Positions 1-64,000 of a stretch of 64,000 nt of DNA are shown here, in pieces (position 1 is the stretch's first letter; the number at the start of each line of letters is the position of its first letter). The notes beneath the pieces were generated by a model, which had not been told where the DNA came from, did not search any database, and worked only from the letters and a program-made list of their open reading frames with translations. Origin of the DNA: Bacilli bacterium. GTDB lineage: Bacteria > Bacillota_I > Bacilli_A > RFN20 > CAG-826. Position numbers and translations under genes: made by a program. The DNA is taken from positions 65,791 to 129,790 of the forward strand of contig JAFVCC010000114.1 of assembly GCA_017479485.1 (NCBI GenBank). Reading direction: 5' to 3'.

Positions 1-1
1 A

Positions 2-1042
2 GTCCGTGCGAACTGCAACACCCCTGAAGACGCGCGCAATGCCCGCCGCTTCTCCGCGGAAGGCATCGGCCTCTGCCGTACCGAGCGTATGTTCTTCGCC
101 GATGACCGCATTCTCAACATGCGTTCCATGATTCTCTCCGATACCACCGAACAGCGCGAAGCCGCCCTCGAGCGCATCCGTCCGTTCATGGTCGGCGACT
201 TCTATGAGATGTATATGGCCAACCCGGATTCCATGGTCAACATCCGTCTCCTCGATCCGCCTCTGCACGAATTCCTCCCCGAAATCAACGACGAGAAGAA
301 CATCAAGGACATCGCTGAGAAGCTCAACATCACCGAGCAGAAGGTCCGTGACCGCATCAACCAGCTCCATCAGGCCAACCCGATGATGGGCTTCCGCGGC
401 ATCCGTCTCTGCGTCGCTTATCCGGAAATCTATGCCATGCTTGCTCGTGCCATCATCCAAGCTGCCCTCAAGGCAACCGCCGAACTTGGCCACGAGATTG
501 AGCCCGAAATCATGATTCCTCTCGCTGGCGAGCTCAAGGAATACATGTGGGCCAAGAAGACCGTCGTCGCCGCTGTCGAAGACGAGTTCAAGAAGCAGGG
601 CAAGACCCTCAAGTATCACGTTGGCACCATGATCGAAGTCCCGAGAGGCGCTCTCCGCGCTGGGGACCTCGCCAAAGAAGCGGAATTCTTCTCCTTCGGC
701 ACCAACGACCTTACCCAGCTCACCATGGGCTTCTCCCGTGATGACGTCCCGCAGTTCTTCCCGACCTATGTCGAGCGCAAGATCTACGAATTCGATCCGT
801 TCCAGACCATCGACGTCGAAGGTGTTGGCGAACTCATCCGCATCGCCGTCGAACGTGGCCGTGCCGCCAACCCGAACCTCCTCCTTGGTGTCTGCGGTGA
901 AACCGGTGGCGACCCCGCCTCCATCATGTTCTATGATGAAGTCGGCCTCGACTACGTCTCCTGCTCGCCGTTCCGCGTGCCTCTAGCTCGCCTTGCCGCT
1001 GCGCAGGCCGCTGTCCTCCACGAAAGGAAAGCGAAGAAGTAA
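2..1042 (+). CDS. ppdK: pyruvate, phosphate dikinase, C-terminal part (5' end outside window)
   Basis: The frame of ORF 89..1042 stays open to nt 2. PEP-utilizing-enzyme TIM-barrel motifs are present: FFSFGTNDLTQLTMGFSRDD and CGETGGDP...SCSPFRVPLARLAAAQA. Confidence 0.9.
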   Translation, partial: VRANCNTPEDARNARRFSAEGIGLCRTERMFFADDRILNMRSMILSDTTEQREAALERIRPFMVGDFYEMYMANPDSMVNIRLLDPPLHEFLPEINDEKNIKDIAEKLNITEQKVRDRINQLHQANPMMGFRGIRLCVAYPEIYAMLARAIIQAALKATAELGHEIEPEIMIPLAGELKEYMWAKKTVVAAVEDEFKKQGKTLKYHVGTMIEVPRGALRAGDLAKEAEFFSFGTNDLTQLTMGFSRDDVPQFFPTYVERKIYEFDPFQTIDVEGVGELIRIAVERGRAANPNLLLGVCGETGGDPASIMFYDEVGLDYVSCSPFRVPLARLAAAQAAVLHERKAKK

Positions 1043-1058
1043 TCTCTTCACTCGATTA

Positions 1059-1092
1059 CCGCCTAGATGAAAATCTGGGCGGTTTTCTTTTT
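1059..1092 (+). terminator. rho-independent terminator after ppdK
   Basis: CCGCCTAGAT-GAAA-ATCTGGGCGG hairpin (one G:U pair) followed by TTTTCTTTTT. Confidence 0.8.
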
Positions 1093-1100
1093 GCGGTGAT

Positions 1101-1130
1101 TTTAAAAAAGCACGCGGGTTTTGCGTGCTT
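1101..1130 (-). terminator. rho-independent terminator after glmU
   Basis: AAGCACGC/GCGTGCTT stem (1108-1115 / 1123-1130) with a T-run on the minus strand (A-run 1104-1109 on the plus strand). It lies 24 nt past the glmU stop. Confidence 0.7.
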
Positions 1131-1153
1131 ATTTCGTTTTTCAAAGAACTCCC

Positions 1154-2545
1154 TTATTTTGCTTTAGATTTCGCTTTTTCTTTCAAAATCTTCGCATATC
1201 CGGGTTTGTTTTGTTGCTTTTCGCGTGCGATAGCCATGTCGCCGGAAGGGACATCTTGGTTAATAACGCTCCCCGCAGCAACGAAGGAATCCTTGCCTAC
1301 GGTCACGGGACTAATGAGGATTGATCCCGAACCCACAAAGGCTCCGTCTTCAATGGTGGAGCGGGTCTTATTCACCCCATCATAATTCGCCACGATGGTG
1401 CCGCAGCCAATGTTGACGTCTTTGCCTACTCGCGCATCTCCAACGTAGGAGAGGTGGGAGCAGAAGGTGCCTTCCCCAATTTCGGAGTTCTTGATCTCGT
1501 TGAAATTGCCTAAGGTCGTACGCGAGTGAATCAATGCGCCGCCGCGGACGCGTAAATAGGGTCCAAGGACGCAGTCATCTTCCACCGTCACATCGACAAG
1601 GTGCGAATATTCAACCTTGTTCCGTTCGCCCATATGAACGTTCTCTAGGTAAGTATCTGGGCCAAGAATGTTCTCATGTCCAATCCAGGACTTGCCTAAG
1701 ACGTGAGTATTGGGACGGACAATGGTATCGCGTGATAACTTTACTTCCGGACCGATATAAGCGGTTTCTGGGTCTTCAAAGGTCACGCCGTGAATCATCC
1801 AGCGTTTGTTGATGCGACGCTGCATGCATTTGGTGGCAACGCTTAGCTGGTAACGGTCGTTGACGCCCATAGTTTCCGACACATCCGTAATGGAGAATGT
1901 AGAGACACGCAGACCCTTTTCTACGAACATCGCAATGACGTCGGTCAAATAGTATTCTTTCGCGGCGTTATTGGGGGTGAGGCGAGAGAGGCAGTGGAAT
2001 AGTTCGCGGTTGTCAAAGGCATAGACGCCTGCATTGATTTCATGAATGGCATCGATATCTGGCGTGCAGTCTTTCTGCTCCACGATGCGTTCGACGCGGC
2101 CATTATTCTTAATGATGCGTCCGTAGCCATAAGGGTCCTCTACGTTCGCGGTTAGAAGGGTGAGGTCATTATGATGCGTCTCGTGCGACGAAAGCAGCGC
2201 AGAGAGGGTTTTATCGGTTAATAGAGGCGTATCCCCACAGCAGATCAAGGTGACACCTTCTTTATCTTCGAGTAACGGGGCCGCCATCATCACGGCGTGG
2301 CCCGTGCCTTTCTGCTCGTTTTGCCACACCACGTCACCATAAGGTTCGGCAATCGCTTTGCTGCATTCCCCGCCAAAGCCGACAACCGTGACGATTTGAT
2401 CTAAGGATAACTGCTTCAGCGACTCCAAAACCCACTGGAGCATGGGTCTTCCGAGCACGGGAAAAGAAACTTTCGAAACATCTTCCCGCGTCGACTTCAT
2501 GCGGGTACCTTTGCCCGCGGCGAGCACAACAGCGTATTTATTCAT
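1154..2545 (-). CDS. glmU: bifunctional UDP-GlcNAc pyrophosphorylase / GlcN-1-P N-acetyltransferase
   Basis: 463 aa. N-terminal LAAGKGTRMKS nucleotidyltransferase motif and a C-terminal left-handed beta-helix hexapeptide region. Confidence 0.95.
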   Translation of the reverse strand: MNKYAVVLAAGKGTRMKSTREDVSKVSFPVLGRPMLQWVLESLKQLSLDQIVTVVGFGGECSKAIAEPYGDVVWQNEQKGTGHAVMMAAPLLEDKEGVTLICCGDTPLLTDKTLSALLSSHETHHNDLTLLTANVEDPYGYGRIIKNNGRVERIVEQKDCTPDIDAIHEINAGVYAFDNRELFHCLSRLTPNNAAKEYYLTDVIAMFVEKGLRVSTFSITDVSETMGVNDRYQLSVATKCMQRRINKRWMIHGVTFEDPETAYIGPEVKLSRDTIVRPNTHVLGKSWIGHENILGPDTYLENVHMGERNKVEYSHLVDVTVEDDCVLGPYLRVRGGALIHSRTTLGNFNEIKNSEIGEGTFCSHLSYVGDARVGKDVNIGCGTIVANYDGVNKTRSTIEDGAFVGSGSILISPVTVGKDSFVAAGSVINQDVPSGDMAIAREKQQNKPGYAKILKEKAKSKAK

Positions 2546-2559
2546 GGTGATATCTCCCC

Positions 2560-3405
2560 TTAATTAGTCTTAGTGAAGATGGCGTCATAGCCGAGCTTTT
2601 CGAGTTTCTTTTGCTCGGCCTTGGCCTTTTTGGCATCGAGAGTTAAAGCGAAGCAGCAGCTGCCAGACCCCGACATCGCAGCGATAGGAAATCCATCGTG
2701 ACGAAGCATTTCGACGATGGATTTGACCTGTGGCAATAAGGAACAGGAAGCGGGGTAGAGGTCATTGCCAAAATTTGCGGCAATCATTTCTTCATCGCCC
2801 GATTCCAAGCCTTCGACGACCTTGTCGATATCGATCGGCAAGCGCGGGAAAGAATCGCAGTTTTTATAGACGTCTTTGGTGGAAAGCCCTTGTTCTGGCT
2901 TAACCAAAAGGCAGAAGTATTTATGCTTGGGATTAATGGGGGTGAGCTTATCGCCAATACCCTCAGCCAAAGCGGCGTGGCCACGGATAAAGAAAGGAAT
3001 GTCCGAGCCTAGAGGCAAAGCAATTTCGCACAATTCATCCAAAGAGAGACCGAGTTTCAAGATTTTGTTGATTGCCAAGATCACGACCGCGGCATTGGAA
3101 GAACCTCCGCCAAGTCCAGCGGCAAAAGGAATCTCTTTGTGAATATGGATCATGAAGTGGTTCTTGAAGCCGAACCGTTCGCGCATCGCATCGACCGCGC
3201 GGGTGCAAAGGTTGGAACGGAGGCTGAGTAGACGCAGCTCATCGCAGGTGACGTAGGTGTCGTTATAGTAGGGTAACGTCTCGATTTCGATAACATCATG
3301 GAGTTCCAACGGAAGGTTCACCATGCGGAGTAAATGATAGCCATCCTCACGGGTTCCGAGGATTTGCAGTGCAAGATTAATCTTGGCGGGTGATTTGATA
3401 ACCAT
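2560..3405 (-). CDS. ispE: 4-diphosphocytidyl-2-C-methyl-D-erythritol kinase
   Basis: 281 aa. KINLALQILGTREDGYHLL and the GHMP-kinase loop PFAAGLGGGSSNAA. Confidence 0.9.
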   Translation of the reverse strand: MVIKSPAKINLALQILGTREDGYHLLRMVNLPLELHDVIEIETLPYYNDTYVTCDELRLLSLRSNLCTRAVDAMRERFGFKNHFMIHIHKEIPFAAGLGGGSSNAAVVILAINKILKLGLSLDELCEIALPLGSDIPFFIRGHAALAEGIGDKLTPINPKHKYFCLLVKPEQGLSTKDVYKNCDSFPRLPIDIDKVVEGLESGDEEMIAANFGNDLYPASCSLLPQVKSIVEMLRHDGFPIAAMSGSGSCCFALTLDAKKAKAEQKKLEKLGYDAIFTKTN

Positions 3406-3582
3406 AAGGCAATGAAATTGTACTCAATTGCGCGCGTCAATAAAGAATCAACTTTCGCTCTTTTGAAAAACACCGCAAAAAGGGAGTAAAGTTACTGATT
3501 TTGATTTTTCAAATTTCCCCGCAAAAGTGGGGTAAAAAGAAAAACTGACGCATTTCTGCGCAGTTTTTCAGATTTTCGTAAA

Positions 3583-4011
3583 TTAGGCGAAGAGTTTTTG
3601 GAGTAAGGCTTCTTCGTTGCTGGTGATTTCGCGGTCTGCGGTAAGGAAGCAGAGGACGAAGGTGCAGCAAGCAAACTTCGCATCGTCGGTGAAGGAATCG
3701 ATATTCTCGTCGACGGCTTTGACGAGTTCCGGGTTCGAGCCACCATTGGTCAACTCATAGAAATCATCGCCAGAGATGTTCTCATCGATAACGGCGCGGT
3801 AGAGATCATATTCTCCTTGTTCGCAGCTGCGGTCGGCGGAGACGGCAACACGAAGCAGCGCGATGATGAACGAACGGATGGCATCGTTGTCGTTGGCGCT
3901 GAGTTCCTTGACCATCGCCTGAAGCGCACCAGCGCAGACACCGGCACGGTGTTCAAAGTCCCAACCCTTCGCTTCGTTGATCAGATCTTTGACACGTTCT
4001 TTTGAAAGCAT
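3583..4011 (-). CDS. hypothetical protein, possibly TerB-like helical domain
   Basis: 142-aa ORF in an operon-compatible position. It has a weak TerB-type pattern (LTADREITSNEEALLQKLF). Hairpins with T-runs follow at about 3500-3575. Confidence 0.6.
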   Translation of the reverse strand: MLSKERVKDLINEAKGWDFEHRAGVCAGALQAMVKELSANDNDAIRSFIIALLRVAVSADRSCEQGEYDLYRAVIDENISGDDFYELTNGGSNPELVKAVDENIDSFTDDAKFACCTFVLCFLTADREITSNEEALLQKLFA

Positions 4012-4082
4012 ATTTTTTTACCCCCTATTTTTGGTTGTTTCATTATAGCATGCGGGTATTGTCCTGCTAAGTAAGATATGGG

Positions 4083-4877
4083 CTATTCGATGAAATTGGC
4101 TAACGCGAGGAACTGCTCCGGTGAAATTGCCTCAGGGCGAAGGCTTTCTGCCAAGCCCAGGGAGGCGAGGATTTCCCTCGCCTTATCCCCGTCATGGAGA
4201 TAGTTCTTCAGGTTGTTGTAAATCGTTTTGCGGCGTTGCAGGAACAACGAGTTGCAGAGCTTATAAGTCTTTGAAATTAACTTATCATCGCGCTGCCTCA
4301 TTGCGAAAAGAAGCACCGAAGAATCTACGTGCGGAGCCGGAGCAAAGCTCGCCCGGCGCACGGTGAACGCGTGCTTAGCGTCACAGACAAGCGAAATCAG
4401 TATCGGCAAGGGGCCGTAATCTTTTGTTCCCATAGGGGCGAGAAGACGCTCCGCAGCCTCTTTTTGAACCATGAAAGCCATAGTCTTCGCGTTTTGGCCC
4501 AACAAAAGCGCCCGTTCGATGATCAACGAGGTGATGTAGTAGGGCAGATTGCCGACGATTTTATCGTAAGGGGCGTAATCCCACTTGGCCGCATTGCCAT
4601 AATGAACATCCACGGCGTTCCCGAAATCGTTTTGTAATTTCGCGATGAGCCCCTCATCGATATCGATGGCCTCGATCTTCCCTGATGTTAAGGAAAGAAA
4701 GTAGGTAAGAGAGCCTGCTCCAGAGCCAATTTCAAGTACACGGTCCCCCTCTTTTATGTCGAGGAGAGAGACAATCCCCTTCGCCGCATCACGATCAATC
4801 AAGAAGTTTTGGCCTACTTCGTGCTTGGCCAAAAGGCGGTAGGATTCGATCTCTTCGAAATAGCGTTCTTCATCCAT
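4083..4877 (-). CDS. rsmA: 16S rRNA (adenine1518/1519-N6)-dimethyltransferase
   Basis: 264 aa. Motifs GQNFLID, VLEIGSGAGSLT and GNLPYYIT. Confidence 0.92.
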   Translation of the reverse strand: MDEERYFEEIESYRLLAKHEVGQNFLIDRDAAKGIVSLLDIKEGDRVLEIGSGAGSLTYFLSLTSGKIEAIDIDEGLIAKLQNDFGNAVDVHYGNAAKWDYAPYDKIVGNLPYYITSLIIERALLLGQNAKTMAFMVQKEAAERLLAPMGTKDYGPLPILISLVCDAKHAFTVRRASFAPAPHVDSSVLLFAMRQRDDKLISKTYKLCNSLFLQRRKTIYNNLKNYLHDGDKAREILASLGLAESLRPEAISPEQFLALANFIE

Positions 4878-5406
4878 GGATGGCCCTCCTTAAGTCTTCT
4901 TTGGTTAGTTGTAACGCGTTGACGCGCTTTAAGAAAGTTTTCGCGTTGCCATGGCCTAGGTGCAGCGCTTCCTCCACCTTCTCTCGAAGCTTTGAAGCGT
5001 CTTCATTGCCGCTAAGGCCGAGTTCTTGAAGGTCTGCGTAAGTCAGCGCGCCCTTGTCCATTGTTCCAGGAATAATGTGTGACAAGGCGAGGAGGACTTC
5101 CTCTTTGGTTGACTCTGCAACGCCGACCTTTTTTCCTTTGATGGAATACTCCTTCCGCACAAATGCGTGTTTCGCTGTAGGAACCTCTTCGGCGATGCGG
5201 GAACGGATGCGATTTCCCGGCGAATCGGGATCGGTGAGAATCACAATTTCCCTCGTTTCGGAAGCTTTCTTCAAATATTCGATTGTTTCACGTGAAACAG
5301 CCGAACCATTCGTTCGAACGAACTCACAATCGAGGAATTCGCTTAAAAAGGCTTGGTCCATAGCCCCTTCGACGACAAGAATGATGGGATAGGTGGTTTT
5401 CGTCAT
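4870..5406 (-). CDS. rnmV: ribonuclease M5 (Toprim domain)
   Basis: 178 aa. Toprim motifs (IILVVEG..., VILTDPDSPGNRIR). Sits in the conserved position between tatD and rsmA and overlaps both neighbours. Confidence 0.85.
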   Translation of the reverse strand: MTKTTYPIILVVEGAMDQAFLSEFLDCEFVRTNGSAVSRETIEYLKKASETREIVILTDPDSPGNRIRSRIAEEVPTAKHAFVRKEYSIKGKKVGVAESTKEEVLLALSHIIPGTMDKGALTYADLQELGLSGNEDASKLREKVEEALHLGHGNAKTFLKRVNALQLTKEDLRRAIHG

Positions 5407-6179
5407 TGTTTCACGCGGAACAATCGCGAGAAATTGTTCCAGAGCTCCGAATTCATTTTTTCCGCGTCGATTTCACGCAATTTTGCCATTTCTTCGACAA
5501 TTATGGGTATATTCTTGGGGCTATTCGGCTTTCCACGAAACGGAACCGGACTTAAATATGGTGAATCCGTTTCCACGAGCAATCGATCGATAGGACAATG
5601 TTTCACACACTCTTTTGGAGTGACTGCGTTCTTATAAGTAATCGGGCCATCAAAGCCAAAATAAAGACCAAGTTTCAGAAACTGATCCATCATCTCTTTG
5701 GAGCCGGAGTAGCAGTGGAGCACGGCACCTGCGTTGACAGAATTTTCCTTTAGGATTTCATAGGTATCCTGCGTTGCTTCTCGCGCGTGAATCGAAACCG
5801 GTAAGCCAATCTCATTCGCGAATTTGATTTGAGCAACGAACCACGGCTTTTGGGCCTCGCGAACGGCGGGATCGCGGTACCAATAATAGTCGAGGCCAAT
5901 TTCGCCGATGGCGACGACCTTGGGATGGATGGCCAAAGACTTAATTTCGTTTAAGCAATCCAGCGTCAACCCTTCGATGTTCTCAGGATGCACGCCCACT
6001 GCAGCGTAAATCTCATCATAACGCTCCGCTAGAGCGACGGCTTGGCGCGATGAGGCAACGTCATAGCCGATGCAAATCATGGCCGTTATACCCGCTTCAC
6101 GGCAAAGAGAAATCTCTTCGTCGATGCGTTCAAGCACCGCTTCGTCATTAAGATGGCAATGAGAATCAAAATAACGCAT
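5403..6179 (-). CDS. tatD: TatD-family metal-dependent hydrolase/DNase
   Basis: 258 aa. FDSHCHLND start and the conserved His/Asp/Glu pattern of the TatD family. Confidence 0.9.
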   Translation of the reverse strand: MRYFDSHCHLNDEAVLERIDEEISLCREAGITAMICIGYDVASSRQAVALAERYDEIYAAVGVHPENIEGLTLDCLNEIKSLAIHPKVVAIGEIGLDYYWYRDPAVREAQKPWFVAQIKFANEIGLPVSIHAREATQDTYEILKENSVNAGAVLHCYSGSKEMMDQFLKLGLYFGFDGPITYKNAVTPKECVKHCPIDRLLVETDSPYLSPVPFRGKPNSPKNIPIIVEEMAKLREIDAEKMNSELWNNFSRLFRVKQ

Positions 6180-7505
6180 TTATTTACCTACGCAGAAACG
6201 AGAGAAGATCTCCGAGGCGAAGTCCTGGGTCGGATCTTGTCCAAGGACCTGCCGCATATGGTTATAGGCGTTTTGTAAGGGCACGGAGACGAGATCGACA
6301 CTAAGCCCTTCCTTACATAGGCGAATCGCTTCCTCGACGTCAGAAGCGACGAGGCGAAGCAAAGAGAGTTCGCGCGGAGAAGATAAGGCTGGGGTGACAT
6401 AAACCTCATCATTCAGGTTAAGGGCTGCAAAAATCGCCTCTTTAATGTTTTCCACATTTCCGGAAATCGCAGAAACATAGCAATTCCCGTCTATTTTTTC
6501 GGAAATCAAATCGGATTTATTGCAAATCTCGAGGATTTTCTTTCCTTTTAGTAATTCGCGCAATTCCCGCGTATTTTCAGTTTCGCCTTGATTTCCGTCG
6601 ATTACCAAAAGAATTAGTTCGGCTTTTGCGAGGATTTTTTTGCTCCGTTCCACGCCAAGGCGCTCAATCTCATCATCGGTATCATGAATGCCTGCCGTGT
6701 CATAGAGGCGGACCGGTAACCCCTTGATGGAAATCTCGCCTTCAACCACATCGCGTGTCGTACCAGGGCGCGAAGAGACGATGGCTTTATCTTCAGCGAG
6801 CAGGGCGTTAAGCAAGCTGGATTTGCCGACGTTTGGCTCGCCGACGAGGGCGACGTCGATGCCGTTACGGAGATATTGTCCTTGGACGCCTTTCTCGATT
6901 AACGACTGGACGCGCGGCAGAAGCTTCTCGCACATCGTTTCGATGTCGTTTAAGGTATAGGGTTCATCCTCATCATATTCAGGGTAGTCGATGCCGACTT
7001 CCACCGAAGCAAGAGCTTCTCCAAGGCCGTTTAATAAAGGCTTCAGTTGGGCGCTGGTTTTGCCCGAGAGAGAAAGCAAAGCTACGTTTTTGGATTCCTT
7101 GGTCGTCGCGTTAATCAAATCGTTGATGGCTTCTGCCTGGACGAGGTCGACTTTGCCGTTATAAAAGGCTCGGGAAGTGAATTCTCCATTCGTCGCATAA
7201 CGGGCGCCCAAAGAGAGATAGGCTTCCACGATTTCATTCGCGATTAAAGGTGAGCCGTGGCAGGTGATTTCCACGACGTCTTCTCCGGTCATTGAATGAG
7301 GGTTTGGATAGCATAAGAGAACCACGTCATCGATGGTTTTGCCTTGATAAGAAAGTGTTCCATGGCGGATTTCCGCCTTATTGGAGACATTTAGCGGCTT
7401 CCCTAGGAGTTTCTCGGTAATGGCGAAAGAATCGTCTCCAGAGACGCGAATTAACGCGAGGGCGCTTTTTACCGGCGCAGTAGCAGTGGCGACGATTGTT
7501 TCCAT
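6180..7505 (-). CDS. mnmE: tRNA modification GTPase MnmE
   Basis: GEPNVGKSSLLNAL G1 motif and C-terminal FCVGK. Start moved to the ATG at 7505 (METIVATATAP...), which has a GGAGA RBS. The 22-codon N-terminal extension in the ORF track is not supported. Confidence 0.93.
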   Translation of the reverse strand: METIVATATAPVKSALALIRVSGDDSFAITEKLLGKPLNVSNKAEIRHGTLSYQGKTIDDVVLLCYPNPHSMTGEDVVEITCHGSPLIANEIVEAYLSLGARYATNGEFTSRAFYNGKVDLVQAEAINDLINATTKESKNVALLSLSGKTSAQLKPLLNGLGEALASVEVGIDYPEYDEDEPYTLNDIETMCEKLLPRVQSLIEKGVQGQYLRNGIDVALVGEPNVGKSSLLNALLAEDKAIVSSRPGTTRDVVEGEISIKGLPVRLYDTAGIHDTDDEIERLGVERSKKILAKAELILLVIDGNQGETENTRELRELLKGKKILEICNKSDLISEKIDGNCYVSAISGNVENIKEAIFAALNLNDEVYVTPALSSPRELSLLRLVASDVEEAIRLCKEGLSVDLVSVPLQNAYNHMRQVLGQDPTQDFASEIFSRFCVGK

Positions 7506-7579
7506 ATCTTCTCCATTATATCTTATTACGGGCGCGCGTAAGAAAGAGAAAGCCACCCGCGAGGGTGGCAAATGAAGGA

Positions 7580-8179
7580 TTAGTCGACGTATTTGATGGT
7601 GACGGCACGATCGGCGCCTTCGCCGCTGGACTCGGTTTTGATGTGTTCCCAGTCGGAGAGGGCATTATGGACGACGCGGCGCTCATCGGGGGTCATCGGG
7701 TCGAGGGCGACATCGATGTGGGTGCGGAGGACGGTCTTCGCGGTGCGCTTGGCCACGTGGGCAACGCGCTCGTACTTGTCTTCCTTATATCCGCCGACGT
7801 CGAGCAAGATGCGATAACGCTTGCGGAATTTGGTGGAGACGGCGAATTTGGTCACCTCATTGAGGGCTTGAAGCGTCTTGCCACCCTTGCCGATGAGGAT
7901 CGGGTTAGCGTCGCTATCGATGGTGATTTTGATGATGCCATCTTCCATCATCGATTCGGTTTCAATGTCCACGCCGAGGGCTTTAAGGGCATCTTTGAGG
8001 TACTTTTCCGCATATTCTGCGGCATCGCTATCTTCGTAGACGGAGATGGTCGCGGATTTCTTGAAGAGACCTTTTTTCTCCTCTTTCACTTCATAGACGA
8101 GGTGAAGGGCGTCGACTTCGAGCTCCGCCGCAGCAGCAGCGACAGCTTCTTCAACCGTTTTCGCGGTGAATTCTTTCAT
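7580..8179 (-). CDS. jag: KH + R3H RNA-binding protein Jag/KhpB
   Basis: 199 aa. KH motif ILIGKGGKTLQALN and R3H region ...DERRVVHNALSD. Sits in the conserved position next to yidC. Confidence 0.85.
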   Translation of the reverse strand: MKEFTAKTVEEAVAAAAAELEVDALHLVYEVKEEKKGLFKKSATISVYEDSDAAEYAEKYLKDALKALGVDIETESMMEDGIIKITIDSDANPILIGKGGKTLQALNEVTKFAVSTKFRKRYRILLDVGGYKEDKYERVAHVAKRTAKTVLRTHIDVALDPMTPDERRVVHNALSDWEHIKTESSGEGADRAVTIKYVD

Positions 8180-8180
8180 G

Positions 8181-9986
8181 TTATTTCCTTCCTTTCTTGG
8201 CTTTGGCCATGATGGCTTGGGTAATCAGCGTCTGCACCATGGAGATCAAACCACCGATAAGCCAATAGATACCCATGGCCGAGGGGAGGAAGAAGCCCAT
8301 GATAATGGTGAAGATAATCAAGCCATACGACATGAATTTCATGGTGTTGTTGGTTTGGCTCTTAGCAAGTTTGGCAACGTCTTTGGTGCTCTTTTTAGCC
8401 AAGAGTTTCGGAAGGAGCATGGCCATGATCTGGGTGCCGGCCATCAAGATGAAGAGGACGAGAGCCGTCCACCATCCGGTGGTATTGAGATACCAAGTTC
8501 CTTTGGTGTTGAACAAGATCGTATTGATGTTGTCGGAAAGGCGCATGTTGAGCACTTCGCCGGTGGAAAGCGCGGCGGAGCCTTGCAACCCAGCCCAGAC
8601 GCAGATGAACACCGGGAACTGGATGATCATGAAGATGATCTGACGGAACGGCTTAATGCCATGGCGGCGATAGAGCATCATCTGCTCTTGGCTCATGCGT
8701 TGCTTATCCGCTTGGTTGGTGTTCGCGTTGGGGTATTTTTGCTGCAATTTCGCGAGTTCTGGCTGCAAAGCCTGCATCTTTTGGTTGTCCATGGTGGACC
8801 TCCAAGAGACGGCGAGGAGCAAGCCACGGACGATAAGGGTCACGATGATGAGAGCCCAAATCTGACCGACGCCCGTGAGGTTGGCGTCAAAGCCGAAAGC
8901 CATGGTGTCGAGGAGCCAGGTGACCGGGTAGACGAGCAAGCCTTCAAGGAAGCCCTTCTTCCAGGCATAACCCCAATCCTTGCTTTCGATGGAGACACGC
9001 CAATCGGCATTGGTGCCGTAGTGGCCAAAGTAGCCTTCGCGGGTCGCAATGCAAGAACGCACGGCGCTGACTTTCGCCGCGATTTGCTGCTTGTAGTAGT
9101 TGAGGTAGTCGACGGTCGGGATATCGTAGACGCCGAGGATTTCCGCGGAGTCGATGGCTTTGAGGCGAAGTTCATTGTCCCATTCCTCGAGATTTTCGCA
9201 GAACGGACGCGACTCGTTCCCGTTGCCATCCACGGAGTAACCGGTGAATTTCACCTTGCCGCGTTCGCGGAGGATGGACCTCGCCGCGCTGATTTCTTCG
9301 CAGGTTTCGCTCGGGTCAATGAGAACGTAAGGGTTCACCGCGACGTGCTTAGTGGAATCAAAGTCGCTCTCGTTACCGACATAGACGGATGCGAGATCGG
9401 TTTTAAACGAGGGCAATTTCGCTTCGAAGTCTGCGTTGCTGGCGTAGACATAGGAGGCGTTGCCTTCTTGGCGGGTCACGAAATATTCGGTCGTGGCGGC
9501 GCGGAGGACATAATCGTCGATAACGGAGTAATAATAGAGGCTAGGCAAGGCGTAGCCGGCCTTCATGGCGTTAGCCACAAGGTCTTTAAGGAAGCCTTGG
9601 TATTTGTTCGCGGCAGCTTTTTCTAATTTGAATTCCGGGGTCTCTCCCTCTCCAACGGTCAACGGAACGTATTTGTAGACTTTTTCGTTGAGCGCGTTGT
9701 ACGTGGAATCGACAAAAGCGGGTCCAGCAACCGTGGGGAGGCCATATATTTGTGCAGTGGCGCTCAATTGTTCCTCTAACTCAATGACGGCTTTGGTCGA
9801 ATTATCGGCCTTAAGCGCATCATATTCCGATTTGGTCAAATAGACCGTGACGCCCTGATCATAGGGGTACGCCATGGCCGATTGGTCGGTCGGGGAGCAG
9901 AAGTTCGCGGTGCAGGAAGTAAGCAAAAGCACGCCGAGGCCTAAACCACCTAAGGCGAGTATTTTTTTATGCTTGAACTGTTTCAA
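8181..9986 (-). CDS. yidC: membrane protein insertase YidC with lipoprotein signal and long N-terminal extracytoplasmic domain
   Basis: 601 aa. Lipobox LLLTSC near the N-terminus, and a conserved YidC/Oxa1 core in the C-terminal ~250 aa (…GIYWLIGGLISMVQT). ATGA overlap with rnpA. Confidence 0.85.
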   Translation of the reverse strand: MKQFKHKKILALGGLGLGVLLLTSCTANFCSPTDQSAMAYPYDQGVTVYLTKSEYDALKADNSTKAVIELEEQLSATAQIYGLPTVAGPAFVDSTYNALNEKVYKYVPLTVGEGETPEFKLEKAAANKYQGFLKDLVANAMKAGYALPSLYYYSVIDDYVLRAATTEYFVTRQEGNASYVYASNADFEAKLPSFKTDLASVYVGNESDFDSTKHVAVNPYVLIDPSETCEEISAARSILRERGKVKFTGYSVDGNGNESRPFCENLEEWDNELRLKAIDSAEILGVYDIPTVDYLNYYKQQIAAKVSAVRSCIATREGYFGHYGTNADWRVSIESKDWGYAWKKGFLEGLLVYPVTWLLDTMAFGFDANLTGVGQIWALIIVTLIVRGLLLAVSWRSTMDNQKMQALQPELAKLQQKYPNANTNQADKQRMSQEQMMLYRRHGIKPFRQIIFMIIQFPVFICVWAGLQGSAALSTGEVLNMRLSDNINTILFNTKGTWYLNTTGWWTALVLFILMAGTQIMAMLLPKLLAKKSTKDVAKLAKSQTNNTMKFMSYGLIIFTIIMGFFLPSAMGIYWLIGGLISMVQTLITQAIMAKAKKGRK

Positions 9987-10318
9987 TGGATCGTTTCCTT
10001 CATTTGGTTTAGGGAGGCGAGCAGCTCTCCCTCGAGCTCATGGTAGTCCATGGGATCGTAACTGGGTCGAACGGTAATGATTACGTCGATCGGCAGCTCC
10101 AGCAAATCGCACTGGGCGACCATCGCCCGGATTTGCCGCTTGATGAGGACTCTCCTAACCGCAATCCCGTTCTTCTTCCCCACGGAAATGCCAATACGAG
10201 CGTAGCCGAGTGGGGAAGAGACGAAATAGACGGAGAAGTGAGGGGTTTTAACCGCGCGGCCATGACGGATGATCCGATCAAAGTCCGAATGGGATTTGAC
10301 GGTGTTAGCCTTTTTCAT
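9983..10318 (-). CDS. rnpA: ribonuclease P protein component
   Basis: 111-aa basic protein in the rpmH-rnpA-yidC synteny, with a GGGAGAGG RBS. Confidence 0.9.
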   Translation of the reverse strand: MKKANTVKSHSDFDRIIRHGRAVKTPHFSVYFVSSPLGYARIGISVGKKNGIAVRRVLIKRQIRAMVAQCDLLELPIDVIITVRPSYDPMDYHELEGELLASLNQMKETIH

Positions 10319-10330
10319 GGCCTCTCCCGC

Positions 10331-10468
10331 TTAGTCCGCGAGTTTGATGCGGCCTTTGGCGCGACGGCGAGCGACGACTTTACGTCCACCGGCAGTGGCC
10401 ATGCGAGCGCGGAATCCGCACTTATTCGCGTGTTTCTTTTTCGAGGGTTGATAAGTTTTCTTGCCCAT
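10331..10468 (-). CDS. rpmH: 50S ribosomal protein L34
   Basis: 45 aa: [48 protein letters not shown] at 10468. The upstream extension in the ORF track is rejected. Confidence 0.95.
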
Positions 10469-10597
10469 AACGAGGTTCTCCTTTGCTTTTAAGCAAGCGC
10501 TATTATAGGGGGTTGGATAGGCGCGGGCAACAAAATCATGCGCATGAGCGTACACCTAAGCGCGTCCGTACCATATAAGGCGGTGGCAAAAAGGGGA

Positions 10598-10867
10598 TTT
10601 TTCACACAAATCGCGGAATGAAAGCTTTGAAAACGGCAAGTTTTTCACATTACTAACCCGTGAAATACCCTCATGAAACACCGCTTAAATTGACGATGTG
10701 CGCAGTGTGTTCAACAATTCACATTTTCGTGGAGAAAGCGAAAAATGTACGATTGGTCGGAAGTTTTTCGTCATTATGCGAAAGTGAGCAAAGAACAGAA
10801 AAGCAAAGTTATTCACAGTTTCAAATCCGACCCATAGTTTTCCACAAGTTGCGCACAATGTGCAAAA
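10598..10867. promoter_or_regulatory. oriC part 1: cluster of DnaA-box-like 9-mers between rpmH and dnaA
   Basis: Boxes with 1-2 mismatches to TTATCCACA: TTTTTCACA (10598-10606 and 10641-10649), TTATTCACA (10809-10817), TTTTCCACA (10838-10846). TGTGCAAAA (10859-10867) lies in the opposite orientation. Confidence 0.6.
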
Positions 10868-11000
10868 GTGAATAAGTGGTAAAAACAGCCTTTTGACGGG
10901 GGCAAAAGAGGGGTAAAATGTGCAAAGTTTAATCGTTTCTGAAAATTCTCATGGAATTTGTCCGGCGCGCACCTATAATTTGCCGTGCAAGGAGAGCGAC

Positions 11001-12359
11001 ATGAACTCAACCGTATCCGAAATCTCCCAGCTCTGGGACCACGTACTGCTCAAAATCCATGATCGCCTCGACGACCAAAGGGTCTATGACTCTTTCTTTG
11101 ACAAAACGTATATTGACTCGCTCGATGGTTCGACGATGATCGTCGTAGCCAACTCTTCCCTCGCCGTCATCATCATCAACTCGAAATATCAGAATTTGGT
11201 GAGCCAAGCGGTCGAAGATGTGACCGGAACGAACTTCCAGATCCGTTTCGTAGAAAAGAGCGAGCTCAAAAAGGTCCAGGAAGAAAAGAAGGAGAAGCCA
11301 TCCTTCTTCGTCGATAGCCACCTCGACCCCAAATTTAATTTCGAGGCCTTCGTCGTCGGCGACTCCAACCGCGAGGCTTACCAAGCCGCGTTAATGATCT
11401 CGAAAAACCCCGGGAAGCTCTTCAATCCATTGCTTCTTTATAGCGATTCTGGCCTTGGAAAAACGCACTTGATGCAAAGCATCGGCAACGCGATTCGCGA
11501 AGAATCGCCCAATTCCAAGGTGCTCTATATCGCTGCGGCGGATTTCGTGGACGAATACATCAAGTTTGCCCAAGGCTACAAAGAAGAGCAGACCTTAGCC
11601 CAGTTCTTCAAAAGCGATGTCGATTGCTTGCTCATCGATGACATCCAGTTCCTCATTGGCAAGAAGAAGACGATGGAAATGTTCTTCGTCATCTTCTCGG
11701 ATTTGGAGAAATCCGGAAAGCAAATCGTCATCACTTCCGACCAGCACCCGAATATGCTTGATGGTCTCGATGACCGCTTAAAATCCCGATTCCAGGCGGG
11801 TTTAGTGCTCTCCATCAAACGTCCGGACCTCGTGACCAGCGCCGAGATTCTCCGCGCGAAAATCACGGCTGGAGGACTGGACGTTAACGATTTCGACGAA
11901 GACGTCATCAACTTCCTCGCCTCGCGCTTCTCCAATAACGTGCGCGAGCTTGAAGGAGCCTTAAATCGTTTGCTCTTTTACACCATCAACATGAAGCCCA
12001 CCAAGCACATCACGATGGAAGTAGCCACCGAAGCAATCCAAGGCCTCATCTCCGTCCAAGACGACAAAACGAAGCTCTCGGAAGGGCGCATCGTCGCCGC
12101 CGTCGCGGACTATTACAACCTCACCCCATCCCAACTCACTGGCAAAATCCGCACCTCGCAGATCGCCCTCGCCCGCCACATCGCAATGTACCTCATCAAA
12201 ACGATGCTGCAGGTCCCCTTCACCAAGATTGGTCAATACTTCGGTGGGCGCGATCACGCCACGGCGATGAAAGGTGTAGAAAAAGTGGAAAAGTCACTGC
12301 GATTCGACCCGGATATGCGCAAGGCTGTGGACGAACTCAAAGCAAAGCTCGGCAAGTAA
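11001..12359 (+). CDS. dnaA: chromosomal replication initiator protein DnaA
   Basis: AAA+ motif GLGKTHLMQSIGN and a C-terminal DNA-binding domain. Start set at the ATG at 11001 behind the AAGGAGA RBS. A TATAAT -10 lies at 10974-10979. Confidence 0.95.
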   Translation: MNSTVSEISQLWDHVLLKIHDRLDDQRVYDSFFDKTYIDSLDGSTMIVVANSSLAVIIINSKYQNLVSQAVEDVTGTNFQIRFVEKSELKKVQEEKKEKPSFFVDSHLDPKFNFEAFVVGDSNREAYQAALMISKNPGKLFNPLLLYSDSGLGKTHLMQSIGNAIREESPNSKVLYIAAADFVDEYIKFAQGYKEEQTLAQFFKSDVDCLLIDDIQFLIGKKKTMEMFFVIFSDLEKSGKQIVITSDQHPNMLDGLDDRLKSRFQAGLVLSIKRPDLVTSAEILRAKITAGGLDVNDFDEDVINFLASRFSNNVRELEGALNRLLFYTINMKPTKHITMEVATEAIQGLISVQDDKTKLSEGRIVAAVADYYNLTPSQLTGKIRTSQIALARHIAMYLIKTMLQVPFTKIGQYFGGRDHATAMKGVEKVEKSLRFDPDMRKAVDELKAKLGK

Positions 12360-12434
12360 ACCTTTATTTATTAAATAAAGTAGTCGATAAAAGACCAGTC
12401 TCATGCTACAATAGCCAAAGCGCTGAAGACCAAG

Positions 12435-12500
12435 TTATGCACACTGCGCACAGCCCTTATTACTGTTAATAAATAATTCCAAATAAAAATTAATAAATGT
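12435..12500. promoter_or_regulatory. oriC part 2 candidate (DnaA box plus AT-rich unwinding stretch) between dnaA and dnaN
   Basis: TTATGCACA at 12435-12443, then the AT-rich run GTTAATAAATAATTCCAAATAAAAATTAATAAATG (12466-12500). Confidence 0.4.
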
Positions 12501-12514
12501 GTTAGGAGAGAAAA

Positions 12515-13636
12515 ATGCGCCTCAGCATCGATAAAGAACAATTTCTCAAAGCCCTGAACGTCACGTCGAAGGCAATCGCCAACAAATCGGCGGACCCCTT
12601 ACTCGCAAACCTCAAGCTTGACTTAAACGACCGTGGACTCGAAGTCACCGGTACCAATAAAGAAATCACCATCCAGTGCCTCGTGCCTTACCGCATCGGC
12701 GAACGCGAAATCATTCGTTCCGCCGGACTTGGCGCGGCGTTAATCAACGCGAAACTTCTCACTGAAGTCGTGCGCCGTATGGATGGGACGGAGCTCGCCT
12801 TAGAAGTCATCGATGATTCCATTGCGAAAATCGATGATGGCCGCTCCTCCTTCAAGCTCAACTGCATCAAAGCCGAAGCCTTCACCGATATCGATCTTGA
12901 ACCTAACGGCACCATCTTGAGCCTTGGCTGCGATGAATTCGCTTCCCTCGTGGAGCAAAGCGCCTTCGCCGCCTCCACCAAGGAGCAGCGCCCGATCCTC
13001 ACCGCGCTCAATCTCGAAGCCAACGAAGGCATCCTCACCGCGACCGCGACCGATTCGGCCCGCCTCGCCCGCAAGACCATCTCCATCGATAGCGACGCCA
13101 AGTTCCGCTGCAACATCCCGGCGAAAGTCTGCGCTGACGTTACGCACCTCTTTGAAGGCAGCAAGCGCCTCACCCTCGCCGTCTCCGACACCAGCGTCCT
13201 CTTCCTCTTCGATAACGTTATCGTCTGCTCTCGTCTCATCTCCGGCGACTACCCTGTGACCCGCGCGATCATCCCGCAGACCTTCAACTACTATCTTGAG
13301 GTCAACGCCCAGGAACTCCTCGCGGCCATGTCCCGCGCTTCCCTCCTTTCTGCGGAGCGCGACTACGTGGTCAAACTCTCCATGGCGGAAGACGAGGTCC
13401 AAGTTTCCGCCCGTTCCGAACAAAGCGGGTCGGCCCTTGAATCCATCCAGACCTTCCAGTTCACTGGCGAGAGGCTCGACGTCTCCTTCAATTCTCTCTT
13501 TGTGATCGACGCGATCAAGGCCCTTAAAGCGGAAGACGTTCGCGTCTGCTTCCAGGCGGAGATGAAACCCTTCGTCGTGCTCAACCCGAAGGATGATTCC
13601 GTCATCGAACTCATCACCCCGATGAGAACCTATTAA
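12515..13636 (+). CDS. dnaN: DNA polymerase III beta sliding clamp
   Basis: 373 aa with three-domain clamp-like length and pattern. Sits in dnaA-dnaN synteny with a GGAGAG RBS. Confidence 0.95.
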   Translation: MRLSIDKEQFLKALNVTSKAIANKSADPLLANLKLDLNDRGLEVTGTNKEITIQCLVPYRIGEREIIRSAGLGAALINAKLLTEVVRRMDGTELALEVIDDSIAKIDDGRSSFKLNCIKAEAFTDIDLEPNGTILSLGCDEFASLVEQSAFAASTKEQRPILTALNLEANEGILTATATDSARLARKTISIDSDAKFRCNIPAKVCADVTHLFEGSKRLTLAVSDTSVLFLFDNVIVCSRLISGDYPVTRAIIPQTFNYYLEVNAQELLAAMSRASLLSAERDYVVKLSMAEDEVQVSARSEQSGSALESIQTFQFTGERLDVSFNSLFVIDAIKALKAEDVRVCFQAEMKPFVVLNPKDDSVIELITPMRTY

Positions 13637-13652
13637 TCCAATGACCTTGCTT

Positions 13653-13679
13653 GGGCGGCCAGCGTGCCGCCCTTTCTTA
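13653..13679 (+). terminator. rho-independent terminator after dnaN
   Basis: GGGCGGC-CAGCGT-GCCGCCC followed by TTTCTT. Confidence 0.75.
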
Positions 13680-13861
13680 TATCTATAAGGCGCTATTACC
13701 GTGTTCTAAGCCTCGAAATGCCTTCGGTGGGCCCCATATCCCGAGCAAAGGCAAAGTGAAGAACGTAGCCCGAATAGAGGCGGATGGGCGTTTTCCTACG
13801 CTAGACAATTCTTTTATCGCACCGCACACTATAGGCAACGATACATGCAGGGGGGCTAGAT

Positions 13862-14815
13862 ATGTATTTGGATACGAAGTTTCTTTTCGATAACGGCGAG
13901 AGCGATTATCGCGCGATCGTCGGCCTTTCGATTGCCGACGGCAAGCTCAACGGTCCCGGGAAAGACGTCACCGTCAACGGCGATCGGACCACCGTGATCA
14001 TTGGCACGTTTAAAGACGGAATTCTAAACGGTATCGGCGCCAAAATCGAAAACGATATCTGCGTCGAATCAGGCCTATATAAAGACGGGGTGCTGATTGA
14101 TACTGAAACTTTTAAGCTCGGCGCGAAGAAGACGGTCGTTCAAAGCACCGAAAAATACGGCTATAAATACGTCAAATGCGATCTTTATTACCATGACGGC
14201 GAAGAAGGGAACATCAACGGTTACACGTTGCTTGTCTGTGACAAGATGGTGCGCCACTTCATCAGCGGGAACGAAATCGTCCAGGGCGAAAGGAGCTGCC
14301 TGGTCTTTGCTGAATATAAAGACAACGAACCCATTAAGCTAATGGCTTTTGAAAACTTCGAGAAGGGGAAGGGGGTCACTCACGATTATTATCTCAACGA
14401 TCGCTTTGACGAGACATTGCCCTTTTGGAACAAGGAATTCGCTCGGCGCTTCTTCAAGTGGAAGACCGTGAACGTCGATACGGGCACGGAAAGTTTGCCC
14501 AAAGGCTTCATCGATGCGCAGGAAAACGTTATTCTCCACCTCCCTCATTCCATCAAAAAGCTAGATGATTCCGTTGTTTCGTCGAAACAAGACTATTATT
14601 TGGAAGTCTTTTACGAGGGCACCAAAGAGGAGTGGGAGCAGATTGAAAAAGGCCGTTACGAATACGGGGTGACCGAGGATTTTTACGGCTATTACTACCA
14701 TAACAGCGAGCGGTATGTCCCTAGACGAGACTACTTCGACTGGGCGAAAAAAGCCGTTTTTATTGTCGTTCACTGCCTCGATGGTGACATCTTTACCCAC
14801 GACAGATCTTATTAG
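13862..14815 (+). CDS. hypothetical protein with MORN-like repeats
   Basis: 317-aa ORF with repeated G-x-F/Y-KDG-x-L-NG-x-G units near the N-terminus. It is inserted between dnaN and yaaA/recF. Confidence 0.6.
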   Translation: MYLDTKFLFDNGESDYRAIVGLSIADGKLNGPGKDVTVNGDRTTVIIGTFKDGILNGIGAKIENDICVESGLYKDGVLIDTETFKLGAKKTVVQSTEKYGYKYVKCDLYYHDGEEGNINGYTLLVCDKMVRHFISGNEIVQGERSCLVFAEYKDNEPIKLMAFENFEKGKGVTHDYYLNDRFDETLPFWNKEFARRFFKWKTVNVDTGTESLPKGFIDAQENVILHLPHSIKKLDDSVVSSKQDYYLEVFYEGTKEEWEQIEKGRYEYGVTEDFYGYYYHNSERYVPRRDYFDWAKKAVFIVVHCLDGDIFTHDRSY

Positions 14816-14971
14816 TTGAAATAAGGCTGTTTGAAGCGAGTTTCATCGCCGAAACTCAAAAATATCGACGAAAAATAACGCTGCGCTTGTAACGTTGAAA
14901 AAATGTCGAAAATCACTACCTTTCTTTACTACTATGTAGTAAACTTTTCTTGCGGAAAAAGCCGCCTTTTT

Positions 14972-15187
14972 ATGAACGCGAAAACCATTCGGATCACCAC
15001 CCCCTACATCACGTTAGGGCAGCTACTCAAACTAGCGAACATCATCGGAAACGGCGGGGAAGCCAAAGCCTTCCTCCTCGAACACGATGTTTTGGTCAAT
15101 GGCGAATCGGATCGTCGCCGCGGCCGAAAGCTCTACCCCGGTGACGAGGTGGGCGTCCTTGGCAAGGCGTTCGCAATCGCGTCATGA
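14972..15187 (+). CDS. yaaA: S4-domain RNA-binding protein YaaA
   Basis: 71 aa from the ATG at 14972: ITLGQLLKLANIIGNGGEAKAFL...VLVNGE..RRGRKLYPGDEV. Sits in the conserved slot before recF, with an ATGA overlap. Confidence 0.8.
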   Translation: MNAKTIRITTPYITLGQLLKLANIIGNGGEAKAFLLEHDVLVNGESDRRRGRKLYPGDEVGVLGKAFAIAS

Positions 15188-16254
15188 TCCTTGAGCGGCT
15201 TGTCCTGACCAACTTTCGGACCTACGAACGGCTCGACCTCGAATTCGGGGAGAAGGCCAATCTGATCCTTGGAAGCAATGCCAGTGGCAAGACCAACCTC
15301 GCCGAAGCTGTTTATTTCCTTTCCCTCGCACGTTCCTGGAGGACCCTAGAGGAAAAGAACCTGATCCGCTTCGGTTGCGATTCTGCTTCTATACGCGCCT
15401 ATGTGCGCGAGGGAAGCCTCCATCGCGAGATCCTGATTGAGCTGACGCCGCAGGGGAAACGGATCTTCCTCAACGGGAAGCCCATCCGCCGCCTCTCCGA
15501 GTTAAGCCGCCTCGTCAACGTCCTCCTCTTCTCTCCGGAAGACGTGAGACTATTCGAGGGGCCACCAGGTGAACGGCGCGCCTTCCTCGACGTGAGCTTA
15601 TCCAAGCGCTCCAACGACTACCTCGCCCTCATCGGCACTCAAGCGTCGCTGCTAAAATCCCGAAACGCTCTCCTCAAAGACGGCGGAAGGGACAAAGCGC
15701 TGCTGGAAGTCATTACGGAGCAACTCATCGAAGTGGAAGAGCCCATCGTGCGGTATCGGACGATGTACGTCACTTCCCTCAACGCCATCCTGCCATCGCT
15801 CCTTGCCCGTCTGCGCGGCGTAAAGGCCCGCTGTTGCCTCGTTTACCGAAGCTTCGTAAAAGACGACGGGTCCTTCAAAGAACACGCTAGGAAAGCCTAT
15901 GCGGAGTCTCTTGAGGGCGACCTCATCCACAAATCGACCTCCGTGGGAACCCATCGCGAGGACTTCCGCTTCAAACTCGAGGACCGCGACGTCGCCGAGT
16001 TTGGATCCCAAGGCGAGAACCGGATGGCCGCCTTGGCGCTAAAACTCTCCCCTTACTTCTTAATTGAAGAGGCGGAGAAAAAACCCATCTGCGTGCTCGA
16101 TGACGTCACGAGCGAACTTGACGTCGATAACGCGGGAAGATTGCTTGGCTATCTCAGCGAATTAGGCCAAAGCTTCCTTACCGCAACGGATTTATCACTT
16201 CAAGGCGCCTCGGTGTTCGAGGTCGCCAATCATAACGCCACAAGGAGGAATTAG
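15184..16254 (+). CDS. recF: DNA replication/repair protein RecF
   Basis: 356 aa. Walker [14 protein letters not shown] and an SMC-like signature near the C-terminus. Confidence 0.93.
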
Positions 16255-16256
16255 AG

Positions 16257-18302
16257 ATGGCAGAAGAAGAAAAAGTCACCTCGGGAAGCCCCACCCCTGA
16301 AGAGGATCGCTTCCAGTACAAAAAAGAAGATGTGACCAACGAGAAGGAGCTCGAGCGCGCCAAAGCCGATTATAGCGCCCAAGACCTCCAGGTTCTCGAA
16401 GGTCTCGAAGCTGTCCGTAAGCGTCCGGGCATGTACATTGCCACGACCGCCTCGGCCGGTTTGCACCACCTCGTATGGGAAATCGTCGACAACTCGATCG
16501 ACGAAGCCCTCGCGGGTTATTGCAAATCCATCACCGTCACGATCAATAAAGGCGAATCCATCACCGTTCAAGACGATGGCCGCGGCGTCCCTGTCGACAT
16601 CGTCGCCAAATCGGGACTCTCGGGCGTTGAAACCGTCTTCACCATCCTTCACGCCGGCGGTAAGTTCGGCGGCGAAGGCGGCTATAAAGTTTCCGGCGGT
16701 CTCCATGGCGTCGGCGCCTCTGTCGTTAACGCTCTTTCCACTTGGATGGACGTCACTGTCTGCCGCGATGGCGGGAAGTATTTCCTCCGCTTTGAAAACG
16801 GCGGCCACCCCGTCGGCCATTTGACCCGCATCGGCGATTCAGCCGAACACGGCACGACCGTCACCTTCCAACCCGACCCGACCATCTTCACCGAAACCAC
16901 CGTCTATCAGTACGACACCATTCGTAACCACCTCCGTCAGATGGCCTTCCTTAACGGCGGCATCTCGATCACCCTCATCGATGATCGCGGCGAGGCTCCG
17001 GTTACCGAAACCTTCAAGTACGATGGCGGTATCCGCGAATACGTCAAATACATCGACCAGGTCAAGCAACCGGTCAACCCCGAGCCGATCTACTGCCAAG
17101 GCGCCGAGGAAGTCACCCTCGCCGATGGCGAAACCAAGGTTCGCATCTATGCCGAAGTGGCCATCCAATGGACCGACTCCTATAGCCAAGATGGCGTCTA
17201 TTCCTTCTGCAACAACATCTCCACGAAGGAAGGCGGCACCCATAACGAAGGCTTGAACCTCGCTTTGGGCCGCGTCCTTAACGACTATGCTCGCAAGAAC
17301 AAGATGCTCAAAGAAGACGAGAAGAACTTCACCAAGGAAGACTGCCTTGAAGGTCTCACCGCCGTCATCTCCGTCAAGCACCCCAACCCGCAATATGAAG
17401 GCCAGACCAAAACCAAACTCGGCAACTCCGAAGTCCGCAAGATCGTCTCTTCTGTCGTCGGCGATGGCCTTGGCCAATTCTTGATGGAAAATCCTGCCGA
17501 AGCGCGCGCCATCATCGAAAAGATCCAACTCGCTTCCAAAGCCCGTGACGCTGCCCGCGTCGCCCGCGAGAAAATCCGTAAATCCGCATTAGAAATCACC
17601 ACCCTCCCTGGCAAGCTCGCCGACTGCTCGTCCAAAGATCCTGAAATCTGCGAGCTCTACATCGTTGAGGGTAACTCCGCAGGCGGCTCGGCCAAAAACG
17701 GCCGCGACCGTGAAACGCAGGCCATTTTGCCGCTTCGTGGCAAAATCCTTAACGTCGAGAAAGCCCGCGAAGACCGCATTTGGGCCAACGCCGAAATCGG
17801 CAACATGATCACCGCCATCGGTGCTGGCATCCGCGACAACTTCGACGTCACCAAGATCCGTTACCACAAGATCGTCATCATGACCGATGCTGATGTCGAC
17901 GGCGACCACATCCGCGTGTTGCTGCTGACCTTCTTCTATCGCTTTATGAGACCGCTTCTTGAAGGCGGATATGTCTACATCGCCCAACCTCCTTTATATA
18001 AGGTCGACTACAAGGGCAGCGCCTATTACGCCTATAACGACGCGCAACTCGAGAAGCTCCGCAAGGAACTCAACCTCAAGCCCGGCTTCGCCTTCCAACG
18101 CTACAAAGGCTTGGGCGAAATGGATGCCGAACAGCTCTGGGAAACCACCATGGATCCTAAGGCGAGGAAGATGATCCGCATCACCATCGAAGACGCCGCC
18201 GAAGCGGAGGCCGCCTTCTCCGAACTCATGGGCGACGAAGTTGCCCCGCGCCGCAGATACATCACCGAGAATGCGAAGTTCGTAAAGAACCTCGACATCT
18301 AA
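16257..18302 (+). CDS. gyrB: DNA gyrase subunit B
   Basis: 681 aa with GHKL ATPase, Toprim ([10 protein letters not shown]) and [12 protein letters not shown] motifs. Confidence 0.97.
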
Positions 18303-18321
18303 TACAGGAGGACGAAAAACA

Positions 18322-21051
18322 ATGGATAACGAAGAAAAGAAAATCCTCGAGGGCGAAGAAGTCGAAAACGACGACTCCGTCCAAGAAGAAGACTCCGCTA
18401 CGCCCGTCTTCTCCCACGAAGGGGCCCAATCCGAAGACGCGATGTTCGGCCATGAGGCCGCCGTCTCCGGCATCATCCCCGGTTTGATCGACCGCGATGT
18501 GACCCAAGAGGTCCGCACCGCCTTCCTCGACTACTCGATGTCGGTCATCGTAAGCCGCGCCATCCCCGATGTTCGCGATGGCTTCAAACCCGTTCAGCGC
18601 CGCATCATCTACGGCATGAAGGAAACCAACATGCTTCCTTCCAAGCCTCACATGAAATGCGCTCGTATCGTCGGCGACGTCATGGGTAAATATCACCCTC
18701 ACGGCGACGCTGCCCTCTATGGGACCCTCGTCCGTTTGGCTCAACCTTTCTCCCTGCGTTATACGCTCGTTGATGGCCATGGTAACTTCGGTTCGATCGA
18801 CGGCGACGAAGCCGCTGCTATGCGTTACACCGAGGCCCGTATGTCCAAGCTTTCCTTGGAAATGGTCCGCGACCTCGACAAGGACACCGTCGATTTCGTT
18901 CCGAACTACGATGGCACCCTTCAGGAACCGGAAGTTCTTCCTTCCCGCTTCCCGAACCTCATCGTCAATGGTTCGCAGGGCATCGCCGTCGGTATGGCGA
19001 CCAACATGGCTCCCCATAACATGAGCGAAGCCATCGACGCCGTCATCGCCGTTGCGAAGAACCCGGAAATCACCGCCGCCGAAATCATGAACGGCTACCT
19101 CCCGGGCCCGGACTTCCCCTCCGGTGGCATCATTTTGGGCCGCCAGGGCATCCTCGATGCATATACCACCGGCATCGGCACCATCACCATCCGCTCCCGT
19201 TACCACATCGAGGAGATGGAAAACGGCAAGTCCCGCATCATCGTCACCGAGATTCCCTATCAGGTGAATAAATCCGCGATGATCGAGAACATCGCCCAAC
19301 TCGTCCGCGACAAAGTCATCGAAGGCATCACCGATGTCCGCGATGAATCCAATAAAGAAGGCATCCGCGTCGTCATCGAAATCCGTAAGGACATGATCCC
19401 CGAAGTCGTCGCGAACAACCTCCTCAAGCACACTGCGCTTCAAACCAACTTCGGCATCATCAACCTCTGCCTTGAAGACGGTGCCCCGAAGACCCTCGGC
19501 ATCGTGCCGCTTCTTCGCGACTATGTGAATTTCCAGGTCAAGGTGCTTACCCGCAGGACCCAGTTCCTCCTTGGCGAAGATACCCGTCGCCTCCACATCG
19601 TGGAAGGCTTGATCCTCGCCCACGACAACATCGACGAAGTCATCCACATCATCCGTGACTCCAACGATGACGCCGAATCCAAATCGCGCTTATTCGACGC
19701 CTTTGGCTTAAGCGAAGAGCAGTGCGACGCCATCTTGGCCATGACGCTTCGCCGCTTGCAGGGCATGGAGCAGAACAAGCTCCTCGCCGAGAAAGCGGAA
19801 CTCGAGGCTAATATTGCCGAATATAACCGCCTCCTCTCCTCCCGCGACAACATCGTCGAACTCATGATCAAGGAAATTACCGAAATCAAAGAGAAGTTTG
19901 GCGACTCCCGCCTCACCGAAATCTCCGACGAGGCCGCGGATATCGAGAACGAAGACCTCATCCCGCAGAAGAACATCATCATCGCCCTCACCCGTAACGG
20001 CTACATCAAGCGCATGGACGACGACACCTTCTCCACCCAGCATCGTGGTGGACGTGGCCTCACGGGCATGAAGATGACCGCGGGCGATATCACCAGGCTC
20101 ATCATCCACACTAAGACCCACACGGACATCCTCTTCTTCACGACCCTCGGCCGCGTCTATCGCCTCCGTGGCTATCAGATTCCGGATTCCGGACGCGTGG
20201 GCAAAGGCGTCCCCGCCCAGAACTTCCTCAACCTCGAGAAAGATGAAAAAGTGGTGGCCATCGTTCCTTGCGACGACTATCCGGAAGACAACTTCCTCTT
20301 CTTCACCTCGGTCCACGGCGTCGTCAAGCGCACGAGCCTCAAGGAATTCGCCTCCATCAATCGCAACGGCAAAATCGCGGTTGGTTTAAGAGAAGGCGAC
20401 GATCTCTTCGACGTCAAGCGCACCGGCGGCGACTGCTATATCTCCCTCGCTTCCAGCAACGGTAAGCTCTGCACCTTCAAAGAAGACGAAGTGCGCGCCA
20501 TGGGCCGCACCGCGGCGGGCGTCTCTGGTATGGACCTCAAAGATGGTTCCATCATCGTCGGCGTCACCGGCTCCTTCGAAGGCGATAAACTCCTCGTTCT
20601 CTCCACTCGCGGCTACGGCAAGATCTCCTATGCCAGCGACACGGAAGTTACCCTTGAAGATGGCACGACCCGCCATTACGATGGCTACCGCGTCACCAAG
20701 CGTGGTGCGAAGGGCGTCACGACCATGAATTTGACCGCCAAAAACGGCAAACTCTGCTGCGTCCGCGCCGTCAGCGGCGACGAGGATCTCCTCGTGGTCA
20801 CCCAATCGGGCATCGTCATCCGTACTCCGATTTCCGAAATCAAGATCGCCGGAAGAAACACCCAAGGCGTCAAGATCATCAACATCGATGACAAGACTCG
20901 CGTCGCTTCCATCGCCATCATCCCGCATTCGGACGAACCCGAAGAGGAATATGAGCCCGAAGAGCAGCCCATCGACGAAACTCTCGTCGACGATACTCCC
21001 TTCAACCCCGACACCGTCGATGGCGGCGACTCCGGCGAAGGAGAAGAATAA
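18322..21051 (+). CDS. gyrA: DNA gyrase subunit A
   Basis: 909 aa. Active-site region [11 protein letters not shown]-terminal beta-pinwheel repeats and an acidic tail. Confidence 0.97.
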
Positions 21052-21064
21052 GCGGGAGTAGGCC

Positions 21065-22072
21065 ATGAAGGTCTATATCTGCTTCAAACCAAAAGACGAA
21101 GTGGTTTCCTTTGAGGGCACGCGGTTACGCAAAACCCTCAAAGGGGCCTGCGAAGTCGTGGACATCAGTTGGGTAGACACGCCCCAAGAAGACGTGAAAA
21201 TCGCCCACTTCATGTCTCCTAAAGACCTCGCTGCGCTTCGTCAGCAGAAGGAGAAGGGGGTCTCGACCGTGGTCTCCGCCTTCTATGCTGAGGATGATCC
21301 TGAGGCCGGTTTCCTAACCTCAGAAAAGGGTGATCAGCTTAAGCCCAAGGCCTTAATGATGCTCAACGAAGCAGACCTCGTCCTCGTGCCCAATGAGGCA
21401 GGGTTAGAATTAGCCCGGCGCGTCGGCGTCACCTCGCATATCGAAATCCTTGAGCCCGCAGTGCGAATGAACCGTTTCTCCAAACGGTCTAGCGAAGCCA
21501 AAATCTTCCGTCGTTATTTCGGGGTGCGCCCTGGGGTGAAGACGGTGGTCGCTACCGGCTCCTATGCGGACCGCAAGACCATCTCCTTCATCAAATCCAT
21601 CGCGCGGAACTGCCCCAATTTAGACTTCTATTTCTTCGGGGCACATAGCCGTTATGACGTGCTAAAAATCGCAAAATCAATCGCACGGGTCCGCCGTTCT
21701 TCCAATTTGCACTTCAAAGACGCCGTCCAAGATGACGTCTATCGCAGCGCCCTCATGGACTCCGTCGCTTACATCAGCAACGACTCGTTACGCCCGGACC
21801 CGATCGCCCCGTTAGAGGCGTTTGCATCCAAGACGCAGGTCGTGGCGATCGCTTCGCCAAACCCCAACCCGCTTTTAGTAGAAGGAACCTCCTGTTTCTT
21901 CTTTCCCTCCCCGGAAGCCATCGCGAAATATCTCGATTCGTTGAACTATCCCGGGGCGAAGAGCACAATAGATGCCGCTTATGCCATAGCTAAGGCGCAC
22001 AACCTCGTCTCCTATGGCACTACCCTAAAAGGTTATTACGAAGCATTATTAGCTTCAGGAGCAAAACGATGA
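21065..22072 (+). CDS. GT-B fold glycosyltransferase-like protein (family 1/4-like)
   Basis: 335 aa. The C-terminal half resembles the GT4 donor-binding half (…PLEAFASKTQVVA…). ATGA overlap with serS. The assignment is tentative. Confidence 0.5.
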   Translation: MKVYICFKPKDEVVSFEGTRLRKTLKGACEVVDISWVDTPQEDVKIAHFMSPKDLAALRQQKEKGVSTVVSAFYAEDDPEAGFLTSEKGDQLKPKALMMLNEADLVLVPNEAGLELARRVGVTSHIEILEPAVRMNRFSKRSSEAKIFRRYFGVRPGVKTVVATGSYADRKTISFIKSIARNCPNLDFYFFGAHSRYDVLKIAKSIARVRRSSNLHFKDAVQDDVYRSALMDSVAYISNDSLRPDPIAPLEAFASKTQVVAIASPNPNPLLVEGTSCFFFPSPEAIAKYLDSLNYPGAKSTIDAAYAIAKAHNLVSYGTTLKGYYEALLASGAKR

Positions 22073-23349
22073 TCGACATCAAACTCATCCTTGAAAAACC
22101 CGATTACGTCAAAGCCGCTTTAGCCAAAAAGCTTTGGGACTTTGACCCCGAACCCATCATTGCCTTGTCCAAAAAGAGGCTCGAACTCCTCCAAAAGGTC
22201 GAGGCGAACAAGGCGGAACAGAACAAACTTTCCGCTTCCGTTCCCCAATTAAAGAAAGAAGGTAAAGACCCGCGTCCCGTCTTTGAGCAAGTGAAGGCCC
22301 TCGCTGCTTCCGTTAAGGAAGATGCCGCGGAGCTTGAGCGCATCGAGGCTGAACTTAAATCCCTCATCGAAGTGCTCCCGAACATCCCCGATGATGATCT
22401 TCTTCCCGGCGGAAAAGAGAACAACACTCCGATTTATCATTTTGGCGAGGAGCAGAAGTTCTCCTTCACTCCGCGCGACCATGTCACCCTCTGCGAAATG
22501 TGCGGTCTTATCGACTATAAGCGCGCGGCGAAGATCTCTGGCACTGGAACTTGGATCTACACCAACCTCGGCGCGAGGCTCGAATGGGCGCTTCTCAATT
22601 ACTTTATGGAAGCTCACCTCGCAGACGGCTACGAAATGATCCTTCCGCCCCATATTCTCAACTACGAATCCGGCTATACCGCGGGACAATTCCCCAAATT
22701 TGCCGAAGACGTGTTCTGGCTTGAAGGCGTCGAACCCCGTAAATTCATCCTTCCGACCGCAGAAACGGCTCTGGTGAACCTCCACCGTAACGAAGTGCTC
22801 TCTTATACTGAGCTCCCCAAGAAATACTTCGCCTACACGCCTTGCTACCGTAAGGAAGCGGGCAGCTACCGCACCGAGGAGCGCGGCATGATCCGCGGCT
22901 ATCAGTTCAATAAGGTAGAAATGGTCCAGTACACCACCGAAGAAGGCAGCGATGCCGCCTTCGACGAAATGTACCATAAGGCCCAGAAGCTTCTTGAAGG
23001 CCTTAGCTTAACCTATCAGGTGGATAAACTCGCCGCTGGCGATTGCAGCCACTCCATGGCCCGCACCTACGACATCGAGGTCTATATCCCCTCAATGGGC
23101 ATCTACAAGGAAGTTTCGAGCGTCTCCAACGCCCGCGATTACCAAGCCCGCCGCGGCATGATCCGTTATAAGGACGAAAACGGAAAGACCAAGTTCGCCC
23201 ACACTCTAAACGGCTCTGGACTTGCCACCAGCCGCGTCTTCCCGGCCCTTGTCGAGCAGAACCAACTCGAAGACGGCTCCATCGTCATCCCCGAAGCTTT
23301 GCGGAAATGGATGGGCGGTCTTGAAGTGATTCACCCCGTTAAAAAGTAA
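22069..23349 (+). CDS. serS: seryl-tRNA synthetase
   Basis: 426 aa. N-terminal coiled-coil arm and class II motifs (…RGMIRGYQFNKVE…, …LNGSGLATSR…). Confidence 0.96.
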   Translation: MIDIKLILEKPDYVKAALAKKLWDFDPEPIIALSKKRLELLQKVEANKAEQNKLSASVPQLKKEGKDPRPVFEQVKALAASVKEDAAELERIEAELKSLIEVLPNIPDDDLLPGGKENNTPIYHFGEEQKFSFTPRDHVTLCEMCGLIDYKRAAKISGTGTWIYTNLGARLEWALLNYFMEAHLADGYEMILPPHILNYESGYTAGQFPKFAEDVFWLEGVEPRKFILPTAETALVNLHRNEVLSYTELPKKYFAYTPCYRKEAGSYRTEERGMIRGYQFNKVEMVQYTTEEGSDAAFDEMYHKAQKLLEGLSLTYQVDKLAAGDCSHSMARTYDIEVYIPSMGIYKEVSSVSNARDYQARRGMIRYKDENGKTKFAHTLNGSGLATSRVFPALVEQNQLEDGSIVIPEALRKWMGGLEVIHPVKK

Positions 23350-23363
23350 GCAAAAAATCATTA

Positions 23364-23409
23364 AAACCCTGCAAAACTGCGATAAATCACTGAAATTGCA
23401 GGGTTTTTC
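23364..23409 (+). terminator. rho-independent terminator after serS
   Basis: AAACCCTGCAA ... TTGCAGGGTTT stem followed by a T-run. Confidence 0.7.
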
Positions 23410-23444
23410 TATTGCATGGATTTTCGTGAAATGTCGCGGAAATG

Positions 23445-23473
23445 ATGACAAAGGCGCTGTTAATGAGTATGAT
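23445..23473 (+). promoter_or_regulatory. sigma-70-type promoter for the SRP RNA
   Basis: ATGACA (23445-23450), a 17-nt spacer, then TATGAT (23468-23473). Confidence 0.5.
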
Positions 23474-23479
23474 TCCCTT

Positions 23480-23560
23480 GCCATCGCGAGGAGCGGGTAG
23501 GGAACCAGGTCAGGACGGGAACGTAGCAGCCTTAACGTATCTTCCCCTGTGCTGTGGTTT
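23480..23560 (+). ncRNA. ffs: signal recognition particle RNA, small (4.5S-like) type
   Basis: Domain IV signature ACCAGGTCAGG-ACG-GGAA-CGT-AGCAGCC: a GGAA tetraloop closed by ACG/CGT and flanked by the conserved AGG / AGCA loops. The 5' GCCAU can pair with the 3' GUGGU, and a T-run terminator follows. Exact ends are approximate. Confidence 0.75.
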
Positions 23561-23583
23561 TCTTTTTATAGATAATAAGGATT

Positions 23584-24057
23584 ATGGAACGCGACGAAGT
23601 GTTTATGCGTCTCGCTTTAGATGAGGCACGGGAAGCTGCCGAAGAAGGGGAGGCCCCCGTCGGAGCGGTCATCGTTTATGAAGGCAAGATACTTTGCGCT
23701 GGCCATAACTCGCGGGAAAACGCCTTGGATATCTCCGGACACGCGGAAATTAACGCCATACGTAAAGCGGAAGAGTTGCTTGGAAGGTGGACGTTAGAAG
23801 GCTGCACGCTGTATGTAACTCTCGAGCCCTGCCTCATGTGCGCTGGGGCAGTTAAGGCCAGCAGACTGACGACTCTCGTTTATGGCGCCTCTGATCCCGA
23901 CGAAGGCGCGGTGAAGTCAAAGTACCATGTTTTCGATGCCGACAATGGCGTGCCCAATATTTTGACTGGGGTTATGGAAGCGGAATGCTCGTCGGTCTTG
24001 AAACACTTCTTTCTTGGACGGAGAAAGCAAAATACTGCAAACGGCAAAAATCGTTAA
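23584..24057 (+). CDS. tadA: tRNA-specific adenosine deaminase
   Basis: 157 aa with CDA zinc motifs HAEINAI and PCLMCAGA. Confidence 0.92.
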   Translation: MERDEVFMRLALDEAREAAEEGEAPVGAVIVYEGKILCAGHNSRENALDISGHAEINAIRKAEELLGRWTLEGCTLYVTLEPCLMCAGAVKASRLTTLVYGASDPDEGAVKSKYHVFDADNGVPNILTGVMEAECSSVLKHFFLGRRKQNTANGKNR

Positions 24058-24321
24058 TTCCATCGCGGATTTGCAGTCATATTTTTGTTTTTCGTGCATT
24101 TCTTGGATAAAAAATCGAGATTTTTAACGGTGATTTTCTTCGCCGGGCTAAGATTTTTGCATAGAAGGCATGCCGAACCATCGTAAATTGGCAAATATTG
24201 GGCGAAAATTTTTTCTTTCAAAGAAAGATGGCCCTCTTACGGAGATTTTTACGGTGTATAAATTTAAGCTTAAAAGTCAAGGCCTTAACGCAATATTTTT
24301 ACGTGCTATAGTGTGCACGCT

Positions 24322-27231
24322 ATGAAGAACGAATCCGTCAACAAACCCACCCCGAAAGTCTGCTTGCAGCTCAAGCACATCAAGAAAGACTACTACGTCG
24401 ACAAAAAGCCCTTTACGGCGATTCACGATCTATCGATCTGTTTCCCCGACCGAGGCTTCGTCGCGATTTTAGGCCATTCGGGTTCGGGCAAAACCACGCT
24501 TTTGAACATCATCGGCGGCTTAGACCGCTACACCGAAGGCGATATGGTCATCGACGGACGTTCCACCAAAGACTACAAAGATAAGGATTGGGATAATTAC
24601 CGTAACAAGCGGATCGGCTTCGTTTTCCAATCGTACAACCTCATTCCCCACCTCTCCGTTCTTCAAAATGTCGTCATGTCGCTTCAGCTTGGCGGCCTTT
24701 CCCGTAAGGAGCGCGAAGACAAAGCCATCGCAGTTTTGGAGAAAGTGGGCCTAGGAGAGTACTTAAAGAAGCGACCCAACCAACTTTCCGGTGGTCAGAT
24801 GCAGCGCGTCGCGATCGCCCGTGCCCTCGTTAATGATCCCGACATCATCCTCGCCGATGAGCCTACTGGCGCGTTAGATTCCGCCACCTCGGTTCAAGTT
24901 ATGGACTTAATTCAAGAGGTGGGGAAGGACCGCTGTGTCATTTTGGTCACCCATAACCGCGAACTCGCGGACCAATATGCCGACCGCGTCATCGAAATGA
25001 AGGATGGACGTGTTATCAACGATACCGACCCGCTCCCGGAACCGGAAACCAACGAACCCGACCGCAACCCCAAAGGCAAACGCTCGTCGATGTCTTTCCT
25101 CACCGCTTTAGGCTCCTCTGCGCGTAACATCCGCACGAAGAAAGGCAGGACCGCCCTTACGGCGATCGCCTGCTCCTTTGGCATCATCGGCGTGGCGCTA
25201 GTGCTTGCGACGAGCAACGGCTTTAGCAAATATGTCGGTGAGGTTGAAGTATCCATCGCTTCCTCCGTGCCGATTTCCATCAACCCCATCAGCTATAAAC
25301 TGACCAATATTTCCGATAATCTCCCGCCAGAATTTCCCAAAGAGAAGACGGTGACGGTTTATGACACCTCAAACATGCTGACCACCCCGGTCTACAACGA
25401 TTTCAGCAAAGAGTACTTCGATTATCTCGATGCGATGCTCGATGACCCGAAGTGCCCCGCTTATGGGTCGGCGATGTCGGTCATGTATAACCGTAAGGAT
25501 TTGCAGTTCCATTTCCTTGCCAACCAAGACTTTATCGACGGCTATTCTTCTGACGCAGTCCGCGGCATCGACCAATATTCCTCCGCTGGCCCGATGGGCT
25601 CGGCGATTTCCTCCGTCACTTCGCTTCCGACCACCATCATCCATGAGCTCTATGGCGATGAAAGCGGCATGGCCTCACTCTATGACACCATCGAAGGGCG
25701 TTTCCCCGTCGAGGCGGACGAGATGGCGCTTATCGTCGACCGGTATAACCGTATTGATTTCGCGACCATGCGCAAACTCGGTTACTTCCGCAGCGACGCC
25801 GTCTTCTCCTCTCTCCGCGACGAGGATAAAGTCATCAATTTCTCCGATCTTTTATATAAAGACGAGGAGCATCCGGGCAAAATCCAATATAAGTGCTACA
25901 CCAACTCTGCGTTCTACAATTTGCCAGAAAACCCTGCAGAAATCCCTTATTCCACAGTAAACGTGCCCTGCTGGAGCGATCTTTCCGTGAGTACAAGCGG
26001 TGGAACGGTTACCGTTGACGGCACCCCGACAACCTTCGCCGCTAAAGGCATCCCCACCCCCGACATTAAAGAGGTTTATCATGACGACGCGAAGTATAAG
26101 CCCATCAAAATGAAGATCGTCGGCGTCCTCCGTCCGACCGAGAGCTCTTATATCCAGCTGATGCCCGCTTCGATTGCCTACACGCCAAAGCTTACCGAAT
26201 TGATGGCCAACGACATCAAAGAAGGAACCTCCGCCTATGACGTGGGCCAAGTTCAGAAACGAAACTGGTGTATCCCAAGAACCAGCGATAACAACACCGA
26301 CGGCAAAGCCTTGATTCAGCGCATGCTCAACGAAATCATGGCCTTGTTTGGGCCAGACGCGAAACTCGACGACATCGACGAAACGACCATGGCCCAAGCT
26401 ACTAACGTATTTACCAGCGGCCTCGGGAACTGCTTCCGCTACTATTTATCGACCGGCTATAACCCCTCTAGCGGTGGTATCAGCTACTATAACCGCGCTT
26501 CGGGATACCTCTCCGCGTGCCGCAATTTCGGCGCAGAGTTTGCGAAAGACATCGATATCACCAACTTCTTCGCGAATATGTCCGATGACGCGAGCGAATT
26601 CTTCGATCCCACCGCCGATGAAAACGCGATGGATATCGTTGCTTATGCAAACTCTTATTCGCTGATTTCCTCGGTTTTGATTTTCCCTAAATCCCTCACT
26701 TCCAAGCCCATTATCCATAGCTATCTCGATGCATGGAACGAAGCCCATACCGAAAACGAAATCAACTATAGCGATATTATGGACGACTTCATGGGCGGCC
26801 TCTCGACAATGATTGAGGTTATTTCCGCCGTCCTGATCGTCTTCGCCTCGATTTCTTTGGTGGTCTCCTCGGTCATGACGGCCATTATCACCTACGTTTC
26901 CGTTATCGAGCGAACCAAGGAAATCGGCGTACTCCGCGCTTGCGGGGCGAGAAAGAAGGACGTGTCGCGCCTATTTGAGGCCGAATGCGTCATCATTGGC
27001 TTCATTGCAGGGTTTATCGGCATCGCCTTTACGGTTGTCGCCTGCTTCCCCATTAACGCGATTTTGGACCACGCCTTCCCTGGGAATCACCTTGGAAGCA
27101 TCGCCCAGCTCAATCCGTGGCATGGCGTGTTGCTGCTTGCTATCTCCATCGTCCTTGCCTTCGTCAGCGGCTTCGTCCCAGCCCGCATGGCGGCCAAGAA
27201 GGATCCCGTTATCTGCTTAAGGAGCGAATGA
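24322..27231 (+). CDS. fused ABC transporter ATP-binding protein / FtsX-family permease (MacB-like) with large extracytoplasmic domain
   Basis: Walker A GHSGSGKTT, signature LSGGQMQRV and Walker B ILADEPT, then a TM segment, ~550 aa of non-membrane sequence, and a C-terminal FtsX 4-TM module. The ATG at 24322 is preferred over the GTG at 24313 because a TATAGT -10 box sits at 24307-24312. Confidence 0.85.
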   Translation: MKNESVNKPTPKVCLQLKHIKKDYYVDKKPFTAIHDLSICFPDRGFVAILGHSGSGKTTLLNIIGGLDRYTEGDMVIDGRSTKDYKDKDWDNYRNKRIGFVFQSYNLIPHLSVLQNVVMSLQLGGLSRKEREDKAIAVLEKVGLGEYLKKRPNQLSGGQMQRVAIARALVNDPDIILADEPTGALDSATSVQVMDLIQEVGKDRCVILVTHNRELADQYADRVIEMKDGRVINDTDPLPEPETNEPDRNPKGKRSSMSFLTALGSSARNIRTKKGRTALTAIACSFGIIGVALVLATSNGFSKYVGEVEVSIASSVPISINPISYKLTNISDNLPPEFPKEKTVTVYDTSNMLTTPVYNDFSKEYFDYLDAMLDDPKCPAYGSAMSVMYNRKDLQFHFLANQDFIDGYSSDAVRGIDQYSSAGPMGSAISSVTSLPTTIIHELYGDESGMASLYDTIEGRFPVEADEMALIVDRYNRIDFATMRKLGYFRSDAVFSSLRDEDKVINFSDLLYKDEEHPGKIQYKCYTNSAFYNLPENPAEIPYSTVNVPCWSDLSVSTSGGTVTVDGTPTTFAAKGIPTPDIKEVYHDDAKYKPIKMKIVGVLRPTESSYIQLMPASIAYTPKLTELMANDIKEGTSAYDVGQVQKRNWCIPRTSDNNTDGKALIQRMLNEIMALFGPDAKLDDIDETTMAQATNVFTSGLGNCFRYYLSTGYNPSSGGISYYNRASGYLSACRNFGAEFAKDIDITNFFANMSDDASEFFDPTADENAMDIVAYANSYSLISSVLIFPKSLTSKPIIHSYLDAWNEAHTENEINYSDIMDDFMGGLSTMIEVISAVLIVFASISLVVSSVMTAIITYVSVIERTKEIGVLRACGARKKDVSRLFEAECVIIGFIAGFIGIAFTVVACFPINAILDHAFPGNHLGSIAQLNPWHGVLLLAISIVLAFVSGFVPARMAAKKDPVICLRSE

Positions 27232-29702
27232 ACGTGACTCCAAAAACCGAACCAAACGTACCTTCTTTTGACGTTTCCATCGAGACGGGTCTTTCTTTGG
27301 CGCAGGTCGAAGAAAGGAAAAAGCAAAAGCTCACCAACCACACGAAGAAAGTGGTAAGCAAGTCTTATGGGCGCATTTTCTTCGATAATTTCGCAAACCC
27401 CTTCAACGTACTCCTGATCGCCATCACCATCATCATGATCTGGGGGCAGCTTCGCTTCACCAACTTCCTTTTCGCCTTTATCTTGGCCCTCAATATCGGC
27501 ATTGGTATTTACCAAGACATCCACGCTCGCCACCTCATTGAACGTCTAAAGGTGCTTTCCGACGATCGTTGCACCGTGCTTCGTGAGAGAAAGGAAACGA
27601 AGATTAGCAAAGAAGAAGTCGTTCTTTCTGACGTCATCATCCTTTCCCAAGGGGAGCAAATTCCCGCTGACGCGATCGTGCGGACGGGGCACTGCTCTTG
27701 CGATGAATCGTTGCTTACGGGCGAATCCGTCGCGGCCAAGAAAGGCCCGAACGACCGGCTTTATTCCGGTACGTTCATCAAATCGGGACGGGTGGTCGCG
27801 GAAGTGGTACACGTGGGCAAAGATTCCTATGCGGAAAAATTGCAGGCAAGCGCGAAGAAATTTGCCCGTCCCAAATCGGAAATCGCCCAGTCTATTTGGG
27901 ACATCACCGCGATTTGCACGTTAATTGCTTTAGGCTTTGGCATCGCCTATACCGTCGTGGCGTTCCTTCGCCGCGATATCGAATGGAGCATGTTCTTCCC
28001 GATGTCGATGGAAGGCACGCGCTTTATCGAAGGCCTTTCTGGCTCGATGGTGGCCATGCTCCCGACAGGCATGTTCTTATTGACCTCGGTCGCTTTGACT
28101 ACGGGCGTCATCCATCTCGCTAAGCGCGATATGCTCGTCCAGGAGCTTTATTGCATTGAAATGCTCGCCCGCGTCGACGTGATCTGCTTCGATAAGACCG
28201 GCACCTTGACCGACGGGAATATGAGCGTCGGCGAAGTTATTCCTCTCCACGGCTGGACCGAATCCGAGCTCGCCTTTGCCATTTCCCTCATCCTCGATGC
28301 GACGGGGGATGATAACGTCACCGCCCACGCCTTGAAAGAGCGTTTTGGTGATCGTAACAAAACACCGGTGCGTTGCTGCGTGCCCTTCGATTCCGAGAAC
28401 AAATATAGTGCGGTGACTCGTGCCGATGGCGGAAGCTATGCCCTTGGTGCGTATGGTTTCGTGCCCGCGGAAAAGGAACGCGAAATCGAATTGCTGCTTG
28501 AGAGCTACAAGAAAAAAGGCTACCGCTGCATTGTGGTTGCAAATTCAGAAAACGATATAGAAAATGGCGTTTTGCCAAGAAATTTCAAAATTTACGGTGT
28601 TTTAGTGCTCCATGACCACATCAAAGATGACGCGAAATCCAACATCGCTTGGTTCCAGGATTCTGGCGTAGAAGTGTACGTTATTTCGGGCGATGATCCG
28701 GTCACCGTTTCGGAGATCGCTTCAAAGTGCGGCGTAAATGGGGCTAACGAATTCGTCGACATGTCCACCGTGTCGGACGATGACATTCCCGAGCTCATCA
28801 AAACCAAGCGCATCTTTGGGCGTGTGTTGCCAGACCAAAAGAGAAAATTGGTCCTCGCTTTGCAAGAAGAGGGCCATAAAGTCGCGATGACGGGCGATGG
28901 CGTCAACGATATCCTCGCCTTAAAAGCCGCTGATTGTTCTATCGCCATGGCAAGCGGGGCTAGCGCCGCCAAAAATGCCGCGCACCTGATCTGCACCAAA
29001 TCGGATTTCTCTTCGCTTCCTGACGTCGTTGCCCAAGGACGTAGAGTCATCAATAACTTGCAGCGTTCTTGCACCCTGTTCTTAACCAAAACGTTATTTG
29101 CCTTGCTCGTTTCCACAGCCTTCCTCATCTCTTTGGCCTGCGGCGGTTCGAGATACCCCTTCTCTACGGCTCATTTGCTCGTATGGGAGATCATTACCAT
29201 CGGCCTCGCAAGCTTCTTCCTCGCTTTGCAGCCCTCTTCCGAACGCATTCAGGGTTCCATGCTAAAGAACATTTTCCTCCGCTCGATTCCTAGCGGTATC
29301 GCCGAGGCACTTTGCGTGGCGTTGCCCTTCCTCTTCCGCGTCTTCTTTGCTGACATCATCGCTTATGCCCCGGAATACGTTTATTCGAGCACGGTTTCGA
29401 TGGCAGTCCTAGCCTTCACTTATTTCAGCTTTATCACACTGTTCCAGACGTGCCGCCCATTAAACCGTTATCGTTCGTTCGTCTTTGGCGGCTCGGTCTT
29501 ACTTGCCGTAGTCATCATGATTACCGACTTCTTCCTGCGGAATAAAGAAGGAGAAGGAATCCTGCTCCACTTTATGTGGAAAGGCTTCTCCTGGGGCTTT
29601 CCCGCCTTACTTGCCGCTACCTTAGCAATTGCCGCCGCATTTTATTACGGCTCCATATACCTACTTGAAACCCGACCGAATAAAAGGAGACAACAACAAT
29701 GA
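27228..29702 (+). CDS. cation-translocating P-type ATPase
   Basis: Motifs TGES, CFDKTGTLTDG and MTGDGVNDILALKAADCSIAM, with about 10 TM segments. The ATG at 27228 overlaps the upstream stop (ATGA). The 37-codon extension in the ORF track is rejected. Confidence 0.88.
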   Translation: MNVTPKTEPNVPSFDVSIETGLSLAQVEERKKQKLTNHTKKVVSKSYGRIFFDNFANPFNVLLIAITIIMIWGQLRFTNFLFAFILALNIGIGIYQDIHARHLIERLKVLSDDRCTVLRERKETKISKEEVVLSDVIILSQGEQIPADAIVRTGHCSCDESLLTGESVAAKKGPNDRLYSGTFIKSGRVVAEVVHVGKDSYAEKLQASAKKFARPKSEIAQSIWDITAICTLIALGFGIAYTVVAFLRRDIEWSMFFPMSMEGTRFIEGLSGSMVAMLPTGMFLLTSVALTTGVIHLAKRDMLVQELYCIEMLARVDVICFDKTGTLTDGNMSVGEVIPLHGWTESELAFAISLILDATGDDNVTAHALKERFGDRNKTPVRCCVPFDSENKYSAVTRADGGSYALGAYGFVPAEKEREIELLLESYKKKGYRCIVVANSENDIENGVLPRNFKIYGVLVLHDHIKDDAKSNIAWFQDSGVEVYVISGDDPVTVSEIASKCGVNGANEFVDMSTVSDDDIPELIKTKRIFGRVLPDQKRKLVLALQEEGHKVAMTGDGVNDILALKAADCSIAMASGASAAKNAAHLICTKSDFSSLPDVVAQGRRVINNLQRSCTLFLTKTLFALLVSTAFLISLACGGSRYPFSTAHLLVWEIITIGLASFFLALQPSSERIQGSMLKNIFLRSIPSGIAEALCVALPFLFRVFFADIIAYAPEYVYSSTVSMAVLAFTYFSFITLFQTCRPLNRYRSFVFGGSVLLAVVIMITDFFLRNKEGEGILLHFMWKGFSWGFPALLAATLAIAAAFYYGSIYLLETRPNKRRQQQ

Positions 29703-30610
29703 AAATCAACCCTGAAGTAGCACTTGCATTAAAAGAAGGAAGGGCCGTCGTCGCGTTAGAGTCGACAATCATCAGCCACGGCATGCCCTATCCCAAAAAC
29801 GTGGAAACGGCGCTTAAGGTCGAAGCCACGGTGCGCGAAAACGGTGCCGTCCCCGCGACCATCGGCATCATCGATGGTGAAATCATCATCGGCATGTCTC
29901 CCGAACAAATCGAAGATTTTGGAAAAAAGAAGGGAATTGCAAAGGTTTCTAAGCGCGACCTCCCGATTGTCGTAGCCAAAAAGCAATATGGAGCGACCAC
30001 CGTTTCTGCGACGATGCTCTGTGCTAAAATGGCGGGAATCCCCTTGTTTGTTACCGGTGGAATCGGCGGTGTACATCGCGGTGCGGAAAAGACCTTCGAT
30101 ATCTCCCGCGACCTCAAGGAGCTTGGCGAAGTCGACGTCACGGTTGTCTGCTCTGGGGCGAAAGCGATCTTGGATATCCCTAAGACACTGGAATACCTCG
30201 AGACGGAAGGCGTGACGGTGCTCTCCTATAAAGCCGAGCGGTTCGCAAATTTCTATAGCCTTGCGACCGACGCCCCTGTCGATTATGCCTTCCAGAACCC
30301 GGAAGAGGCGGCGGAAATCCTCTATGCGAAGAAAAAGCTCGGATTAAAAGGCGGCGTTTTAATCTCGAATCCCATCCCCGAAGAAATGGCCTTGCCTCAC
30401 GAATACATCGATTCCATCGTCGACCAGGCGGTCAAAGAAGCGGAAGAGCAGGGGGTCAAAGGCAAAGATGCGACGCCGTTCTTGCTGAAACGAATTGTCG
30501 AACTTACCGGGGGCAAATCCTTAGAATCCAACATCGCACTTGTGTGCCACAACGCTGAGCTCGGCGCGAAAATCGCGGTCGAGCTGGCGAGAAAGGAGCG
30601 GCAGATATGA
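29699..30610 (+). CDS. psuG: pseudouridine-5'-phosphate glycosidase
   Basis: 303 aa with ALESTIISHGMPYPKN and GGIGGVHRG motifs. ATGA overlap on both sides. Confidence 0.9.
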   Translation: MKINPEVALALKEGRAVVALESTIISHGMPYPKNVETALKVEATVRENGAVPATIGIIDGEIIIGMSPEQIEDFGKKKGIAKVSKRDLPIVVAKKQYGATTVSATMLCAKMAGIPLFVTGGIGGVHRGAEKTFDISRDLKELGEVDVTVVCSGAKAILDIPKTLEYLETEGVTVLSYKAERFANFYSLATDAPVDYAFQNPEEAAEILYAKKKLGLKGGVLISNPIPEEMALPHEYIDSIVDQAVKEAEEQGVKGKDATPFLLKRIVELTGGKSLESNIALVCHNAELGAKIAVELARKERQI

Positions 30611-31167
30611 TTACCGAAGCCAAGTTCAAATATGCGCTGAAAGACATGATGAAAACGATGGCGTTAGAAGACATCAACGTCACCGCGCTTTGCAATCGCA
30701 TCGGCTGCCATCGCCAGACTTTCTATTATCACTATCAGGACATCTATGACTTAATCGCGGCGATTTTACTCAACGAAGACCTAGCTTCTGCAGAAGGAGC
30801 GAAGGATGTTGAAACGGTCCTTCAAGCGTTCTTGGATTACGTTCGCGAAAACTTCGCGTTCCTCCGCTCGACGTACAATTCCGCCGCCCGCGATCTGACC
30901 GACGACTTCATTTTTGGCAAGCTCAACACCAAACTTTTCAATATGTGGTCTGCGGATGGCGAGTCTCTTGGATTAAAGATTGAGGGCATACGCTCTTTAT
31001 CCCGCCGCTTCGCCCATATGGTTTCGGATGAGTTTGGCTATTGTTTCAAAGATCCAAAATTAACCAGCACCCGTTTTGTGAACCGCATGGACAAATTCTT
31101 TGCAAATCTCACGAAAATTGTCCTTCCGTCGCTGATTGCGATGAGCAAAAAGGAGGAATCCCGATGA
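30607..31167 (+). CDS. TetR-family transcriptional regulator (DhaS-like)
   Basis: 186 aa. N-terminal HTH ...INVTALCNRIGCHRQTFYYHY. Confidence 0.7.
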   Translation: MITEAKFKYALKDMMKTMALEDINVTALCNRIGCHRQTFYYHYQDIYDLIAAILLNEDLASAEGAKDVETVLQAFLDYVRENFAFLRSTYNSAARDLTDDFIFGKLNTKLFNMWSADGESLGLKIEGIRSLSRRFAHMVSDEFGYCFKDPKLTSTRFVNRMDKFFANLTKIVLPSLIAMSKKEESR

Positions 31168-32333
31168 TTGATTTTGACTTCGTATCCCCGACGAAAATCT
31201 TCTTTGGCAAGGGCAAAGAAGCCTGCGTTGGAGATATCGTTTCTTCCTATGGCAAGAAAACGGTTCTTATCGTTTATGGCTCCAAGCGCATCGAGGCGGA
31301 TTTGCTGCCTTTAGTAGAGCAAAAACTTGCGGAGAAGAACATCCGATTCATCCGTTTTGGCGGAGTGCGCCCAAATCCTGAGGCCAGCAAAGCGCGCGAA
31401 GGCGTCGCTTTGGCCCGTAAGGAGGGCGTGGACTTGATTTTAGCCATCGGCGGAGGATCTCCCATCGACACCGCGAAAAGCATCGCCTCGGGCTTTTATT
31501 ACGACGGCGACCTATTCGACTTCAACCTCAAGAAAGCCAAGCCTGAACGCGCTTTGCCTGTCGGTGTCATCTTAACCCACGCCTCAGCGGGCAGCGAAAT
31601 GTCCAATTCTGCCGTTCTTCAAGATGACAAGACGCAGGTCAAAATGGGCTTTAACAATGACTTTAATCGCCCGCTTTTCGTTATCGAGAACCCCGAACTC
31701 ACCTATGGGGTCTCCGCCTATCAAACCGCAGCTGGCGCGAGCGATATCATGATGCATTCGCTGGAGCGTTATTTTGATCCTTCCGATGAGAATCAGCTTG
31801 CGGATGATTGGGCTTTAGCGTTGGTCAAAAACACGATGACCGCCGTGAAGCAAGTGCTCCAAAATCCGCATAGTTACGAGGGGCGTGCAGCATTAATGCT
31901 CAATTCGAGTCTTTCTCACAACGGTCTTACGGGCATTGGAAAGCAATTTGGATTCGTCGTTCACCCGATTGAGCACGCGCTTTCCGGATATAAGCCCGAC
32001 ATCGTCCATGGTGCCGGCGTTGCGCTGATTTTCCCTGCCTGGGCGGAATATGTCCGGCGGCGCGATGAAGCCAAATTTGCAAAACTCGCGCGCGTTTTAT
32101 TTAACATTAGCGAGCCAGATGACAAAAAGGCCTCTATAATAGTGCCTGCACGAATGAAGGAGTTCTTCTCCTCCATCGGAATGCCGACGCGCCTGCAAGA
32201 CGTTGGCCTCGGCGAAAAGGACATCCCTTCCTTAGCGGCGATCGCAACCGGCAACAATACACGTCAGATTGGTTGTTGCCACCAATCTCTGGGCTATGAG
32301 GACGTGAAAAACATTCTCACCCTGCTACTCTAA
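31164..32333 (+). CDS. iron-containing (group III) alcohol dehydrogenase
   Basis: MIDFDFVSPTKIFFGKG start, GGGSPIDTAK, and His-rich metal-site motifs. The ATG at 31164 overlaps the tetR stop. Confidence 0.88.
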   Translation: MIDFDFVSPTKIFFGKGKEACVGDIVSSYGKKTVLIVYGSKRIEADLLPLVEQKLAEKNIRFIRFGGVRPNPEASKAREGVALARKEGVDLILAIGGGSPIDTAKSIASGFYYDGDLFDFNLKKAKPERALPVGVILTHASAGSEMSNSAVLQDDKTQVKMGFNNDFNRPLFVIENPELTYGVSAYQTAAGASDIMMHSLERYFDPSDENQLADDWALALVKNTMTAVKQVLQNPHSYEGRAALMLNSSLSHNGLTGIGKQFGFVVHPIEHALSGYKPDIVHGAGVALIFPAWAEYVRRRDEAKFAKLARVLFNISEPDDKKASIIVPARMKEFFSSIGMPTRLQDVGLGEKDIPSLAAIATGNNTRQIGCCHQSLGYEDVKNILTLLL

Positions 32334-32343
32334 GGAGACGGAT

Positions 32344-33498
32344 ATGAAGAAAAACGACCTTGCAACGTTCATTGTATATGTTGCTATGCTCGCCGTGGCG
32401 TTACTGGTGGGCCTTTTGGTCATTAAACCTTTGATGGAAAGCTATGGGGCATCGCTCCCCATTAATTCGATTCTCATCATGATTTTGGGCCTTGTCGCAG
32501 GCGTCATTTTAAACGCTTTACTTCTGGAACTCGGCCACGTGCTCGGCGCGAAGGCGGGAAAGTACAAAATCCTCAAATCTACCGTGCTCGGCTTAGGCTA
32601 TTCCAACGTCAATGGGAAAAAGAAATTCGGTGTATCTGGTTTTGATGGCCTCGTCGGCGAGACAAAAGTCTGCCCGACCGACGTCAAAACAAACAACTTA
32701 TCGGCTTATATTCTATTCCCGATCCTCTTCTTGTTTGTTGAGTTCATCATTTCGATGATTGTCATCGTGACGTGCCAAAACCGCGAAGCGAGCGACCCCT
32801 CGATTGCCTGGCTCCACATCTTCATGATCACGATTCTTACGGTCGGGGGCATGATCTTCATTTACGATTTATTCCCCGCCCGCATCGAATCCGTCACCGA
32901 TGGTTATTTGCTCCTTCTTTTATCAAAACCCGCGAACAAAGAGGCTTATAACAACATGCTTCTTGCGGAAGCTTGCGCCTTAGAAGGCAAGGAAATCCCC
33001 GAAACGCCGGTCTATACCGAGCTTACGGATTTTACCGCAAACCTTAATCTCCTTACCGTCTACCGTCATTTGACCGACGGCGAGCCCGACCTTGCTTTGC
33101 CCATCATTGAGCCCGCTTTAGCAGAAGGAGCGAACGTTTCCTTAAGCACCGCGCAGATGCTCGAGACGCTGAAACTTTGCATCCTTCTTGAACGCGAGAG
33201 CAAGGACAAGGGCAAAAAGATGTATGAGGAGCTCTCGGACGCGACGAAGAAATACATCGCCAATATCACCAGCATCACCGCCCTTCGCTGCTATCTCCTC
33301 ATCGCCTCCTTCGTCGAGGGCAGCGAATCGGAAGCCAACTATGCGATTGATAAGGCGGAGAAACTCATCAAAGCCGCTGAGCCAAGCTTCAAAGAGGCGG
33401 AGAAATCCTTACTTCAATATGACGTGGACCTCTGCCGCAGCGCCCACCCTTCCTGGGATGTGTACAAGCTTCCTTGGGAAGAAGAAACCGCGAAATAA
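32344..33498 (+). CDS. hypothetical polytopic membrane protein with soluble helical C-terminal domain
   Basis: 384 aa with 5-6 hydrophobic segments, then a helical-repeat-like tail. An ELGH motif lies in TM2. Function unknown. Confidence 0.6.
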   Translation: MKKNDLATFIVYVAMLAVALLVGLLVIKPLMESYGASLPINSILIMILGLVAGVILNALLLELGHVLGAKAGKYKILKSTVLGLGYSNVNGKKKFGVSGFDGLVGETKVCPTDVKTNNLSAYILFPILFLFVEFIISMIVIVTCQNREASDPSIAWLHIFMITILTVGGMIFIYDLFPARIESVTDGYLLLLLSKPANKEAYNNMLLAEACALEGKEIPETPVYTELTDFTANLNLLTVYRHLTDGEPDLALPIIEPALAEGANVSLSTAQMLETLKLCILLERESKDKGKKMYEELSDATKKYIANITSITALRCYLLIASFVEGSESEANYAIDKAEKLIKAAEPSFKEAEKSLLQYDVDLCRSAHPSWDVYKLPWEEETAK

Positions 33499-33511
33499 CA
33501 AAATCGAAATT

Positions 33512-33538
33512 CCACCGCAAAACGGTGGTTTTTCTTTT
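33512..33538 (+). terminator. rho-independent terminator
   Basis: CCACCG-CAAAA-CGGTGG followed by TTTTTCTTTT. Confidence 0.8.
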
Positions 33539-33574
33539 CATTTTTCGAAAAACACTGCAAATAGCCAATATCTA

Positions 33575-33606
33575 AAAGAAAAATGCCCAAGCATGAAACT
33601 TGGGCA
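33575..33606 (-). terminator. rho-independent terminator after pmbA
   Basis: TGCCCAAG/CTTGGGCA stem with a T-run on the minus strand. Confidence 0.7.
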
Positions 33607-33628
33607 AATAGACGGGTTTTGCGGAGAT

Positions 33629-34948
33629 TTATTTTCCGCCGATATTCATGGACTTGATGTAAGCCGAAGCGACCGAGATGGATTGGACGGTCATCTTCGC
33701 ATCGTTGGCAAAGCCCTTAAGATCCTTGAGCATCTTGAGCAAGTTGCCCGAGAGGGTAATCAAGGTGAGCGGCTCAGCGAGTTTGCCGTTAACAATGCGG
33801 AACCCTTCAGCTTGGCAGGAGAAATCGCCCGAAATCTCATTCATACCAGTGCCTAAGCCAGCCACGTCGGTGATGTAGACGCCGTCATCAATGTCGGCGA
33901 TCAGTTCGTCGAAGGACTGCTTGCCCGGCTTAACGAAGACATTGCCGAAATCGGTATCGATGCTTCCACCGCCCCAAGAACCGTTACCCGTGGATTCAAC
34001 GCCATCTTTCTTGGCGGTTTCACGGTTATAGAAATAGGTCTTAAGGACGCCGTTTTTCACGACTGCCTTATTGGTGCGCGCGACACCCTCTCCATCGAAA
34101 TAGGAGAAGAAGACGTTCTTTTCTAGAGGCTTTTCCTCGATGGTGAGTTTGCTCGAAGCAATCTTTTGCCCGAGCTTACCTTCAAGCATGGAAGAATGAC
34201 GTTGAACCTGGTCCGCGATCGCAGAGCTAAGGAAGTAATTGACGAGGGAGGCCATGACGTCGCGGCAGATGACGGTCGGATACTTCTTCGAGAGCAAGGA
34301 GTCCGCGCCGAATTTCTTCGCCGCGCCTTCCACGGCTTCTTTAACAAGGGCATCCACGTCAACGGCGGAGAGGTCTTTGTCGAGGACGATGGCGTAGTTG
34401 TTCTTCGTCACCTCGCCCTCGCGAAGAATCGCATAGACGCTGATGTAGAAGTAGTTGGACTTCTGTTTGAGCTTGAGACCATAGGAATTATAGAACTCGC
34501 TCGCGGACTCACGCTCCGCATAGCTGACCTCCACCTCGCAAACGCGGGGGTCGGCAGCATAGGTTTTATCCTCGATCGACTTGATGAGGGCAAGCTTGTC
34601 TTCCGCTTTGGTTTCGGCTAGCGCGGGGTTATAGACGGTCTTCTTATGGTATTTTTCGGAGCCTTTGAAGATGTCTGCAGTCTCTTCTTTTTCGTTTAAA
34701 GACGCGGTGAGAAGGATCTTGTCGACAAGGAAGCCAAAGGTATCTTTGTCGAGCTTTTGGGTAGTGGAGCTACCGAATTTGCCGTTAACGATACCCGCTG
34801 CGCTGACGCTTTGAGAGTCATTGACGGAGAAGTTCTCAATCTCGTGACGGAAGAGCGAGATGGAAAGAGAGTTGGATTTGCTGATGAGGAGTTGGGATTC
34901 CTCGATGCCACGCGAGGCGGCGAGTTCAAAGAATTTGTTGAAGTTCAT
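33629..34948 (-). CDS. pmbA: TldE/PmbA metalloprotease subunit
   Basis: PmbA_TldD family pattern. The ATG at 34948 (MNFNKFFELAASRG...) overlaps the tldD stop (ATGA). The longer ORF-track start is rejected. Confidence 0.85.
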   Translation of the reverse strand: MNFNKFFELAASRGIEESQLLISKSNSLSISLFRHEIENFSVNDSQSVSAAGIVNGKFGSSTTQKLDKDTFGFLVDKILLTASLNEKEETADIFKGSEKYHKKTVYNPALAETKAEDKLALIKSIEDKTYAADPRVCEVEVSYAERESASEFYNSYGLKLKQKSNYFYISVYAILREGEVTKNNYAIVLDKDLSAVDVDALVKEAVEGAAKKFGADSLLSKKYPTVICRDVMASLVNYFLSSAIADQVQRHSSMLEGKLGQKIASSKLTIEEKPLEKNVFFSYFDGEGVARTNKAVVKNGVLKTYFYNRETAKKDGVESTGNGSWGGGSIDTDFGNVFVKPGKQSFDELIADIDDGVYITDVAGLGTGMNEISGDFSCQAEGFRIVNGKLAEPLTLITLSGNLLKMLKDLKGFANDAKMTVQSISVASAYIKSMNIGGK

Positions 34949-36351
34949 TCGAGTTTGCCTCCGCGACCACCGACGGTGATCTCTTTCAAACGGATGGTCG
35001 GCTGGCCGACGTTGACGGGGATAGAGCCAGAGGCCGCGCCACAATTGCCTTGGCCAAGGGCGAGGTCGTTTCCAACGCGGTCAATCTGCATCAGCACCTC
35101 TTGTCCGGTGCCGATTAACGTGCAGCCTTTGACGGGCTCACAAATCTTGCCGTCGCGGATGATGTAGGCTTCCGAAGCGGAGAAGTTAAATTCGCCGGTG
35201 CTCGGATCGACGGATCCGCCGCCGAAGTTCGCGACATAGATGCCAAGCGGGGTGTCTTTGATGATTTGCTCAGGGTCATCCTTGCCTGCGGCGATGTAGG
35301 TGTTGGACATGCGGGAAGTCGGGCAATAACGGTAGGACTGCCTTCTGGCGGTGCCATTTGGCTTCATGCCTAAGCGACGCCCGTTGAAACGGTCGACCAT
35401 GAAGCCGACGCAGATGCCGTCGCGGATGAGCTCGTTCTTTTGGGTCGGGACGCCCTCGGAGTCAATGTTATCGCTGCCCCATTCGTTGGCGATGGTGCCA
35501 TCGTCCCATGCCGAAACGCAGGACGAAGCGATCTGTTTGCCGATCGAATCGGAGAATACGGAGAGTCCTTTGCTGGTTGCAGAAGCCTCCAAGGGGTGTC
35601 CGCAGGCTTCGTGGAAGAGCACGCCACCCCAGCCGTTGGTGATTACGACCGTGTAACGTCCGGAAGGGCACTCTTTGGCCGTGAGCATCATGACGGCCTT
35701 TTCGCCAGCTTCACGCGCCAACTTACGGTAGTCAATCTTCTCGGTGAAATAGCTCCAGCCATCTGAGCATCCGGGGCCAGAGAAGGCGGTTTCAATGCCG
35801 TCTTGTCCCGCGGCGATAGCGATCATGAACACGCGAGCGCGCTCTTGAACGTTATTGAAGTGGTTGCCGACGGGTCCTTCCGCGTTATAGATTTCGGTCT
35901 GGCGGTAGGAGCTGGAAAGACCGGTTTGGACGCGGACGATGCGCGGATCGACATCTTTAATGATGCCCGCGATTTCCTTTAAATAGTCGAGCTTAGTTTC
36001 GGTGGGAACATCGCGAATGTGGTCTTTGATGTTAATGTTTTGCTTAACGCGCGGAGAGACGATTTTCTCCACGGTGAACTTGCGCGGATCCGAGTAAGAC
36101 GCGGAGAGTTTTTCCGCGAGAGAAAGCAAGCTTTTGGGTGAGAGGTCAGACGTATAGCCATAAACGGAACGGAACCCATTGAGAATGCGTAAGCCGCATC
36201 CATAGGTTTGGGGCGCACCAGCGGATTCGACACGGCCGTTTTCCAGCATATAAGACTCTGCCGTGGTCTCCTCCACATAAAGTTCGGCGTAGTCCCCGCC
36301 GGTCGATAAGGCAACGTTGAGCACTTTTTGGGCTAACGATTTGCTAATCAT
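34945..36351 (-). CDS. tldD: TldD metalloprotease subunit
   Basis: 468 aa with the HExxxH-type site FHEACGHPLE. Confidence 0.9.
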   Translation of the reverse strand: MISKSLAQKVLNVALSTGGDYAELYVEETTAESYMLENGRVESAGAPQTYGCGLRILNGFRSVYGYTSDLSPKSLLSLAEKLSASYSDPRKFTVEKIVSPRVKQNINIKDHIRDVPTETKLDYLKEIAGIIKDVDPRIVRVQTGLSSSYRQTEIYNAEGPVGNHFNNVQERARVFMIAIAAGQDGIETAFSGPGCSDGWSYFTEKIDYRKLAREAGEKAVMMLTAKECPSGRYTVVITNGWGGVLFHEACGHPLEASATSKGLSVFSDSIGKQIASSCVSAWDDGTIANEWGSDNIDSEGVPTQKNELIRDGICVGFMVDRFNGRRLGMKPNGTARRQSYRYCPTSRMSNTYIAAGKDDPEQIIKDTPLGIYVANFGGGSVDPSTGEFNFSASEAYIIRDGKICEPVKGCTLIGTGQEVLMQIDRVGNDLALGQGNCGAASGSIPVNVGQPTIRLKEITVGGRGGKLE

Positions 36352-36548
36352 GTGGTTATTCCTTTCTTTTCGCTTCTATAGAAGCAACGAGAAAAGTTTA
36401 ACGGGGCGCAAGAATTCATCAATAGCGGCGTGACAAATGCAACAAAATGTTGCGTCACTAGCCAAATAAAGCAAAGAAAGAGGGTGGGTTCGCCTTGTTT
36501 TCGTGCACATTCTTTTCCCAAGAATATAATGAACCCGAGGTTATAGAT

Positions 36549-37328
36549 ATGATTTTAGGATTCATCGGCACCGGCCACATGGGCTCCAGCATTGCCCGCG
36601 CTTTGCACCAGCAAGGAATACATCGTTTTTTGCTCAATAACCGCACGAAGGCGAAGGCTATCGCGATAAAAGAGGAATTTGGCGCTGATGCGGAGGTGGC
36701 CCCGCTTGAAGAAATCGCTGCGCAAGCGGACATCATCTTTGTTGGCGTGAAGCCCACGGATATGGACGATGTGCTACGCGCGCTACCTGCTCATCACGGA
36801 ATTATTGTTTCCATGGCGGCGGGCGTAAGCCTGCAAGAGATTGCAGAGGTGCTCCCAAATTCGCGGATCATTCGCATTTTGCCCAATACCCCAGTTGTCG
36901 TCGGAGCGGGCATCACGCTAGCCACATTTGATGGTTCGTTTACGCCGGAAGAAAAAGAGGCTTTTTTCGGCCTCATGAGCCCCACCGGACGAATGATTGA
37001 AGTAGGGGAAGACAAACTCAATCCAGGAGGTGTAATCACGGGGTCGGCGCCGGCTTACCTCGATTATTTCATCGATGCCTTGGCCGAGGCTGGCGTGAAC
37101 ATGGGACTAAGCAAAGAAGAGGCTACTGAATACGTGCTCCACATGTGTCGCGGCGCGGTCGACCTCGCTTTATCCTCTACCAAGTCGCCACGGCAACTCG
37201 GAGACGAAGTTTGCTCTCCAGGCGGTTCGACCATCGAAGGAGTAAAGGTTCTTTTGGAACGCGATCTCTATGGCTTGGTCCGCGACGCGGCGATAGCGAC
37301 GTATCAAAAGAACAAGAAAATGCGCTGA
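36549..37328 (+). CDS. proC: pyrroline-5-carboxylate reductase
   Basis: MILGFIGTGHMGSS Rossmann start, and PNTP and STIEG motifs. Start at the ATG at 36549. Confidence 0.9.
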   Translation: MILGFIGTGHMGSSIARALHQQGIHRFLLNNRTKAKAIAIKEEFGADAEVAPLEEIAAQADIIFVGVKPTDMDDVLRALPAHHGIIVSMAAGVSLQEIAEVLPNSRIIRILPNTPVVVGAGITLATFDGSFTPEEKEAFFGLMSPTGRMIEVGEDKLNPGGVITGSAPAYLDYFIDALAEAGVNMGLSKEEATEYVLHMCRGAVDLALSSTKSPRQLGDEVCSPGGSTIEGVKVLLERDLYGLVRDAAIATYQKNKKMR

Positions 37329-37496
37329 TTTCAAACATGCCTGTTTTGCAGGCTTTTTCGAAATTTAAAAAATAAATCACTGCAAAATGCCGATATTTCA
37401 TAAGAAAATGCAATTTAGCTCACGCGTATGCTAGCGCGCATTTTATTGAGTTTTCGCCGAGAATATGTTTATCTTTGATAACCCTGAGGAACATAC

Positions 37497-38624
37497 ATGA
37501 TACTGACCAATCTGAAAATTGTCTTGCCGACGCACATTATCCCAAACGGCTATCTCCGCATCGAGGATGGCCATATTGCCGAGATTGGCCAGGGGGCATA
37601 TACGGGAATCGAACCTGCCGAAGATAAGGACGGCTTGGTTGCCTTCCCAGGATTCATCGATATTCACATCCATGGCTCGGTAGGCATCGACTTCATGGAC
37701 GCGAAGGAAGAGGACTATCCCGTTATTGCGGATTCGCTTTATGGCGAAGGCGTAACGACTTTCCTTGCGACGACACTCACCAGTGACAAAGAATCGCTCT
37801 CTCGCGTCTGCGCGACGGTCGCGAACGTCATCGACAAAGTCCCTTCTTTGGGCGGCATCCATTTCGAGGGCCCTTATATTTCATTGAAATACAAAGGCGC
37901 TCAAAACCCTGAATTCATCCGCGACCCCGACATTGCTGAGTTTGATGACCTTCAAAAAGTCGCCAAAGGAAATATCCGCTATATCGCTATGGCTCCCGAA
38001 CGCCCTGGGGCGATGGGATTCATCGAGCATGTCACGAAAGAGGGCGTCGTCGTTTCCGCGGGACACACCGACGCGAGTTTTGCCTGCGTGGAAGAAGCGA
38101 TTCGCCACGGCCTCACCAATACCACTCATACCCATAACGCCATGTCCCCGCATCATCACCGCAACCCTGGCGTGGTGACGGCGGCGATGTATTTCGACGA
38201 GCTATTTACTGAAGTAATCTGCGATACGATTCACGTTTGCCCGGACACCTTAAAAACCTTCTATAAAATCGTTGGGCCCGACCGTTTTGTCGCGATTACG
38301 GATGCCTTGAAAGTCAAACATGCCGACATCAAAGAATTCCAACTCTTCGGTCTGGATTGCGTCGTCAAGCCCGACGCCGCCTATCTGACCGCCGGTCCGT
38401 TGGCGGGCTCTTTGCTCTCCATGGACCAGGGGCTCCGCAACTTGGCGGAAATCACCAAAGCAGACGATGTCGCTTTAGCCAAAATGATGTCGACCAACGC
38501 TGCAAGAAGCATTGGTTTTACCGACCGCGGCACCCTCGAAGAAGGAAAACTTGCCGACGTCGTTCTCTTAGATGAAACCCTTCACGTGAAGGAAGTTTAT
38601 AAACTTGGAAAGAGAGTCAAATAA
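37497..38624 (+). CDS. nagA: N-acetylglucosamine-6-phosphate deacetylase
   Basis: 375 aa with GFIDIHIHG and the amidohydrolase metal-ligand pattern. Confidence 0.9.
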   Translation: MILTNLKIVLPTHIIPNGYLRIEDGHIAEIGQGAYTGIEPAEDKDGLVAFPGFIDIHIHGSVGIDFMDAKEEDYPVIADSLYGEGVTTFLATTLTSDKESLSRVCATVANVIDKVPSLGGIHFEGPYISLKYKGAQNPEFIRDPDIAEFDDLQKVAKGNIRYIAMAPERPGAMGFIEHVTKEGVVVSAGHTDASFACVEEAIRHGLTNTTHTHNAMSPHHHRNPGVVTAAMYFDELFTEVICDTIHVCPDTLKTFYKIVGPDRFVAITDALKVKHADIKEFQLFGLDCVVKPDAAYLTAGPLAGSLLSMDQGLRNLAEITKADDVALAKMMSTNAARSIGFTDRGTLEEGKLADVVLLDETLHVKEVYKLGKRVK

Positions 38625-40006
38625 TGAGAAAACCCGTTTTAGACCCTGGATTTCGCCCTGCGATTGTCGAACTTCGAAAATTCAACGAAGACGTTGCCAA
38701 GCAGCAAGACAAACAGCACCTCATCGTCGCGGTAGAACGCGCCGGCGGATACATTTACCGCAGAGAATTCGATATTTTTGCCGATGGCGTCGACGACGAG
38801 CGCAACGCTCTCATCACGGAACGACTCATCAAATCCATCCTTTGGATCATTGGCGGATTCAAGATCTACATCGCTGGCTCGCATCCCGTCTACCTTGCGA
38901 TTAAGGACTATTATCGCAAAGGCGGTTTGCGTGAATTTGACTATGATTTCTGGAGCACCACCTTCGAACGCGAAGTGGAAGTAGTGGAATGCACCCTCGA
39001 TACCATTCCCCAAGAAGTAGCCTCCAGCGAAGAAGCTGGCGGTCATCTCGATGGACGCCGCATCGGTTTTGATGCCGGCGGCAGCGACATCAAGGTCTCA
39101 GCGGTGGTTAATGGGGAAGTCATTTCCAGCGAGGAAATCGTTTGGCTGCCCAAGCTTAACGAAGACATCAATTACCACTATGACAACATCTATAAGGCCA
39201 TGAAAGTCGGCGTGGAACGCCTCGGCGGCGACGTTGACGCCATCGGCATTTCTACAGCTGGAGTTATTGTCACCGACCGCCCAATGGTCTCCTCAATCTT
39301 CATCAAGGTCCCCAAGAAAGACTTTGAACTGGTGAAATATGCCTACGTAAACTGCGTCAATCGCCTCGCCAAAGAGCTCGGTCACCCGATTCCTTATGTC
39401 GTGGCCAACGATGGCGATGTCACCGCTTTAGCGGGTGCGGTCGATCTCAAAGATAACTGCGTTTTAGGTATCTCTATGGGTACTTCTGAGGCTGGTGGTT
39501 ATGTGGATCATAATGGCAATCTTCCGGGATGGTTTAGTGAACTGGCTTTCGTGCCTCTGGACTTCAACCCCGATTCGATGGTGGACGAGTGGTCGAAAGA
39601 CTATGGCGTCGGTTGCAAATACTTGTCCCAAGACGCGGTCATCAAACTGGCAAAACCCGCGGGAATTGAACTCGACGAAAACCTCACTTTGGCCGAAAAA
39701 CTATCGTATATCCAGGGTCTTTTAGAAAAAGGAGACGAACGGGCTGCAAAAATCTTTGAGTCCATCGGCGTCTATCTTGCCTATGCCCTTGGCTTCTATG
39801 CCGAGTTCTATGAAATTAAGCATGTGCTGCTTCTTGGACGCGTTACCTCGGGCAAAGGCGGCGACATTATCTTAAGCGTCGCCAAAGAGACTTTAGCTTC
39901 GGACTTCCCCGAATACGCCTCGTTCCATTTAACGATGCCGAGCGAATCAATGAGGCGCGTCGGCCAGTCCATCGCCGCGGCTTCCTTGCCCGCGATTAAG
40001 AGGTAA
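38624..40006 (+). CDS. ROK/ASKHA-fold sugar-kinase-like protein with ~150-aa N-terminal extension
   Basis: 460 aa with phosphate-1 motif GFDAGGSDIKV and ANDGDVTALAG. Substrate unknown. Confidence 0.6.
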   Translation: MRKPVLDPGFRPAIVELRKFNEDVAKQQDKQHLIVAVERAGGYIYRREFDIFADGVDDERNALITERLIKSILWIIGGFKIYIAGSHPVYLAIKDYYRKGGLREFDYDFWSTTFEREVEVVECTLDTIPQEVASSEEAGGHLDGRRIGFDAGGSDIKVSAVVNGEVISSEEIVWLPKLNEDINYHYDNIYKAMKVGVERLGGDVDAIGISTAGVIVTDRPMVSSIFIKVPKKDFELVKYAYVNCVNRLAKELGHPIPYVVANDGDVTALAGAVDLKDNCVLGISMGTSEAGGYVDHNGNLPGWFSELAFVPLDFNPDSMVDEWSKDYGVGCKYLSQDAVIKLAKPAGIELDENLTLAEKLSYIQGLLEKGDERAAKIFESIGVYLAYALGFYAEFYEIKHVLLLGRVTSGKGGDIILSVAKETLASDFPEYASFHLTMPSESMRRVGQSIAAASLPAIKR

Positions 40007-40010
40007 ACGA

Positions 40011-41069
40011 ATGAAAGACATTCTCGATTATTTCGTTCTCGATGGAGAACTCGTTCGCTTTGAACCGTTTGGCAACGGTCTCATCAACAAAACCTATGTC
40101 GCGGAGACCACGGCCAAGCGTTACATTTTTCAACGCATCAATAATGTGGTCTTCCCCGATGTCGATGCCTTGATGAACAACATTGTCTACGTCACCGAAC
40201 ACCTCAGAAAGAAGGGTATCCCCACCCTCACGGTCGTCAAAGCAAAAGACGGGAAACCTTATATTCATACGGAAGAAGGCTATTATCGTGGCTACGAGTT
40301 CATCGAGGACTCCGTTTGCTATGAAAAGGTTCCTAGCCTCGACATGGTCACCAAGGCCGCGGAAGGCTTTGGACAATTTCATGACGGCTTATCCGACATT
40401 GATGTAAGCAAAATTGTCGACGTCATTCCGGATTTCCATAACACGGCAAAGCGCTTCGATGCGTTCGCGTCCATTTTGGAGGCCAACCCGAAGCAGCGTG
40501 CGGAGTCTTGTGCAGAAGAAATTGAGTTCCTCCTCTCGCGGAAAGGGGACTATTCGTTGCTCGTGGGTGCCTTGGAAAAAGGTGAAATCCGCCCTTCGGT
40601 CACCCATAATGATCCCAAGATCAATAACGTTGCTTTCCATAAGTCGACGGGAGAAGTTTCCTGCGTGCTTGATTTAGATACCGTCATGGGCGGAACGTTC
40701 CTCTATGATTTTGGTGATGCGCTTCGCTCCCTTTTTACGGGCGATAACGAAGATTCTACCGACACATCGCTTTTGGTCGTGGATTTGGACATCTACAAAG
40801 CTTATCTCGACGGCTATTACCGCATGATGAAAAACGTCATCAACGACAAGGAAATCCACCTCTTGCCACGTTCCATTCTCGTGATCGCGGAAGAGCTTGC
40901 TTTGCGTTTCCTTGGAGACTACTTAAACGGCGACGTCTATTTCCACGTTGCCTATCCTACGCACAATCTCGTCCGCGCCCGGACTCAAATCGCGCTGGCT
41001 AAGGATATCTTGAAAAATATGGGTGCCTTAGACCAAGCGACTCAGGAAATCGTGCAAAAGTACCGCTGA
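40011..41069 (+). CDS. N-acetylhexosamine 1-kinase-like (NahK/AmgK family, APH fold)
   Basis: 352 aa. Motifs FGNGLINKTY, THNDPKINNV, DLDTVMGGTFLYDFGDALRS and YLNGDVYF...YPTHNLVRARTQI parallel the Bifidobacterium NahK sequence as I remember it. Confidence 0.75.
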   Translation: MKDILDYFVLDGELVRFEPFGNGLINKTYVAETTAKRYIFQRINNVVFPDVDALMNNIVYVTEHLRKKGIPTLTVVKAKDGKPYIHTEEGYYRGYEFIEDSVCYEKVPSLDMVTKAAEGFGQFHDGLSDIDVSKIVDVIPDFHNTAKRFDAFASILEANPKQRAESCAEEIEFLLSRKGDYSLLVGALEKGEIRPSVTHNDPKINNVAFHKSTGEVSCVLDLDTVMGGTFLYDFGDALRSLFTGDNEDSTDTSLLVVDLDIYKAYLDGYYRMMKNVINDKEIHLLPRSILVIAEELALRFLGDYLNGDVYFHVAYPTHNLVRARTQIALAKDILKNMGALDQATQEIVQKYR

Positions 41070-41103
41070 GACACCGCTCAACTGTGATAAAGTAATTTCA
41101 ACT

Positions 41104-41706
41104 ATGGCTAAACTTCTTTATCAAGGACACGCTTCTTTGCGTATCACTTCCGCTGCAGGAAAAGTGCTTTATGTCGACCCGTTTGCCGGCGAAGGCTATG
41201 AGCCTAAGGCAGACCTCGTGCTCATCACTCATGAGCATAGCGACCATAACGCGATTCACATGGTGCCCATGGGATACCGCACGATTGTCGTGCGGAGCAA
41301 AGATGCTTTCTGCGACGGCATCTATCGCGACTTTGATTACTTTGGTTTCAAGGTGCGCGCCGTTCCTGCAGGAAACAAAAACCATAATCCCCAGGAATGC
41401 GTCGGCTATATCATCGATGTCGATGGCGTCCGCATCTATGTCGCGGGTGACACCGACTATATGCCCTTTATGGACCGTCTAGAGAGACAAGAAATTGACT
41501 ATGCTTTATTGCCGATTGACGGCGTCTACAACATGGGACCCGAGGAGGCGACGCGGGTTGCCAACATCATTAAGCCCAAGCATCTTATTCCCTATCACAT
41601 GAAGCCCGGCATGCTTTTCGACATCAAGCAAGATATGCGCGTATCTTACGAGAAAGCGATGCTTGTAAAGCCCGGAAACGAAATCGAGCTCGTTCACGAA
41701 AATTGA
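41104..41706 (+). CDS. MBL-fold metallo-hydrolase
   Basis: 200 aa with an HEHSDHN (HxHxDH) motif. Confidence 0.75.
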   Translation: MAKLLYQGHASLRITSAAGKVLYVDPFAGEGYEPKADLVLITHEHSDHNAIHMVPMGYRTIVVRSKDAFCDGIYRDFDYFGFKVRAVPAGNKNHNPQECVGYIIDVDGVRIYVAGDTDYMPFMDRLERQEIDYALLPIDGVYNMGPEEATRVANIIKPKHLIPYHMKPGMLFDIKQDMRVSYEKAMLVKPGNEIELVHEN

Positions 41707-41789
41707 TATAAAAACAGCGTTATTGCATATATTTCGCGATTTTTTGCGGAGATTTTTGCTTCGCTTGACAGCTCCGTTATGATAGAGCC

Positions 41790-42677
41790 ATGATCCTTTT
41801 CGCATCCGGCAGAACCGACATTCCCGCATTCTATTCCCGCTGGTTCATGAACCGCTATGCGGAAGGGTATGTGGATTCTCGAAACCCGTTCTATCTCAGG
41901 ATGGTGAGCCGTATCTATTTTTCGGATGTCGATGCAATTATGTTTTGCTCGAAGAACCCAACGCCCATTTTAGACGAGCTACCGAAGATCGATAAGCCTA
42001 TCGTTTTCCACGTTACGATTACCCCATATCGAAAGGATATTGAGCCGCGTCTTTATGACAAGAGAGAGGTCCTCGACGCCGTTAAACGCCTTTCCACGAT
42101 GCTTTCGCCGCGTTACGTCGTCGTGCGCTATGACCCCATCTTTCTTTCCGATGTATATGACGTCGATTACCATCTGCGAGCTTTTCGAAAATTGACCCAA
42201 GAACTCCGCGGTTATATCAATACCGTCATCGTCTCTTTCATCGATGACTGCAAGTCCGTTCGAAGAAACCAAGCCATATTAAACTCCCGTCCCTTCGAGG
42301 AAGAAGATTATCGTCGACTCGGTGAAGGATTCTCCGCGTTGGCCAGCGAAGCGGGAATGGTGGTGCAGACTTGCTATGAACAGAGGAACCTTTTTGAATA
42401 CGGCTTCTATAACGGCGAATGTTTCCCCGTATCTTTAGCCTATGAACTAACGGGCAAGAAATTCAAAGCGAATATGCCTCGAAAAGGCGGGGCGTGCCAC
42501 TGCGTCGGCATGGCGGATATCGGTGACTACAATTGCTGTCCCCATGGCTGCAAATATTGCTATGCAAACTACGATGAAAAGAACGTCTTCGAGAACATGA
42601 AGAAACATGACCCGAACTCCAGTCTGCTCATTGGGCACGTATCTGCCGACGATATCATCAAGGTACGTAAGCCTTAA
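41790..42677 (+). CDS. DUF1848 family protein
   Basis: 295 aa. N-terminal ASGRTDIPAFYSRWFMNR and a C-terminal Cys cluster CHCV...CCPHGCKYCYAN typical of DUF1848. Confidence 0.75.
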   Translation: MILFASGRTDIPAFYSRWFMNRYAEGYVDSRNPFYLRMVSRIYFSDVDAIMFCSKNPTPILDELPKIDKPIVFHVTITPYRKDIEPRLYDKREVLDAVKRLSTMLSPRYVVVRYDPIFLSDVYDVDYHLRAFRKLTQELRGYINTVIVSFIDDCKSVRRNQAILNSRPFEEEDYRRLGEGFSALASEAGMVVQTCYEQRNLFEYGFYNGECFPVSLAYELTGKKFKANMPRKGGACHCVGMADIGDYNCCPHGCKYCYANYDEKNVFENMKKHDPNSSLLIGHVSADDIIKVRKP

Positions 42678-42712
42678 AGCGGTGGATTCTATATAGAAAA
42701 GCAAACTTATGA

Positions 42713-42741
42713 TTGTCAACCGAACCGCTTTTGTCTATGAT
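42713..42741 (+). promoter_or_regulatory. sigma-70-type promoter of rpmE
   Basis: TTGTCA (42713-42718), a 17-nt spacer, then TATGAT (42736-42741). Confidence 0.5.
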
Positions 42742-42793
42742 TATCCCGCTCTCTGTGAGGCTTTGGTTCCTCACGGCGAAAGGAGATAGAAAA

Positions 42794-43006
42794 ATGAAAG
42801 AAGGCATCCACCCCAAGTACCACAAGTGCGTCGTCACTTGCACCACCTGCGGATCCACGTTCGAGACCGGCTCCACCTTGAAGGAAATCAAGGTTGATAC
42901 CTGCTCCAACTGCCATCCGTTCTACACGGGAAAACAGCGCTTCGTCGCCAACGACGGCCGCATCGATCGCTTCAACAAGAAGCTCGCCAAATCCCAGGGC
43001 AAGTAA
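42794..43006 (+). CDS. rpmE: 50S ribosomal protein L31 (Zn-binding type, CxxC...CxxC)
   Basis: 70 aa starting [23 protein letters not shown]...[13 protein letters not shown], with an AAAGGAGA RBS. Confidence 0.95.
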
Positions 43007-43023
43007 TCAAGGGTTACATAAAG

Positions 43024-43051
43024 AGAGTCGCAGAAAACGCGGCTCTTTTTC
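43024..43051 (+). terminator. rho-independent terminator after rpmE
   Basis: AGAGTCGC/GCGGCTCT stem followed by TTTTT. Confidence 0.7.
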
Positions 43052-43104
43052 GTCTCCGTGAGAAAGGAGTATGATTTTGCCGTTATTCCAAAGGAGGATA
43101 AGCA

Positions 43105-43629
43105 ATGCAAAACGAAGACAATCTCATTTGCGAGTTAAAACAAGTCCCTGCGACTCGGAAAGACTTCCTGTTTCTCCATCTTATGCTCCAACTGCCGACG
43201 TTTATCTGCGGCGCTGTGCTTTTCGTTGCTGCTCCTTTGCTCGAAGTGTGGATCTATTCCGGCGTAATGGACACCGTGAATACCATCTTCTCCATCGCAC
43301 TTTGGGTCGTTCTTGGATTGCTCGCGGTGATGATGGTCTTCTCCTATCTTGTGCTGCCGTTACGTTCCTATCGCATTGCGCATAGCTACCGCTCGCAAAG
43401 GAAGCTATATCAAGATCGACTTTTCATTCGCATGGAGCCGAAGGAAGGCATTCAAGGCCATCCGAGCGAGCTTACGTTCCGCTTTGATGGCACGACGAAA
43501 GTTAAAGCGTTCAAGAATTACTTCGGCATCTTTTCCATCGATAACCGCAGGAAAGTTGCGACCCTCGCGAAATACGAGGATTTGAACGAAGAAGGTATCG
43601 CATTCTTGCAAAGCCTCGCTAAAAAATAA
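43105..43629 (+). CDS. hypothetical membrane protein (two TM segments plus a soluble domain)
   Basis: 174-aa ORF with an AGGAGGA RBS and two hydrophobic helices. Function unknown. Confidence 0.55.
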   Translation: MQNEDNLICELKQVPATRKDFLFLHLMLQLPTFICGAVLFVAAPLLEVWIYSGVMDTVNTIFSIALWVVLGLLAVMMVFSYLVLPLRSYRIAHSYRSQRKLYQDRLFIRMEPKEGIQGHPSELTFRFDGTTKVKAFKNYFGIFSIDNRRKVATLAKYEDLNEEGIAFLQSLAKK

Positions 43630-44074
43630 AACAAAAAAACCGCGTTTTGCTTTGCTTTTTCTATTTGCAGCGCAAATCTGCGGTATTTTTTGTGCTTGTT
43701 TCGCCTTCCCCGTTTGCTCGTAATAATATTCAGGAATTACTGGAAGTGGCTCATCCTCGCGGCGAAGTGGTACGTATGCATAACCAACAATCCAAGGCCC
43801 AACGTTGATGATGGTAACGCAGCTCATAATGACGTCGGGGTGGTTGCCTTGATGCCAAAGCGCTGCTCAAAGGCTTGTTGCCTTGCACGCAAGGAAGGAC
43901 CCGTCAAACGCCACGATAACGCTCCTTGTCAAATAACGGGGGCGTATGTCAAATTCTAGTAATCGACAAAATGCGGTATTATCGGGAAATTTGATAGACG
44001 ATTGGCGTATTTTCCCATTGAATTTGGGATAAAGGGTTCTAGAATACCCTTTGTACTTGAAAAGAGGTAAAGAT

Positions 44075-45391
44075 ATGTCCAAAAGTTCTACCAAAACGAG
44101 TCGAGTTCTGCGGGCGACCCTCTGGGGAAGCTTGTTCTTCCTTATCAGCGGTCTTGTCACAGGCCTCTCCGGCGTGTTTAATCTTACCCCCGCCGGAACC
44201 GGAACACTCAATGGTGTGAAAATCGTGTATGGCGTCCGCGCTTCAATGACCAACTATTTCAATCTTTGGAGACCGTCTCGGTTCCCCTTGGATTGGGCCT
44301 TTGTCGTGCAGATCATCGTCCTTTTCGCCGTTGGGCTATTCGTGCTCAACCTGATCACTGCGTTGATCAAAAAAGATTATGTCCGTATTTTCCCGGCGTT
44401 CATGTTGACCTTGTCCTTAGGGTTCCTTCCCTATTTCTTGGTCTTGGTCATGCCGGAAATCGAGCTCGGCGTCTTGCCGGGAAGAGCGGGCCTTGTGCTT
44501 GCCCTTTGCGCTTGCGTCGACATCATTTCCATCATCATTCTTTTCGCTGCTGTCGCGCCGCTTGTTCGCGAAGCTTACTATGGCCTCGGCCATTTCTTCG
44601 CTGGGCTTGAACGCAAAGAAAACGAAGTGGTGGAAGAACCGATTGTTCCTGCTGAGGAAGGCCTCACCGAAAAAGACGTTCGTGTCATTGCTTCCGATCT
44701 CATCCACGAACACGAGATTAACCTCCACAAGAATCCGATGCCCGTCGCTGATCCCGAACCAGAACCTGAACCAGAGCCCGAACCGGAGCCTGAGCCAGAA
44801 CCCGAACCCGAACCGGAACCTGAGCCAGCACCTGAGCCAGAGCCCGAACCGGAGCCCGAGCCGGAAAACGAGGACGAAGAACTCGCCGGCGAAGTGGATG
44901 ACGACACTGAAGAAGGCGAACCTGCCGAAGAAGATGACGGCGAGCCCGACGATGATGGCGATGCCGACGATCCCTTCAGCGGACTTAAGTCCAAAAAGCG
45001 TCCGAAATTCGATACCGTCCTTGCGAAATCGGATGCGGATCTCCGCCACAAGTATTACAACCTCCGCGACTATGTCCGCTGGTATGAAGTGAAGATGCGT
45101 AAGTCCAACTATGGCCGCTCCTTCCGCCTCCATTACACCCGCTATGTCTACATGACCATCAGCGGCAAACACATCAAGGTCTACCTCGCGATCGACCCCG
45201 CCAACTACGAGAATAGCACCATCCCCGTCAAGCGCGTTGAATCCCAGAAGTATCAGGATGTTCCTTGCTTATTCAAGGTCCGTTCCGACCTCTCCTATCG
45301 CCGCGCGAAACAGCTCATCGACGACGTGATGGCCGCTGGCGGCATCCCCAAGCCCGAGGGACCAGCGCCCAAAGAACACGGCGTTAAATAA
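44075..45391 (+). CDS. hypothetical membrane protein with central (Pro-Glu)n / acidic linker and basic C-terminal domain
   Basis: Start at the ATG at 44075 (RBS AAGAGG). About 5 TM helices, then the PE repeat and an acidic run, then a conserved-looking basic C-terminal domain. Confidence 0.7.
44753..44866 (+). repeat. in-frame (Pro-Glu) dipeptide repeat, ~19 units
   Basis: Encodes [34 protein letters not shown] using mixed synonymous codons (ccc/cca/cct/ccg and gaa/gag). Confidence 0.9.
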
Positions 45392-45518
45392 CATACCCTT
45401 AAGGCCTGCGGTCCATCCGTGGGCCTTTTGCTTATTCCGCCTGTTTTCTCTATTAGAGAATGATACAATAACGCCGGACTAAGGCCGGGCCCATTTCCCG
45501 CGCCGACAAGGAGCCAAT

Positions 45519-47120
45519 ATGAGCAAAAAGTTTTACATCACTACCCCCATTTATTACCCATCTGCCTCGCCGCACCTCGGCCATGCCTACTGCACAACCC
45601 TCTGCGACGTCATTGCCCGCAGCAAGAGGATGAGGGGCTTTGAGACCTATTTCCTTACGGGCCTCGACGAACACGGCGAAAAGATTCAGAAAAACGCTGA
45701 AGCCAAAGGCGTTACCCCGCAGGCATTCGTCGATGAAGTCGCGACGCGTTTCCTTTCCCTTTGGGACGCGATGAAGATTTCCAACGATGGTTTCATCCGC
45801 ACCACCCAGCCGCGTCATGAAAAAACCGTGCAGAAGATTTTCTCCATGATGCTTAATAAGGGCGATATTTATCTTTCCACCTATACCGGCTGGTATTGCG
45901 TCCACGAGGAATCCTATTGGACCGCTACCCAAGTCGGGGAGGAACATACTTGCCCCGAATGCGGTAGGCCCTGCGAGCAAAAAGACGAAGAAGCTTATTT
46001 CTACCGCTGCCAAGATCACGTCGATAGCCTGCTCAAATACTACGATTCCAACCCTTTATTCATCACGCCGGAATCCCGCAAAAACGAGATGATCAATACC
46101 TTCATCAAGCCGGGGCTTATGGATCTTTGCGTCTCTCGCACGAGTTTCTCTTGGGGTATCCAAGTTGTGGAAAATCCGACGCACGTGGTCTACGTTTGGC
46201 TCGACGCGTTAACCAACTACATCACCGCTCTAGGCTACCTTCAGGAAGACGACTCCCTCTTCCAGAAATTCTGGATGGACGAAGAATGCGAAATTGTCCA
46301 TGTCATCGGCGCGGACATCAACCGCTTCCATACCATCTATTGGCCGATGTTCTTAGAATCGCTTGGACTACGCAAACCAAACCGCGTCTATGTCCACGGC
46401 CTTTTGATGATGAAGGATGGCAAGATGAGCAAGTCCAAAGGCAACACCATCAGCGCATATCCGCTCATCGAACGCTATGGCGTCGACGCCGTACGTTACT
46501 ACATGGTCAGCGAGATTCCTTTTGGCCAAAACGGCGTCTTCACCCCGGAGCAATTCGTCATGAGAATCAATCAGGACCTCGTCAATAACTTCGGAAACCT
46601 CCTCAATCGTACCGTCTCCATGATGGCAAAGTACTTCGGTGGCGTTACGCCGAATTACCGCGCCAAAGTGGACGCCCTTGACGAAGAAGTCGACCAACTC
46701 ATCCGCGCGACTAAGGTTGCCTATGAGACACTGAACGACGACCTCCAGGTTACTCAAGCCTATGAGAAAGTCATGGAACTTGTTTCTCGGGCGAATAAAT
46801 ACATCGAAGAGAAGGCGCCCTGGGCATTGGCCAAAGACCCCTCTAAGAAAGAAGAGCTTGAAGGCGTTATGGCGCGTCTCGCCCACGTCGTCTACGCCTC
46901 GGCGTTGATGCTCTCTCCGATCCTCGTAGAGAAGTCTGCGCTTGTATATGCTTCCCTTGGCGTCGACTCCCCGAATTACGAAGACATTGATAAACTCGGT
47001 GTCCTCGACCTCAAGCAAACCGTGAAGGGTGACATCCTCTTCCCGCGTCTTGATGCGGAGAAGGAAACGGAAGCCATCGTCGAGATGATGAACGGCCCGA
47101 AAGAAAAGGCTGCCGCTTAA
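45519..47120 (+). CDS. metG: methionyl-tRNA synthetase
   Basis: 533 aa with HIGH-type PHLGHAY, a zinc-knuckle CPECGRPC, and KMSKS. Confidence 0.95.
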   Translation: MSKKFYITTPIYYPSASPHLGHAYCTTLCDVIARSKRMRGFETYFLTGLDEHGEKIQKNAEAKGVTPQAFVDEVATRFLSLWDAMKISNDGFIRTTQPRHEKTVQKIFSMMLNKGDIYLSTYTGWYCVHEESYWTATQVGEEHTCPECGRPCEQKDEEAYFYRCQDHVDSLLKYYDSNPLFITPESRKNEMINTFIKPGLMDLCVSRTSFSWGIQVVENPTHVVYVWLDALTNYITALGYLQEDDSLFQKFWMDEECEIVHVIGADINRFHTIYWPMFLESLGLRKPNRVYVHGLLMMKDGKMSKSKGNTISAYPLIERYGVDAVRYYMVSEIPFGQNGVFTPEQFVMRINQDLVNNFGNLLNRTVSMMAKYFGGVTPNYRAKVDALDEEVDQLIRATKVAYETLNDDLQVTQAYEKVMELVSRANKYIEEKAPWALAKDPSKKEELEGVMARLAHVVYASALMLSPILVEKSALVYASLGVDSPNYEDIDKLGVLDLKQTVKGDILFPRLDAEKETEAIVEMMNGPKEKAAA

Positions 47121-47129
47121 GATAACCAA

Positions 47130-47165
47130 GGCCGCGACGCTCCGAAAAGCTGCGCGGCCTTTTTC
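47130..47165 (+). terminator. rho-independent terminator after metG
   Basis: GGCCGCG ... CGCGGCC stem followed by TTTTT. Confidence 0.75.
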
Positions 47166-47223
47166 TATGCCTCAACGCCGCTAGGCTAAGGAGTTTAGGC
47201 CCTAATTATGGTATCATTTATGC

Positions 47224-48669
47224 ATGCCAAGAAAATCTCCGCAAAAAATCAAAAATTCTTCGCAAATCCTGCACGGAATCTGCGTTGACATCTCTTTTGA
47301 AGGCAAAGGCGTCGTCAAAATTGACGGGGATATTTATTTCGTTCCAGGCATATTCCCGGGAGAAGAAGGGGATATCGCGTTTGACTATTCTCGAGGCGGA
47401 GCGAAGTTTGGCAAGGTTATTAAACTCGATAAAGTATCCCCAAACCGCATTCAGCCGCGTTGCAAGATCTGTTCCGCTTGCGGAGGTTGCTGCTTCCAAC
47501 AATATGACTATCCGGCTCAGCTGGTTTATAAGACCGGCAAGGTTAAAGAACAGTTCCGCAAAATCGCCAAGATGGACGTTGAGCCTCTTCCCTGCATTGG
47601 AATGGACGACCCCTATTTCTACCGAAACAAGATCCAGATGCCCTTCGCTAAGGACAATCGAGGCAACCTCTATTGCGGATTCTATAAAGAAAATACCCAC
47701 GTCATCGTCCCTGTAGATACCTGCTTCATCGAAGATGAGCGGGCGAAGAAAGTTCTCGACGCAGTGAAGAAGCTCGGCAAGAGCTTTCACATTGAACCCT
47801 ATATGGAGGATGAAGGCAGGGGGTTCCTTCGCCACGTCCTTATTCGTACGAGCAAGCACAAAGAACAGGTGATGGTGGTCCTCGTTACGTATAAAGACGC
47901 CTTTCCATCACGGAGTAACTTTGTAAAGGCTTTGGTCCAAGAATGCCCCTTTATTACAACGGTCCTACAAAATGTAAACCCAAGGCACACCAACGTGATT
48001 CTCGGCGAGTTCGAACGCGTTCTTTATGGGCCGGGCTATATCGAAGACCTTTTGTGCGGAATTTCCTTCAAAATCTCTGCAAAATCCTTCTATCAGGTTA
48101 ATCCAGTGATGACGGAAAAGCTGTATATGAAGGCCATTGAAGCGGCTCAATTGACTAAAGAAGACGTGGTTTTTGATGCCTATTCGGGAATTGGAACCAT
48201 TGGCATGGTCGCGGCGAAGCACTGCAAGAATGTCATCGCGGTAGAAATCGTTAAAGAAGCCGTCATTGATGCAAGAAGAAACGCGAAATATAACGGCGTC
48301 GACAACATCGCTTTCTATTGCGACGACGCGAGTTCTTTTATGGTGAATATGGCAAATAAAAAAGAGCACGTGGATGTCTTGTTCATGGACCCTCCAAGGA
48401 AAGGGTCAGACCAGCGTTGCTTAGACGCAGTGTGCAAACTTGCCCCAAGCCGGATTGTATATGTTTCCTGCGATCCCTCCACGCTTGCGCGTGATATCGC
48501 GTATTTGTCCAAGAAATATAAGCTTCAGAGTTTACAACCTGTAGACATGTTCCCCCATACGATGCATGTGGAATCCGTTGCGTCGCTTGAATTAAAAAAC
48601 AACTTCTCAACTTCTCTGTCGCCGCCCAAACCCAACCATCCAGTTTTGTACAAACCCAACCATCCATAA
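47224..48669 (+). CDS. rlmD: 23S rRNA (uracil-C5)-methyltransferase RlmD/RumA family, with replaced C-terminal tail
   Basis: TRAM domain, 4Fe-4S Cys cluster CKICSACGGCCFQ, SAM-MTase motifs and DPPRKG. The last ~27 codons (…LELKNNFSTSLSPPKPNHPVLYKPNHP) read into an inserted repeat element. Confidence 0.88.
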   Translation: MPRKSPQKIKNSSQILHGICVDISFEGKGVVKIDGDIYFVPGIFPGEEGDIAFDYSRGGAKFGKVIKLDKVSPNRIQPRCKICSACGGCCFQQYDYPAQLVYKTGKVKEQFRKIAKMDVEPLPCIGMDDPYFYRNKIQMPFAKDNRGNLYCGFYKENTHVIVPVDTCFIEDERAKKVLDAVKKLGKSFHIEPYMEDEGRGFLRHVLIRTSKHKEQVMVVLVTYKDAFPSRSNFVKALVQECPFITTVLQNVNPRHTNVILGEFERVLYGPGYIEDLLCGISFKISAKSFYQVNPVMTEKLYMKAIEAAQLTKEDVVFDAYSGIGTIGMVAAKHCKNVIAVEIVKEAVIDARRNAKYNGVDNIAFYCDDASSFMVNMANKKEHVDVLFMDPPRKGSDQRCLDAVCKLAPSRIVYVSCDPSTLARDIAYLSKKYKLQSLQPVDMFPHTMHVESVASLELKNNFSTSLSPPKPNHPVLYKPNHP

Positions 48670-48686
48670 CCACCCCATAGAAAACC

Positions 48687-48715
48687 GATCTGACCAACCA
48701 TCAGATCTTTTCTTT
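48687..48715 (+). terminator. hairpin terminator inside element 1, now serving rumA
   Basis: GATCTGA-CCAACCA-TCAGATC followed by TTTTCTTT, 18 nt after the rumA stop. An identical hairpin in element 2 lies at 49687-49716. Confidence 0.7.
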
Positions 48716-49279
48716 ACGCCCACGCCCCACCATACGCCAGACGCCCACGCCGCCGCCCCAGATCCATATATATATCTATAGCCACGCCGCCGACCCCTTC
48801 GCCCGAAGCACGAACCCAGCCTTCGCCCACGCCTGCCGCCCAGCCCATCGCCGACGCCGATCGTTCGCCCTATATATAAATATATAGACCAATCGCCCCA
48901 TGCCTTCCGCGCCGCCGACGATCGCCCCTCGCTTCGCCCTCGCCCAGGACGTCCCACGGAGCCCATATTCGACCCACATCGCCCGCCGCCGCGCAGCCTA
49001 GGCAAACGCCAGCCCCGACGCCGAAACGAAGCCCACGGCCATAATCGCCCGCGCACGCCTCGCAGACGATTCTTTCAACTTTTTTGAAATTCGCATCAAT
49101 TTCTTGAATAAAAACCTCGTATTTTACAATATGAGTTTTTTAAAAATGTGGGGTCCCGGTGCGCCCAGACACGAAAAAACGCCGGGGTACTTGATCTACG
49201 AATGGCTCGACGGAAGACCCCCGCGGCCCCCTTTTCGCGCGCATTATGCGTATTTTCGACTTTATTTATGGAGGGCAGT

Positions 49280-49408
49280 ATGATCATTAAAATTGCAATC
49301 CACGAAGCTTCCAGAGTGACCTACATGATGGTCGCCGAGGACGAGCTCGACACTATCGTCGCCCGTTACCCCGACGCTGAGATCTTCGTGCTGAATATTC
49401 TCGGTTGA
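49280..49408 (+). CDS. small ORF (42 aa) carried by element 1
   Basis: GGAGGG RBS 4 nt upstream, a candidate promoter TTGAAT-15 nt-TACAAT about 150 nt upstream, and a hairpin + T7 terminator at 49425-49450. No recognisable family. Confidence 0.3.
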   Translation: MIIKIAIHEASRVTYMMVAEDELDTIVARYPDAEIFVLNILG

Positions 49409-49424
49409 TGTTAAATCGTTTAAC

Positions 49425-49450
49425 GGTCGCGTTCGTCGCGGCCTTTTTTT
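49425..49450 (+). terminator. rho-independent terminator after the 42-aa sORF
   Basis: GGTCGCG-TTCGT-CGCGGCC stem followed by TTTTTTT. Confidence 0.65.
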
Positions 49451-49779
49451 ACGCCGATTGCTTCCGGGCGGGGCGATTCAGGCGCTCGCGAACCCAACAC
49501 GACGCGGCATAATTCGGATGGGCGACCTTGTGCAAAACTGGATGATTCGATTCGGCCAACGACATTCTCAAAAATTTTTGCGAAGTATTGAGAAGTATTG
49601 CGAAGTTGACTAAAGTTGTCGCCGCCTGAACCCAATCATCCAGTTTTGTACAAAACCAACCATCCATAACCACCCCATAGAAAACTGATCTGACCAACCA
49701 TCAGATCTTTTTCTTTACGCCGACACCCAACCATAAGCTAGACGCCACGCCGCCACCCCATATCCATATATCTATAGCG

Positions 49780-49842
49780 GACGCCGCCGGCCTGAAGCAG
49801 GTCACCAGGGAGGTGGTCAAGGGCGCCATCGGCAGCATGTAG
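49780..49842 (+). pseudogene. orphan 3' gene fragment (…DAAGLKQVTREVVKGAIGSM*) inside element 2
   Basis: Only about 20 codons ending in TAG, immediately followed by a perfect 12-bp hairpin. There is no upstream ORF. Confidence 0.3.
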
Positions 49843-49848
49843 CCGGAA

Positions 49849-49876
49849 GGAAAACGGGGCTGCGGCCCCGTTTTCC
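49849..49876. terminator. perfect 12-bp hairpin (bidirectional terminator-like)
   Basis: GGAAAACGGGGC-TGCG-GCCCCGTTTTCC. Confidence 0.6.
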
Positions 49877-50084
49877 TTCGCAAATCCGCCCCGTTTTGGC
49901 AAAACAATGTGACGGAACGCCGACAAAATAATGTGACGCGCAACACTTTTCGGGCGCTCGCGGAAGCTTCCCGGCGCGGCATAATGCGGATGGATGAAAT
50001 CGGACGAAAACGGATGGATTGTATCGGCCGACGACATTTGCTATAGAACTTTTTCGAAAATGACCTCATAACACGCGTTTTTGC

Positions 50085-50159
50085 TTTATGTTTCCCTTAG
50101 TTCCAAGCCCTAACACAGGGCATGTGGAGTCCATCGCTTCGCTGACGCGTAAGCAATAG
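50085..50159 (+). pseudogene. relic 3' end of a rumA/rlmD-like gene
   Basis: In-frame FMFPLVPSPNTGHVESIASLTRKQ* resembles the C-terminal DMFPHTMHVESVASL of the intact gene at 48544-48590. The DNA core is CATGTGGA(A/G)TCC(G/A)T(T/C)GC(G/T)TCGCT. Confidence 0.45.
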
Positions 50160-50270
50160 GCCGCGCTCCAATAAAACACCTAGGAAAATCATCTGGGGCA
50201 TATTGCTTTCTGAACATTTAGGGAAGTATATTATAGGTGGCCTGGGGGAAACCTCATGGGCTACCTGAGC

Positions 50271-50294
50271 GCCGACAGTTACGTCGGCTTTTTT
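50271..50294 (+). terminator. rho-independent terminator downstream of the relic rumA end
   Basis: GCCGAC-AGTTAC-GTCGGC followed by TTTTTT. Confidence 0.7.
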
Positions 50295-50412
50295 AGAGCC
50301 TTATTGCTGTTGGGCGACAGAATAAGCTGGTGAATAAGTTAGGACTATATCGAAAATAAAAGATAATGTTTAATATAATAGACATTAACTTAATTTTTTG
50401 TATACTATAGGC

Positions 50413-50862
50413 ATGGAAAGCAAATTTGAAATTGGCCAAAAACTTAAAAACAAAAGATTAGATCTTAATTTGAGAATGGATGATGTCGCTAAAAAAGTGG
50501 GCATAACTAGATCCACTTTGTGGTCCATAGAAAATGGAAATGGTAACTACACAATTGATACCCTTCTTAGATTATTAAACTTTTTAAATATGTCTATTGA
50601 TATTGGTGCCCAAGAGCAAGGCATTAGAAGAAGAGCTACGAGAACTAATAGTGTTTTAGACAAAAAGATTAATAGATTCATCGTTATGTGTGTTGAACAA
50701 TATGCATCTAGCGTTAATCAAAGTAGTAGAACCATTTATAACGAACTTAATAAAGCCGGCATTATTGATGAATTAAAAGATGATTATGAAGATATGCATG
50801 GCATGTCTACTTATTCATTAAACGAATACATTGATAAGAGATTACAAGGAGGCGCAGCATGA
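50413..50862 (+). CDS. XRE-family HTH protein with DUF3791-like C-terminal domain
   Basis: N-terminal IGQKLKNKRLDLNLRMDDVAKKVGITRSTLWSIENG. The C-terminal half (FIVMCVEQYA...IYNELNKAGIIDEL...YEDMHGMS) follows the DUF3791 pattern. The ATG at 50413 lies about 7 nt after a TATACT box, so the mRNA may be leaderless. Confidence 0.75.
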   Translation: MESKFEIGQKLKNKRLDLNLRMDDVAKKVGITRSTLWSIENGNGNYTIDTLLRLLNFLNMSIDIGAQEQGIRRRATRTNSVLDKKINRFIVMCVEQYASSVNQSSRTIYNELNKAGIIDELKDDYEDMHGMSTYSLNEYIDKRLQGGAA

Positions 50863-51341
50863 TTTTATATCACGGCTCAGATGTCGAAGTTAAAAATCCA
50901 AGAATTATTAAATCTGAAAAAGGAAGAGATTTTGGTTGCGCTTTTTATGTAACTCCTATTAAAGAACAAGCTGAAAGAATGGCCAAAAGAAAGCAGAGGA
51001 TGAACAAAAGCGGCTCCGCTATTGTTAGTGTTTTCGAATTTAATGAAAAAGAAATAAATAACCTAAGATACAAATCGTTTAAAAACCCAGATTTAGAATG
51101 GTTGGATATGATTATTGAATGTAGGACCAACCCTTCTTTTAATCATGGCTACGATATAGTAGAAGGAAAAATAGCGGATGATTCCGTTGGTGAAACAATT
51201 CTTTTTGTAATTGATGGCGTTATTAAAAAAGAAGATGCTCTTGAAAGATTAAAGTTTCAAAAGATTAATTCACAAGTGGCCTTTTGCAGTGAAGAATCAC
51301 TAAAAACAATTAGATTTATTAATAGCTATGAGGTCAAATAA
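50859..51341 (+). CDS. DUF3990 family protein
   Basis: 160 aa with the MILYHGS...RDFGCAFYVT...QAERMA pattern typical of DUF3990. AAGGAGG RBS and an ATGA overlap with the upstream gene. Confidence 0.75.
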   Translation: MILYHGSDVEVKNPRIIKSEKGRDFGCAFYVTPIKEQAERMAKRKQRMNKSGSAIVSVFEFNEKEINNLRYKSFKNPDLEWLDMIIECRTNPSFNHGYDIVEGKIADDSVGETILFVIDGVIKKEDALERLKFQKINSQVAFCSEESLKTIRFINSYEVK

Positions 51342-51556
51342 TGGAACACGTCCTTTCTAAAACTATTCTCATTTCTCAGACCATCGAACTTATTGCAAAA
51401 AAGTATAAGTTGAGCATTGAAGAAGCTAGAAATAGATTTTATCAATCTGACGTTGTTGAAATGTTGGATGATGATGAAACAGGCCTTTATGGTGAATCAG
51501 CATTATATTTATTGTCTTTATATGAAAACTATGAACTTAAAAATAAGAAAAAATGA
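51341..51556 (+). CDS. DUF3791-like small protein
   Basis: 71 aa, overlapping the upstream stop (TAATG). Helical, with a LYGESALYLLSLYE motif. Confidence 0.65.
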   Translation: MEHVLSKTILISQTIELIAKKYKLSIEEARNRFYQSDVVEMLDDDETGLYGESALYLLSLYENYELKNKKK

Positions 51557-51588
51557 TATATCTCTATTGTAGTATTGACACACGTCGA

Positions 51589-51865
51589 GACGGTCGTTCT
51601 GCTGTCAAGGAAATGAGGCTAAGGTGCTGAAAAGGGCTTGAAATCAAGGCATTTGAGGGTTTCAGTCGTCAGTGGGAATGTAGATAAATTTCCGCAGAGC
51701 GAGAGAGCAAAATCGAGGAAATCCGCTGCTGTAACTCTCGTTTCGCTATCAAGGGTAAAAATATGAGATTGAGGCTATCGGATTGTTGTCATTAGAGGGT
51801 TTTCGAGAGGTTGAAACTCTCGTTCTGCTGTCAAATCGGGCTGTAACTGTAGTTTCGCTGTCCGG
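51589..51865 (+). repeat. four imperfect copies of a ~22-nt motif (AACTCTCGTTCTGCTGTCAA-like)
   Basis: Copies at 51589-51610, 51731-55, 51813-37 and 51843-65. A fifth, weaker copy lies at 53083-53105, downstream of the kinase gene. Confidence 0.6.
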
Positions 51866-51883
51866 AACTTAGGAGGCATTTTC

Positions 51884-52921
51884 ATGTTTACAATCAATGT
51901 TGATGATATTAACAGCATCCTTCAGGATTATGAAATAACAATCAAATGTGTCTCTTTCAGCGAATTACAAAGATATCATTACGAAAAAGATGATCCAACC
52001 TCTAAGGAGGTTCGACTGATTATCAAAGCTGAACTGGAAGATTCTCATTCGCTTGTTATTCGATTTAAGAATGAATCGGATGCACCTATTGAGACGATAG
52101 AAGCTCAGAGCCGGTTTGCAGCTTTATTGAAGGCACATGGTATTCAAACGCCGAATGCCTATGCTTCAAAAGGGTTTTATGCTCGCCAATACCAAATAAA
52201 CGAATACGATGTAGTGGTTACGGTTGAGGATTTCGTTTGCGGGGAAATTCATCTTGTTAATGCCGAAATAGCGGAAAAGACCGGTAAGCTGCTTGCCAGA
52301 ATGCATAATATAGCTGAGACCGAGGATTTTCATGTTCAATCTGAGGTGCTGTTTAATCCGCTGAAAAGCAATGATCTATTTGATTTTGAAGCGTTTGCTG
52401 CAAACAAAAATAAACTTATTGAAATTGATGAGGATTTATATTGCAAAATCTGTCAGGAACATGAGCTGCTCCTACAAAAAATAACCGCTTTTGAAAAAGA
52501 TCCGAGTTACGCTGTTCAAGGTGATTTAAGTGATTGCAACCTTTATATGACCCGAACCGGGGAGATCGGCGTATTTGACTTTAACCGCTGCGGGGATAAT
52601 AACCTGTATTTTGATGCAGTAATGCAGGCTCTTTATATAGCTCGGCTGATGGATTATCCGGAAAAAATAGCCGGTAATCAGGAGCAGATGATCTTGAGGG
52701 CGTTTCTGAAAGGCTATCATCAGGAGCGTCCGTTTACAGAGCGGCAAAAAGAAGTGTATCCATATCTGTATGCGATCATATCTGCCTTTTGGCTGGGCGA
52801 TATGAAATTCAACAACGATAGTTTGGAAAATGCGATCAAAGAAGATGATTTCTCTGCGATTCATCATTGGATGGAGACGATCTTGGAGCGAGCTCGCTTA
52901 CGTCAGCTTATGCCAATATAA
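51884..52921 (+). CDS. phosphotransferase-family (APH/CotS/choline-kinase fold) protein
   Basis: 345 aa with an AGGAGG RBS. Brenner-like motif QGDLSDCNLY (Gln replaces the usual His) and a DFN metal-binding motif (GVFDFNRCG). Confidence 0.75.
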   Translation: MFTINVDDINSILQDYEITIKCVSFSELQRYHYEKDDPTSKEVRLIIKAELEDSHSLVIRFKNESDAPIETIEAQSRFAALLKAHGIQTPNAYASKGFYARQYQINEYDVVVTVEDFVCGEIHLVNAEIAEKTGKLLARMHNIAETEDFHVQSEVLFNPLKSNDLFDFEAFAANKNKLIEIDEDLYCKICQEHELLLQKITAFEKDPSYAVQGDLSDCNLYMTRTGEIGVFDFNRCGDNNLYFDAVMQALYIARLMDYPEKIAGNQEQMILRAFLKGYHQERPFTERQKEVYPYLYAIISAFWLGDMKFNNDSLENAIKEDDFSAIHHWMETILERARLRQLMPI

Positions 52922-53304
52922 TTACAGAATTACAACCACATAACACGGCTCTACACTGCCATCATCGGCGGCGGAGAACACGGTTCGGAGATATGTTTCT
53001 CTGAACGCACACAGGCGGTTGACTTATTTCCTTGAACGGTCGGGGCATATCAGATACGGATACGAGAGTCCCGAGGCATGTCGAGACTGTTGTAATGTTG
53101 CGCTTAAAAGATTCGAAAAAGTAGCGGTGTAATTATCTAAACTCACTCATTCAAAATTAGACAATAATCTCTATTCAAAAGCTCACTCTCAAAACTAATT
53201 AGATCTGTCTCTCACCCATAGATCTTTTTATTCCCCCACCAGACTACTTTCAAAGCCCTCAACCAAACACTTTCGTTCCACCGACCCACTCGCCAGCCAC
53301 CCTA

Positions 53305-53371
53305 AAAAAGACATAAAAAAGGGGGCTGTAACAAAAGCCCCCTAATCATCAGGAGGTTTTGTTACAGCCCC
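53305..53371 (-). terminator. rho-independent terminator of peptide gene P1
   Basis: A 15-nt perfect inverted repeat GGGGCTGTAACAAAA (53322-36) / TTTTGTTACAGCCCC (53357-71), followed on the minus strand by a T-run. Confidence 0.7.
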
Positions 53372-53434
53372 TTATTCATTTAACACAAATCTTAATAAAA
53401 TTTTTGCTCAGAGCTGTGAAAAGTATATATACCT

Positions 53435-53728
53435 TTACGAAATTGGCTTCTCACCAAAAATGTGGCCGCAACTTTTACACCTGCTAGCTATCCACCAAAT
53501 AATTCGTCCGTTTTGATCTGGCGCATCATATTTCCAGTTCGAAAGATAATCGCTATGGCAGTTTGGACATCTTTCGGTACAACCACCACCAGAAGTAGCT
53601 TCTAATTGCTCATCGGTGAGTTCAACACCTTCTTGTTTAGCAAGAGCGAGCATTTCTTCTTGATTCTTGCACGCCTTGACCTTGGCGATTTGCTCTTCAG
53701 TCAAGCCCTTAAGCAATTCTTCTCTCAT
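53435..53728 (-). CDS. Nif11-like double-glycine leader + zinc-ribbon core peptide, paralog P1 (97 aa)
   Basis: Leader MREELLKGLTEEQIAKVKACKNQEEMLALAKQEGVELTDEQLEATSGGG. Core CTERCPNC-x26-CKSCGHIFGEKPIS. ATG at 53728 with a GGGGGAA RBS. Confidence 0.8.
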   Translation of the reverse strand: MREELLKGLTEEQIAKVKACKNQEEMLALAKQEGVELTDEQLEATSGGGCTERCPNCHSDYLSNWKYDAPDQNGRIIWWIASRCKSCGHIFGEKPIS

Positions 53729-53956
53729 GAATATTTCCCCCAAATTTATTCCATTATATTCAACCGCTAACACAAATGCGACGTAAAAGGGGAAAGGCCC
53801 CCGAAGCGATAGACAAAAACTTCTATCTCAAATAATTAACACAGACAATTTACACACAATATAAATTAGATCTATCTCTAATGTGGACCCTTTCCTTGAT
53901 GCCACATCCAAGGCAATCGTTTGATATAATGAGTGTAAATAAGAAGTAATCCAAAT

Positions 53957-54256
53957 ATGAAAGAAGAATTACTTAAAGGCTTAAGCGAAGAACAAGTCGC
54001 CAAGGTTAAAGCATGTAAGAATCAAGAAGAGATACTTAAAGTTGCTAAAGAAGAAGGTCTTGAACTCACTGACGAACAATTAGAAGCCGTTTCTGGTGGC
54101 TGCACGGATAGAGAAGGTCTTATCTGCCCACACTGTGGTAAAAGTGATTACTATCAACGTCTATGGGGTAGCACATATGACACTTATGTTTGTAAAGGCT
54201 GTCATGAATGCTTTTATTACATTAAAGAAACAGGTCAAACAGCGAAACATTGTTAA
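53957..54256 (+). CDS. Nif11-like double-glycine leader + zinc-ribbon core peptide, paralog P2 (99 aa)
   Basis: Leader MKEELLKGLSEEQVAKVKACKNQEEILKVAKEEGLELTDEQLEAVSGG. Core CTDREGLICPHC-x18-CKGCHEC...HC. An extended -10 TGATATAAT lies upstream. Confidence 0.8.
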   Translation: MKEELLKGLSEEQVAKVKACKNQEEILKVAKEEGLELTDEQLEAVSGGCTDREGLICPHCGKSDYYQRLWGSTYDTYVCKGCHECFYYIKETGQTAKHC

Positions 54257-54361
54257 GGAATTTAATCCATCTATTTCTTTAATATCTATAACGGACAAAC
54301 CACTTACAACTTCAAAAAGATCATTAAACAAGTTTTAAACGATCAAAAATGCCAACTCAGA

Positions 54362-54616
54362 TTACAAGCTGAGGGTCTTTTCAAACAAAAGTCCCTTGGT
54401 TTTTTCCGAAACTATAGTGGAAAGTCGCTTGGAAATTTCCGAAATGAAATTAAAAAGTCGTTCGGAACACAATTCGGCCGCGAGATCCCTCACGGGCTTC
54501 ATCGGAGGGGTGAAGTAGCGTTTGAGGCAGGCGAGCTTGAAGTCTGTTGTATAGCGTTGGTATCCCATGGCCGAATCATCCGCGAAGGCGTCGTCGGTGT
54601 CAAAGAGGGAAATCAT
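54362..54616 (-). pseudogene. possible IS3-type transposase OrfA fragment
   Basis: The 84-aa ORF contains YQRYTTDFKLACLKRYF...VRDLAAEL, which resembles the HTH_Tnp_1 N-terminus. There is no catalytic part. Confidence 0.3.
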
Positions 54617-54826
54617 TCATGGATACTATTTTTCAACGTCTTCGGCTAGCTGATTTTGGTCATATCTTAGTGGCCCGCTCATACTTTTTGCCGAAGATGG
54701 CATACAGAAAGATGCCGCCTTTCAGAGCAAAATGGCTGACATACGGTGATACCGAGAGCCGTCGAGATGACGACTCTTTTCCCGCCGATAGCAGGGCATT
54801 TGGTTATCGTTAAGCTTAGGGAGCGC

Positions 54827-55387
54827 CTATTCTAGTGACGCCAAGTAGCGGATGATCCTTGCGGGATTGCCTGCCACGACGCAACTTTCGGGAACGTCTT
54901 TCGTGACGACCGACCCCGCGCCGATCACCGCCTTATTGCCGATGGTGACCCCGGGCAAGATGATCGCTCCGGCGCCGATCCAAACATCATCGCCGATCGT
55001 GACGTCAATGGGGATGTTGATCCCACCTCTACGGGCATCTGGTTCTACGGGGTGAGTGACGGAAAGGATCATGACTTTTGGGCCGAACTTGCAATGATCC
55101 CCGATCGTGATTTTTCCTGCGTCAAGGAAGACGCAGTCGAAATTGGCGAAGAAGCTCTTGCCGATATAGATGTTGGTCCCGTAATCGCAATGGAAGGGTG
55201 GCTTAATGAAGACGCCTTCGCCAACCTCGCCAAAAAGAGCGGAAAGGAGTTCTGCTCGGCGGGCTTGGTCTTCTTCGGAGGAGTTGTACAATTCGCAAGC
55301 GCGGCGGGTATCCGCCTTCATTTTCATGAGTTTTTCGTCGCTGCCGAAGTATTCCTCTCCTCTTAGCATCCTTTCTAGTTCGTCCAT
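54827..55387 (-). CDS. maa: maltose/galactoside O-acetyltransferase family (hexapeptide repeat)
   Basis: 186 aa with the N-terminal Mac domain (ERMLRGEEY...) and left-handed beta-helix repeats. An extended -10 TGGTATAAT lies upstream. Confidence 0.85.
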
Positions 55388-55800
55388 TTAACGGTCCTCC
55401 CATTAGGCAACGTCTCCTCGCATTATACCAATCGCGCCTTCATTTCAGTATAACGGCAGAATAGAAAACGAAGCGGCTCTTGCGCAATTTTGGCCGTTTT
55501 TGCGCTTATATCCATATATATAATCGAGGGAGAGGATTTGCCTTAGTGAACGTAGAGGTCCTAAAGCATATTTTCAGTGCGTTAATTGAGGAATAAAGAA
55601 TTAATCACTCGGTTTTTGTTATTCGCCATATTCGAACCCTGGATAACGAATTTATAAGGTACATAAATATATTGATATAAGGATTAAGGGGCCTCAGGTG
55701 GCTTTCCGTTGACAAAAGGGGGCGGAAAAGTCCGTGGAAGCATGCATATATGTGTCGATATTTCCCCGATGATGCCGAGTTTTTCCAAATTGAGGGCTTG

Positions 55801-55818
55801 TATATATATATATATATA
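55801..55818. repeat. (TA)9 dinucleotide microsatellite
   Basis: tatatatatatatatata counted directly. TTGAGG lies at 55790-95, exactly 17 nt before the last TATATA. Confidence 0.95.
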
Positions 55819-56090
55819 GCTAAAATGGAGGGCCGTAAGGAGATTTGACCTAAAAAGGTTAAAGATACCTTATACGCCTGATAAGCGCATTGGGCGCGCA
55901 TAGGGCTGTAGAGGCCTCCTTTAAAAAGGTCCTCTTCTTCGCCGCATGCGCCTTTCTTGCGTTATGGGGCGTAGCACCGTCAGAGCCGTAGACCGTCCGG
56001 ACTAGATTTCCATGAGAGGCGCGGTAGGGCGGGAAGTTGTTCATAAAGGCCCCCGCTATCTAGAGCGGAGAGCATCGAAGGGAGACGAAA

Positions 56091-59000
56091 ATGAACAAAT
56101 TATTCAGAAAGATCGGCATGGCACTCGTCGGTATGGCCATGGCGGTCGGTGTTAGCGTTGCTATTGGAAGCAATAGAGAAACATTGCCTGTTACTGCGGC
56201 AGCTGAGACTACTACATATACATTGAATGGTGAATCATGGACTTCTGCAGCCGGCAATTGGACAAGCCTTGAAGACTTGGACGGTTCAGTTGCTACTGGG
56301 AGATATGCCGTTACTTCAAGTAATCCTGCGGCCGTTTCGCCAGACAGTTATAACAACATTAGTTCCATTGTAGTTACAGGCACTAAATCAAGCAAGGGTG
56401 CGAGCACCGTTGAGATGCTTTATGGTCCGTCATCATCAGGGCCGTGGACAACCCTTGGATCAAAGAGCTTTGCAACAACAATGACTTGGAGTCCTTCCGA
56501 TGTTGCAGGATATTTAAAGATTCAAACTACATATTCAAAAGCTAACACTTATATTGCCAGCATTGCCGTTACTCATGACGAGGCGGGCGGAAGCGACCCA
56601 TTGATTAGTGTCGTTACAACAAAGGTTTTGGCTCCAAAAAACACCGCGGTAACTTTAAGCGCTGAGACCGAAAACGAACCAGATGGTTATACGATCGCTT
56701 GGTCAACATCTGATGGTACTTTATCTTCGACAAGTGGGAATAGCACAAGCTTCACCGTATCCGATGCTAAAAACGTAGGTGATGAAGTCACGATCACTGC
56801 CGACTTGAAAAATGGAAGTGGAACCACCGTTGCTTCAAGAACCAAATCTTTATACGTTTCAACGAAATCTGGTGAATCGATTGCGCAAGCGATCCCAGCC
56901 AGCGAATTAAAAACTTTGGTAGTTACTAAAGGTTTAACGTTGGGCACTAATGTCCACGTCAAGGGATTTGTTACTACTTATACAAACGCTACAACAGTAT
57001 GGCTTGGAGACGAAAAAGGTGGATCGAACCAATTTGAGTTATATGGTTCCATCACAAACGATACTGGAAACGCACTTGCCAAGGATAAGTTTGTTGTTGC
57101 TCATGGTACACCAGTCAAATTCAACTCGACCGCTGAATTCAATGGCACGACCGTTATCGATAGAATTGATTATGTATCTTTAGGAGACACAGAAGTTGAA
57201 CTTAATAACACAAAATCTTATACATTAACCGCAAATGCTACTGGTGATGTTGTTTGGACAACTACTCCAGGTACAGGCTCGGTTTCTTTAACCAATCAAA
57301 GCAATAGCGGCGTTACTGTTATGGGATCTTCTGTCGGTACAGCTACCGTTACTGCAACAGTAGGCAATTACTCGGCTTCTTGTGAATTCACGGTTTTAGA
57401 ATATGCCGAAGACTGGACGTTCGTTTCAATTGCCATTGTTACCAGTGAAGGCTTTGTTAATTCTTATCAACAAGGCGCCACTTTTGTCAAAACGGGTATC
57501 GCAGTTAACTATACCGAACACAGTGATACATTAGGTAAGAACAGAACAATAGATAGAGTTAATGACGCCACATTTAATTTTGACGCCAACAAGAATACGG
57601 TTGGCCAGTTTAATTTAACTGCTACCTATGGCGGACACACATCTTCAAATACTGTTACCATCACTATTACAAAAGCTCCTGGACGCATCGATTTTGGATC
57701 TGCATCTGGCAATTATAATTTCACAACCGATTATTCCGAGAATCCTTTTGAAGATAATTTAGGTAGCGTTGTTACAAGGGATATAACAACTGCTGGTAAT
57801 ACCTCTGCAACTCAAATTGGTAGTTCGGGAAAAGCTTCAACCGTTATTGTTGCTATTACTTTCGGCGAAAGAAAAGGCGTTGAAGGCGTTACTGTAAATC
57901 TTGCTACATCTCAAGCAGCAGGAACGGTATCGGTATCAGTTTATGGAGATACAACTAACGATGCTATTCTCTCGGATTCTGTTACCGGAAATTCCGCTCA
58001 AAGTGTCACAGTATCCAATTCTTATGAAACAATCAACGCTAACGCCATTCATGTCAAATTGGAAGGAACCACCGGCATTTGTTTGAAATATATCAGCTAC
58101 TTTGTCGGCGATACAGTGCAAGAGTTTGATACTGCATCATTCACATCTCTAACAATTAAAACCCCTGCAACAGATACTGTATTCAAAGTAGGACAAAAAT
58201 TCTCTACAGCTGGGTTGGTATTGACCGCAACCGATGGCGTTAGTTTTGAAAAAGACTTCTCATCTGGGTTTACAACAACATTTGATGCCAACAAAACATC
58301 TGCTTTTGAAGAAGGGGATGTTGGCAATAATAAAACTGTCACCATTTCATTAACGATCGGCTCAACAACCAAAACTGTTAGTTATACTATTGATGTCATT
58401 AATCCACCTACATATTCAAAAGTTACTGATTTTTCTACTTTGTATGAAGGCGCGAAAGTATTGATCGTCAACACAACAAACGAAGTTGCAATTGGAACAT
58501 ACAATGTTGGTTCTTATTACAATGAAGAGAGTGTTACTTTTGATGATAAAGATGCCACTGTTATTGCTGATGGCGGATCTGCAACAGAGTTCACTGTGAG
58601 GATTTTCGGGGATAGGGTTGCCTTCCAATATGGTGTTAATTATCTTAGCTACAACGGAAGCGGAAATAATGCACATCAGACAACCGTTCTCGGCGAAAAT
58701 GCATCATGGACATACAACGACACTGGATTGTTATCAAGCACATCTGGACGTTATTTGGAAAGCAATCATGGTGCAACAAGGTTTGCTTGCTATACCGCTT
58801 CGCAGACAAAAGTTGAACTATATATTTCATCGGCTTCAACTAAAACCGATGCTTTAGCCGCTGATACGTTCACCTATCGTTATCTCCACATGAGGGATTA
58901 TCAGGGGTCCGAAGGGGTCGCTGGTTCTAACTATTGCCTAAACAACGGTGATGGCGCCGGTAAGAATTACTTTGCCGATGCAGCAGAAGCATATGCCTCT

Positions 59001-59255
59001 TTAGAGCCAAGTGTTAAGGCTGAATTCAAGAAAAACACGGAAGCCGTCAAGAGGTTCAATGCTTGGGCCGCTGCCAACAGTAAGTCGATTGACCTCGACA
59101 CCGGCATAGTCTCTGCCGCAGGTGCTAACCGCGTTGACTTCGGTGGCATTGCTTCCGACCCCAACCTCCCCCTCATCATCACCTTCGTTGCCATCGGCAC
59201 AGTCGCTGCCGGAGGCGCCTTCCTCTTTGTCCGTAAACGCCGTAACGAGGACTAA
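56091..59255 (+). CDS. large secreted/surface protein with Ig-like (Big_2-type) repeats and C-terminal TM anchor
   Basis: 1054 aa with an AAGGGAGA RBS. It has a signal peptide, a Thr/Ser/Asn/Gly-rich beta-type sequence, a Big_2-like segment (…GTATVTATVGNYSASCEFTV), and a C-terminal hydrophobic helix plus RKRRNED without an LPXTG motif. Confidence 0.85.
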   Translation: MNKLFRKIGMALVGMAMAVGVSVAIGSNRETLPVTAAAETTTYTLNGESWTSAAGNWTSLEDLDGSVATGRYAVTSSNPAAVSPDSYNNISSIVVTGTKSSKGASTVEMLYGPSSSGPWTTLGSKSFATTMTWSPSDVAGYLKIQTTYSKANTYIASIAVTHDEAGGSDPLISVVTTKVLAPKNTAVTLSAETENEPDGYTIAWSTSDGTLSSTSGNSTSFTVSDAKNVGDEVTITADLKNGSGTTVASRTKSLYVSTKSGESIAQAIPASELKTLVVTKGLTLGTNVHVKGFVTTYTNATTVWLGDEKGGSNQFELYGSITNDTGNALAKDKFVVAHGTPVKFNSTAEFNGTTVIDRIDYVSLGDTEVELNNTKSYTLTANATGDVVWTTTPGTGSVSLTNQSNSGVTVMGSSVGTATVTATVGNYSASCEFTVLEYAEDWTFVSIAIVTSEGFVNSYQQGATFVKTGIAVNYTEHSDTLGKNRTIDRVNDATFNFDANKNTVGQFNLTATYGGHTSSNTVTITITKAPGRIDFGSASGNYNFTTDYSENPFEDNLGSVVTRDITTAGNTSATQIGSSGKASTVIVAITFGERKGVEGVTVNLATSQAAGTVSVSVYGDTTNDAILSDSVTGNSAQSVTVSNSYETINANAIHVKLEGTTGICLKYISYFVGDTVQEFDTASFTSLTIKTPATDTVFKVGQKFSTAGLVLTATDGVSFEKDFSSGFTTTFDANKTSAFEEGDVGNNKTVTISLTIGSTTKTVSYTIDVINPPTYSKVTDFSTLYEGAKVLIVNTTNEVAIGTYNVGSYYNEESVTFDDKDATVIADGGSATEFTVRIFGDRVAFQYGVNYLSYNGSGNNAHQTTVLGENASWTYNDTGLLSSTSGRYLESNHGATRFACYTASQTKVELYISSASTKTDALAADTFTYRYLHMRDYQGSEGVAGSNYCLNNGDGAGKNYFADAAEAYASLEPSVKAEFKKNTEAVKRFNAWAAANSKSIDLDTGIVSAAGANRVDFGGIASDPNLPLIITFVAIGTVAAGGAFLFVRKRRNED

Positions 59256-59276
59256 CCCCATCTTTAAATAACTATC

Positions 59277-59310
59277 AAGGCCTCCCGGGGATTCCTAGGA
59301 GGCCTTCTTT
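59277..59310 (+). terminator. rho-independent terminator after the surface protein gene
   Basis: AAGGCCTCC ... GGAGGCCTT stem followed by CTTT. Confidence 0.65.
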
Positions 59311-59323
59311 GAAGGATCAAGTG

Positions 59324-59917
59324 ATGCCGAACGTACCGAGGAAAGTGGTGCAGTGCGATAAGGAAGGAAACGACCTACGCACCTTTAACTCCGCCAAGGA
59401 GGCGGCGCTTTCGCTTGGCTTTGCTACGCCTAATGCCATCAACAAGGCCGCGAGACACGGCCACTGCGCCTTCGGCTATCGTTGGAGATACGCCGACATG
59501 CCCCTTTACATCAAGCCTGAGGGAACGCCCGGGAAGAGTAGGGCGATCGTGGCCATCGGGGGAAATGGCGCCGAGGAGACGTTCCTAAGCATATCCGAGG
59601 CCTCTAGGAAGCTTGGCATCGGGATTACTGCCATCGAGAGCGCGCTCCTGATGGGCTGTAAGGCCAAGGGATACCATTTCCGTTACGAGGGTGAGGCGCT
59701 AGCTAAGTCTTATAAGCACGAGAGACACGGGAGGAAGGTCGTCGCCATCGATGATGATGGCAGGATCGTCGCTGAATACCCATGTGCGATGGAATGCGCG
59801 AGGTCACTAGGCGTGATCAAGGCCGCTATATACCGCTGTCTTAGGGAAAAGGACTCCAAGGCGAAATGCAAAGGTCATAGGCTTAGATATAAGGACGAAT
59901 ACATAACTGAAGAATGA
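59324..59917 (+). CDS. protein of three tandem NUMOD1/IENR1-like DNA-binding modules, no nuclease domain
   Basis: Three ~55-aa repeats of the pattern (R/K)xVVxxDxxGxxxxxFxSxxEAxxxLGxxxxxIxxxxxxx...G(Y/H)x(W/F/L)RY. AAGGA RBS. Start at the ATG at 59324 (the GTG at 59321 is possible). Confidence 0.7.
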   Translation: MPNVPRKVVQCDKEGNDLRTFNSAKEAALSLGFATPNAINKAARHGHCAFGYRWRYADMPLYIKPEGTPGKSRAIVAIGGNGAEETFLSISEASRKLGIGITAIESALLMGCKAKGYHFRYEGEALAKSYKHERHGRKVVAIDDDGRIVAEYPCAMECARSLGVIKAAIYRCLREKDSKAKCKGHRLRYKDEYITEE

Positions 59918-59941
59918 CCCGGGAATCGTCCCGGGCTTTTA
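59918..59941. terminator. bidirectional hairpin terminator between convergent genes
   Basis: CCCGGGA-ATCG-TCCCGGG followed by CTTTT. Confidence 0.7.
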
Positions 59942-59971
59942 TCGTTGGATCAGCCGCGACCCAACAAGCGG

Positions 59972-62215
59972 TTATTTCTCTTTCTTCTTTAACTCGGAAT
60001 AATAGTTTTCGATTTTGCTTCTGGCTCGGACATAATACTTTTCTAGGCCCGGATCGAACTGTTTCCCCATGTTGGAAATAATGATGTTGTTGGCGTCCTC
60101 AAAGGAGAATTCGTCTTTGTATACCCTTTTGCTCACCAGGGCATCATAAACGTCTGCGATCGCCATAATGCGTGCCTCTAGGGGTATTTCGTCGCCTTTG
60201 AGGCCGTTAGGATAGCCTTTGCCATCCCACCTTTCGTGGTGATAATGGGCAATGTTGACCGCAATTTCTTCAAAGCCCTTATCGACGACGTCTTCTAAGA
60301 TCTGTCTGACGATGAGAGAACCCTCTTTGGAATGGGTTTTCATAATGGCGTATTCTTCGGGGGTGAATTTGCCCGGTTTCCGTAGTATCGCGTCATCGAT
60401 CGTTATTTTGCCTAGATCGTGCATCGGAGCGCTTTTGATGATGCTTTGAGAAAAGGAGGAGCTGATGTTCAAGAATGGATCGTCCATCATTTCTTGAACC
60501 AAGAACTTGACGACGTCGCTCGTTCTTTTGATGTGACCGCCCGTGGATTTGTCTCTTCCTTCGACCATCGTGGCCATGCCATAAAACAACTTATCCTGAA
60601 CCTTGATTTCTCGGTTCTTGACCGTTGAGAACACAAAGAAGAAAACAAATTGCGTCCCGATGATTAATAAAGAACTAAAGATGAGGGCAAAGCTGATTTC
60701 GCCGATGTTGACCTCGCTACTCTCGGTCGCGGTTTTGAACACCCAGGAAGTGATGCCAAAAACGATCAGGATGAATAAGCCGAACAGGGCAATCATGGAA
60801 TTGCCGAACATCCTCTTTTTGTCTTTTTTGACCAAAAAGCCGTAATATCCAAAGCCGATCGCCGCCCAAATAATGAAGATGAAGATGGATTCTTTTGCCA
60901 GATAATCGGCATTAATGAAGCTGCTGGCCATGACGGAAATGGCAAAGGCCGCGCCAACCACCAAACCCGCTACGCTCGAGATAAGGCCTTCTAGGTTGTT
61001 GTCCTTTTTGGCCTGGGTAAAACTAATCGCGGAGATATAGGTATAAACAATGATGCCGCAGAAGGTATTCACATCGACGATCCAACCGATTAATACCCTG
61101 CCGAAAAATAGCATCAACGCCGTCACGACAAGAATGAAGATGATGACGTTTCGCGGGGCCTCGTTTTGATCCAATTTGGCAAAGCCCTTAAAGAAAACGC
61201 GATCTTCGGACATCGTTTGGATTAGGTTGGATAAGGCGACGATATTGCCGATCAAGCTCGTCATGATGATGGCGCTTAAGGCGACGACGAACATCACTAG
61301 TCCCCACGTGCCTAAATAGTGGTGCATGACGTAGAAAGCGGGGATGCCGTCTAAGCCGCTTAGCGAGGACGAAGAAGTCAGGTATTCATACCAGTTGGCG
61401 TAATCGCTGGGGAAAACGCTGATGGACAGCATGCAAATCAAAATATAGATCACCGCGGTGACGACAACGGAAGCGACCAGCACCTTAAAGACGTTTTTGT
61501 GCCTGAATTTGAAGTTTTTGGAAGAGTGGGAGATGTTTTCAAACCCAATAAATGCCCAGGGCATCATGCCGATAACCCCAACGACCTGAGAGAACTCGTT
61601 GCTTCCGTTACTGGCGAAGTCTGGCTTATAGGACTCGATGCCGCCCTTATGCATGACCGCGGCGACAATAAAGCCGGCCACAATCAAAGATATGAATATT
61701 AAGACCAAGCCCGACTGGATCCCCGTCGTGATTTTCCTTTTCAGCAGGCAAATGCCACCAAAGAGCAACAAGAAAAACAGCGATAATAGGATTTCACCTA
61801 ACCAAACATCGTATCCGCCGAGCACATAGTGGAACCCGAATTGGAACGTGGAGCCGAATACGTACCGCGCAAATAAAGCGAAAGAAGATACGTTTGCCCA
61901 CAAAATCGCGGCATAGGTGATGATTAAAAACCACGCCACCAAGAAGGCATGGTCACCTCCCAATGTGTTTTTGGCGTAAGTGTAAATACCCCCATTGCTG
62001 TCCGGATATTTGTTGATCATATAGTGGTAGTTATAAGCGACCACCAACATGATCAAAGTGCCGACAATAATGCCGATAACGCTGCCTAGAGGGCCTGCCT
62101 TGCTTAAAAAAGAGCTGCCCGTAACGACGAACGAGCCCCATCCGATCGCCGTGCCGATGGATAGGGAGAACGCCCCCAAAGCGGATATGGATTTATTGGA
62201 CTTCGTATGACTCAT
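59972..62215 (-). CDS. APC-family amino-acid permease fused to a C-terminal HD-GYP domain
   Basis: The N-terminal ~470 aa form a 12-TM APC-type permease, followed by extra TMs and then an HD-GYP domain (HDLGKI..., HHERWDGKGYP, IADVYDAL). The ATG at 62215 forms an ATGA overlap with the upstream gene. The TTG at 62233 in the track is less likely. Confidence 0.85.
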   Translation of the reverse strand: MSHTKSNKSISALGAFSLSIGTAIGWGSFVVTGSSFLSKAGPLGSVIGIIVGTLIMLVVAYNYHYMINKYPDSNGGIYTYAKNTLGGDHAFLVAWFLIITYAAILWANVSSFALFARYVFGSTFQFGFHYVLGGYDVWLGEILLSLFFLLLFGGICLLKRKITTGIQSGLVLIFISLIVAGFIVAAVMHKGGIESYKPDFASNGSNEFSQVVGVIGMMPWAFIGFENISHSSKNFKFRHKNVFKVLVASVVVTAVIYILICMLSISVFPSDYANWYEYLTSSSSLSGLDGIPAFYVMHHYLGTWGLVMFVVALSAIIMTSLIGNIVALSNLIQTMSEDRVFFKGFAKLDQNEAPRNVIIFILVVTALMLFFGRVLIGWIVDVNTFCGIIVYTYISAISFTQAKKDNNLEGLISSVAGLVVGAAFAISVMASSFINADYLAKESIFIFIIWAAIGFGYYGFLVKKDKKRMFGNSMIALFGLFILIVFGITSWVFKTATESSEVNIGEISFALIFSSLLIIGTQFVFFFVFSTVKNREIKVQDKLFYGMATMVEGRDKSTGGHIKRTSDVVKFLVQEMMDDPFLNISSSFSQSIIKSAPMHDLGKITIDDAILRKPGKFTPEEYAIMKTHSKEGSLIVRQILEDVVDKGFEEIAVNIAHYHHERWDGKGYPNGLKGDEIPLEARIMAIADVYDALVSKRVYKDEFSFEDANNIIISNMGKQFDPGLEKYYVRARSKIENYYSELKKKEK

Positions 62216-63087
62216 TTTCTTTTGGGAAGGCAAGCCAAAATGTCCTCTTTGGGGATGCTGACGAAGATGTGGACCAATTCTTCGTCGAAGTCTTTGTTGA
62301 CCCCGTCTTGAATTGCGGCGATCGCCGCATCGTAGTCCATATCCTTGATCAGTTTGGAATAGGCGTCGCAGATGGCGAGCATTTTGCTCGGCAAGGGGAT
62401 GGAATCGCCCTTTTTAAAGTAGTAGCCGGTGCCATCGACCTTTTCGTGATGATATAAAAGCCAATCGCTGATGTAATCAAACGACTTGACGCCCCTTAAT
62501 AAACGAACGGTCACTTGGGGGTGGGCCCGCACAATCTCCTCTTCTTCGGGGGTTAACTCACCTGCTTTATCCACGATTTCCTGAGGAATGCTGGATCTGC
62601 CCACATCATGAAGCAGCGCGGCGTATTCTATGCTGACCAAGCTATATTCGCCTTGGATTTGCCTTGGGAGATATTTATAGAACACGTCCATTAGGTTTTT
62701 GACGTGCAAAACGTGGCCTTCGATATGCTGACCGCGCGTATCGATGATGTCCGCCAAAACCTCAGTGATTTCTAACGACCTTTCTTTGGACGTTTGTAGC
62801 AACCGAGTCAACAAAACGATGACCACGGAAACAAACAAGCTGCCGAAGAACAAGATTAAGCTGGTGATCAAGTGCGGGTCGGCGTATATGCTGACGAAGA
62901 TGTATCCGCCCAAGAAGAAGACCAATAAGACGAGACCAAAGCTCACCATGACGTTGTCCCTTCTAACGCCGCCAGAAATAACGTCCCTCATCCGCAGCAT
63001 GAAGCGAATGTAAAAGCCGATGTTCACTGCCATGAGCAAGGCGCCAACGATAATGAGCGTAACAATCACGACATTTAAGGGCTCCAT
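62212..63087 (-). CDS. membrane-anchored HD-GYP domain protein (GYP motif reads GYY)
   Basis: 291 aa from the ATG at 63087 (MEPLNVV...). Two TM helices, then LLHDVGRS, HHEKVDGTGYY and ICDAYSKL. The 126-codon upstream extension in the track is rejected. Confidence 0.8.
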   Translation of the reverse strand: MEPLNVVIVTLIIVGALLMAVNIGFYIRFMLRMRDVISGGVRRDNVMVSFGLVLLVFFLGGYIFVSIYADPHLITSLILFFGSLFVSVVIVLLTRLLQTSKERSLEITEVLADIIDTRGQHIEGHVLHVKNLMDVFYKYLPRQIQGEYSLVSIEYAALLHDVGRSSIPQEIVDKAGELTPEEEEIVRAHPQVTVRLLRGVKSFDYISDWLLYHHEKVDGTGYYFKKGDSIPLPSKMLAICDAYSKLIKDMDYDAAIAAIQDGVNKDFDEELVHIFVSIPKEDILACLPKRK

Positions 63088-63313
63088 GCCTACAACTATA
63101 TAACGAATTTTGAAAATAGTTGCTATTTTTAAAATTTTAAGAGTGTCAACTAAACAGGCGAAAAGGGCTAAATTCCCATCACCCGTTTTGTAAATACTCC
63201 GATTTCTTTTTGAATTTGGGACGGGGCATTGATAACGTTTCTCGATTAACTGGATTAATAAATGAATTCCTGAGCCTATTTGGTACAATGAAGAAAACAG
63301 GAGTTCACTAAAA

Positions 63314-63610
63314 ATGAAAGAAGAACTATTTAAAGCCCTAACCGAAGAGCAGATGGCCAAATTAAAAGACTGCAAAAATGTCGAAGAATTGCTCGCTCTT
63401 GCCAAACAAGAAGGCGTTGAACTCACTGATGACCAACTCGAAGCCGTCAACGGCGGCTGCGGCACTACTACGGGGTATTGGGGATGCCCTTACTGCGGTT
63501 ATCGTTGGGGCGCCATGAGTTTAGGACATGGCCGCGCTAGATGCTTTGGCTGTGGCGGTGAGTTTAACGATCACGAAGCAAAATATTATCCAATCAATAA
63601 GGATAAATAA
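63314..63610 (+). CDS. Nif11-like double-glycine leader + zinc-ribbon core peptide, paralog P3 (98 aa)
   Basis: Leader MKEELFKALTEEQMAKLKDCKNVEELLALAKQEGVELTDDQLEAVNGG. Core CGTTTGYWGCPYC-x15-CFGCGGEF.... An extended -10 TGGTACAAT lies upstream. Confidence 0.8.
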   Translation: MKEELFKALTEEQMAKLKDCKNVEELLALAKQEGVELTDDQLEAVNGGCGTTTGYWGCPYCGYRWGAMSLGHGRARCFGCGGEFNDHEAKYYPINKDK

Positions 63611-63679
63611 TTCGTCAAAGAGATATCTATAAGCGATAGGTATGTTTGCTAAATGATAACGATCGGAGTGAACAATTAT

Positions 63680-63946
63680 ATGAGAGATGAATTATTAAAA
63701 GGCCTAAGCGAAGAGCAAATAAAGAAATTAAAGGAATGCAAAACACAAGAAGAAATCATAAGCCTCGCGAAAGAGGAAGGTGTTGAATTAACGGATGAAC
63801 AATTAGCGTCTATCTCTGGCGGAGGATGCAGAGGTGGCAGATGCCCTAGATGCGGCAGTGACTATACCTGCTGCTACGCTATTGGCAAATATGAATGTAG
63901 TAAATGCCAATATCACTGGGGAGAGGATGAATACATCCCAAATTAA
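63680..63946 (+). CDS. Nif11-like double-glycine leader + zinc-ribbon core peptide, paralog P4 (88 aa)
   Basis: Leader MRDELLKGLSEEQIKKLKECKTQEEIISLAKEEGVELTDEQLASISGGG. Core CRGGRCPRC-x14-CSKCQYHW.... Start at the ATG at 63680. Confidence 0.8.
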   Translation: MRDELLKGLSEEQIKKLKECKTQEEIISLAKEEGVELTDEQLASISGGGCRGGRCPRCGSDYTCCYAIGKYECSKCQYHWGEDEYIPN

Positions 63947-64000
63947 TTTCTATTAGCAAAAACTCTTAACAGATTTAGCTGATAAAAAAATAATAAAACC

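Follow-up and report, generated by a model that had tools for sequence, protein, structure and literature searches.

A family of Nif11-like double-glycine leader peptides with zinc-ribbon-like cores: candidate secreted mini-proteins of uncultured rumen Bacilli

In class II bacteriocins and pheromones of the Blp, Pln and ComC type, un- or lightly modified peptides are cleaved after a double glycine by a C39 ABC exporter. The zinc ribbon is a classic intracellular fold; to our knowledge all known examples are located within the cell, and we know of no precedent for a secreted Zn(Cys)4 ribbon. Nif11-type leader peptides (N11P; TIGR03798, PF07862) and the NHLM export cassette (TIGR03796, TIGR03797, TIGR03794) have been described in silico (Haft, Basu and Mitchell 2010, as cited in PMC6363468). 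The Lah system, from a gut Firmicute host, employs a C39 PCAT that tolerates any core (PMC6363468). Herein we consider four small genes, P1–P4, from a 64-kb stretch of DNA (the window), the products of which are best read as exporter-cleaved, secreted, cysteine-rich mini-proteins, putatively bacteriocin-like or signalling in nature.

A first-pass annotation of the window had recognised these four genes, and all of the ORFs are present and intact. P1 occupies positions 53435..53728 of the minus strand (97 aa), with P2 (53957..54256, 99 aa), P3 (63314..63610, 98 aa) and P4 (63680..63946, 88 aa) all encoded on the plus strand. Mechanical ORF calling extends P1 to a GTG at 53773, and places the start of P4 at 63653. 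For P1, 53728 is taken as the true start because the MREELL encoded at this position is preceded by a ribosome-binding site, GGGGGA (53734..53741, minus strand, read from the sequence upstream of the ATG), and because homologues all begin MK/MR-E-E-L-L. Other local signals include a promoter-like extended -10 element, TGATATAAT (53922..53930, plus strand; a consensus match only), which lies 26 nt before the start codon of P2, and a terminator-like hairpin of the intrinsic type (8 bp, 6 GC) followed by a T-run (53320..53343, minus strand), approximately 90 nt beyond the stop codon of P1. Terminator-like sites number five in the region, against 1.0 expected from shuffles. Decayed copies of the family do occur, with one frameshifted at locus L005 and another truncated at L089, and an 11-aa leader remnant lies just past the window end. 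Such copies might be taken to suggest that P1–P4 are themselves non-functional remnants or chance ORFs, a reading to which we attach almost no probability. Alongside the intact frames and the ribosome-binding, promoter-like and terminator-like signals, orthologues of P1–P4 in other assemblies display 88–99 % protein identity, and a protein identical to P2 is found on 12 public contigs; by virtue of this conservation, the remnant explanation is effectively refuted. An APH-family phosphotransferase gene adjoining P1 (51884..52921) was also considered as a conserved kinase partner. It was rejected because a related assembly (L003) has P2 without either P1 or the APH-family gene, and the latter does not recur among the annotated neighbour clusters of family loci.

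The four products share an N-terminal leader of 48 aa, encoded at 53585..53728 (minus strand) for P1, where it ends in TSGG, 53957..54100 for P2, where it ends in VSGG, 63314..63457 for P3 and 63680..63823 for P4 (all three plus strand). Compared to P2, the leaders of P1, P3 and P4 are 71–81 % identical, and leader-to-leader tblastn searches within the 64-kb window return E-values of 1e-17 to 1e-27, with no further leader copies detected there. The similarity is far beyond chance, and the four genes are real paralogues, confirming the earlier proposal of a shared 48–49-aa region ending in GG or GGG. The cysteine that had been placed immediately after this motif is also where expected, directly after GG in P2 and P3, and after GGG in P1 and P4. 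Across 111 sequences, leader residues L37 (-12), L42 (-7), G47 and G48 never vary, and conservation of V45 (-4) is 90 % or higher; positions -12, -7 and -4, as well as the GG, are required by the C39 protease LahT150, as determined by mutagenesis (PMC6363468). A further invariant residue, which the first-pass annotation had not mentioned, is a cysteine at leader position 20 (K-x-C-K). With regard to profile searches, Pfam Nif11 (PF07862) is the best match for all of P1–P4, at 22.6, 23.5, 21.2 and 23.9 bits, respectively, with the gathering score of 23.8 bits being passed, barely, by P4 only. TIGR03798 is the best NCBIfam match for three of the four, at 13.8–21.8 bits, all below the cut-off of 32.3, and the matches to both models are confined to their C-terminal part. 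P3 additionally reaches the bacteriocin_sig model TIGR01847 (16.1 bits against a cut-off of 15.7). The suggestion of a Nif11-like double-glycine leader therefore gains credence from a top-ranking Pfam match close to the gathering score, and from (near-)invariant cleavage determinants.

Beyond the window, P2 has 796 homologues, nearly all of 85–100 aa, and a leader-only profile retrieves 2167 cluster representatives. The best-scoring 150 of these 2167 are all small (39–159 aa), and almost all of them carry the leader at the N-terminus or close to it; a leader fused to a larger protein was not found among these 150. Related genomes harbour as many as seven family copies within 20 kb and, counting the best 80 loci, 10 or more loci per genome, with most copies distant from any exporter. 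As with the four copies in the window, the paralogues of related genomes combine a conserved leader with divergent cores. The first-pass interpretation is thus largely supported. P1–P4 belong to a very large family from uncultured rumen bacteria, and a literature search, including exact leader strings, returned no description of it within the searchable literature. Similarly, no RiPP or bacteriocin class with a zinc-ribbon core was found in the searchable literature, in keeping with what the first-pass annotation had stated from general knowledge.

The cores themselves follow a common framework of five cysteines, in addition to the invariant sixth within the leader. For P1 the arrangement is G-C-TER-CPNC-x26-CKSCG, for P2 (core at 54101..54253, plus strand) C-x7-CPHCG-x17-CKGC, for P3 C-x8-CPYCG-x14-CFGCG and for P4 G-C-x4-CPRCG-x13-CSKC. 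The gap from first cysteine to CPxC is hence 3, 7, 8 and 4 residues in P1, P2, P3 and P4, respectively, and that between the knuckles 26, 18, 15 and 14 residues, such that the proposed pattern C-x(3-8)-C-P-x-C-x(14-26)-C-x-x-C holds exactly for all four. A CPxCG first knuckle, as also proposed, is present in P2, P3 and P4, but not in P1, which has CPNCH. Amongst 347 unique family members, 342 possess a cysteine 0–3 residues after GG, and 293 contain CxxC-x6-28-CxxC, with the first knuckle including CP in 264 of those 293. An AlphaFold2 model of P2 displays four strands within the core at a pLDDT of 72–90, compared to 44–58 for the leader and less than 50 for the GG linker, and predicts an autonomous beta-ribbon preceded by a flexible leader. 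A family profile searched against the PDB weakly retrieves the zinc ribbons of TFIIS, Rpb9 and RPA12 (E 0.003–0.03), as well as a CPxCG zinc finger, and Pfam zinc-ribbon models all score below threshold for P1–P4. Foldseek comparison of the core with the PDB gives no significant match, the best being the Trm112 ribbon (E 0.33, probability 0.8); the domain is too small for this method. The predicted strands and the TFIIS/Rpb9-type matches are nonetheless consistent with the zinc-ribbon core put forward in the first-pass annotation.

That annotation had further characterised the cores as hypervariable in the manner of prochlorosins. This is accurate inasmuch as the cores are unrelated between paralogues, but it does not extend to orthologues. 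P2 and its orthologue P0001 are identical at 50 of 51 core residues and 37 of 48 leader residues, distinct core subfamilies recur across genomes, and no LanM-type enzyme is associated with the family; indeed, LanM, LanB, LanC and LanKC-type synthetases are all missing from the annotated recurrent neighbours of approximately 90 loci. Conservation between orthologues is thus equally strong in core and leader, and the cores cannot be called freely hypervariable. The family leader also precedes short cores that lack the ribbon, among them the C..HRKIES type, but these occur only inside exporter operons.

Such an operon was found by clustering the neighbours of 80 family loci, and recurs in at least 10 related genomes, with family genes inside it. 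Its content comprises precursors, a HipA-fold kinase, a radical-SAM/SPASM enzyme, a 130-aa membrane stub, a C39-peptidase ABC exporter (ABC1), a second ABC (ABC2) and STAS; several examples also have a SpoIIE-type phosphatase, and one a histidine kinase and response regulator. ABC1 scores 844 bits (E 6e-254) against TIGR03796, for which the cut-off is 853, ABC2 scores 648 bits against TIGR03797 (cut-off 709) and the stub scores 22 bits against an HlyD model (cut-off 156). Within ABC1 the motifs QLEALECGAASL and GHFVV occur, and therefore the C39 catalytic Cys and His are present. Precomputed Pfam annotation of the loci likewise places Peptidase_C39 together with Radical_SAM/SPASM. Zinc-ribbon-type precursors are encoded within the operon itself, flanked in L081 and L085, for instance, by the radical-SAM gene and the stub. 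In L089, orthologues of P3 and P4 (89 % nucleotide identity) lie 5.4 kb from the operon. Traced via HipA-like cluster members, the operon is present in other samples from the study that yielded the window, and also in GCA_017635755.1, and is not found on the window's scaffold, nor in GCA_034186525.1. Five proteins from related loci (the two ABC proteins, the HipA-like protein, the stub and an S41 peptidase) served as tblastn queries against the window itself, and drew only a generic ABC ATPase at approximately 24.4–25.0 kb. The first-pass annotation had reported no exporter or maturase in this stretch, which is correct as far as these five queries go. It had also pointed to leader removal by a C39 ABC exporter whose gene lies elsewhere; an NHLM-type ABC1 and its ABC2 do share an operon with family genes in related genomes. 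The second commonest neighbour cluster comprises products of 91–161 aa from 18 genomes with no Pfam match, and is taken to be an antisense shadow ORF across the conserved leader.

On balance, P1–P4 are probably dispersed cargo genes of a Nif11-like double-glycine leader-peptide secretion system. Each would yield a precursor of about 90–100 aa, with the amphipathic C-terminal part of the leader (L-12, L-7, V-4, G-2, G-1) being recognised by the C39 cysteine-peptidase domain of a dedicated NHLM-type ABC exporter. ABC1, its partner ABC2 and the 130-aa membrane-anchored HlyD-like stub would make up this exporter; they would be encoded elsewhere in the genome, and the leader would be removed after GG during export. 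The freed core of 40–51 aa, with a cysteine at or beside its N-terminus, would then fold outside the cell as a two-knuckle beta-ribbon in which the four CPxC/CxxC cysteines hold the structure together, most likely by coordinating Zn(II) in the anoxic rumen, and otherwise via two disulfides. Many paralogues per genome, each with a core conserved among orthologues, would constitute a repertoire of secreted effectors, acting as bacteriocin-like toxins or signals. The complement of five core cysteines plus the leader sixth is unexplained by this secretion and zinc-ribbon model.

An alternative is that P1–P4 are small cytoplasmic zinc-ribbon proteins (regulators or nucleic-acid binders, say) in which the Nif11-like part is an N-terminal helical domain and the GG simply a linker, and that only the short-core peptides are exported. 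The intracellular setting of classical zinc ribbons and the distance of most copies from any exporter would suit this, and the invariant leader cysteine could belong to a folded two-domain protein. It is, however, decidedly improbable, as the ribbon members have the same invariant -12, -7, -4 and GG determinants as the short peptides of the operon, and some of them reside inside the operon. Moreover, AlphaFold2 yields no packed leader–core unit across the low-pLDDT linker, and the top 150 profile matches include no fusion of the leader to a larger protein.

The most constant accessory gene of the operon encodes a protein of approximately 395 aa, not found in the window, which is modelled by AlphaFold2 at a pLDDT of 93.9 and predicted to adopt a HipA fold with the catalytic motifs in place. 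Foldseek matches it to HipA (4pu5, E 3e-8; 3dnu, TM 0.57), and residues D279, H281, N284 and D303 (D-x-H-x-x-N with a downstream D) are invariant in 98 sequences. Pfam HipA_C matches weakly (best E 7e-5), and the HipA identity follows from fold comparison, as a sequence profile searched against the PDB gave no match. Between this gene and the exporter, most operons harbour a 464-aa radical-SAM/SPASM protein, bearing out the earlier supposition that such an enzyme might be encoded elsewhere. Among its best, though weak, matches are the peptide maturases DynA, WgkB, PapB and StsB, but it falls within no curated maturase family (approximately 100 bits at best, against cut-offs of 340–650). The presence of this enzyme, its likeness to maturases and the near universality of the cleavage-site cysteine, even in short ribbon-less cores, raise the prospect that the cysteines are thioether donors of the sactionine or ranthionine type, modified by the radical-SAM/SPASM protein before export, and that P1–P4 form a new sactipeptide or ranthipeptide class. 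This appears rather unlikely. The radical-SAM gene is missing from the operons at L031, L038 and L079 (the first of which also lacks the HipA-like gene), and yet zinc-ribbon-type precursors are encoded at all three. In three species the radical-SAM gene is immediately preceded by one for a short-core peptide whose leader is a variant (KACDDV.DL.QLAKDEG), which suggests that the enzyme has this peptide as its cognate substrate. Strict spacing of CPxCG...CxxCG and a confidently predicted beta-ribbon are also typical of metal sites, whilst the donor cysteines of known sactipeptides are clustered in the N-terminal half of the core. For P1–P4 as secreted cargo, the likeliest targets of the HipA-fold kinase and the radical-SAM/SPASM enzyme would be the short non-ribbon peptides of the operon, or the cysteine beside the cleavage site.

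A bolder form of the secreted-cargo reading is less likely than not. Here, a Nif11-like leader would carry an autonomous Zn(Cys)4 ribbon out of the cell, stabilised by metal rather than by disulfides or enzyme-made cross-links, thereby defining a previously unrecognised class of secreted mini-protein that has diversified, in uncultured rumen Bacilli, to dozens of paralogues in each genome. The HipA-fold kinase and the orphan SPASM enzyme might then perform new tailoring or control functions on the near-universal cleavage-site cysteine and on short, possibly pheromone, peptides of the operon. A metal-stabilised secreted ribbon would suit an anoxic, reducing habitat. Should the cores indeed be exported, rumen and gut metagenomes would hold an extensive and unexplored stock of small secreted proteins, numbering thousands of sequences, with a fold not known to occur outside the cytoplasm, and in which uncultured Bacilli producers invest dozens of genes. 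Competition or signalling within the rumen could be influenced by them. The operon also sets two orphan enzymes, the HipA-fold kinase and the SPASM radical-SAM protein, in a peptide-maturation context without description in the searchable literature. Testing should be easy, with short peptides, a protease domain that can be separated and a mass shift to mark every step.

Among known systems, the N11P/NHLM arrangement is one of the closest to P1–P4. The P1–P4 family, as seen in related genomes, has in common with it a helical Nif11-like leader with a terminal GG, multiple paralogues in each genome that pair a single conserved leader with different cores, and a lone export locus, remote from most copies, in which a C39 ABC1 adjoins a peptidase-less ABC2. 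Differences are that the P1–P4 leader is only 48 aa, matching model positions 21–53 of 68 at a score below the curated cut-off, and contains an invariant cysteine; that only a 130-aa stub remains of the HlyD partner; that the HipA-fold kinase is the most constant accessory gene; and that the cores are zinc-ribbon-like mini-proteins, as opposed to lanthipeptide, azole or other known cores. Judged by sequence, it would seem that the P1–P4 system is a previously undescribed variant of the Nif11/double-glycine system. Prochlorosins (ProcA/ProcM) and the LahA1-9/LahT system of Lachnospiraceae (PMC6363468) similarly use Nif11-type GG leaders and one machinery for diverse cores. In contrast to these, the approximately 90 family loci have no LanM, LanB or LanC nearby, and the cores, at 40–51 aa, retain a fixed cysteine framework and are conserved between orthologues. 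Scattered candidate effector genes, a short peptide encoded with exporter and regulators, and the presumed cleavage of peptides with little or no modification after GG by a C39 ABC exporter are shared with class II bacteriocins, although the leader is 48 aa rather than 15–30 aa, the cores are predicted cysteine-rich beta-ribbons instead of amphipathic helices, and no recognisable immunity gene accompanies the family. Sactipeptides and ranthipeptides (ruminococcin C, freyrasin/PapB, SCIFF) resemble the family in their cysteine-rich cores, a SPASM radical-SAM enzyme in the cluster and anaerobic Firmicute hosts, but the enzyme here belongs to no curated maturase family and is missing from some operons, and the cysteine pattern is that of a metal ribbon. 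Finally, with classical zinc ribbons (the TFIIS C-terminal domain, Rpb9, RPA12, Trm112 and archaeal CPxCG small zinc fingers) the family has in common the CPxCG...CxxCG knuckles, a spacer of approximately 19 residues followed by an aromatic residue and, by prediction, a three- or four-stranded beta-ribbon; whereas those proteins are intracellular, the putative ribbons of P1–P4 are fused to what appears to be a secretion leader.

All four small genes proposed by the first-pass annotation are confirmed at P1 (53435..53728, minus strand, 97 aa), P2 (53957..54256, plus strand, 99 aa), P3 (63314..63610, plus strand, 98 aa) and P4 (63680..63946, plus strand, 88 aa), each with the shared leader and cysteine framework. 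The 48-aa N-terminal leaders of P1, P3 and P4 show 71-81% identity to that of P2, and the four match one another with E-values of 1e-17 to 1e-27 in a tblastn search of the window, which returned no further family copies. In P2 and P3 the first core cysteine comes straight after GG, and in P1 and P4 a third glycine (GGG) precedes it; all four cores share the arrangement C-x3-8-CPxC-x14-26-CxxC and, apart from the cysteines, cannot be aligned. Reading of the sequence places a ribosome-binding site (GGGGGA, minus strand) ahead of P1, with a terminator-like hairpin at 53320..53343, and an extended -10 element, TGATATAAT, at 53922..53930 for P2. The window is a piece of a 226-kb metagenome scaffold, and an identical P2 is also present in GCA_034186525.1.

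With regard to the leader, its assignment to the Nif11-like double-glycine type is largely supported. Pfam Nif11 is the best match for all four proteins (21.2-23.9 bits against a gathering score of 23.8), with double-glycine bacteriocin signal models among the lower-scoring matches, but TIGR03798 (leader_Nif11) gives 13.8-21.8 bits against a cut-off of 32.3. An alignment of 111 sequences shows no variation at L37, L42, G47 or G48 and almost none at V45; these correspond to positions -12, -7, -2, -1 and -4, respectively. For LahT150, a C39 protease of Lachnospiraceae, substrate mutagenesis demonstrates that -4, -7 and -12 matter, whilst -3, -5 and -8 do not, and the last 13 leader residues are enough for cleavage (PMC6363468). 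All four leaders also harbour a cysteine at position 20, within K-x-C-K (P2 codon 54014..54016), and 339 of 347 unique family members have this residue 29-30 positions ahead of the GG end.

The family is large. A search with P2 identified 796 homologues, nearly all of 85-100 aa, the few named examples being 'hypothetical' or 'Nif11 family protein', and a leader-only profile built from the four window leaders matches 2167 cluster representatives among 1.84 billion (E <= 1e-3). The best 150 of these 2167 are 39-159 aa in length, nearly all with the leader at or near the N-terminus; among them, therefore, the leader does not occur as the N-terminal domain of larger cytoplasmic proteins. At least 268 copies are present in one-genome-per-species data. 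Among the matches listed, the hosts are MAGs named 'Bacilli bacterium' or 'Erysipelotrichaceae' from the rumen of goat, yak, deer and sheep, with a few from Lachnospiraceae and Pseudobutyrivibrio; several MAGs account for 8-12 separate loci each among the best 80, and up to seven genes stand in tandem within 20 kb. One contig placed in a 'Candidatus Saccharibacteria' MAG (L045) has near-identical orthologues of P3 and P4 along with another family gene; most likely it comes from Bacilli and was binned in error.

Across the 347 unique members, the first core cysteine lies 0-3 residues past GG in 342, and CxxC-x6-28-CxxC occurs in 293 (median spacer 19). As 290 of these 293 have at least one additional cysteine ahead of the first knuckle, a core typically contains five cysteines rather than four; neither this fifth residue nor the leader cysteine is required by a four-cysteine ribbon. 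The description of the cores as hypervariable applies to paralogues, whose cores are unrelated, but not to orthologues, whose cores are as conserved as their leaders: for 194 orthologue-like pairs, median identity is 0.85 for the core versus 0.83 for the leader, and between P2 and its homologue P0001 the core is identical at 50 of 51 positions, the leader at just 37 of 48. Core subfamilies also recur, one (...SVVSDVGDFFNPFDCPECGSNKVEAVKGKGNLFQCQSCGFKWRE) at eight loci in eight different MAGs. AlphaFold2, run with the family alignment, confidently predicts a C-terminal domain of four strands for P2 (residues 53-99, block means 72-90), with a pLDDT of 44-58 for the leader and below 50 for the GG linker. 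A Foldseek search of the PDB with the core found nothing significant, the top match being the zinc-ribbon protein Trm112 (E 0.33, probability 0.8), and the family sequence profile gives marginal matches (E 0.003-0.03) to the ribbons of TFIIS, Rpb9 and RPA12, as well as matches that include a 'small CPxCG-related zinc finger protein'. The zinc-ribbon reading of the core, resting on the CPxC...CxxC motif and on prediction, is thus well motivated.

The absence of an exporter or maturase from the window is borne out for the genes used as queries: two ABC proteins (ABC1 and ABC2), a HipA-like kinase, a 130-aa stub and an S41 peptidase. All ORFs of 90 aa or more were clustered across 80 loci that contain family members; apart from the family itself, the commonest clusters were an ABC group (10 genomes), a protein of ~397 aa (9), an S41 peptidase (9) and a protein of ~130 aa (8). 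The genes make up a single operon, which runs precursors, 397-aa protein, often a short-core precursor, 464-aa radical-SAM/SPASM protein, stub, ABC1, ABC2 and STAS, followed in several cases by SpoIIE/HATPase_c_2. ABC1 (722 aa) matches TIGR03796, the NHLP-family export ABC with peptidase, over its full length (844 bits, E 6e-254), and its N-terminus contains the C39 Cys and His motifs (QLEALECGAASL ... GHFVV). ABC2 (727 aa) matches TIGR03797 at 648 bits, and the stub has one transmembrane helix and weakly resembles the NHLM HlyD model over that model's positions 1-80. The C39 exporter expected elsewhere in the genome has been traced to relatives and to further samples from the window's source study, but not to the window's own genome; in L089 (GCA_017635755.1), the P3/P4 orthologues, 89% identical in nucleotides over window 63231..63956, lie 5.4 kb upstream of the operon. 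No enzyme supporting a lanthipeptide reading was seen among the recurrent neighbours of family loci.

STAS always follows ABC2 in the L085, L087, L089 and L043 operons, and a SpoIIE-type phosphatase and HATPase_c_2 kinase domain, fused or adjacent, lie beside them; a partner-switching module seems to be wired to the secretion system. One operon is adjoined by a histidine kinase and response regulator. Large S41-peptidase lipoproteins (590-770 aa, lipobox such as LPAVSC), at L063 4940..7099, L064 1065..3242, L082 10369..12546, L084 409..2193 and L040 7185..8963, are within ~300 bp of family genes in 5 of 12 cases, and their family occurs near such loci in 9 genomes. They could have a processing or immunity function, or merely be another expanded surface-protein family.

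The 397-aa protein has no Pfam, NCBIfam or PDB sequence match at E <= 0.001, and weak HipA_C matches at laxer thresholds (best E 7e-5). AlphaFold2 predicts a HipA-type kinase fold (pLDDT 93.9), Foldseek matching the model to HipA (4pu5, E 3e-8; 3dnu, TM 0.57) and also CtkA, and its D-x-H-x-x-N and D motifs are invariant. The 464-aa radical-SAM/SPASM protein reaches no curated family above ~100 bits. That such an enzyme is encoded elsewhere holds for operons of relatives, but not for all: it is missing in L038, L079 and L031, the last of which has no kinase gene either.

Two conserved short-core classes, 'GG(A/G)C[ST]..D....HRKIES' and '...P[IV][IV]NPF', also carry the family leader. Such peptides total 60-70 aa, with cores like ACSDSTEDSKKDHKRYDK or GCDSSSTEEKGKKRRIEA, and represent 10 of the 248 family ORFs of the fetched loci, all 10 inside exporter operons (e.g. 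L043 9709, L074 6533, L079 10309, L081 2059, L085 7164, L087 6648 and 8889). In three species the short-core gene, with a variant leader (KACDDV.DL.QLAKDEG), is directly 5' of the radical-SAM gene. These peptides may be pheromones or cognate substrates of that enzyme. It is possible that the enzyme instead cross-links the ribbon cysteines, but this placement of the short-core genes, and the operons without the enzyme, argue against it. Likewise, a purely cytoplasmic role for the family is opposed by the cleavage determinants that zinc-ribbon members and short peptides have in common, by zinc-ribbon members inside some exporter operons, and by the lack of any larger fusion protein with the leader among the best 150 matches.

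We favour export: the C39-peptidase ABC exporter would take P1-P4-type precursors as substrates, cut off the leader after GG and set the 40-51-aa core free outside the cell. The released core would fold as a four-cysteine ribbon, with Zn(II) as its probable centre given the reducing conditions of the rumen. The likely targets of the kinase and the radical-SAM enzyme would be the short peptides, the near-universal cysteine at the cleavage site, or both.

Around these genes, P1 and P2 lie within a lower-GC, variable part of the window, with G+C of 0.36 at 50001..52000 versus ~0.50-0.56 in the first 50 kb, and an HTH_3-DUF3791 gene and a DUF3990 gene (50398..51341) at the drop. An APH-family phosphotransferase (51884..52921, plus strand, 345 aa), convergent with P1, was considered as a kinase partner and is not conserved beside family genes elsewhere; the relative L003 lacks both it and P1. 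L003 also has a 662-aa Big_3-containing protein in place of a 1054-aa ORF without a Pfam match (56091..59255, plus strand), and this therefore looks like a variable surface-protein slot. A 202-aa protein (59309..59917, plus strand), with NUMOD1, I-HmuI NUMOD-like DNA-binding modules and an HTH and no recognisable nuclease domain, is kept in L002 and L003. At 59972..62233 (minus strand) an amino-acid permease (AA_permease) carries a C-terminal HD-GYP (HD_5) domain, an unusual transporter-phosphodiesterase fusion, and is followed by a stand-alone HD-GYP protein (62212..63087, minus strand) divergent from P3; L005 also has an HD_5 gene near family genes. Beyond P4, an 11-aa leader remnant (MRDELLKGLTK or MRDELLKRLTK) occurs in L001 (20156..20248) and L003 (10835..), that of L001 ~110-250 bp past the window end and just ahead of a 759-aa LRR_5 gene. 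Together with the loss of synteny to L089 at about 63990, this suggests rearrangement at a decayed family copy.

Both the leader type and the exporter type belong to a system that Haft and colleagues predicted in silico, as cited in PMC6363468, and of which LahT is a biochemical example (PMC6363468). Whilst these parts are already known, our literature search found no description of a zinc-ribbon core with such a leader, of the short 48-aa leader with its cysteine, of the HipA-fold kinase and orphan SPASM enzyme of the operon, or of expansion on this scale in uncultured rumen Bacilli; the function is predicted from sequence. The arrangement recalls pheromone-controlled class II bacteriocin loci, a known organisation: short-core peptides occur only in the operon, a histidine kinase and response regulator stand by one operon, and STAS/SpoIIE partner-switching genes are constant.

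What the first reader, a model, noticed from the sequence alone, without database searches (positions are those of the whole stretch)
63088..63946. Second locus of the leader/zinc-ribbon peptide family (tandem P3/P4), divergent from an HD-GYP operon and cut by the window end
Seen in sequence:
- P3 and P4 lie head-to-tail, 69 nt apart. P3 has its own extended -10 promoter (TGGTACAAT).
- They share a 226-nt divergent intergenic region (63088-63313) with the membrane HD-GYP / permease-HD-GYP operon.
- That intergenic region contains a 7-bp perfect palindrome, AAAATAG-TTG-CTATTTT.
- The two loci are about 9 kb apart and sit in different contexts. Both peptide loci are visibly more AT-rich than the housekeeping part of the window.

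Inference:
- The multi-locus, multi-paralog layout suggests one shared processing machinery encoded elsewhere. It may lie just beyond nt 64000, since the window ends 54 nt after P4.
- A functional link to the neighbouring c-di-GMP phosphodiesterase-type sensors is conceivable, but it rests on adjacency at one locus only.
Basis: partly seen in the sequence, partly recalled or inferred. Interest (0 to 1): 0.7.

Follow-up and report, generated by a model that had tools for sequence, protein, structure and literature searches.

The report
Stray precursor genes for secreted cysteine-rich peptides
Two small tandem genes at the window's end are real members of a very large, so far unnamed family of rumen-bacterial peptide precursors (a conserved cleavable leader plus a variable zinc-ribbon-like tail) whose modifying enzyme and exporter sit at a separate locus in related genomes.

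Summary
In detail: P3 (63314-63610) and P4 (63680-63946) are tandem genes 69 nt apart, divergent from an HD-GYP operon. They are paralogues of P1 and P2.

Each has a 48-residue Nif11-like leader ending ELTDxQLEAVxGG. After it come a Cys within 0-2 residues and a ~47-residue core with two zinc knuckles (CPxCG...CxxCG).

The family is large: at least 4002 clusters at 90% identity and 3116 at 50%. It lies almost entirely in ruminant-gut Bacilli/Erysipelotrichaceae MAGs.

Extending the contig 10 kb past the window shows no processing genes. It shows a third locus with three more paralogues.

In related genomes, 7 loci put such peptides next to a cassette that is conserved in order. It comprises a radical-SAM/SPASM enzyme (464-466 aa, at least 75% identical), a 130-aa membrane protein, a C39-peptidase ABC exporter and a second ABC protein. 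Another genome carries the cassette with no peptide gene within 10 kb.

So "shared machinery elsewhere" is supported and "just beyond nt 64000" is not. The HD-GYP link is not conserved. The leader and exporter are of a known kind (Haft 2010). The core class and the enzyme are uncharacterised. This is a new variant of a known kind.

The parts
63314..63610 (+). P3, a 98-aa precursor. It has a 48-aa Nif11-like leader ending EAVNGG, and its core starts with Cys49. The knuckles are CPYCG (58-62) and CFGCG (77-81).
   Evidence: Pfam Nif11 scores 21.2 bits against a threshold of 23.8, and TIGR01847 scores 16.1 against 15.7. In the AlphaFold model residues 38-51 are below pLDDT 50, and the core is beta-stranded at pLDDT 72-83. 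Copies 71-90% identical exist in other genomes and metagenomes.
63680..63946 (+). P4, an 88-aa precursor. The leader ends ASISGG. The core is GCRGGRCPRCGSDYTCCYAIGKYECSKCQYHWGEDEYIPN.
   Evidence: Pfam Nif11 scores 23.9 bits against 23.8. The AlphaFold core is beta-stranded at pLDDT 68-76. L009 holds a copy with 3 amino-acid differences, dN 0.014 and dS 0.18.
63281..63289 (+). Extended -10 promoter element TGGTACAAT in front of P3, with no recognisable -35.
   Evidence: The pattern is enriched about threefold across the family (both forms), and the strict form sits at a fixed distance from the ATG. P2 and P5 share it.
63611..63679 (+). P3-P4 spacer. It holds no terminator-like site and is about 90% identical in three genomes of 36-50% GC.
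   Evidence: It has no Rfam match and no significant fold, z = -0.45.
63106..63136 (.). Imperfect 31-nt inverted repeat AATTTTGAAAATAG-TTG-CTATTTTTAAAATT, next to the HD-GYP start codon.
   Evidence: 13 of 14 positions paired; 0.2% of shuffles reach this. It is unique in the window. Its function is unknown.
62212..63087 (-). Membrane protein of 291 aa with an HD_5 (HD-GYP-type) domain. Its signature reads HHEKVDGTGYY, that is GYY in place of GYP.
   Evidence: Pfam PF13487 scores 84.1 bits. Sequence.
59972..62233 (-). Fusion of an amino-acid permease with a canonical HD-GYP domain (HHERWDGKGYP). It overlaps the stop of the upstream HD-GYP gene, which indicates an operon.
   Evidence: Pfam AA_permease_2 scores 114.8 bits and HD_5 scores 96.1 bits. 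The gene is called as 747 aa on the public contig.
53435..53728 (-). P1, a paralogue at locus 1.
   Evidence: A core 95% identical in nucleotides sits in another genome behind a leader only 73% identical.
53957..54256 (+). P2, a paralogue at locus 1.
   Evidence: In RUG266 a P2-like core sits in the same array as a P3-like core.

Best explanation
P3 and P4 are stand-alone ("orphan") precursor genes of a large paralogous family of exported peptides.

Each product has three parts:
- a 48-residue helical leader of the Nif11-like type, which ends in a double-glycine cleavage motif;
- a nearly invariant Cys within two residues after that motif;
- a variable core of about 47 residues that looks like a four-cysteine zinc ribbon.

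Proposed sequence of events:
1. P3 is transcribed from its own extended -10 promoter. P4 is probably co-transcribed with it.
2. The leader is recognised by a dedicated radical-SAM/SPASM enzyme. That enzyme has about 90 extra N-terminal residues that by eye resemble a peptide-recognition domain.
3. The leader is then recognised by a C39-peptidase ABC exporter, which works with a second ABC protein and a short membrane protein.
4. The exporter cuts after Gly-Gly and secretes the mature peptide.

The enzyme and exporter are encoded once, at a locus that need not be near the precursors.

Shown by the data: the gene structures, the family and its conserved features, the promoter pattern, and the linkage of peptides to the cassette in related genomes.

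Inferred: that this genome carries the cassette, that P3 and P4 are its substrates, the chemistry (my best guess is a thioether or other cross-link involving the conserved Cys after Gly-Gly), zinc binding by the core, and the biological role (bacteriocin-like or signalling).
For: Leader:
- It ends ELTD[DE]QLEAV[NS]GG, with hydrophobic residues at -4, -7 and -12. Compare ELSDEELEAVAGG, given for Nif11-derived peptides in PMC2887384.
- Pfam Nif11 matches 68 of 124 family members at E <= 1e-3.

Core, over 277 distinct peptides from 80 loci:
- 252 of 267 have at least two CxxC motifs, and 225 have CPxC.
- The first Cys falls 0-2 residues after Gly-Gly in 257 of 267.
- The median core length is 47 residues.

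Structure and domain matches:
- AlphaFold gives helical leaders, a low-confidence linker at the Gly-Gly site, and beta-stranded cores at pLDDT 68-83.
- Several Pfam zinc-ribbon models hit members below threshold.

Cassette:
- L006 has 19 peptide genes around a radical-SAM/SPASM gene, a 130-aa gene, a C39-ABC gene and an ABC2 gene.
- The same cassette occurs in 6 of 77 genome loci.
- The exporters score 819.5 bits on TIGR03796 and 655 bits on TIGR03797.
- The enzyme carries CNLNCLHC and a CxxCx5Cx3C SPASM motif. It is at least 75% identical across more than 120 clusters.
- Its nearest solved relatives are the peptide maturases SkfB, SuiB and PqqE.
- In L086 the cassette has no peptide gene within 10 kb.

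Selection:
- Core dN/dS is 0.07-0.34.
Against: - No cassette lies in the 64-kb window or in the 10 kb beyond it. About 150 kb of the 226-kb scaffold and the rest of the genome were not visible, so its presence in this organism is unproven.
- All leader matches to curated models are at or below threshold: TIGR03798 scores 14-22 bits against 32.3.
- The enzyme reaches no curated maturase family, so its reaction is unknown.
- A folded zinc ribbon is an unusual substrate for a radical-SAM maturase.
- Structure searches gave no significant match, all E > 1.
- There are no expression data.
Confidence: 0.72

Rival explanations
1. The peptides are unmodified secreted mini-proteins, like class II bacteriocins. 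The exporter only cuts off the leader and secretes a core that folds around zinc, or forms disulfides. The radical-SAM enzyme acts on something else, or on only a subset such as the relatives with short acidic cores.
For: - The cores carry textbook zinc knuckles (CPxCG...CxxCG followed by an aromatic residue) and are predicted to fold on their own.
- TIGR01847 (double-glycine bacteriocin signal) scores 16.1 bits against 15.7 for P3.
- Relatives exist with the same leader and the same Cys but short acidic cores.
Against: - The radical-SAM gene sits inside or directly next to arrays of zinc-ribbon-type peptides in all 7 such loci.
- It is as conserved as the exporter.
- A fifth Cys, not needed for a four-cysteine site, is conserved in 96% of cores.
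Confidence: 0.15
2. The peptides are signals tied to the neighbouring HD-GYP proteins. The secreted peptide would be sensed by, or co-regulated with, the membrane c-di-GMP phosphodiesterases through the shared divergent control region.
For: - The arrangement in the window is divergent, with a non-random 31-nt inverted repeat in the spacer.
- HD-GYP paralogues lie within 10 kb of peptide genes in 6 of 77 loci. One is RUG266, where a P3-like peptide is in the array.
Against: - Those HD-GYP genes have different architectures, distances and orientations.
- The closest copy of the P3-P4 pair (L009) has no HD-GYP neighbour.
- The repeat abuts the HD-GYP start, not the P3 promoter, and occurs nowhere else.
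- There is no c-di-GMP riboswitch or other Rfam match in the region.
- Peptide loci are very numerous per genome, so chance adjacency is expected.
Confidence: 0.06
3. They are small intracellular zinc-ribbon proteins with an N-terminal Nif11 domain, neither cleaved nor exported.
For: - Some sources name relatives "Nif11 family protein" or "transposase-like protein".
- The zinc-ribbon Pfam hits are to intracellular domains.
Against: - The Gly-Gly motif with the canonical hydrophobic spacing is close to universal: found in 267 of 277 distinct peptides.
- The cores are hypervariable behind a conserved leader.
- The genes are physically linked to a C39-peptidase exporter in several genomes.
Confidence: 0.04

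Closest known systems
Nif11-derived precursor peptides (N11P, TIGR03798 / PF07862) with the NHLP-type export system TIGR03794/03796/03797 (Haft, Basu and Mitchell 2010, PMC2887384)
   Same: - A long helical leader ending in an ELxDEQLEAVxGG-type double-glycine motif.
- A hypervariable Cys-rich core.
- Large paralogous families scattered over the genome.
- In related genomes, an exporter pair that scores close to the TIGR03796 and TIGR03797 cut-offs.
   Different: - The leader is shorter: 48 residues against about 69.
- It scores below the TIGR03798 cut-off.
- It carries a conserved Cys (position 20; invariant in the 124-member alignment, a Cys in that stretch in 263 of 277).
- The cores are about twice as long and share a fixed five-cysteine, zinc-ribbon-like scaffold.
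- The HlyD-like partner is reduced to about 130 residues.
- The partner enzyme is a radical-SAM/SPASM protein, not a LanM or a cyclodehydratase.
- The hosts are rumen Bacilli/Erysipelotrichaceae, not cyanobacteria.
Thioether peptides made by radical-SAM/SPASM enzymes: sactipeptides (subtilosin, SkfA/SkfB, ruminococcin C) and ranthipeptides (SCIFF/CteB, PapA/PapB). The family descriptions are from my own knowledge.
   Same: - A Cys-rich core.
- A SPASM-type maturase with an extra N-terminal region.
- Gut and rumen Firmicutes as hosts.
- SkfB is the nearest solved relative of the enzyme.
   Different: - The enzyme falls far below every curated maturase cut-off: StsB 78 bits against 625, PapB 64 against 340.
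- The leader type is different.
- The cysteines sit in metal-knuckle contexts (CPxCG), not in the usual donor patterns.
- No cross-link has been shown.
Class II double-glycine-leader bacteriocins exported by peptidase-containing ABC transporters
   Same: - The Gly-Gly cleavage motif, with hydrophobic residues at -4, -7 and -12.
- A C39-ABC exporter in related genomes.
- Tandem small genes.
   Different: - The leader is two to three times longer and is Nif11-like.
- No immunity gene was recognised.
- The core is a zinc-ribbon-like domain, not an amphipathic helix.
- A radical-SAM gene is linked.

Membership tests
N11P / Nif11-like leader peptide family (TIGR03798, PF07862) | Score at or above the curated cut-off of the family model | tested here: inconclusive
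   - PF07862: P4 scores 23.9 bits and P3 scores 21.2, against a threshold of 23.8.
- TIGR03798: 13.8-21.8 bits against 32.3.
- 68 of 124 family members hit PF07862 at E <= 1e-3.
N11P / Nif11-like leader peptide family | The conserved leader ends in a Gly-Gly cleavage motif of the ELSDEELEAVAGG type, followed by a hypervariable core | tested here: met
   - P3 reads ELTDDQLEAVNGG and P4 reads ELTDEQLASISGG.
- Column identity drops sharply after Gly-Gly.
- The reference motif is in PMC2887384.
N11P / Nif11-like leader peptide family | Association with the three-gene export cluster TIGR03794/03796/03797 | tested here: inconclusive
   - Related genomes: TIGR03796 scores 819.5 bits against 853.3, and TIGR03797 scores 655 against 709.4. 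Only the first 50 residues of the HlyD-like model match.
- The cluster lies next to peptides in 7 loci.
- It was not found in the window or in the next 10 kb.
Sactipeptide / ranthipeptide (radical-SAM thioether peptides) | A radical-SAM/SPASM maturase of a known family encoded with the precursor | tested here: not met
   - A radical-SAM/SPASM gene is linked only in related genomes.
- It scores far below the StsB, PapB, ScmE, DynA and WgkB cut-offs.
Sactipeptide / ranthipeptide | Cysteine-to-carbon thioether cross-links in the mature peptide | not testable with these tools
   This needs mass spectrometry or NMR of the peptide co-expressed with the enzyme.
Zinc ribbon fold | Two CxxC knuckles on beta-hairpins that bind one zinc ion | tested here: inconclusive
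   - Both knuckles are present in P3, in P4 and in 252 of 267 relatives.
- Pfam zinc-ribbon models hit members below their thresholds.
- The AlphaFold cores are beta-stranded at pLDDT 68-83.
- The Foldseek top hits include several zinc-ribbon-bearing proteins, but all have E > 1.
- Metal binding is untestable here.
Class II double-glycine bacteriocin | Match to the double-glycine signal model TIGR01847, and a linked immunity gene | tested here: inconclusive
   - P3 scores 16.1 bits against 15.7, and P4 scores 15.3.
- No candidate immunity gene was recognised next to P3 and P4.
HD-GYP phosphodiesterase (the neighbouring genes) | An HD_5 domain with the HD and HHExxDGxGYP signatures | tested here: met
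   - PF13487 scores 96.1 and 84.1 bits against 27.2.
- The permease fusion has HHERWDGKGYP. The small protein has the variant HHEKVDGTGYY.

The most novel reading that the evidence does not exclude
These would be a new class of ribosomal natural product. A folded, metal-binding zinc-ribbon mini-domain is the variable payload. A dedicated radical-SAM enzyme modifies the conserved Cys just after the cleavage site. Diversity arises because core cassettes are swapped behind a constant leader, within and between rumen genomes.
Probability: 0.3. Interest if true: 0.75.

Novelty: new variant of a known kind. Interest (0 to 1): 0.55.

Why it matters
If the reading is right, rumen Bacilli/Erysipelotrichaceae carry thousands of different secreted peptides built on one scaffold and served by one highly conserved enzyme and exporter.

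- **A genome-mining target.** It offers an uncharacterised radical-SAM reaction and a natural library of substrates.
- **A possible factor in rumen ecology.** The products could act in competition or signalling within a community of agricultural importance.
- **A practical lesson for annotation.** Most precursor genes of this family lie far from the biosynthetic genes. Gene callers and cluster finders that depend on adjacency will miss them or label them "hypothetical", "Nif11 family" or even "transposase-like".

Tried and rejected
- **Machinery in the window or extension.** tblastn with the related radical-SAM, 130-aa, C39-ABC and ABC2 proteins found only a generic ABC ATPase at 24.4-25.0 kb. 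Pfam on ten large window genes showed housekeeping genes such as gyrB, gyrA, yidC and metG.
- **Walking further along the 226-kb scaffold.** Not possible. None of P5-P7 is an exact member of the returned protein sets.
- **The 7-bp palindrome as a signal.** On its own it is not beyond chance, 24% of shuffles. The longer repeat is non-random but has no second copy.
- **Riboswitch or other RNA in 63000-64000.** Nothing credible was found. The conserved P3-P4 spacer has no significant fold.
- **Fold comparison of the P3 model with solved structures.** No significant match.
- **The conserved ~397-aa protein next to the enzyme.** No Pfam, NCBIfam or PDB sequence match.
- **The two ~105-aa genes after P5 and P6.** No family match. 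They are not generally linked to peptides.
- **Literature.** Six full-text searches combining Nif11, zinc ribbon, radical SAM, SPASM, rumen and Erysipelotrich* found no description of this family.
- **Lipoprotein reading of \"GG-C\".** Rejected, because the leader is hydrophilic and helical, not a signal peptide.

Full report
**What is in the sequence**

P3 is 63314-63610 (98 aa) and follows AGGAG at 63299-63303. P4 is 63680-63946 (88 aa) and follows GGAG at 63665-63668. They are 69 nt apart, and the window ends 54 nt after P4.

On the opposite strand, a 291-aa membrane protein with an HD_5 domain ends its coding region at the ATG at 63087. This leaves a 226-nt divergent spacer. Its stop overlaps the start of a permease/HD-GYP fusion, so the two form an operon. 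The fusion has the canonical HHERWDGKGYP signature. The small protein has GYY in place of GYP.

GC content is 39% at this locus and 38% at locus 1, against 50% for the whole window.

**Promoter and palindrome**

TGGTACAAT lies at 63281-63289 with no usable -35 element. This is not an isolated match:
- TGnTAnnnT is found in the 120 nt upstream of 162 of 275 family genes, against 56 +/- 7 in shuffles.
- The strict form TGnTAnAAT occurs 26 times against 8.6 in shuffles. In 25 of those 26 it ends 22-31 nt before the start codon.
- P2 and P5 carry the same ATTTGnTAnAATGA.

The 7-bp palindrome is present at 63113-63129, but 24% of shuffles of the spacer contain one. It is the centre of a longer repeat at 63106-63136 with 13 of 14 positions paired, and only 0.2% of shuffles reach that. 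This repeat abuts the HD-GYP start codon, is about 150 nt from the P3 promoter, and has no second copy in the window or the extension. If it has a role, that role concerns the HD-GYP operon.

**Anatomy of the peptides**

P1-P4 and three further paralogues align over a 48-residue leader, with consensus MKEELLKGL[ST]EEQIAK.K.CKN.EE.LALAKEEG[VI]ELTDEQLEAVSGG. The leader ends in Gly-Gly, with hydrophobic residues at -4, -7 and -12.

After Gly-Gly only five cysteines are conserved. One lies within two residues of Gly-Gly. The other four form a CPxC(G) knuckle and a CxxC(G) knuckle, the second followed by an aromatic residue.

I extracted 277 distinct peptides from 80 loci:
- 252 of 267 have at least two CxxC motifs, and 225 have CPxC.
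- The first Cys lies 0-2 residues after Gly-Gly in 257 of 267.
- A leader Cys is present in 263 of 277.
- The median core length is 47 residues, with 5 or 6 cysteines.

AlphaFold models of P3 and P4 give a helical leader at low confidence, a low-confidence (below pLDDT 50) stretch around Gly-Gly, and a beta-stranded core at pLDDT 68-83. Comparison with solved structures gave nothing significant, all E > 1. The top hits include several zinc-ribbon-bearing proteins, such as RPA70 and Cas12f.

Pfam Nif11 matches P4 at 23.9 bits and P3 at 21.2, against a threshold of 23.8. It matches 68 of 124 relatives at E <= 1e-3. A scatter of zinc-ribbon models hits the cores below threshold.

**Beyond the window**

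A public metagenome scaffold (ENA ERZ28656003, scaffold_61, 226 kb) carries the identical P3 and the same gene order, and it extends 10 kb further. It shows, in order:
- a 759-aa LRR_5 protein with a lipoprotein-like N-terminal signal;
- a match to group II intron domains (42 bits against a gathering score of 40);
- a third peptide locus with P5 and P6, then two unknown ~105-aa genes, then P7 on the other strand;
- an HTH membrane protein, a DUF6273 protein and an acetyltransferase.

There is no peptidase-ABC exporter and no radical-SAM gene there or anywhere in the window.

**Size and distribution of the family**

A profile of the seven paralogues finds at least 4002 clusters at 90% identity, and the candidate list was saturated. 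A full scan of representatives at 50% identity finds 3116 at E <= 1e-3 and 503 at E <= 1e-10. Where a source gives a name, it is "hypothetical protein", "Nif11 family protein" or "transposase-like protein".

In the species-representative genome collection, the 77 loci kept come from 32 MAGs by my count of the record titles. Isolate names where informative point to ruminant gut. They are labelled Erysipelotrichaceae, Bacilli or Bacillales, apart from three labelled Lachnospiraceae or Pseudobutyrivibrio and one short contig labelled Saccharibacteria (L009). Several genomes contribute 4-7 separate loci, with arrays of up to 15 genes.

**The machinery**

One metagenome contig, L006, has 19 such peptide genes around four other genes:
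- a 465-aa radical-SAM/SPASM gene with CNLNCLHC, a CxxCx5Cx3C motif, and about 90 extra N-terminal residues that I read as a peptide-recognition domain; Pfam finds nothing there;
- a 130-aa membrane protein that matches only the start of the NHLP HlyD-like model;
- a C39-peptidase ABC transporter scoring 819.5 bits on TIGR03796 (cut-off 853.3);
- a second ABC protein scoring 655 bits on TIGR03797 (cut-off 709.4).

The same four genes, in the same order, lie next to peptide genes in six of the 77 genome loci. Genomes that hold such a locus also hold peptide loci without it: RGIG9687 and RUG14810. In another genome the cassette has no peptide gene within 10 kb on either side.

The enzyme is at least 75% identical across more than 120 clusters at 90% identity and is always 464-466 aa. 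Its nearest solved relatives are SkfB, SuiB and PqqE. It reaches no curated maturase family.

The transport genes and the leader motif are those described for nitrile-hydratase-type and Nif11-type precursors by Haft and colleagues (PMC2887384).

**How I think it works**

The evidence fits one enzyme and one exporter serving many dispersed precursors, as detailed under Best explanation. The linkage is shown only in relatives.

I could not see whether this organism has the cassette. About 150 kb of the scaffold and the rest of the genome are out of reach, and the look-up tool would not accept the genes at the end of the extension.

The chemistry is unknown. The Cys after Gly-Gly is kept even in relatives that lack the zinc ribbon and have short acidic cores. 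This makes it my preferred candidate for the modification site. The rival view is that the cores are simply exported zinc-binding mini-proteins. It remains open.

**The HD-GYP neighbours**

HD-GYP paralogues lie within 10 kb of a peptide gene in 6 of 77 loci (1.02 Mb in total). Their architectures and distances differ, they lie on the same strand as the peptide genes, and none is divergent.

Two related loci bear on the link:
- L009 holds the closest copy of the P3-P4 pair: P3 at 77% identity and P4 with three substitutions. It sits behind a 925-aa protein, and no HD-GYP gene lies on that short contig.
- In RUG266, P3-like, P7-like and P2-like cores lie in one array, followed by homologues of the two ~105-aa genes and, 2.9 kb further on, a membrane HD-GYP gene. 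So some shared local ancestry is likely.

With so many peptide loci per genome, this does not amount to a functional link.

**Evolution, seen in passing**

Matching cores in different genomes are often nearly identical in nucleotides (93-99%). Their leaders, meanwhile, are only as similar (72-80%) as random leader pairs (73-75%). Core identity exceeds leader identity in 333 of 427 such pairs, including pairs that involve P1 and P2.

Selecting pairs by core similarity biases the average. It cannot explain the extreme cases. These point to recombination at the leader-core boundary.

The 69-nt spacer before P4 is about 90% identical in three genomes of 36-50% GC. It has no Rfam match and no significant fold.

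**Verdict**

The system is a new variant of a known kind:
- The leader and exporter belong to the known double-glycine Nif11/NHLP type.
- The five-cysteine zinc-ribbon-like core class, the tightly conserved radical-SAM partner and the very large expansion in rumen Bacilli are undescribed in the six full-text searches I ran.

Noticed in passing
L001 15057-16637 (about 4.7-6.3 kb beyond the window end): A third locus of the same family: P5 (15057-15344, +), P6 (15354-15635, +) and P7 (16359-16637, -). Two unknown paralogous ~105-aa genes lie between them (15694-16011 and 16021-16344). The same two genes follow a peptide array in RUG266 (L060) and lie next to an HD-GYP gene in RUG12224 (L040).
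   Followed up: partly
L001 13614-13691: A match to group II intron domains (Rfam RF00029, 42 bits against a gathering score of 40). It sits in a 1.2-kb stretch without convincing genes, between the LRR gene and the third peptide locus. It suggests mobile-element activity in this AT-rich region.
   Followed up: no
window 59309-59917 (+): A 202-aa protein with NUMOD1 and I-HmuI NUMOD-like DNA-binding modules, as found in homing endonucleases. No nuclease domain was detected. It lies between a 1054-aa protein with no Pfam match and the HD-GYP operon.
   Followed up: no
window 63611-63679; L009 3607-3669; L060 611-685: The spacer before P4, together with the first codons of P4, is about 90% identical in three genomes of 50%, 47% and 36% GC. 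Yet synonymous sites of the P3-type leader just upstream are near saturation between these genomes (dS 1.0-1.5). In L060 the gene behind this spacer has a different, P7-like core. There is no Rfam match and no significant RNA fold.
   Followed up: partly
peptide genes in L001, L009, L013, L022, L038, L055, L060 and others: Mosaic evolution. Cores 93-99% identical in nucleotides sit behind leaders only 72-80% identical, which is the background level for unrelated leader pairs. In the L009/L060 P3-like pair, 2 of 147 core positions differ against 30 of 144 leader positions. This suggests recombination at the leader-core junction.
   Followed up: partly
L006 15758-17620; L013, L021, L059; L086 2169-9856: The enzyme/exporter cassette is regularly flanked by a partner-switching set: STAS proteins, SpoIIE phosphatase fused to an HATPase_c_2 kinase, and a STAS-APH fusion. 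This may be a regulatory input. The window has an APH-family gene (51884-52921) beside locus 1, but it is not a detectable homologue of these.
   Followed up: partly
L021 775-1977; L013 8371-9636; L012, L020, L059, L070, L080: A conserved protein of about 397 aa lies just upstream of the radical-SAM gene in 5 of 7 cassette loci and beside peptides in two other loci. It has no Pfam, NCBIfam or PDB sequence match.
   Followed up: partly
proteins P0345, P0354, P0374, P0376: These relatives have the same leader and the same Cys after Gly-Gly, but short acidic cores (for example GGGCSSDDDNKDKDKKDGGHPKILD) and no zinc knuckles. Other leader-only hits look like frameshifted copies.
   Followed up: no
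L009 (contig CAMVEA010000052.1): The closest genome copy of the P3-P4 pair is on a 4.9-kb contig of a MAG labelled Candidatus Saccharibacteria. All the other genome loci are from MAGs labelled as Firmicutes groups (Bacilli, Erysipelotrichaceae, Bacillales, Lachnospiraceae), so this is probably a binning error.
   Followed up: no
window 23478-23563 (+): Bacterial small SRP RNA (Rfam RF00169, 47.4 bits). It is ordinary. The window also holds yidC, gyrB and gyrA, so it may lie near the replication origin.
   Followed up: no
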